Source of the DNA: Wallemia ichthyophaga EXF-994
Taxonomy: Eukaryota; Fungi; Basidiomycota
Direction: 5' to 3'
DNA length: 32,000 bases
Assembly (NCBI RefSeq): GCF_000400465.1
Contig: NW_008806276.1
Span: forward strand, 180,001 to 212,000
Below the pieces are notes generated by a model, which was not told the DNA's origin, made no database searches, and saw only the letters and a list, made by a program, of their open reading frames with translations. Numbering within the stretch: the first letter of the stretch is position 1; the number at the start of each line of letters is the position of its first letter. This document shows, piece after piece, positions 1 through 32,000 of the stretch. The translations under genes and the position numbers were made by a program.

Positions 1-242
1 GCTGTCAAAATTAGTTTCTTCTATTTATGAATTATGTACTATAATAGTAAAACTTGTGTACAATTGTGAAACAATCTTATCAGCTACCAGGAATGTCTGA
101 AATGCCAAGCGAGCACGCCAAAGGCAAGAAAACCCTTTAAAGGTGACGGCTATTGAAAGTTAAGAAATTGAAGCTATCAAAAGCCATTAAATATTTCAAT
201 GGCTTTAAATAGGTTAAATATCCTTTGCGAGTATCCACCAAG

Positions 243-1771
243 ATGGGACTGATGGAATTAAAATTAGAGGATAAGGATAAGCAATCATCGAAGATTGTTG
301 CAGAAGACACAAGGGTTGTCATCCGAACTCCAAAGGCCAACACTACGAAGAAGGCAAGCAGAAGTTGTAAAAGCTGTTTTAATAGAGGAAATTACGAGCC
401 GATTGACTCAGTTGTGGGACATGAGACTCACCTCACCTATTACAGAATTGTCAGTTGCAGCATCAACATCGAAGGCTATGTGCACCTATCAGTCGTGTCT
501 TCTCAACATGACAACAAGCTCATGAGCTTTGAGGGGAATCCATTGAATATGTCAATTGAGCAGGCGAGAGATTTCTTGCACGGATTGCGCGTTAAGGCTG
601 GTGAGTTTGTCGCTGCCTTGTGTTGCCATGCTAATTAATAAAGGCATCCCTCGAGCAAGGAAGTTGAAGGTATTGGTCAATCCTGTAGGAGGCCAAGGAA
701 ATGCAATCAGGTATTACAATGAAAGAGTCTTCCCTATTTTGAGATCATCTGGATGCACAGTAGATTTGCAAAGTAAGTTTATCAGATACTCATTCCGTTT
801 CCTTCTAATAATCAAAAGTGCTGGAATACAAGTTACATGCTTTTGACATTGCTAAAGAAATGGATCTCTCTTATGACGCCATAGTCTGTGTTAGTGGAGA
901 TGGTGCTGTACACGAAGTGCTAAACGGGTTCTTACACCACCAAAACCCAATCAAGGCAATACAAACACCACTTTGTCCAATCCCTGCTGGTTCTGGCAAC
1001 AGTCTGAGCTTGTGCTTGTTAGGTTTGGAGGAAGGGTTTGACATCAGCTTGGCAACACTCAACGCAATCAAAGGCCACGCCATGCCCTTGGATTTGTTCT
1101 CAATTATGCAAGGCAACAAGCGCACATTATCGTATCTCACTCAAGCCACTGGTTTAATGGCAGATTTAGATATCGGTACTGAGGATATGAGATGGCTGGG
1201 CGATACACGATTCGTAATTGGTTACGTGCGCTCTCTTGTCAGAAATGCGCCATGCCCCTGCGAAATCTACATCAAGGTAGAGCACGATGACAAAAATCAA
1301 ATGGTCAATTGGGTACGCGAAAGACATTTGGACACACCGGTTCCTGTACCTCAGTATACGGGAAGTGAGTTACCAAAAGTACAGTATCCAAATGGTCCTG
1401 AATTTGATTGGGAAAAGGTCTCCGATGACATCTCCTACCTATATGCTGGACAGGTGCCCTGGGTTAGCAGGGACTTGAAACAATTTCCCGTTTCCATGCC
1501 AAACGACGGCTTCATAGATGTTGCCGTTCAGCTGAATGTCTCACGTATGCAAAAGATAAAGGCTATGGATGGTGCCGAGAACGGTGCTATGTTCTTTGAC
1601 GATTCATTAAAGTACTACAAAGCTAAAGCTTATCACTTCAAACCATTACAAACCGATGGATATATCTCAATCGACGGAGAAAGTGCACCAATCCTGCCAT
1701 TCACAGTAGAAATAATGCCCAGCTTAGCAAGAGTATTATCCCCATATTATACCTGGAACAACCAATTTTAA
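243..1771 (+). CDS. LCB4: Sphingoid long-chain base (sphingosine) kinase, DAG-kinase catalytic family; 3 exons (introns 601-643, 773-818)
   Basis: Spliced ORFs give the SphK motifs VLVNPVGGQG, VSGDG, PIPAGSGN, ADLDIGTE and C-terminal IDGE. Both introns have GTGAGT/GTAAGT donors, CTAAT branch sites and AAG acceptors and keep the frame. The start ATG (243) is the best guess; the LCB4 versus LCB5 assignment is not resolvable. Confidence 0.9.
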
Positions 1772-1957
1772 AACAGACAAGGACGATTAGAATCAAGAAC
1801 AATTTCGTGTAATTTTTTGACAACAAATTAAGCATTAAAAGTAAGTTGTGTGATCGGCATAAGTGATAAATAAAAATGAGTCATTGAAATCATAAGAAGC
1901 GAGTGAAATGATTGAGTAAAATGGGTAGAAAGAAGTGATTAGATTGAGCGATGTAAG

Positions 1958-4900
1958 TTAGTCCCGTTCTTTGTTTAATGAGCTTCGACTAAAGTTGGCA
2001 AATTTAGACGACTTGCTTGGTTTCTTAGAGGTGACTGATTGATTATCGCCCGGATCGAGACTTTCACGATTCCTCACTGAGGAAGTCGATGGTCTACCTT
2101 CATTAGGTGACCATTGTAGCCTGACTGTGACATAACCGTTACCTCCAAGCAATTCAATATCAAATTCAGCTGCTTGAGTTGTTAGCAAGATATTTTTGTT
2201 CACACAAAATATAACACCCACCTGAAGTTTCGTTCTTCTCTGGATGAATGTATTGGCCAATCATGATATTATTGTAGCCAATTTGACGATCACCGAAGAG
2301 ATGCTTGTCAACAATCTCTACACTAAACGTTGGCTTTTCAGGTTTAGTGTGCAAAAGGAAAGTTTCATCGAAAGAAGGTTCGGAACTCTTAGAGAGTGCC
2401 TTTCCTTCGATCTTGTATCTTCCCATTCTCAACACAGGTCTGGCTTTAGGCAACTCACGACCTTCTCCTTTAAGATCCCATGCTCTGACGACAGTTACAT
2501 TCAAATCACCTGAGTCGACTTTCGATGCAGGTCTATCGCGCTGAGCATCTGACATCAATTCTCTGGGAGCATCCGCTTCGTCATCTACGAAACCTTCGCT
2601 TCCAGTAGAGGAAGGCTTTTTGGAGAAGCCGAAAATTTGACCAGCCTTGCCGAAAACGCCGCCGACATTATTGCCGATGAAGCCAGCGCCTGAGATGGCG
2701 CCCTTGCCGATATGACCGGCACCATGGGCGACTCCCTTTCCAGCTCCAATACCAATACCGCCGACCTGCGTGAGAGCTCTGCCAGCTTGGCTGAAAGTCG
2801 AAGTGCGCGCACGCGTCTTGACGATGAATGAGGGTTTGAAGACGTAACTGACTTTGATCGTGCCCTGGTCACCGCTTTCGCCATCTTTGAGATCGTAAGT
2901 GAATTCAGTCGACTCGAGTGGCTCGAATGCAGTCAAGTCCACCTTGGCAACACCGAGTAAATCGGCTGCTGACAACCTGTCCCAGTCATAAACTTCAATC
3001 GTGAAGTTTCCATCGACTCTGTTAGGAACCTGGACTTCGAAGAATTCTTCCCACTCTGGATGCAACGTTTTCTTCTTCGTTTCAGTCTTGTATACTCTCT
3101 CGCCGTTGAGGAGAAAAACGGCGTATGGATCAGATTTACCATTGCGATCTGCACTTGCAAGCCCCTTGGCATTGTGGACTTCGACTCTGAGATTGCCCTG
3201 GTTGTTGACAGACTCTCTGAGACTGAGGTCGATATCAACGGGGATGTACTTAGACAAAACCTTCACCTTGGACTGATTATCGCCTGCATCTGATAGAGTA
3301 AATTCTGCCTCTTTGTTGAGCGTGCGGTAGAAAAATTCTCTCATATCCATGCTTGTCTCAGCGTAAACCTGATCATCCTCTTCTTGTGAACCTGTGTTCA
3401 ATCTAATTCTCAGCTGTGAGAATGAAAGCTCGCGGACCATAGCTTCTCCAATGAAATTCCAGTTGGCGTTCTTCGAACGCGCCTTCTCGGTGGTGATCGA
3501 AGGCCAGATTGCGTCGTCAATGAGGAACTCAAGTCGCGTGTTCCTCTGTGCCACCTGTCCTGTATCGCACTTGACAACTATGATTCCCGACTCTAGATAG
3601 TGTTTTGGTGAGATACTAATCAGCATAAATTATTTAACTCACCTCTTTCAAGTAACTCATCTTCATTTAATTCCAAACCAGCACTTTCCTCTTCTTCGGC
3701 AGATGATTTTTCTTTACCCTTTTCATCGCTCTCTCCGTCAATGTTCTCTTCCTTGGCATTCTCTTCCTCCTCCTTCTTGTCTTCTTCCTCTTTCTTCTTT
3801 ACATCTTCCGCAGACTCGAAGGTACTTCCCTTAATCTTCCAAGCAGGGACAAAGTCAGCCTCGAATTCTAGTTCACCCTTATAACCACCCTTGTCAAGCT
3901 TCATAGGAGACGTACGTCTATTTACTCCAGTAGCCATGTATGGTTTGTTCTTTCTCTCGTTCTCATCATCGTTGGGTCTGATAATATCTCTAGCTCTAAG
4001 AGTTGTGTGTCCCAATGGTCTGTCTTTGCCCTGGCTCTGGTAGTCGGCAGCTTCCAAGTAAACGATATCTCTGAGAGAGTGGATCGGTATGTAGAGAACC
4101 TCATTCCATACAGGATTGAGGTTATTATCGATAATATTCGTTCTAGCTTGCACTCTACCAGCGATAATGGCCTTAACGTAAGGATCACTTTTACCGCCGA
4201 AAGCGATCTCAACGTTCTTCAGGTCGTTTGCACGCTTGCAGAAGACTCTCAACAGTCCGATAGGTGGAGTGTACTGGCCTGCTACATCCAGCGCATCATC
4301 CATAGCCACTGACTTGAACGACGCGGACATTCTGATTTTACCACCGTCTTTAGCCAAATCAAACCACTTTCCTTCCTTCTCATTGGTCTCAAGCAAATCA
4401 CTGACATTGACATTGACATGCGCGATTGGGATTGACGCCTTGAAGTTGTGCGCGTGATACACCTTGACTTTCAAACTCGTCTTGTCTTTGTTGGTGACGA
4501 GAAATTCGCCGTGGGAGTCCCATTCAGGCGAATTTGTACCTCTGATCATTTTTGTTTGCTGGACTTGCTTATTTTTCAAGTAAACGCTGGCGGAAGGGTT
4601 TACACGACCAACCTTGGACGCATCTGTGTTGAGATCCTTGGCTTCGTGGATGTATAGTCTGACAACACCAGTTGGGAGATCTGGAACAGCTTCAAGTGAG
4701 TCTCCTTCCTTTGGTGGCTCCATGACTGGGTAGTAGCTCAGATCAAATATGATATCACCTTTTTCTCTACCATTATTGTAGAGCTTTGTCATGACATGTT
4801 CTTGCAAAGGATCATCGGCTAGGGATTGGATGTTGTATGTGGCTAAACCAATGTCTGAGTCTTTGCGATAATCATTGTAATCATAAACGTTAAGTACCAG

Positions 4901-6722
4901 CTGGTCGTTGAGAGAGTTGACGAGTAAATACTTTGTTTCCATCCAGAATGGGTTGTTGGTAGACTTATGAATCGTTGTTTTGTCGTTTATTGTCTTGGAG
5001 TTACCAAGTCTGACGGTAGTGTATGGATTTGGTTCACCACCACCGACTTTGATGGAACGCAGACCTCTAGCTTGACGAAGAGTGAGTACCAATACACCGC
5101 ATGCGGAATCGAGAGCACCGCCAGCGAGAATTTCTTGCAAGTTGATTGTAAAGACGTTAGGATCGAAAATAAGTGGTTGCATCATGTTAAATATCTGTTC
5201 TCTGATAAAGGTGGTCAAACCAGGAATGTAGTTGACATCCAAGCCAGAGTGTTCACCACCGATTGGTATGGCCATGTAGTCGAATTCAGGTTTTTCGATG
5301 AATGACAGATCAACCAATTTGATGTGAGGGAAGTCATTAATCAGGGTAAGATTGACTCTTATGTTACCAGTAAAGCTAAATTCCTTGAGCACAACAGGCA
5401 GACTGACTGAGTATTTACCTTTACCGATAACGGCTTGTAGGACAATCTTTGGGTTGACAGTGCCTTCTGTCTGACCTTCTCCGAGTGCACCCAAGTCTGC
5501 TGGTGTAAATGAAACGTGCCAATCCATGGTGATTTGGTTGTCGGCGGTCGATGGCCATGTTCTGACCTTGAGAATGCGCGGCGCTTTGCTACCAAGGGTG
5601 AGATAACGAAGTCTCGCAGACCTTACGAATCCAGGCTTGCGCTCAGCTATTATAGGCTCAACACTGTTGATAGCTTTTTCACAGATGTATGGCTCGAGGT
5701 GCTCCCAGAAGTTGATTAGTAGATTGTTGACCCAGTCAGCTGACTGAGCCTCTGTTGCAAGTGGAGGTTTCATCAGTTGCCTGGAAATTCCCTCTCTGAC
5801 TTCGTGATCAACTTTTGAGATACTAATATTGTAATAAGTAACAGCAGCTACTGCAACGACAGCCTGTGGGCCCAGGCTGAAGTTGAAGTAGGCAAGAATG
5901 TAAGTGAGTATAGAAGAGACTAAAACGACAGCAGCGTTGTGAAACCATTGTCCATAGAACTTTTCGGGAAGCAAAGTGGAAGTACCATCATCATCATCGA
6001 CACCGTTGAGTTCAACAGAATGAGCGCCTAAGCTGTCTGGGATTTCTTTATCCCTCATGTACCATTTTGGGAGGGAAGTAGAAGGTAACTCATCTGTGGA
6101 GCTGGACAAGTTACCAGGAATATCTTCAACAGCGTAGATAGGACCAGATTCGAAAGCAGCTTCGCCTTCTTTTTTTGTGCTTTGCTGAGGAGTTGACTTC
6201 TGCTGAACTGCAGGAACTTTTGAAGGTTTTGGCTTTGCTGGAGAGTATGTGAGTGTAGGAGAGGGAGATTGTTGGAGACATACGTGGCTCTTCTTTTGGA
6301 GTTGAAGGCTTTGGAAGGTTATCTCCTTCTACACCATAATTTTGATCATTCTTTTGCTCCTCAAGTAATTCAGCTTCTTTGTTGGTTGTGGATTCGTTTG
6401 GATCGAAAGAGTGAACAGGCGCATGCTTTGCAGCCTTCTTAAAGAGAGCTTTAACTTCATTTTCGTTAACGTGGTCGCTATCTTCCCGAGAAATACCAAA
6501 TCTAGGTACAGGAATCGGACCGAATTTCTTCCAAGAAAAACCGGATTTATCAGGTTTATCAGATTTATCATTTGACTTGTTGTTACTGTCATTTGGGATT
6601 TGTGGAACTGGAGGGACATCTTCTTGATGCTGTGGCTGTGGCTGAGGGGCTTTAGAGGATGCGATTGAAGAGGTCCTCGATCTACGCTTGAAAATACCTG
6701 AAGACCGCCTTGAATCTGACAT
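1958..6722 (-). CDS. Tricalbin / extended synaptotagmin (ER-plasma membrane tether: TM hairpin, SMP domain, multiple C2 domains); 4 exons (introns 6238-6283, 3593-3642, 2173-2221)
   Basis: N-terminal VHSFDP motif, hydrophobic hairpin (WFHNAAVVLVSSILTYILAYF), SMP start (SADWVNNLLINFW...LGSKAPRI), and C2 domains (GVLVLTLRQARGL, GKSDPYVK, GNLRVEVHNAKGLASADRNGKSDPY). Three canonical introns join four ORFs in frame. Confidence 0.93.
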
Positions 6723-6895
6723 GTGCTGCTGCGAATGGGGGAATTACGTCGTGGGTGAAATTCAAGGGAAGAAACTGGGAAATTTGGGAGAAAGATGAAT
6801 AAAAAGATATACATTGAGTAATTAAATAATTAATATAATTGATATATCGGGTTGAATACTGTTAATTACACACAGCCAACAACCGTTACAACAGA

Positions 6896-7701
6896 ATGAG
6901 TGAGAATCAAAAGCCAGTACAAGTGAAGCTCGTCCTTCTTGGGGAAGCAGCCGTTGGAAAATCATCCGTCGTTCTGAGGTTCGTTCAAAATGATTTCCAG
7001 GAGTACAAAGAGCCTACGATTGGTGCAGCATTCTTGAGTGGGTGGGGAGTTTAATAATAACTAATTTAACATCAATAAACAGCCCAAAAGTGTAGATTAG
7101 AGGATAAAGTGATTAAATTTGAGATATGGGATACTGCTGGTCAGGAAAGGTTTAGGAGTTTGGCACCAATGTGGGTTTTGAGATGCTTTCAATAAAATCC
7201 ACTTAGAATACTCTCAGGTACTACCGTAACGCTCTCTCTGCTGTAGTCGTTTACGATATAACTTCATCATCCAGCTTCGACAAGGCAAAGAGTTGGGTTA
7301 AGGAACTCCAACGACAGGCCTCTCCAAATGTCATTATAGCCCTTGTCGGTAACAAGCTTGACTTGGTTGAGAAATCTGAGGAGAATGAGGATTATTTAGA
7401 TGACGTAGCATCATTCGATCAAAACGCAGTCTCAGAACCAAGCCAAACTCATTCAAGGGCCATCTCACGTGATGAAGCTCAAGCTTACGCTGAAGAGAGC
7501 AATCTTCTCTTCTTTGAAACATCCGCAAAGACTAGTGAAGGCGTTGTTGAAGTTTTTACTGAAATTGCAAAGAAGATTCCACATGAGCAGATCCTCAATT
7601 CCACTAAATCCAGAGCCCAGGATCAATCACAGCAGAACAACGTAAGCCTCAACTCAACCGAGAACCAACCAAAGCAAGTCGGAGACAATTGTGCCTGTTG
7701 A
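6896..7701 (+). CDS. VPS21: Rab5-family GTPase (Vps21/Ypt51-like); 3 exons
   Basis: Manual translation gives [54 protein letters not shown] and ETSAK, with a C-terminal CxC prenylation motif (CAC*). Confidence 0.92.
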
Positions 7702-7835
7702 GTACCCTTTTCTTAATTATACCAGACACATAAATCGCTTTTTGATGAATATTTTGATTTTTAACAATCGAGTGGGGTGAACTGAGCTGAGAATTCCCCT
7801 ACGAAACAACCACCAACTCAACGAATCAACGAAAA

Positions 7836-8831
7836 ATGGCACCTGTTGAAGGAAAGAAAGGCTTTTCATGGTCAAACATCGCTGTAGGTAGCGTAATGAA
7901 CATGTTTGAAGGTTAGTATTTTGTCTCCTTCCTGTTTGCTATAAGTATCTTACAAACATAAGTATCTACACTTGGTCAGCCACTTGAAGTTTGTAAGACT
8001 ACTCTCTCCGCTCAAAGATCCTTGTCCATGCGTCAAGCCATTTCTCTCATTTACTCGCGTGGTGGTCTCGCTGGTTTCTATCAAGGTCTGATACCATGGG
8101 TGAGTCCTTCTTGAGACACCTTCTACCCATCTCTTTGACACCGTAACCAGGCCTGGATCGAAGCTTCTACAAAAGGCGCCGTTCTTCTTTTCACCGCCGC
8201 TGAAATTGAAAAATACTCCGTTACTGCCGGGATAAGTCCTGCTGCCGCCGGTTTACTCGGTGGTATGGGTGGTGGTATCGCTCAAGCATACGCTACTATG
8301 GGTTTCTGCACCTGTATGAAGACTGCTGAAATTACAAGACACAAGGAGGCCGCATCAGGCATCACCCCTCCATCAACCTGGAAAGTCTTTGGTGATATCT
8401 ACAAAGCTGAGGGTATTGCCGGTATCAACAAAGGTGTCAACGCTGTCGCTCTCCGTCAAATGACCAACTGGGGTTCAAGAATGGGTTTTGCTCGTCTCTC
8501 AGAGAGTCTCATTAGAAAGGCTAGGGGTAAGACAGATGGTGAAAAGCTCAACTTGGCAGACAAGGTCGCTTCTGCTACCTTTGGTGGTGCACTCGCTACT
8601 TGGAATCAACCAATCGAGGTTGTTAGAGTTGAGATGCAATCTATGAGCAAGAGCGCTGACGTCGCCAACAAGCCAAACGGCGTCTTCGGTACTCTCGGCT
8701 ACATCTACAAGGAGAACGGTGTCAAGGGCCTATACCGCGGTGTCACCCCTAGAATCGGTCTCGGTGTTTGGCAAACTATCTGTATGGTTACTTTTAGTGA
8801 TATGGTCCGCGAAGCTCTCGGTGCCAAGTAA
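7836..8831 (+). CDS. YHM2: Mitochondrial carrier, citrate/2-oxoglutarate carrier (Yhm2-like); 3 exons
   Basis: Spliced translation includes [58 protein letters not shown] and [10 protein letters not shown], which are Yhm2-family signatures. Confidence 0.92.
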
Positions 8832-9233
8832 GCCAAGCAAAGCACTTATATCATTCTGTCATTACTTAAAATGTCGTTGTTGTCGTAGGAAATATCATAA
8901 AAGCATGTCATAAACTTTTTTCATTGAATCCATATCGTTGTCATAAAATTCTGTTGCGAGGACAGTTTCTGTCACGATTTACCTTTCGCGTACCTCTCAC
9001 AAATTCAGCGGTGCTAAATTTTTCACTATGCTAAAATTCGATTCAAGAGTACGTAAATCAGCGTTCTTGTAATAGATATGCAACATACAATAAAAAAATC
9101 TCACTACGCCAGAGAAGATCTGAACTAGCTCACATTCCTAACTGCGGTTTTTTTATCAACACATTTCCCCTATTCGCGCTGAATATCACGCTAAATTAAT
9201 AAAGATTGTAAAGTTAGTGCGGAATGAGTAGAG

Positions 9234-9240
9234 TATAAAT
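9234..9240 (+). promoter_or_regulatory. TATA box of the hydrophobin gene
   Basis: TATAAAT about 50 nt upstream of the ATG at 9292, followed by a C/T-rich leader. Confidence 0.55.
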
Positions 9241-9291
9241 ACCTACCGCCTACCTTCCTTCTTTCCACACAACTCATCTCCAATCTTTACA

Positions 9292-9760
9292 ATGATCGCT
9301 CAAACCATTTTCGCTACCGCCCTCATCGCCTCTGTTTCGGCCGGATGGGAAGACAAGAGCAAGATTGGCTCATGTAACACCGGCAAAGTTTCATGCTGTA
9401 AGTTTGGGAGATGTTTAGCTTGACACCATCTCACACCGCCAAGGCGACTTGAACAAGAAGGCTCAATCTAGCACCGGCAAGGATGACTCTCTCATCTCCA
9501 CTGGTGACATTGCTTCTCAAATCGGTGTTCAGTGTGACCAAGTCCCTCTCCTTATCGGTGTTGCATTGCAAGGTTTGTACCTTTTCGTCACCTTGAACAA
9601 TGCTAACAAAACGCTAGATGAATGTAAAAACACCCCAGTCTGTTGCGAGGACATGGAATCAGATGGTCTCATTGGTTTGGGTGCGTTGACGCGTTTGCCG
9701 TGATACCTTTTGCATTGCTAACTTGACACTTCAGGCTGTACCCCTCTCCCAATCATTTAA
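9292..9760 (+). CDS. Class I hydrophobin, about 107 aa; 4 exons (first intron 9398-9443)
   Basis: Signal peptide MIAQTIFATALIASVSA, then eight Cys spaced C-X6-CC-X29-C-X14-C-X5-CC-X12-C after removing three short GT-AG introns. Only partly captured by the ORF track. Confidence 0.92.
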
Positions 9761-9950
9761 GCTGGCGCTTTTAACCTCCTACAAACTGTTTAGCTTTTGT
9801 AATACTACTATTAATCTCGGGTTTTAGACGTTCTCTGAGAGTGAGGATCAGTCTTTTCAAAGACTCAGTATCTTCACAAAAATTTTAATCTAGGCTTAGT
9901 ATACAAGTAGAACTATGGAAAGAAGCTGTTTAAAAATTGGTGCAAACATC

Positions 9951-9961
9951 AAAAAGCAAAA
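9951..9961 (-). terminator. RNA polymerase III terminator (T4 then T5) downstream of the permuted tRNA 5' half
   Basis: The minus strand after G37 reads TTAAAG TTTT GC TTTTT. Confidence 0.65.
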
Positions 9962-9967
9962 CTTTAA

Positions 9968-10044
9968 CCGTAGTCGAATACTCTACCATTGAGCCAGCCG
10001 GCCGCAGTGACCGACGCAGGGCTCGAAACCTGCAACCTTTCGAT
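9968..10044 (-). tRNA. Circularly permuted tRNA-Arg(ACG): 3' half (10044-10008), 4-nt spacer CTGC (10007-10004), 5' half (10003-9968)
   Basis: Minus strand reads ATCGAA AGGTT GCAGG TTTCGAGC CCTGC GTCGGTC A / CTGC / GGCCGGC TG GCTC AATGGTA GAGT A TTCGA CT ACG G. Swapping the halves gives a 73-nt cloverleaf: 7-bp acceptor stem (2 G-U), D stem, anticodon stem TTCGA/TCGAA, T stem GCAGG/CCTGC. The D arm is identical to the ordinary tRNA-Arg(TCT) in this window. One anomaly: an 8-nt T loop. Confidence 0.82.
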
Positions 10045-10126
10045 ATCAGCTTCTCCCATTGAGATATTTCGAACTGAGAGAGTACTGTTGAGCTTATGTG
10101 CTGATTCTGTTACACGCAAAGAATAA

Positions 10127-10795
10127 ATGCAAAAATTTTACAAAACATTCAATTCCCATTGTATCCCAGGAGATGTGGATATCTACGGCAACGAACTAGC
10201 AGACACCGCTAACGATGGTAGAACACTGCCGATCCACAGGACTATGTGGTGTCACCTAACACTTAAAACTTCATACTCAGCAATGCGAAGCAGAATGCGC
10301 GAGCGCTATACAGCACCACTAAAAGTAGATGCCTCCAAAATATCAGACATTAAGTTCAACGCCGCAAAAACATCAGCTGGAAGGCTGACAGCAGCAAAAA
10401 CGGCCAAGATACTCAATGAACTGCCCAGAGCAACGAGATGCCTAACCACCCAGCTACGCTCGGGGCATTTACCTGCGACTAAGTCCTACCTTAAACGTTT
10501 CCGACTGATTGATTCACCTAAATGCAGTGCGTGTGGCACAGAGGACACCATCTCGCATAGAATCTTCTGCAAAAGACATATAATGGCCAGAATCACATTA
10601 AGAAAAAATATTACCAAGATCAATATTCGGTTCGAATTAGTTCCAATACTCAGAAACGCACATTCTCTACGAGCCCTTTACGAGTTCTTCAAACTGCAAT
10701 TGACTACGTACCAAAGATATTCCAGTGGTTCAGCGCAATTGAGAACCAATAACAATTTACAAATTACGACGCTAAACGAGAAACGCCTCCAGTAA
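10127..10795 (+). mobile_element. 5'-truncated non-LTR retrotransposon (LINE, Tad/I-like) ORF2 remnant: C-terminal end of RNase H plus CCHC zinc-knuckle region
   Basis: CIPGDVDIYGNELAD resembles the RNase H motif W[VI]PGHxxIxGNExAD. TQLRSGH followed by CSACGTEDTISHRIFC resembles the LINE C-terminal CCHC region. No RT or endonuclease is present. The 222-codon frame is open. Confidence 0.72.
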
Positions 10796-11279
10796 ATTCG
10801 GCGCCCCCTTTGACTCCTCATTCTTTAAGAAGTATTGTTAGAGGCAGTCTAAACATTTATCGTGTTAACAATATATTCAGGTCAATTTTAGACTAAGACA
10901 CCAGAGAGTGTCATGGAAGTAAGAAATTTATCTTAAATGTATCAATAAAGACCCATTATTTTTTTATAAACCTCTAAAGCCCAGCGAGAGTGGCAAATAT
11001 TTCATTTACTGCCGTGGGATTTCTCTCGAGTGACGAGGAGGGCTTTGTGAGAATCTTGTAAATAGTCTCAACCTTAGCAATTTACATCCTGCTAAATTGA
11101 AATACAAGTTATCATCTCATACGCGTGGAATTGATTGCGTTATCTAAGGCAATGACGAAAGCAGGCGTAGGTTGTTGCAATAATAATTGGCCGCACTTGT
11201 ATATTCTTCAAATAAATCACTTTAATCTATTCCTTTCAAATTATTTTGAAAATTGCATCTTCTTTCTCCCAAACCACCA

Positions 11280-12223
11280 ATGAGCATTTTCTTCAGATTG
11301 CTTGACCTCCCAGTAGAGCTGGTAATGATGATCATAGAGAATTTTGAACACAAAGAAAGACTAGAAGTATTGTCAACTTGCCGACTGATCCGGAAGATGG
11401 ATGAAAAATACATTTACTCGAGCTTAAAAACACCAAATGTCCGCCTATACATCGAGACTGGAATTGACGGCTACGAGATGTGCTCATTAACCAGGGACAC
11501 ATTTGAGAATAGCATCGCTGTCTTGAATGGCATCGCAGCGGACGAGAATCACAGAAAGCTCGTCAAGTGAGCTGAGAGCCTGCTCATATGACAGTGCTAA
11601 CAGTGCTGAATCTTTACAGATCACTCAAACTGACCGCTTACTGCAATTCCTTGCTATCTAGATCGGATATCTATTGGCTGTCAAAAGAATTGACGAGGAC
11701 CTTCGCTCGCCACTTTGACGAGCAACTGGAGTCTCTTACCTACATCAACACGTTCTACTGCGAGTTCGTCGAGAAAACACCATTCAACTTTCCAAATTTG
11801 AAAAAGCTGACGCTAGGAGAGTTGGGTGATAATTTCGCATTCGACAATTGGCTGATGAACGCCCCCAATCTGGAAAAATTGGACATTTTTTGCATGGAAT
11901 GGAGCTATGGTATGTTATCTCATCAAGATATTTGCAGCTCAAGCATCGAGAAGCTGGTTAAAAGGGAGTCTAATTTCCGTCTGAGGATATTTACTTTTGA
12001 GATGTGGCATGCGCCTGAAGATGCCAACGACAACGACAACGACAGGGAAGAGTCTTACGACGAGATTGATCATTGGCACAGTGACTTGATAAGGGCTATA
12101 GCGGGCGTGTCAGATTTCGATGATTTAATGCCTTACGTCGAAAGGTACAATGTTCGCGAGTACCAGATGATTCAAGGATCGCTCAAATTGAACAACTGCT
12201 ACCACGCCTTAGGTCATAGGTAG
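11280..12223 (+). CDS. F-box protein, probably with an LRR-like C-terminal region; 2 exons (intron about 11567-11619)
   Basis: N-terminal LLDLPVELVMMIIENF...LSTCRLIR is F-box-like. FPNLKKLTL and APNLEKLDI are LRR-like repeats. The GTGAGC...TACAG intron joins the two ORFs in frame. Confidence 0.7.
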
Positions 12224-12534
12224 GACCACATTCGATGTGCATGCTTAGCGTAGTATCTGATACCCATAAATCCTATTATATCATTTGTGCACACTTCTTG
12301 TAATGATAATGACAATTAACAGTTTAATACTCTTACTTTCGTTCGATGTGTGTTGTGAAATAGATAGATAGAATTCATAACATATAGTCAAAAGCATTAC
12401 AACGATTAATAATCTTCGCCTATCTATAATTCTTGTGCATTGAAAGCTGACGATTGTAGTGACTCATAGGGTTGTATTTCTTGGCATGTGTGCCGTAAAT
12501 GGAGAAGGAACTACGTGGAGCTACCGGAGGCGCG

Positions 12535-13060
12535 CGGGTGGGTGCTGAGCTGGTTTTTGAAGAATTTTTAGAGAGCTTTGAGAGCTTTTTCATTTGAAAG
12601 CATATATTTCATCTCGAACCTACTCCAATCCATATATCCTCCTCCTCAACGATAATCTTGCTTGATCGATCTTCCTACATCTGAAAATCCTATGTTTGAT
12701 ACTGTCTACTTCATTGCACTTGCTGCAAAGTGGTGAGTCGGACATTTTGAATTGGTATCGGTAAGACTTGGCAACAGGGAAGTGGTTTGAGCGGATCTGT
12801 TTGGCCACACTTCGCGTACCACGGGGAAGCTTGTTGAGCATCCTTGCCGCCTGTGTAGAGGTCATTCTACCCATTGCTCTCTCTGCATCTTTTGACTTTG
12901 GTCCTGGTAAAATACATGCATCTACTCTCAAGAGAGCAGTGTGTCGCTCACGCAGGCGTCTACGGAAAGCGGAGAGAGCCGGCTTGAGAGTGAAGTCAAT
13001 GGAGATCAATAGTTTGTTTATCTCCGCACACCGCAGGTTAGGTTAGTTTAGTGTGGCGTT
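12535..13060 (-). pseudogene. Second, decayed copy of the LINE 3' remnant (homologous to 10127-10795), in inverted orientation
   Basis: FTLKPALSAFRRRLRERHTA aligns with LTLKTSYSAMRSRMRERYTA, and QIRSNHFP...CSKCNEVDSIKHRIFRC with QLRSGHLP...CSACGTEDTISHRIFC. After a frameshift near 12630, RFEMKYMLSNEKALKAL*KFFKNQLST aligns with RFELVPILRNAHSLRALYEFFKLQLTT (stop at 12568-12570). The 5' boundary is approximate. Confidence 0.75.
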
Positions 13061-13207
13061 TCCAGTATATATGATTTTTTTTAAATAACTGCTTATGAAA
13101 AGCCTCGGAATGAAAAGCGTTAAAAGCGTTTGCAGCATCTACCTAGAATTACGTTGAGTTATAGCAACTTTTTGATACATTAGTTTCAATAAGTTGCTAT
13201 TGTCATC

Positions 13208-13310
13208 GCTTTCGTGGCTTAGGGGTTATAGCGCCGTGTTAACACCGGCTCATCTGAGAAGATGAACAGTTGCTCCGCGGAGGTCGCCGGTTCGATTCCG
13301 GCCGAAAGCT
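13208..13310 (+). tRNA. tRNA-Val(AAC) with a 30-nt intron (13245-13274)
   Basis: Acceptor GCTTTCG/CGAAAGC, D arm with GGTTAT, anticodon stem CCGTG/CGCGG, loop TT AAC A|C with the intron at 37/38, T arm GCCGG TTCGATT CCGGC, and a T5 terminator immediately after. Confidence 0.9.
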
Positions 13311-14306
13311 TTTTCACCACGAAAAGTCCTTTTTCTGGCAGAAGCTGATGTTATTTTGCTCTTCGGTCTGACGAAGCACCACAGAGCATCACAGATGAAT
13401 ACAATAGATCCGCTCCTCTTTGTTACGAATGTGTTCATATTCCATTATTGCCGCAAAATCTACTATTCAAAAATGATGAAAATGTCATCCAACCTTATTG
13501 AGGATACAGTAAAAAGAGCAAGGCTTTCGCTTAAGTGGCAATCTTGGAAGAATTAATTGGTAGGTAGTATCAGCTGGATACGGAGAGCTGTAATCGTATG
13601 TCGGTACAGTGGCAGTGGAGAAAGAATCGATCACTCTACTATCCGAATTCAAACTAACTACAAAAATCACCATCAAATTACCTTTTCGAGATACTTTGAT
13701 TATCGGGCTGGTGGCCATAAGTGAGCTCTGAACGGTACAAAAGCAAAATAGGCTCTGAGAAAATGTACACTAATATTAAGGCATGAATGTTACTGATAAA
13801 TATGCAAGTTAATCTAGACCGCTAGTAAAATTTGTAACAAATAATTGCTGGATTGTTTAACTTAACAGAGTCTAATTAGAGGGTACTCGAGATATCGGAA
13901 ATTCCCGCAATAGTCTAATATGAAATCAATTCCCACCAATCGCCTACTTCCTCATTTCTAATCCCGCACAGGCACATATCACTGATAGTAGATGGTTCCT
14001 AGTCAAAACGGAGAGAAGCCACGCTACAAATTTGTAATCCTCAGGCCGAATTAAGAGTATAACAACTAATGTATAAAAATAAGTACATGATACCTAAATC
14101 CCAATCTGAAAATCTATTGCAAAAAAATTGATTTTATCCATGAACTAAATCCAGTTCAACTGATCCATCCATCCATAATTCTAATTAATGTGTTGTTTTG
14201 TAATTGCTATCGTTGCGTGTCATGATATACTGTGTATAAGGTTGTTTAGGGGTGTGTAGATTGTGTAAGGATGTCTAAAGTGTGCTAGTATGCGCACTAA
14301 TATCAT

Positions 14307-15935
14307 CTATACTGCGCAAGAGAATGGATGGTCGAATGTGCCATTTTCATAACCAGCCTTGATATTCTCAACTGCTGAGTAGATGCCGAGCGGGGTGATG
14401 ACCGCACTGAAGGCGATGCAGAGACATGCGAGTGCGATGAATGGTGAGCGCTTCAATGTGAATACGTGCTTCCAGGAAGGCTCGCTGGTGCGATAAAGGT
14501 GAAGAATACAGACACCTGGCAAACCGAGAGCGAACCAAACACTGAAGATTGAGCTGATGATAGAAAGCATTTCACTGAAGAATGGAATGAGGTTTGCAAT
14601 GACCCATCCAAATATCCAGAATGAACCGACAATACCCATCCAGGCGAAACGCATCCTCCACGACTTTTCAGTGAGACGCTCAGAGTGTCTGAAAGCCTGG
14701 ACGTAGACAAGCTTGGCACCGGCAGCAACTGGGACAACACCGGCGACGAAAATTGAAATAAGGGCGATGGCATAGGCCGTAATCATGACAGGACGAGCTG
14801 TCATGGTGAGAGAAGGTGATGTAACATATTGACCACCGAATGAGTAGATTGTAGCGCCTACTATGGTGTAGAAGGTGATAGAGAGGACTTGGACGATACC
14901 CAAACTCTTCTTGAAGTCGTCTGGTCTCTTCATTTCACTGACGACAGTGAGGACGATTGCTTGACCACCCCAACCGAAAATGATGTTTGTGAGAGCGCTA
15001 ATAGTACCGATAAGACCATGGTTTTCGAAAGCGTACCAATGGATGGGCTCATCACCTGGTGAGACAAGTCTGCTATCGTCTTGGACACCAGTTGCGATAA
15101 TAGTGATGAAGGAGGCAGTGAGAATTGCGGTAACAGATGCAATTGAGAGGAAGGTCAATTTCTCCAATCTACGCGATAGCGACATGAGGAAGGAGACAAC
15201 CGCCATAACGACTGTCCATACGATACTGCAAACGAGGTCGTTGTTGCCAATCATCTTTCTAAATGCGATACCACCGGAGAGGACGTGGCTAGCTGCCATG
15301 AAAACGGACTTCAAAACGAGACCATATCCAAATATGATTCCACCAACTTCACCAAACATAATTCTACCAGCATCACCGTAGTTCATACAACCAGGATACT
15401 TCTTCTTGAACTCAACCAGCCAGATACCAGTCAACCAGCACAACATCCCGAGGAAGAAGGTAGTGAAAACACCACCGAACATACCCATTTTGTGGAAGTT
15501 TGATGGGAATGAAAGGATACCAAGAGCGACTTGCTCACAAGTAATCAATAAACCTGCACTGATCCAGCCCATGTTGCGGAAATTGACCGCACCTTCTTTG
15601 TGTTCTGCTTGAGCAGAGAATGGGTCGACTGTGAGGGTATTGTTAGGTGGAGTAAACAAGGCGTAAAGCAAACTCACCAGTAGCGTCGACTTCTTCAACA
15701 GGATCCAAAGTTGCTCTGAAATGAGGCTCTTGCTTTTCGGCTTCTTGGTCTGTCTTCGACATGCTGCCGATGCTTGATGTTCTTTCGAAGCTGTTGTGCT
15801 TTTCGTCGCTCACTAAGGCAGAGTTAGATCAGTGCATCAAGTTTGACTGGCTGAGGAGTGGCTGGCAATCTTATCTTAACAAGAGAAAGACAAGGCACTA
15901 GACACTCATAGCAATGTCTTTTGGTTATACTCACT
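14307..15935 (-). CDS. Transmembrane amino-acid transporter (AAAP/Aa_trans family, Mtr-like neutral amino-acid permease); introns 15813-15934 and 15629-15677
   Basis: About 11 hydrophobic segments, with NMGWISAGLLITCEQVALGILSFP, NYGDAG and SEMKRPDDFKK. The N-terminus was reconstructed by splicing; the start codon is split by intron 1 (A|TG). Confidence 0.88.
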
Positions 15936-16325
15936 TTTATGTGATTGTTAAAGATGAAGAAGACGGATTGAGGGAAATATAAAGGCGCGTTATCAGGTGC
16001 AAGGTGGGGAGAAAATTCTCAAAATTTAAGCGAGGATCACTTGCGAGCTGACGTTGTTCCTAGTTTCAGCTCGGGTTTAATGAGCCACTAAGATTATTGC
16101 AAGAAGTAACGCGCTAGATAGTTTGAATATTTCTATCGATTTTCGTCTCCGCTTTTGGTTGTACACAATTCTGCAATTGTCTCAAAGCGGCTACAATCCC
16201 GATTAGGGAGGAATAAAGGGTGATAGGTGTGACAAGGATATTAATAGTGTTTTGTTTTCATAATTGTAGTACAAAATTGTAAAAACCTTACATTTCAGAC
16301 TTGCTCCTCCTTGCTTATTTCGAAG

Positions 16326-18203
16326 ATGCTGCGAGTGAGTTACCGGTTCGCGGGGAGATTCCAAAACTTAGATAATTACAAGGTTGCTGTAGAAGGCTGT
16401 GCCCATGGTCTGTATCTCAGACTGTAGTCTCTGTCTCCCCCTCATACGCACCACAGGATCACTCGATATTATTTACCGCGCGATCGCTGAGAATGACAGG
16501 ATTAGCGGACACAAGACACGATTACTCCTCATTTGCGGAGACTTTCAGGTGTGCTATATTAAGCCCGCACATCTGACTTGCATCTGACGCCTCGCTTCTG
16601 CGGTTCAGGCTTTGAGGAATCACTCTGACTTCAACACGCTTGCTGTCCCGCAAAAATACAAGCAGCTGGGTGATTTTTACAATTATTACAGTGGCAAGAA
16701 AACTGCGCCTATCCTGACCATCTGTATCGGTGGAAACCACGAGGCCAGCTCGTACTTCTGGGAGTTGTGAGTTTTCTCGTGGAAGTATTAATTACTCGGA
16801 TTAATGCTCCCAGATACCACGGCGGATGGCTAGCTCCAAATATCTACTATCTAGGTCGCTCTGGCTCTGTAATGGTCGATGGCGTCCGCATTTCTGGCGC
16901 TAGCTGCATCTACAAGCCAAAAGACTTCATAAAGGGTGAATGGATTTTCATTATGACTACACATCTAACAACTCTATAGGATACTTTGAGAAAATCCCTT
17001 ACAACAACTACACCCTGAGATCAACCTATCACATACGTCAGTTTGATGTTTCGAGGTTACTGCATGTGGGTACAGTCAATTTTCTTGCCATACTTCTCAT
17101 CTCAAGACAGCTACCTAAACCAGACATCTTCCTCTCTCACGACTGGCCTCTTTCGATAGAAAGATACGGCGATACGAACGGCCTTATACGTAAAAAGCCT
17201 TTCTTCAAGGATGAGGTGGGTAAATTTTGCTACAGCAGTATCTCCCACTTATTTCGAAATTTCAGATCTCTAAAAATGAGCTCGGTTCACCACCTCTTCT
17301 CACCCTCCTCCAGAATCTCAGACCTAGGCAGTGGTTTTCGGCGCATTTGCACGTATACTTCAAAGCCAAGTGGCTGTCAGTGGCACAAAGTAGCAGCAGC
17401 GGCAAGCGTATATCTTCATCTCCTCACGCAAAGCAACCGTCTAAGCGTCTCAAGATTGTTGAAGACCCAACTGAATCTAATACTAATCCAGATGAGATAG
17501 CAATAGAAGACGATGTTGATGATCGGCCAGCTGAAGGGGCGAATGAATCAAAAGATAGACAGAAACACGACAGCAATCCCGAAGAGATCGCTATAGAAGA
17601 CGAGGAAGGGGATGAAAATGGTATAGAGCAAGTAGACGATATTAGCAGCGCACCTCAACCATCCGATGAAGAGGTCACATATTTCACAGCACTCGACAAG
17701 AGTCTTCCAAATCGCAAATTCTTAGAGGCAGGTATTTGTACAAAGTTTTGCAGTCCTAATTTTAACATATCCATAACAGTTTATCAATATAGAGACAGAC
17801 GACAGAAACGCCAGTCACAGGCCTTTTTTTACATTCGATCCCTATTGGTTAGCTATCACGCGCGCCTACCACCCCTTCATGTCTACACAAGACTCGCAGA
17901 CACTGCCATTAGAGGAGGAAGCCAAGCGCGAGATAGATGTGCAGCTGCAGTGGGCAAAGGAGTATTTGAGCAATGTGGAAGTGGAGAGTGTGCAGCAATT
18001 CGTTAAGACTGCGCCAGGTGATGGTGATAGAGGATTCACATTCAAAGGACAACGTAGGTGTAATTTTTTTAGTACGTATCTCTGACCGGCTACATGCAGC
18101 TCACACATACACTAATCCCCAGACTGAGGCTTTCTGTCAAATGCTAGATATACCGAACTTTGTTAATCCTCAGCCGTGTGAAGGAATGCATCATGACTTA
18201 TAA
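16326..18203 (+). CDS. DBR1: RNA lariat debranching enzyme; about 9 introns, one probably GC-AG
   Basis: Spliced motifs [57 protein letters not shown] and [11 protein letters not shown], plus C-terminal [11 protein letters not shown]. Confidence 0.95.
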
Positions 18204-18722
18204 TGCAAATGCGACAAAGGATAAGATACACAGATGCATTCGAAAGAGTATGATGAAGGACAAGCCGGGCTAGAAGAGCAAAGAACGCAGCCAATAGGAA
18301 ATACAATGTCAGTTGATTAGTATTTATTGTACATAATATGAAGATAATAACATGGTATAAAGCATGCGCTTCTTGAGTGGGTTATTTGCCGGGTGTCTCG
18401 CCGGGTGTCTAAGTGTCAATACGATTCCGAGACAAATTGCCAGAAATGTTAACTTAGTCTCGTAAGTCATTCGAGGCATCGGATAAATTCTTAGGCCATC
18501 AGGATACGTTAATAATTGATTGGCGCCTACCTCTTTTGTCTCAGCGTCTGAGTCGTCGACGTCATGCAATGTTTTATGACGCACAAGAATGAATAGACAC
18601 ATGATTTCATTAGTAGGACTGAGGGGATAAACGTAAAGCAATAAGAAAAAGATTCAGCGAGTTATTCAACAAAGGAAAAATATCATAAGAAACACCAAAA
18701 AAGATTGGTTGTAGATTACCAC

Positions 18723-18830
18723 TACTTCAGACGGGGCTCGAACCCGCAACCTTTGGATGGCTAGTTCAACTCGGTTTGAACCCTTCGATGATACTAGAAG
18801 TCCAATACTCTACCATTGAGCCACTGAAGC
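18723..18830 (-). tRNA. tRNA-Arg(TCT) with a 36-nt intron (18759-18794)
   Basis: GCTTCAG TG GCTC AATGGTA GAGT A TTGGA CT TCT A [intron] A TCCAA AGGTT GCGGG TTCGAGC CCCGT CTGAAGT A. A T6 terminator lies at 18697-18702. Confidence 0.93.
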
Positions 18831-19703
18831 GCCCGTTGCGCTAATCGGTTGTTGACACTCACGAATTTTGTTACAAAATATTTCAAACATACACAAAACC
18901 TGAAATGCAGAAACATCATCATCTTTTTTTGAAGCATTTATGGACAAATTTGGTGTTTTACACGCTTTAAAATCTAGTTATTGCGTGGTGACAGTGCTAA
19001 CACCTATTATAATGCAAAACCAAAACATATCAGCGAGAGAAGTGGGAATAAGAAACGCATCTCAAATCAATTTAAATTAATCAACTGACTAATCATTTAT
19101 TGGTGAAAGTGATAGTATCTTCACAGCTATTAGCGCTTCGAGGAGCACCTAAAATGCGTTCAAAAATACATCGCCAAGTAAAGCAAGCTCGGAAATTGTG
19201 CAAAATAACAATTGATTGTTTACTATGTCTACCGAGCTCTATCGCTTTGATTGGAATTTAGGTATGCTACAGGGATTAATGAAAAGAGTTCGCTAGAGTG
19301 CTGGAAAACTCACAGGAACTCTGTATCTATTCAGCGGCTCTGATTTCCAGGATATACCTTTTTCAACTCTTGTCATCTTGCAATCATTATCGGGAATAAA
19401 GTAAAATGGAGGGATCACTAGCAATTTTGCTAACGATAGTAGTGGTGATAACGTGAATCTAACTTCTTGCATAACTTAATTCTAACGTATTTGAAACAAG
19501 TCTGATGACGTTTGTATTCTGCGCTCTTTCTTCGTGCTTGGGGGATGGGGTACGGGCAGCTTTCACAGACACAACGCACAACAGATCAGCATATGCATAT
19601 AAGCGTGGGATTGGTCGACGCGTCAATGAATTGGAGGAAATGGAGATGGAGAGCTGGGGAAGGTGAACCCAAGAATTATATGTGCAGAATTTAAACGCTA
19701 TAA

Positions 19704-21114
19704 TCATACAAAAGCTTGAATGCCAGTTGTAGCTTTGCCAAGAATCAACGCGTGGCTATTTTAGTTGTAAATTCAGTGATACCCTAATAAATAGAACTTA
19801 TAACTCACATATCGTGTGTACCTTCGTACGTGTTTGTGACGTGCAGGTTGTTAGCAATCCGACCGACATGATACTCGTCGGCCACACCATTACCGCCAAA
19901 TATATCCATAAGCGTGCGCGTATGTTGCAAAGCCATACCGCAATTGTTGCGCTTCACGAGTGAGATCATCTCTGGGCTGTAGGTATTTGCATCCATCAGT
20001 CTTCCAACTTGCAAAGACGCGAGAAGACCCAGCGGAACTTGAGTAACTGCGTCAGCCAGTTTCTTTTGGACGAGTTGAAAAGACGCTAATGGACGATTGA
20101 ACTGCTTTCTATCGAGGGCATATTCTCTGGATTGAGCAATAACATCTTCCAATGCACCCATCACACCCCACGAGATACCGTAACGCGCTTGGTTGAGACA
20201 GCTGAATGGTCCTTTGAGACCAGAAACATTGGGCAAAATGTGTTCTGAGGACACATGTACATCATCCATATATATCGATCCTGTAAGCGAAGCTCTTAAG
20301 CCCATCTTATTCTTGATTGCAGGCGCCGTCAAACCGTCCATACCCTTCTCAAGGATAAAGCCTCTAATTTTGCCATCCCATTTACATTTCGCCCATATCA
20401 TAAACACGTCGCTAATTGGAGAGTTGGTTATCCACGTTTTGGAGCCGTTGAGTTTGTATCCATGGGGTGTTTCTTCAGCTATCGTCTCCATTCCGTTTGG
20501 ATCGCTTCCATGTTGTGGCTCTGTCAGTCCGAAACAACCTACTAGATCGCCGGATGCTAGTCCTGGAATATATTTCTCGCGTTGCGCTTCGCTACCGAAA
20601 GCGTGGATTGGATACATTGTTAAGCTCGATTGAACCGACATTGCCTGTGTGGGTAGTGTGAGAGGGTGATTTTGAACAAAGTGAGTGACAAACCGATCTA
20701 TATCCACTATCGACTCTCTCAACCTCCCTCGTGATCAAGCCGTATGCCACTTTAGAGACACCGGCACAGCCGTAACCGTCGAGAGTGGCGCCAAGGAAAC
20801 CTAACTGACCCATTTCTTTGAGTATCTGACGATCAAAGTGTTCATGTCGTGAAGCTTCGAGGATTCTAGGCGAGAGTTGTTCTTGTGCGTAGACTTTCAC
20901 GCTTTCTCTGTAGCACGTGTGAGCAGAATGCTGTGCAATCCAGCAGCACTCACTCAATTGCCAGTTCGTCTTCAGTTAGTAGCGTGTCGAGCTTGAGTGG
21001 GTCTCGGAAATCGAAATTGATGAATTTAGAAGAGGGGATGATAGTGCTAGTCGCAGAGGAATCAACTGGAGGTCTCTGCGTCGTTATAAATCTTCTGCCC
21101 AAATTTCTTAGCAT
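19704..21114 (-). CDS. GCDH: Glutaryl-CoA dehydrogenase, mitochondrial (acyl-CoA dehydrogenase family); several introns
   Basis: Basic N-terminal presequence, then [50 protein letters not shown] and [16 protein letters not shown]. The spliced end reads [24 protein letters not shown]. Confidence 0.93.
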
Positions 21115-21446
21115 CGCAGTGATTGAATGGTTAAAACGGGGTTGATGATAGCATCATAGCAGTTTGTCACATGGCTTCGGGTGTGCGATATTCACGGAGC
21201 ACGCTGATTATAGTTGTACTCCAAATTTAGCTCTGATCAAGCTAGCTCACATCAATGGCTTATGACTTAGATTTCAAAGTACATTGATTGGCAACGAAAA
21301 TTCAAAGATTTTAAAATTAATACAATAAGCCTCTTAATCTCCAGCTCTTGAATATCACACTGCTGGAAGAAAATTTCGTCTGCTCCCAAGAAGATTTTTG
21401 GCGTCTTCAGCTTGTTCTCCATCCATCAAACGCATATCAAAATAAA

Positions 21447-22180
21447 ATGAAGGTGAGCTAAAATATTGTCGGAGCTGATGGGATAATGTACATCACCCAC
21501 GCATTCTTCGATTTCCCCCTAAAGAACAACGCTGATGCTGTTATCATAGGTTTTCACAGTGAGTTTACTTTTGCTCAAAAGTAGTACTCCGCTTTAACAT
21601 TAATCCAGGACGTTGTCTCCGGTGATGAGCTTGCTTCAGACGCATACCCAATGAAGGAGGAAGGCCCATTCTTGACTATCGATTGCGAAGTGAGTCGATC
21701 CATCCACGTTCCATTAGCATCCGAGCTCAACGATATATTCTAGGTAATCACCGTCGGCGGTGAAGGCGCTGATATCGGTGGTGACGAAGGCGGTGTAGAC
21801 GATTCTAAGGAGCAAAAGATCAACTTGGTTCACTCTTTCGGTTTGAAACAAACTCAATTCGACAAGAAGTCATACACCGTTCACTTGAAGGTATTTTGAG
21901 ATATTTAAAAACAAAGGCATAGCTGATTGAAAATTTGCAGGACTACATGAAGAACGTCGTTGATCACTTGAAGGCCAACAACCCAGAGCGTGTTGATGGC
22001 TTCAAGGCTGAAGCTCAAGCTGGCTTGAAGGAACTCTTGTCCAAGTTTGGTGACCTCGAATTCTTCATGGGAGAGTCATTGTCTACAGATGGTCAAGTCG
22101 CTCTCCTTAACTACCGTGAAGACGGTATTACTCCTTACTTCACCTTGTGGAAGGACGGTCTCAAGGGACAAAAGATCTAG
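21447..22180 (+). CDS. TMA19: Translationally controlled tumour protein homologue; 5 exons including a 9-nt microexon (21550-21558)
   Basis: Spliced MK|VFT|DVVSGDELASDAYPM..., FDKKSYTVHLKDYMK, EFFMGES and LLNYREDGITPYFTLWKDGL. Confidence 0.93.
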
Positions 22181-22228
22181 AGTCCTTACTCGTATCATCT
22201 TTTCATCTTTATTCATATAAAAGTAAAT

Positions 22229-22372
22229 TCATACATCAATTTTCTTGGGTCTTGCGAGATTTCCCTTTGTGTGTGTCTGCTTGATTCTGTTGATGATTGC
22301 AACTCTTTTGAGATTTTGGTTGACAGTTTTCTTGCTGCTGCTATTGTTGTGTGAGGTGTCTGAGACTGACAT
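22229..22372 (-). CDS. Possible small basic protein (47 aa), below the ORF-track cutoff
   Basis: ATG-initiated MSVSDTSHNNSSSKKTVNQNLKRVAIINRIKQTHTKGNLARPKKIDV*, with a TATA-like TTTATATA about 50 nt upstream, a CA-rich leader, and AATAAA shortly after the stop. Confidence 0.3.
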   Translation of the reverse strand: MSVSDTSHNNSSSKKTVNQNLKRVAIINRIKQTHTKGNLARPKKIDV

Positions 22373-22868
22373 CGCAATCGTTCGTTGTGAATCGCGCTGT
22401 GAAGTAGTGAAGAATTGGTAAATATATAAATTATTGATTTAAGTTCTGTTGAGCCCTCATTGATGTACTACATAAGAACATTGAAAATTTTAGGCAAACA
22501 AGTTGCTAAAAGGAGATTCTTGTGTGAGATATTAGATAAGATCCTTAGAAGCATTGTTACAGTGTTTTATACGTTCGAAACCTTCAATTCGTAGGTCAAC
22601 TATGAATGTTTCGATAATATTACTGTGTTATGTAGAATGGAATGTATAGCGCATTCCTATGAGTGAAATCATTTAATGGAATATCCGTTGAAGAATGCCT
22701 ATGTCCATTGTTATCGCTGGGGATTGAGCAGATTAGAAGCTTAGGAGACATCCAGAGGCGAATATGCACTCACAACTACTCTCAGCCTCCCAATATAATT
22801 ATCTCCTCGCTCTCTCAAACACTTCAAAATTCTCTGTCTTCCTCCTTCACCTACCAGCAACACCGAAA

Positions 22869-24457
22869 ATGGACTACAGGAAGACGCTGCCGTTGCCGCA
22901 AACGTTTTCCCATAAAATAGGCTACTCCCAAGATTCAAAATATTTTAAAAGCTTCAAGTCAACTTTCGTCAAGGAGTTTGCGCCTATAACCAGCGTGAGC
23001 TTCTCACCAAGCACGCCGCATAGATTTGCAGTGACATCTGCCACCCGAGTACAGATATATACGCCTAGATCGCAGTCGGTGGTGAAGACGATCAGCAGAT
23101 TCAAGGATGTTGCCAGGTCTGGTCAGATCCGTGGTGATGGTCGATTGGTTATAGCGGGCGACGATTCTGGTTTGGTGCAGGTGCGAGAAGATTGCGCGTA
23201 TTAATTACTCAGCTAATGCTCTACTTGCAGGTATTCGATATAAACTCCCGCGCTATCCTTCGTACATTCGACGACCACAAGCAGCCCGTCCATGTTACAG
23301 CTTTCCATCCTACAGAACAAACCAAAGTTCTTTCAGCTAGCGATGACTGTAGCGTGATACTACACGATATACCAACTCAGACTGCGCTTCATAAATTTGA
23401 CGAGCATTCTGATTACGTTAGGACAGCCAATTTCTCACCTTCTTCTCCTTATCTACTTGTTTCAGGATCTTACGATCACACGGTCAAACTTTGGGACACA
23501 AGAATGCAGCAGTCGGCCATGACCATGTCGACTGGTGGCTTACCAGTCGAATCCACATGTTACTTACCTGGCGCAGAGTCCATTGCGTCTAGCTCCGGTC
23601 CTATTGTGCGTATCTGGGATATCATGGCAGGTGGCAGATGCAGGAAAGCGTTCAGTAATCACCAGAAGGCTGTCACATCGCTATGTGTTGATGGTGATGA
23701 GAAGCGTTTGCTGACTGGTAGCTTAGACCAGATGGTGAAAGTGTACGATTTGGAGAGTCTCAACGTTACGCATACGATGCGTTTCCCTGCTCCTGTATTG
23801 TCAATAGCTATGTCGCCGGATAACATTAATCTCGCAGCTGGATTGTCGGACGGTACGCTTGCTATTCGTAGACGTCAAGCTAAGGGTGTAGAAGTCGCTG
23901 AAAAGATTGCTGAGAAGGAGGCTATGAAATCTGGTTTGTATGAGTACATGCAGGAAGCGCAAACTGTAAAACCCGTAACGCAAACCAGCGTCAAATCAGA
24001 GGGTAATCTTGCACACGACGAGTTTAAGATAGAACCAATTAGAAGATTAAAATTGAAAGAGTTTGACAAATATCTCAAGAAGTTCCAATATTCTGAAGCT
24101 TTAGATGTGACGCTAGCGAAGAAAGCTGCGCCTACAACCTTATTTGCGTTGTTACTCGAGTTGATCAATAGGAATGGATTGAAACAGGCTGTATCTGGAC
24201 GCGACGATATTGGTCTTGAGCCACTTGTTTCTACACTAGTTAAATGGATAGTCGATCCACGGTTCACTGATATAGCTGTAGTTGTCGCATCTACTATTAT
24301 AGACATATATGGAGACGTAGCTGGACAATCTGAGCTTATTGACAATCTTCTCAACAAACTGCGCAAGAAGGTTGACGACGAAATCAACGTACAGACGGAT
24401 TTCATGAATGCTAGAGGTGCTTTGGATATGATATTTGCACAATCAACACTTAGATAG
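22869..24457 (+). CDS. UTP15: U3 snoRNA-associated protein 15 (WD40 repeats plus UTP15 C-terminal domain); intron 23181-23230
   Basis: KTISRFKDVARS, IAGDDSGLVQ|VFDINSRAILR, HSDYVRT, SGSYDHTVKLWDTR and C-terminal FQYSEALD...ELINRNGLKQAVSGRDD. Confidence 0.92.
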
Positions 24458-24497
24458 ATTTGATCATAATTTATTGTAATTTATATATACAAACACT

Positions 24498-26412
24498 TTA
24501 CAAACTACTCACATATTCGATGAGATGTTCCACAATTTCACGTTGTGTGGGTGATCCATCGTTATTTGAAGGTTGTTCGCCCATGTTATCAGCGTACTCA
24601 TGTAGAATAGATGTAACATCCTTGAATGACACTCCGCGACGGTTGAGGAGCAACTCAGTGTGGTCTTTGATTCCGTCGTCTTCCATCACTAGCCAGGCCA
24701 AAACGTAGTCTGATAGCTGCAAGGTAAACAACCCATCTTCCAATCTACCTAGGTAGGCCTCGTCTTCTTCTATATCCATCTGACTATCCTGTTCAATGCG
24801 TACTTTCACTCTACTCGCAGCGTTTTCACGAATCTCCAACAATCTATCAACTTTCTCGTAATCATTCTCGACAAACTTGGTTAACAAACGAACTCTGCCG
24901 AGTGTGTCTGATCCCAAGTTGGAAAATAATGACACTAGTATACCCAAAAGATGTTCTTCCTGTTCTTGTACCGATACAGCTCCAAGTGCGCTCTTCTTAT
25001 GAGGAACTTTATTCATGAATGCACCAAATAAGCTTGTCAGCCCATTGGCTTCGATAAATGCTTCACTATTGAGTGAGCCTTCTGGTCCTGACATGGCATG
25101 ATCTAATGTCTTGATAGCGCGTGACCTTGACATCAACTTCTCCTGTGCTATCAGTACCATCAAGTCGACTCCTTCCGCATCCTTGAACTGAACCTTTGCG
25201 AGTGGTTCGGCCAGCACTGTACAGAGTGCGTTATAAGCGTTCTCCAGAAACTCCAATTCTTCAGCATCTTTGGGGTCTTTTTTCATATAGTGCTGAATTG
25301 TGTTGTGAGTGTTTTTGATGGATATTTTATATTCAACCCACCGACAACGACTGCAGAATACTATCAAGACCATCTTTTTGCTCCAACACGGCCATTCTAT
25401 TCTTAGACGAATCCTGTAGCACGATAGCTAGGATTTCTGACGCGTATTGCTTATTCTGGTCGTACTCTACACGAGTGATGCGCTTGAGCAACCAAGGTAA
25501 TATGTTGGTGGATGAAATCAGCACCTCTGCCAGCTCTGGCCTGAGTGAAATCAAATTCTCAAGTAAAGCGAGAGTATGATAAACACCCTCGACATCGCTA
25601 TCTTGATCCTCGTTCAATCTCTTCAGATTAGATACCAGTAATTCTAATATCTGAAGCTGTAGGATGGTGTCTACGAATGAGTTAAGATGAATTCTACCCT
25701 GATCAACGTCATCTACGGCATCCAAGATATCCTCATCAGTCAACTCCTCTAGCACTTCGACCACATCAAGCGAAATATCTGTATTATCATGAGATAACAA
25801 ACCAACCAGCTGCTCCGTTGCGCCAGTGTTGATAAGCTGTGGATAGGATATAGATGGATTCTGTGCGAAAGTTTTGAGTTGATGTAACGCGCTATCCAGA
25901 TCAGCCTCTGAGTCAATAAATTGATGTGGATCGTCTGGGTATTTACCTCTAAGCTGAGTATTTTTGCTAATGACTCGCTCTAATTGCTGTAGCTGCTTCT
26001 TAATTGACGCTGGTGACAGTGTCAACTCCTCGCCGCCTTTATCGGCTTTATCGAATACGTCGAGTATTGTTGACTGCTCTTCCGTCAATCCGCCACCAAA
26101 GAATCTACCGTCTTCGTCGTCTTCTTCAAATTCGTCGTTGTTAGCATCAATGTACTCGACTGTATCGTCTTCATCTTCATCTGCTATCGTCACAGCTCTA
26201 CCCTTTCCTTTACCGTTGTCTGGTGCTGATTGTGCGTCATCCTGATTTTCCTGAAGCCTGACTTTCTTGATTGCTTCCTCGGATGCTGGCTCGAATCTGC
26301 GTTTATTCTTACCCGAAGGTAGTTGAGGGAGCTTGAACATTTTAGAGACCTTTAATCAAATCTGTAAGTTACCGGATTCGAACCTAGGGCTCTCTAGAGA
26401 ACTCACATCCAT
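24498..26412 (-). CDS. CTNNBL1: Beta-catenin-like protein 1 (NTC/Prp19-associated splicing factor); introns 26350-26406 and about 25330
   Basis: EDDEDGRFFGGG, LRGKYPDDPHQFIDSEADLD, LLSHDNTDI, NKQYASEILAIVLQ, EELEFLENAYNALC and KYDRL-like EKVDRLLE. The first exon MD splices to VSKMFKLP. Confidence 0.92.
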
Positions 26413-26457
26413 GATGATAGTTTCGATTCAAGATAGCGTTTCTTAATCTCAGACGTC

Positions 26458-26792
26458 ATGGCGGGGGCTTCTAATCGCAAATTTCAAGATAAATTGCAAT
26501 CGCAGGCGAAATCAAATGAGGCTGTTACAAGGTCAGTTCTTTTCCTCTACTAACTCCATTCCAGCTCACTCGGATACGTAGATCGTCCATGTCCAAGTTG
26601 ATTGCTTTCTCGCTAGCTTTGGTTTTGCTACCAATATCCGTTTACTTTGTATCGCTGAATAGAATATTCACGGGTAACTCCACATACGCTGCCATTACAG
26701 CTGCAATCACTGCCAACGTCGTCCTAATCTCTTACGTCGCTATGGCCATTTTAGAAGATGACAGCGGCATCAAGCAAAAGAAATCAGAATAG
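26458..26792 (+). CDS. VMA21: V-ATPase assembly factor Vma21 (two TM helices, C-terminal dilysine); upstream exon from 26458 probable, core ORF 26589-26792
   Basis: KLIAFSLALVLLPISVYF...STYAAITAAITANVVLISYVAMAILED and terminal KKSE (KKxx ER-retrieval). The acceptor joining the upstream exon is ambiguous. Confidence 0.8.
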
Positions 26793-26922
26793 TTCCAACA
26801 TTATGTATTCCTAACTTTTAATTATACATGAAACAAATGAGTGAAAATTCTTAAAAACATTAAAACCATTAAAAACATTAAACGAGTGTCATTAAAGAGC
26901 GCAAATATAATAGCGTTATCTT

Positions 26923-29900
26923 TCAAATTGCATATCCGTACCCTGATTCCCCTTTCAAACTATACCCTGATTTGCTTTGTGGTAAATACGACACGCGATT
27001 TGAAGCTGGCTTCGCACTCCCTTCCGAGCTCACACTGCGCGCCGACATGGAATCCATCGACGATGCAGATGCTTCTCTTTTGTGAGAATACGAGCGTGGT
27101 GTCATAATACTATCAAACCCAGCAACACTACTTGCAGAAGACGTAGCCGTCAACGGTGGTGTCTGTAATGAGTTATTGTTGAAATATCCAAATGAACTTG
27201 ACTGCTTGTTTGGTCCTAACTCATCTAATCTCGTTGGACGTGCTTTCCTTGTACTGTTGCTAGCTGCAGAAGGAGGCACTGACTTGATCGTGTTCATCGA
27301 TTTGGAATTAAAAGATCCCAGACTACTCTCTACTGCTGCGTTAATACGTCGGTCATATTGAGTCGTACGCGAGTTGTGCTGTGGCGCCTCTATCGATGCT
27401 CTAAACGACTTCATCGATGGGAGCGATGGCACATGCTGCGAATCTCTATTGCGTACACCTTCCAATCCACTCGCAAACGACGTCTTCTGGGCTGGTGCAG
27501 AATATGGAAGTGTTGGAAGTGCCTTCTTCTCCAATTCCTTCTTTTGAGGAAGAAGTAAAGAAATTCTTTCTTTACTCTGCTTGCGAGGTGCATACTCTTC
27601 GACTGGTGGGACGCTAGATGAACGCGCTGCTTTCCATGCCGCATCCATTGCCATCCTGGCTCTTATCTGTTGCTGCTCAAGGTCACTGCGACGCTTCTCA
27701 CCAGAGGGATCGGCGTGTATTGAGTCAAATTCATTTTCCATCGTATGCAGCCAGCTAGTGTTGCTCTTAGCGGCCTTGCTTGCGTTTCGCTGAGGCAGCA
27801 CTGAGTTATCGATTGGCTGCTGACTGATTCTCCGACTCCTATTCTCATCCTTGTAGGGCGATGGTGTGGATCTGGGTACCGTCGAGATAGAGTTGGATGG
27901 TTTCAGCCACGTGTTGCGCGTGTTTTTGTCGTTATTTTTCTTTTCTAGCACTTGAGCCTGCGAGAGGACGTTGGGAGTGGCCTTAAAGGACGAGAATCGA
28001 GGTGGGTGAATCATTTTCGGCTCGCTGTGATCTATGTTCATATCAGCCTCCCTCAATCTTCTTCTACGTCGATTATTTGGTTGCTCGTCCGATGGTTCCG
28101 TCTCTTCCGCTATCTTTGGAGAAAGCGGAGTAGGCATCCAATCTCGCAAACTGAGCGACGATATTTCAGCTCTTTTCTGAGCTTGTGGTTTGGCGGTAGC
28201 ATTGGCGGGTTTCTGATTGGCTTTTGGCGATGCTTCAGTAGCCTTTGGCTTGGGTGGATCAGCCGCCACTGGTTGCTCGGATATTCTGCGCAGCTGTGTC
28301 TGGAGCTTCTTCTGTGATTCCGGAGAGATATGTATCACCTTGTTGTCTTCCACCATATCCTCCTCTTCCTGAGAAGAACGCGACGAGTTTGAAGCGTTGG
28401 TGACATGGAATGTTGACCTTGTAGTGCGATCGTCTATTGAGCCATTAACACTGCAATTTTTAATATGATTCCCAGTTTGTGTTTGCACTGTTTCTGGTAC
28501 TGTTGGTGCTGCTGATGCTGGCTTCTGACTCCTTTCACAGGTGATGCTATCGAGAGGGGACTCCGGTAGCTCAATTTCGTCGGGACCAACAGCGGGCAGT
28601 GCGATTTCTTGTGGAGGCGTTTTGTCTGTGTCTAAGAGCTCCACGCCGTCGTTTAGCTCTGGACGATCGCGGGGATCGAGCTGGAATGAAAAGGATGGTG
28701 GAAGGCTGTCCTTTGATTTCGATGAAAGCATGGACGCAGAGCCTCCCGATTGACGCATGTCTTCAAGCTTCTGTAGATCGTGTGAGGGTGAGTGTTTTGC
28801 CTTCCAGCCAATACATACCTTGGCCATGTCCGCTATCTTCTTCTGTAAAGCTTTGACCTCATCGTCATCATAGATTGACACTGAGTCACGTAGAGTTTTC
28901 TCCGTTTCCAGATCCTTCTCCAACTTGTGCATGTCTTGATTCGCCATCTTTGTTATGTCTTGACTTTCCGGCTTCTCGATATCGTCACTCTCTACCTTAT
29001 CCATCTTCACGTTCTCTGCCTGCTCCAAGTTCTCGTTATCTACCTTGTCTACTTTCTCAGAATCATCATTGGTGACATCAAGTGATTGAGAAGGAGTGAC
29101 GGTACTCAAGCTATCACGACTTGGACTGCTTGTCAATACCAACCCTGATATCTGCTGCGAAGGACTTCTTGTTGGACTGTAATCGAGTGCATCTTCGCTG
29201 CTCTCATCGCCCTCATACTCGCTTACTTTGAGTGGTGAGAGTGGTCTCAAGTCAAGCAGCGGCGGTGGGGAGGAGAAGTTTGAAAAGGTGTCTGAGAAGC
29301 CATCTTCCGTGCTTTTAGAGTCATCGTTAAATGAGTCAGTTGACATGTGTTTCTTGACGGCCTCCAAGCTGGAAAATATCTTTGAACGGTCCTTGGCGTC
29401 TTGGTCACTCTTGAAGAATTCACTCCCAATGGTGCAATGTCCCTCAACGTACTCAGACACGTTGAGCACATCGTTACTGCCGTTAGAGATCACCTCTTCA
29501 TCTTCTCTAGGCGATTCAAACCTTTTTCCCTCGAAGAAACCAAATTTCTTCGAATTTGGGCTAGGACCTAGAGCCATCAGCGACGACTTGTCGAGCTCCT
29601 TCTTAGAGCTGCTAGGGCTGAGGACTGACTTATCGAGTTCGAACGACGTGAGTGAGTCGTCTTTGGTGTATGAATTGAGAAATTGAGAGGGATCGAAGCT
29701 GTTGTTGCCATCGTTGAAGCTGCTCAGAGTGCTACTGTTGACCATTTGGTTGTTTTCATGACTGATGCTGTCATTTTTGGTATCGCCAGTCTGATCGGCT
29801 GCGTTGTGAGTAGCGTGCTCTTTAGAAGGCGACGATCCAAAGCTTCGAGTGTCTGGTGTACCTGGAGTGCTGCGAACATTTACACTAATCCCAGAAGACG

Positions 29901-30973
29901 ATCTTTCGTTAGGGATTGAAGATGAAGAGGAACCGATTTTGATAGCCTGCAAGCTGAATGGGATCGAGTGAAGTGAAGAGTACTTGTTGGACGCTCCACT
30001 ATCCGCCTTTCTAACTGAAGGGCTTGAGTTTGAGCGCTTGCGAGTAGTAGCTGTATTTAACGCATTGTTGAGGCGTGCTTCGATGATTTGGCTCTCCTGT
30101 AACGGTGGTGCACCTGAAACTGTCGAACTTCTCCCCCTACCCAATATAGGTGGATTGGGGGGTAATCGGGATGGACGAGGTGGTGGTCCTGATTGCATAG
30201 GCGATGTGCGCATCCTGTGTTTTGTACTTAGTGAAAGTGAAACACACGACTCCTCACTCACGTTGAATAGATAGAAACGCTCTCGAATGACTCATCACTC
30301 ACGCTGTGTCTTAAACTTTTGTTCCTCATCCCAAGTCCTTTGATTGATTGAGTGAAAGATACCTTTGCAGTGCGAGGCGGTGGAGAAGCACGCTCGTTCT
30401 CGTATGATTCCAACCTCTTTTTGAGAAAGTTGGACATTCCAATAAAGGGAATAGGCCTTCTAGTACGTGGTGGACGCTTCGGTGGCTCTGTTTTGGAAAA
30501 TGAATTGATGTCACCACTAGGACGACCGAGCCTGGACGATTGAGAGTCTCTGTACCTGTATCAAGATTGAGTTGTGCTGATAATTGCTGTTTTACAATTT
30601 ACACTCACTGGAATTCTATATGCGTGCTATCATCCCTGTTGCTGGAGGATGACATCATTGAAGCCTCTCCGCCGTGATAGATGGCTGGTATCTTGGGCAC
30701 AGGTGGAGCAAAGGGATCAGCTTCCTTAGTGAAGAGCTCTGGTGACTCTTTGAATTGTTTGTCGGGGTTGCCAGCAGATGAGCTGGTGCTTTTCGAGCGT
30801 CTGCGGGTGTGCAGATCAGGTAACGGATGGATAAGGGAGTCACGTATGTCGTGCAAAGATACTGAGCTAGGGAATGGCAGCTGAAGCGGCCGTGAAATTT
30901 CCTTCTTCTTCTCCGCCGAACCAGGCTTCTTCAACTGAGACTTTGACTTTTTCTTGAACAATGTGAATCCCAT
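26923..30973 (-). CDS. Large (~1300 aa) Ser/Pro-rich, probably disordered protein of unknown function; 3 coding exons (introns 30556-30608, 30215-30261)
   Basis: The 122-aa ORF (30605-30973), an open middle exon (YRDSQSSRLGRP...SIYST) and the 1112-aa ORF join in frame through two GTGAGT...CAG introns. No recognisable globular domain. Confidence 0.75.
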
Positions 30974-31846
30974 GGTTTTTTAAAAGAAAGATTGACTGCT
31001 ACACCGCTTTAGCTGCAATAGAAAAGCGCGCATCGTTAGTGATTGATTTCGTGAAAGGTGATGTAAGGGACGGCTTACCTAGAACGTTTGAGAATATGGG
31101 GATCTGTATGACTTGGCTGGAGCTGCTTGAATGAAGACTCTGGAGCTAATTAATTTGCTTGATTGGCTTTCTTACTTCTTTTCTTCTTTCAATAGCGCGT
31201 TACTCTCCTTAGTGTCGCTGCTACACTCCCCTCAATCCTCTGTGAGCGTCTGCGTTAGAATTGCAAGTGCCTGTTTACTCGCATACTCATTCCTCGCTGT
31301 TCATTCTCGAGTCTCTCCTCGCTCAGGTATGACAGCACGTCTGACATGCTCGGGAGGTATGGGCCTGACAATCGATACACGCTTCTAGACGTCTGTGTGT
31401 CTGACAGTGTGTCTTTATATCCGCGTTTTTCATATGCGCTATTATTTATCCTCACAGCGGGTAACTGGCTGCGGATGCTGCACGTGCATCATTAATAAGG
31501 TTGCGCGATGATGCAATACGATGCACAAGGTCCCAAGAAGAAATTTCTGGTACAATTTTGACAGCCTAATCTGACATATGTACGCGTAGCTTGAGTAAAA
31601 CGCGTTGAATTTGGTATGAAATTGATCGAACTTGGATGTTTATGGTGAGGCGTTTAGCTTGAATGACTTTTCAGAGTTGCTTAAAATATCTGTGCTATTC
31701 TTTGTGTGTATTTTCGCGCTTCAAAGTAGGTTGATTTCGATTGATTGTATGCTCAACTCATTGTTACGTGATTCACAGTTCCAATAGGTAGCTTAAAAGA
31801 TGCTTACATAAATTTAGTCTAATTTAAATCGAAAACTTATGAAAGC

Positions 31847-31864
31847 ATGATGATGATGATGATG
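31847..31864 (+). repeat. (ATG)6 microsatellite
   Basis: Six tandem ATG units read directly. Confidence 0.8.
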
Positions 31865-32000
31865 AAATCCGAATATATTGTTGAGACGATACATGTTTAA
31901 AACTGCTTCCATCAACACTTCTTAAAGCATGAAGATTCAAAGGGGGTGTGGAATTTGCTGGAAGCGTTTCTTGATTAGCATCGTAATCTCTAAATTGTTG

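Follow-up and report, generated by a model that had tools for sequence, protein, structure and literature searches.

By definition, a circularly permuted tRNA gene encodes its 3' half ahead of its 5' half on one and the same strand, and a short intervening sequence links the 3' and 5' acceptor ends. A 2014 review listed 34 such genes in seven organisms, which comprise a few unicellular algae, a nucleomorph and one archaeon (PMC3978253). Most eukaryotes are without permuted genes, though a junction at position 37/38 should be processable by them, and expression via a circular intermediate has been shown experimentally only in Cyanidioschyzon merolae and some green algae (PMC3978253). Later reviews still name algae and archaea only. 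Full-text searches of the literature gave no permuted tRNA gene from a fungus, in agreement with a preliminary description of the present DNA, in which no fungal example was known either. Here we describe a locus in Wallemia (Basidiomycota, Wallemiomycetes) that satisfies the above definition. Judged from comparative data, and with no data on expression, it is quite likely a functional type II (37/38) circularly permuted nuclear tRNA-Arg(ACG) gene, kept at a single syntenic position throughout the genus. Measured against the literature searched, it would be the first of its kind beyond algae and archaea.

The window, i.e. the whole stretch of DNA that was analyzed, comprises 32,000 nt of W. 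ichthyophaga EXF-994, and the gene lies on its minus strand (Table 1). It can be seen that, first, the acceptor strands carried by the two halves (GGCCGGC/GTCGGTC, with two G-U pairs) are complementary, as are the anticodon-stem strands (TTCGA/TCGAA). Secondly, the break falls exactly between G37 and A38, and does so in all three Wallemia species compared. All sequence details of the preliminary description (the two halves, the spacer, the order with T4 and T5 at the end, the complementarity of the stems and the break at 37/38) were verified.

Table 1. Features of the permuted tRNA-Arg(ACG) locus; positions refer to the window, and numbers with a minus sign are counted from nt 38.
Feature	Position	Strand	Sequence	Remarks
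3' half, nt 38-73	10044-10008	(-)	ATCGAAAGGTTGCAGGTTTCGAGCCCTGCGTCGGTCA	anticodon-stem 3' strand, variable loop, T arm with B box, acceptor 3' strand, discriminator A
Spacer	10007-10004	(-)	CTGC	between 3' and 5' acceptor ends
5' half, nt 1-37	10003-9968	(-)	GGCCGGCTGGCTCAATGGTAGAGTATTCGACTACGG	acceptor 5' strand, D arm with A box (9981-9996), anticodon-stem 5' strand, CU-ACG-G
Trailer	9967-9951	(-)	TTAAAGTTTTGCTTTTT (= UUAAAGUUUUGCUUUUU)	Pol III terminator-like
T runs in trailer	9961-9958; 9955-9951	(-)	T4; T5	
Leader triplet, -5 to -3	10047-10049	(-)	CUG	complementary to C35-G36-G37
A-box-like/D-arm-like stretch	10052-10063	(-)	CTCAATGGGAGA	in the leader; compare CTCAATGGTAGA in the true 5' half
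Conserved upstream block, -56 to -47	10091-10100	(-)	CACATAAGCT	
Retroelement-like ORF fragment	10127-10795	(+)		context only; head-to-head with the permuted gene and not part of it

When the halves were re-joined, as the preliminary description had recommended, ARAGORN returned a tRNA-Arg(acg) of 73 nt with a full cloverleaf. The positions U8, A14, G18G19, A21, U33, T54-T55-C56-R57-A58 (as DNA) and the pair G53:C61 can be read in the sequence. In the native order neither ARAGORN nor the Rfam tRNA model reported a tRNA, which is what had been anticipated of standard scanners. Because both programs miss the gene, predicted tRNA sets of Wallemia, and possibly of other fungi, may wrongly lack or undercount Arg(ACG); a published tRNA table is absent from the supplements to the genome paper on W. 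ichthyophaga. The CCA end is not encoded, A73 being followed by CTGC or CTAC in W. ichthyophaga and by A in W. mellicola. The W. hederae spacer after A73, CCAC, happens to spell CCA.

In a custom scan the flanks of every 7-bp acceptor-like hairpin were re-joined and passed to ARAGORN with introns allowed. About 230 kb yielded 14,106 candidate hairpins, of which only the window locus and its W. mellicola orthologue were flagged, and the pattern is therefore far beyond chance. The scan depends on the ARAGORN model of anticodon-loop introns, so that permuted genes of types I, III and IV are outside its scope. A search of the window for either half, with up to 3 mismatches allowed, gave a single occurrence of each, where 0 are expected by chance, and an explanation by a long intron or by spare halves was rejected since no second copy of either half was found there at that threshold. 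In the 288 kb examined for tRNA-Arg halves elsewhere, only the orthologous locus matched, and in the whole JGI metagenome collection nothing but the permuted locus matched the 3' half. It had been stated that no T arm lies downstream of the 5' half and no intact 5' half upstream of the 3' half. Both absences hold, as neither a T arm near the 5' half nor a spare 5' half nearby was detected; the leader yet contains a 12-nt D-arm-like stretch (10063-10052), which that statement did not mention. A tRNA-derived SINE, which should be dispersed in many copies and combine a tRNA-related head with an unrelated body and a LINE-related tail, was rejected: the halves are single in the window, only the orthologous locus is found in 288 kb, no repeated body exists, and the flanks are species-specific. 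Two further candidates were discarded, namely a B-box match at 26374-26384, around which there is no tRNA, and an inverted 14-mer (10045-10058/13336-13349) with one arm directly against the 3' half and the other 26 nt past a tRNA-Val, a repeat expected by chance in 5 kb.

The preliminary description had proposed to look for the permuted order in relatives, and it is kept at the orthologous locus in three species. It was found in W. ichthyophaga EXF-994 and three other strains, in 12 genomes or contigs of W. mellicola (CBS 633.66, ten further assemblies and an independent JGI metagenome contig), and also in W. hederae. In all three species the tRNA is accompanied by genes for a tricalbin, a Rab5-like GTPase, a YHM2 carrier and a hydrophobin, and because of this shared neighborhood the permuted loci are orthologous. 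Attempts to add further lineages failed. A contig of a fourth Wallemia lineage (L001, SRR25399871), whose identity is about 80% to W. ichthyophaga and to W. hederae alike, ends inside the hydrophobin gene, about 400 bp before the tRNA; a search with the amino-acid transporter on the other flank yielded no more lineages; and in a more distant relative (loci L002-L011, tricalbin 64% identical) the upstream synteny differs and no tRNA is present.

The mature positions are identical at 71/71 between W. ichthyophaga and W. mellicola and at 66/71 between either of these and W. hederae (93-100%), while the leaders are 32-46% and the trailers 23-47% identical between species, and the neighboring coding DNA merely 67-80%. 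The 5' half is the same at 36/36 positions in W. mellicola and W. ichthyophaga, and the 3' half of W. mellicola equals that of EXF-994 except for an extra T of the latter at 10026-10028. The 12 W. mellicola sequences do not differ at all over the 73 nt of the two halves and the spacer, every variant being in the flanks. These tool results show, at the level of aligned DNA, purifying selection on the mature sequence. The spacer varies freely (CTGC in EXF-994, CTAC in the other W. ichthyophaga strains, A in W. mellicola, CCAC in W. hederae), and no T run occurs in these 1-4 nt spacers in the three species. A T run follows the 5' half in every copy: T4 plus T5 in W. ichthyophaga, T7 in W. mellicola and T6 in W. 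hederae. The W. hederae 5' half has three changes, two of which are compensated in the 3' half, so that pair 28:42 goes from U-A to C-G and pair 3:70 from C-G to A-U. All 24 of 24 pairs scored are standard in all 7 sequences, with none broken; counted for the cloverleaf, 21/21 pairs are standard in the 7 sequences, two of them compensatory, and sliding the partners by 1-3 columns cuts pairing to 21-43%. Only the sequences of three species are distinct, hence the covariation rests on one lineage, W. hederae.

The leader was then considered as one side of the splice junction. Its positions -5 to -3 read YYG in all three species (CUG, CCG and UCG), each forming standard pairs with nt 35-37, and YYG is kept though the leaders are otherwise unalignable. 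The YYG helix closes a 3-nt bulge (-2, -1 and nt 38) that holds the 3' cleavage site. The free fold of the 125-nt precursor had a minimum energy no better than that of shuffled sequences (z -0.10), which is uninformative either way, and it was replaced by constrained folds. In the constrained fold of the W. ichthyophaga precursor, nt 32-34 are unpaired, a 5-bp helix joins 35 to +2 with -7 to -3, and the 3-nt bulge follows; this predicted fold places the 5' cleavage site within a helix or at its end. The pre-tRNA-Arg(TCT) encoded in the same window, with a canonical intron, folds with the same layout. A strict bulge-helix-bulge (BHB) with a helix of 32-35 and -6 to -3, inspected by eye, fails beyond C32:G-3 in the three species. 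In these predicted folds the junction motif is best called a relaxed bulge-helix, as it is also in canonical introns, and there are no data on its recognition by the enzyme. Two intron-containing tRNA genes are present in the window, so the splicing machinery must exist. The leader and the trailer are predicted to form a duplex of -15.2 kcal/mol in W. mellicola (matched by 0/1000 shuffles) and of -19.4 kcal/mol in W. hederae (2/1000); in W. ichthyophaga it is weak and not significant (-6.6 kcal/mol, 284/1000). In the linear precursor of W. mellicola, whose spacer is 1 nt long, the acceptor stem cannot form all of its 7 bp.

An A box downstream of the B box misfits the normal TFIIIC geometry, and two elements of the leader were considered as signals for the start of transcription. 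The upstream block (Table 1) lies at the same distance in three species, with TACACAAACT as its counterpart in W. mellicola and CACACAAACT in W. hederae, and has the invariant pattern ACA.AA.CT (alignment columns 6-15); it is a candidate promoter or start-site element, a role inferred from its conservation and position. The upstream regions of the other Wallemia tRNA genes seen are not conserved. The A-box-like stretch came from local alignment of the leader to its own 5' half, which gave 11/12 identical positions in W. ichthyophaga (58/2000 shuffles as good, p ~0.03). Its counterpart in W. mellicola, TCAATGGT, was equalled by 221/2000 shuffles (p ~0.11), and the same alignment in W. hederae gave nothing significant. 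On this weak evidence the stretch could be the remnant of an upstream copy, a working A box, or both. As Pol III start signals the two elements are only suggestive. The retroelement-like ORF starts about 30 nt upstream of the conserved block. A second fragment (12620-13009, minus strand), 47% identical, stands head-to-head upstream of the tRNA-Val; Pfam searches with the W. ichthyophaga retroelement fragments gave nothing significant, zf-RVT on 12620-13009 being below threshold (E 0.065).

In the native order, the sole Rfam match was to YrlA (RF02553; 26.5 bits, E 0.0018), a bacterial RNA whose tRNA-like domain has the same succession of T arm, acceptor stem and D arm. The locus might accordingly be a conserved tRNA-like element that is not matured to a tRNA, being either a YrlA-like structural RNA or a chromatin boundary acting at the DNA level through TFIIIC and the B box; the B box is present, and the A/B box order is unsuited to normal tRNA gene transcription (PMC3978253). 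We consider this improbable. The YrlA score is far under the gathering score of 69, and the match covers only the shared layout. A site that works as DNA has no need of RNA pairs restored by compensation in the acceptor and anticodon stems. Nor would such a site need an intact anticodon loop, CU-ACG-GA, split over the two transcript ends, or a leader triplet complementary to nt 35-37 positioned as in a real intron. All positions important for a translating tRNA are preserved.

A non-functional relic has also to be weighed. A tandem-duplicated conventional tRNA-Arg(ACG), perhaps intron-containing, would have lost its outer halves, and the inner halves would be dead, their likeness to a tRNA being due only to chance or to ectopic gene conversion from conventional copies. 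The standard model derives permuted genes in just this way, from a tandem duplication whose outer parts are lost (PMC3978253). A decayed upstream 5' half could account for the D-arm-like stretch in the leaders of W. ichthyophaga and W. mellicola, the T loop of the EXF-994 copy is aberrant with its 8 nt, and the adjoining retroelement fragments indicate that the region has been rearranged. Moreover, conventional Arg(ACG) copies elsewhere in the genome are not excluded, and conversion from them, if any exist, could keep the halves tRNA-like without the locus being used. A pseudogene or decayed duplicate is, however, expected to change at the neutral rate with uncompensated stem changes. This is contradicted by halves that are nearly invariant beside flanks of 23-47% identity, in a place where neutral DNA no longer aligns, and by two compensatory changes that preserve the pairs joining the halves. 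Conversion tracts would have to strike two 36-nt patches separately, and conversion cannot explain YYG, the T run, the upstream block and the leader-trailer helices significant in two species, all of which lie outside the mature sequence; the only 3'-half match in the whole JGI metagenome collection is, again, the permuted locus. That the locus is such a relic seems improbable as well.

The T loop of EXF-994 has 8 nt (TTT at 10028-10026), a caveat raised in the preliminary description. The extra U is real in the EXF-994 assembly; it is not typical of the gene, being private to this reference, and the loop has 7 nt in the three other W. ichthyophaga strains, in W. mellicola and in W. hederae. 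If it is no assembly error, EXF-994 lives with a copy that is probably impaired. A local misassembly of the EXF-994 scaffold, which had been named as a finding that would refute the gene, gains something from this private T, from the short-read SOAPdenovo origin of the EXF-994 genome and from the reference-guided assembly (similarity threshold 0.95) of the other W. ichthyophaga strains; as the source of the gene order it is, on the evidence of the assemblies, already refuted and scarcely conceivable, since the same order stands in independent data (W. mellicola CBS 633.66, the JGI metagenome contig and W. hederae) and W. hederae, with 76-80% identity to W. ichthyophaga, is under that guiding threshold of 0.95.

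Taken together, the kept order, the near-invariant mature sequence, the two compensations, YYG and the T run support the inference, made in the preliminary description, of a functional permuted tRNA-Arg(ACG) gene, with no RNA evidence as yet. For such a gene the following pathway may be inferred. Pol III would make one precursor composed of the leader, nt 38-73, the 1-4 nt spacer, nt 1-37 and the trailer, with a start near or after the block at about -56 to -47, upstream of the 3' half, and a stop at the T run. The body would fold as a tRNA in which the spacer closes the acceptor stem and the anticodon stem joins the two ends of the transcript. YYG would pair with C35-G36-G37, leaving -2, -1 and nt 38 bulged as in ordinary Wallemia introns, and a further leader-trailer helix may keep the ends together. 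The tRNA splicing endonuclease (Sen complex) is then presumed to cleave after nt 37 and before nt 38, Trl1 ligase to link nt 37 to nt 38 into a circle, and Tpt1 to take off the 2'-phosphate at the junction. The spacer would be freed by cuts of RNase P and RNase Z at G1 and behind A73. Finally, CCA would be added and A34 converted to I34 by Tad2/Tad3, whereupon CGU, CGC and CGA could be read.

A more far-reaching proposal is possible, and we regard it as rather doubtful: that the permuted locus is the only tRNA-Arg(ACG) gene of Wallemia, so that decoding of CGU, CGC and CGA depends on circularization by Sen and Trl1; that Pol III is recruited through the leader pseudo-A box, the B box of the 3' half and the upstream element; and that it is the first such gene in an opisthokont, of independent origin. 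If true, the combination of pseudo-A box, B box and upstream element would be a promoter solution unlike the algal TATA-only model. A fungal case, if true, would mean that the opisthokont machinery (a ruler-type Sen, Trl1 and A/B-box-dependent Pol III) can maintain a permuted gene in the long term, and the Wallemia gene would support repeated origin of permuted genes from existing tRNA genes. The W. sebi strain of Zajc et al. is, we presume, CBS 633.66, now W. mellicola. The gene would be at least as old as the species split dated by Zajc et al., and its flanks are already saturated with change. W. mellicola can be cultured, and it may offer an experimental system, including for how Pol III reads swapped A and B boxes.

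Ordinary intron-containing fungal tRNA genes are a close reference, an example being tRNA-Arg(TCT) in the window (18723-18830). Cleavage positions and local fold are the same, and the same enzymes are presumed to act. In contrast to that gene, the 'intron' of the permuted gene is open-ended, consisting of leader plus trailer, so that ligation would circularize the RNA instead of joining linear exons, and the acceptor ends would be made by cutting a closed loop.

Among described permuted genes, the archaeal ones of Thermofilum pendens (Chan et al. 2011) include a tRNA-Tyr with a 1-nt intervening sequence, like the W. mellicola spacer (PMC3978253). They differ in being of type IV (59/60), with introns, an encoded CCA and a BHB-dependent archaeal endonuclease (PMC3978253). 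Cyanidioschyzon merolae (Soma et al. 2007) shares the gene logic, with presumed maturation through a circle and then by RNase P and RNase Z, and six of its eleven permuted genes are of type II (PMC3978253). It differs in having many such genes, four junction positions, strict BHB motifs and extra introns, and in TATA-dependent transcription without recognizable TFC1/TFC3 (PMC3978253), whereas in Wallemia the junction is solely the canonical one and the other tRNA genes seen are ordinary intron-containing ones. A close likeness is to the type II genes of the prasinophytes Ostreococcus and Micromonas and of the Bigelowiella natans nucleomorph (Maruyama et al. 2010, via PMC3978253). These likewise have the 3' half first, a short intervening sequence and the 37/38 break, together with a relaxed hBH-like junction, which in Wallemia is predicted from folds, a T stretch after the 5' half, an unencoded CCA and an ordinary mature sequence. 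The Wallemia gene differs from them in its host, a fungus and thus an opisthokont, in its isoacceptor, Arg(ACG) being absent from the 34 genes listed (PMC3978253), and in its spacer of 1-4 nt against 5-64 nt in the prasinophytes and the nucleomorph (PMC3978253). It differs also in its leader, which has the conserved upstream block and the A-box-like stretch, its expression being without data, and in being the single such gene in the sequence available, at one syntenic locus genus-wide.

On the minus strand of the window, the 3' half of a tRNA-Arg(ACG) gene precedes its 5' half across a 4-nt spacer, a T4/T5 terminator follows, and the break falls at 37/38. The preliminary description had read this arrangement from the sequence, and it was confirmed in every detail; the locus meets the definition of a type II circularly permuted tRNA gene, and the host is indeed a fungus (Fungi; Basidiomycota; Wallemiomycotina). 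When the halves were joined 5' then 3', the re-ordering check proposed there, ARAGORN called a 73-nt tRNA-Arg(acg) with a complete cloverleaf. Each half is single-copy in the window at ≤3 mismatches (chance expectation zero), and the neighbourhood contains no spare T arm and no spare 5' half, which excludes a tandem of normal genes. As foreseen, common tRNA searches miss the locus: ARAGORN with default settings called no tRNA in the whole window, and the Rfam tRNA model found only two ordinary intron-containing genes there (13208-13310 and 18723-18830). In a scan of our own, the flanks of each 7-bp acceptor-like hairpin (loop of 1-40 nt) were re-joined and submitted to ARAGORN, introns being permitted; of 14,106 candidates from about 230 kb, only the permuted locus and its W. 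mellicola counterpart were flagged. In native order the sole Rfam match of the gene was YrlA, at 26.5 bits against a gathering score of 69. The tRNA-like module of YrlA has T arm, acceptor stem and D arm in the same order; membership was rejected, and the sub-threshold match is read as an echo of the permuted layout.

Coordinates of the permuted tRNA-Arg(ACG) gene, its orthologues and the neighbouring retroelement-like fragments
Feature	Location	Strand	Sequence or remark
3' half, nt 38-73	window 10044-10008	minus	ATCGAAAGGTTGCAGGTTTCGAGCCCTGCGTCGGTCA
Spacer	window 10007-10004	minus	CTGC
5' half, nt 1-37	window 10003-9968	minus	GGCCGGCTGGCTCAATGGTAGAGTATTCGACTACGG
Trailer	ends at window 9951	minus	TTAAAGTTTTGCTTTTT
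Permuted gene, W. mellicola reference assembly	L016 7913-7986		
Permuted gene, W. hederae	L015 about 8430-8505		
Retroelement-like ORF fragment	window 10127-10795	plus	head-to-head with permuted gene
Retroelement-like fragment, 47% identical (protein)	window 12620-13009	minus	head-to-head upstream of tRNA-Val
Part of third retroelement copy	window 31871-31999 (window edge)		83% DNA identity to 10751-10878

The JGI metagenome collection was scanned with the 3' half as pattern, a 7- or 8-nt T loop being permitted. A single contig (L014) was returned, with the same permuted order and different flanks; it is assigned to W. mellicola because its carrier protein matches the one in CBS 633.66 at 100% identity. 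Window and contig share tricalbin, a Rab5-like GTPase, a YHM2-type carrier, a hydrophobin and the permuted tRNA, the last two convergent; the best named relatives of the tricalbin are in Basidiomycota (~40% identity). The gene also occurs in the W. mellicola reference, ten more W. mellicola assemblies, W. hederae and three more W. ichthyophaga strains, so that the order is kept in related species, as the preliminary description had asked to be checked. Scaffold KE007226.1 of EXF-994 is 100% identical to window 1836-14831, and the W. ichthyophaga strain assemblies are reference-guided and not independent of it. A misassembly is excluded, since the identical order stands in data independent of that scaffold, namely the W. 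mellicola reference, the metagenome contig and W. hederae, whose 76-80% identity lies below the 0.95 guiding similarity threshold.

The neighbouring hydrophobin gene is class I-type (Pfam Hydrophobin in annotated relatives; window about 9280-9800, plus strand; L014 551-940; L015 7636-8002) and ends ~160-190 bp from the tRNA terminator. No other gene of the syntenic block evolves as fast (67% DNA identity), and contig L001 (SRR25399871) breaks off within this hydrophobin gene. L001 shares ~80% identity with W. ichthyophaga and likewise with W. hederae, and ~74% with W. mellicola; by these values it probably represents a further, fourth Wallemia lineage or species. Another organism, recurring in many ENA/Logan metagenomes (L002-L011), has a 64% identical tricalbin and shares the tricalbin-diacylglycerol kinase pairing with the window; its upstream genes differ.

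Coding DNA around the locus is 67-80% identical between the Wallemia species. At the mature positions of the 168-column alignment, W. ichthyophaga and W. mellicola agree at 71/71 and W. hederae agrees with either at 66/71, and the flanks show 32-46% (60-nt leaders) and 23-47% (30-nt trailers). The spacer varies freely: CTGC/CTAC in W. ichthyophaga, A in W. mellicola, CCAC in W. hederae. Four of the five mature differences of W. hederae form two compensatory pairs linking both halves (U28-A42 to C28-G42; C3-G70 to A3-U70), and the fifth lies in the D loop. All 24 pairs are standard in all seven sequences, two of them changed on both sides; only 10/500 shuffles equalled this, and sliding the partners by 1-3 columns lowered pairing to 21-43%. 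Halves and spacer (73 nt) do not vary across the 12 W. mellicola sequences, all variants falling in leader or trailer; the few W. ichthyophaga polymorphisms behave alike. This pattern is what marks an RNA in which both parts act jointly as one tRNA; a decaying relic would not show it. There is very little doubt that the permuted order exists and that purifying selection acts on it.

The extra U of the T loop, raised earlier as a caveat, is present in the reference (GGTTTCGAG, window 10028-10026, giving an 8-nt loop) and is private to EXF-994, an Illumina/SOAPdenovo assembly. The normal 7-nt loop GGTTCGAGCC was found in three other W. ichthyophaga strains (GCA_004917845.1, GCA_004917865.1, GCA_004918895.1), W. 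mellicola and W. hederae. The extra T reflects an assembly error or else a private mutation of the type strain, and in neither case is it a property of the gene.

A strict bulge-helix-bulge is not formed at the junction: by eye, C32:G-3 is the only pair that nt 32-35 can make with -6..-3. The leader triplet at -5..-3 reads CUG, CCG and UCG in the three species, always YYG and pairable with C35-G36-G37, even though the rest of the leader cannot be aligned. Under a cloverleaf constraint, the W. ichthyophaga precursor folds into the anticodon stem, unpaired nt 32-34, a 5-bp helix (35, 36, 37, +1 and +2 with -3..-7) and a 3-nt bulge (-2, -1 and nt 38). Exactly the same layout is found in the intron-containing pre-tRNA-Arg(TCT) of the same window, and tRNA-Val(AAC) also has a 3-nt bulge closed at -3. 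A relaxed junction motif thus appears to be conserved in place of the strict one. The predicted leader-trailer duplex reaches -15.2 kcal/mol in W. mellicola (0/1000 shuffles as good) and -19.4 kcal/mol in W. hederae (2/1000); at -6.6 kcal/mol (284/1000) it is not significant in W. ichthyophaga. Just after this helix region every copy carries a T run (T4+T5, T7, T6), and none has one in the spacer. The W. hederae spacer (L015 about 8465-8468) places an encoded CCA after A73. Neither W. ichthyophaga nor W. mellicola has one, and it is therefore probably coincidental.

In the permuted gene the B box (3' half) lies upstream of the A box (5' half), an order held unsuitable for TFIIIC (PMC3978253). 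A block ACA.AA.CT is invariant at -56..-47 in the three species (CACATAAGCT, TACACAAACT, CACACAAACT); in two of them, W. mellicola and W. hederae, a TATA-like TATACA leads into the block. Ordinary tRNA genes of Wallemia show no comparable conservation upstream. The leader also contains a copy of the D-loop core (CTCAATGG in W. ichthyophaga, TCAATGGT in W. mellicola), ~28-32 nt after the block and ~35-40 nt before the B box, i.e. with normal A-to-B order and spacing. Its statistics are weak (shuffles as good, 58/2000 and 221/2000, respectively), and the W. hederae leader contains nothing comparable. Block and copy may compensate for the swapped boxes, transcription being only inferred. The copy could be a remnant of a lost upstream 5' half, as the duplication-and-loss model of origin predicts (PMC3978253); that it is a working pseudo-A box, or both, we regard as possible but somewhat doubtful. 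A perfect B-box consensus, GGTTCGAATCC, at window 26374-26384 (minus) has no tRNA-like context; it lies just before an ORF and probably arose by chance.

It is well established that retroelements of yeasts and Dictyostelium cluster upstream of Pol III genes. The retroelement-like fragments of the window carry a GNELAD motif and, at the C-terminus, a Cys/His knuckle; two of them each lie closely upstream of a Pol III gene (tRNA-Arg, tRNA-Val), the first beginning ~30 nt upstream of the conserved block. They may represent a tRNA-gene-targeting non-LTR family in Wallemia, a class supported solely by a weak zf-RVT match (E 0.065). On the equivalent side W. mellicola has a different retroelement, a copia-type gag fragment (L016 8971-9633; Retrotran_gag_2, 31.2 bits) ~1 kb upstream of the gene, annotated in most of its population assemblies. 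Support from these elements for Pol III activity is only circumstantial. A 14-nt inverted match (13/14) joins TGGGAGAAGCTGAT at 10045-10058, directly abutting nt 38, to TGGCAGAAGCTGAT at 13336-13349, 26 nt downstream of tRNA-Val; such a length is expected by chance in 5 kb, and both ends lie at tRNA gene borders.

No conventional Arg(ACG) gene was found in the 288 kb examined, which do not cover whole genomes. That the lone metagenome match is the permuted locus is weak evidence that W. mellicola lacks a conventional gene sharing the 3' half. The W. ichthyophaga genome paper gives 11.55 kb of tRNA genes (tRNAscan-SE 1.23), by our estimate roughly 130 genes, and multi-copy families are therefore plausible. 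Two Logan contigs from different sequencing runs (L012, SRR25394065; L021, SRR25393947), about 99.3-99.4% identical to the window, end at the identical base, 9992, within the 5' half (D arm). A possible cause is an assembly-graph branch from another genomic copy, e.g. a conventional Arg(ACG), but a simple k=31 repeat model does not account for the position. Gene conversion from such copies, if they exist, could help to keep the halves tRNA-like; it leaves the conserved leader triplet, the terminator, the upstream block and the leader-trailer helices unexplained. Preferably, then, the locus itself is taken as functional, as first proposed, a reading supported by orthologues, purifying selection, cross-half covariation and processing signals. 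It likely yields a working tRNA-Arg(ICG) via a circular intermediate, expression being inferred without RNA evidence.

Full-text literature searches turned up no published permuted tRNA gene from a fungus, in line with the earlier statement that no fungal example was known. A 2014 review lists 34 such genes from six algae and one archaeon (PMC3978253), and a 2026 review and the tRNAscan-SE 2.0 paper mention them only for algae and archaea. For tRNA specialists the Wallemia gene would be unexpected, and it can be tested directly in a culturable fungus and in yeast. Type II genes of green algae and the Bigelowiella nucleomorph have the 37/38 junction and a relaxed hBH motif suited to the eukaryal endonuclease (PMC3978253), and the Wallemia gene matches them in the junction and, in its predicted folds, in a relaxed motif. 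A 1-nt spacer like that of W. mellicola is known from Thermofilum pendens tRNA-Tyr (PMC3978253); an encoded CCA, as seen in W. hederae, is a feature of archaeal permuted tRNAs and not of eukaryal ones. The closest parallels are the prasinophyte and nucleomorph genes, from which the Wallemia gene differs in its fungal, hence opisthokont, host, its isoacceptor, its very short spacer and, possibly, its promoter arrangement.
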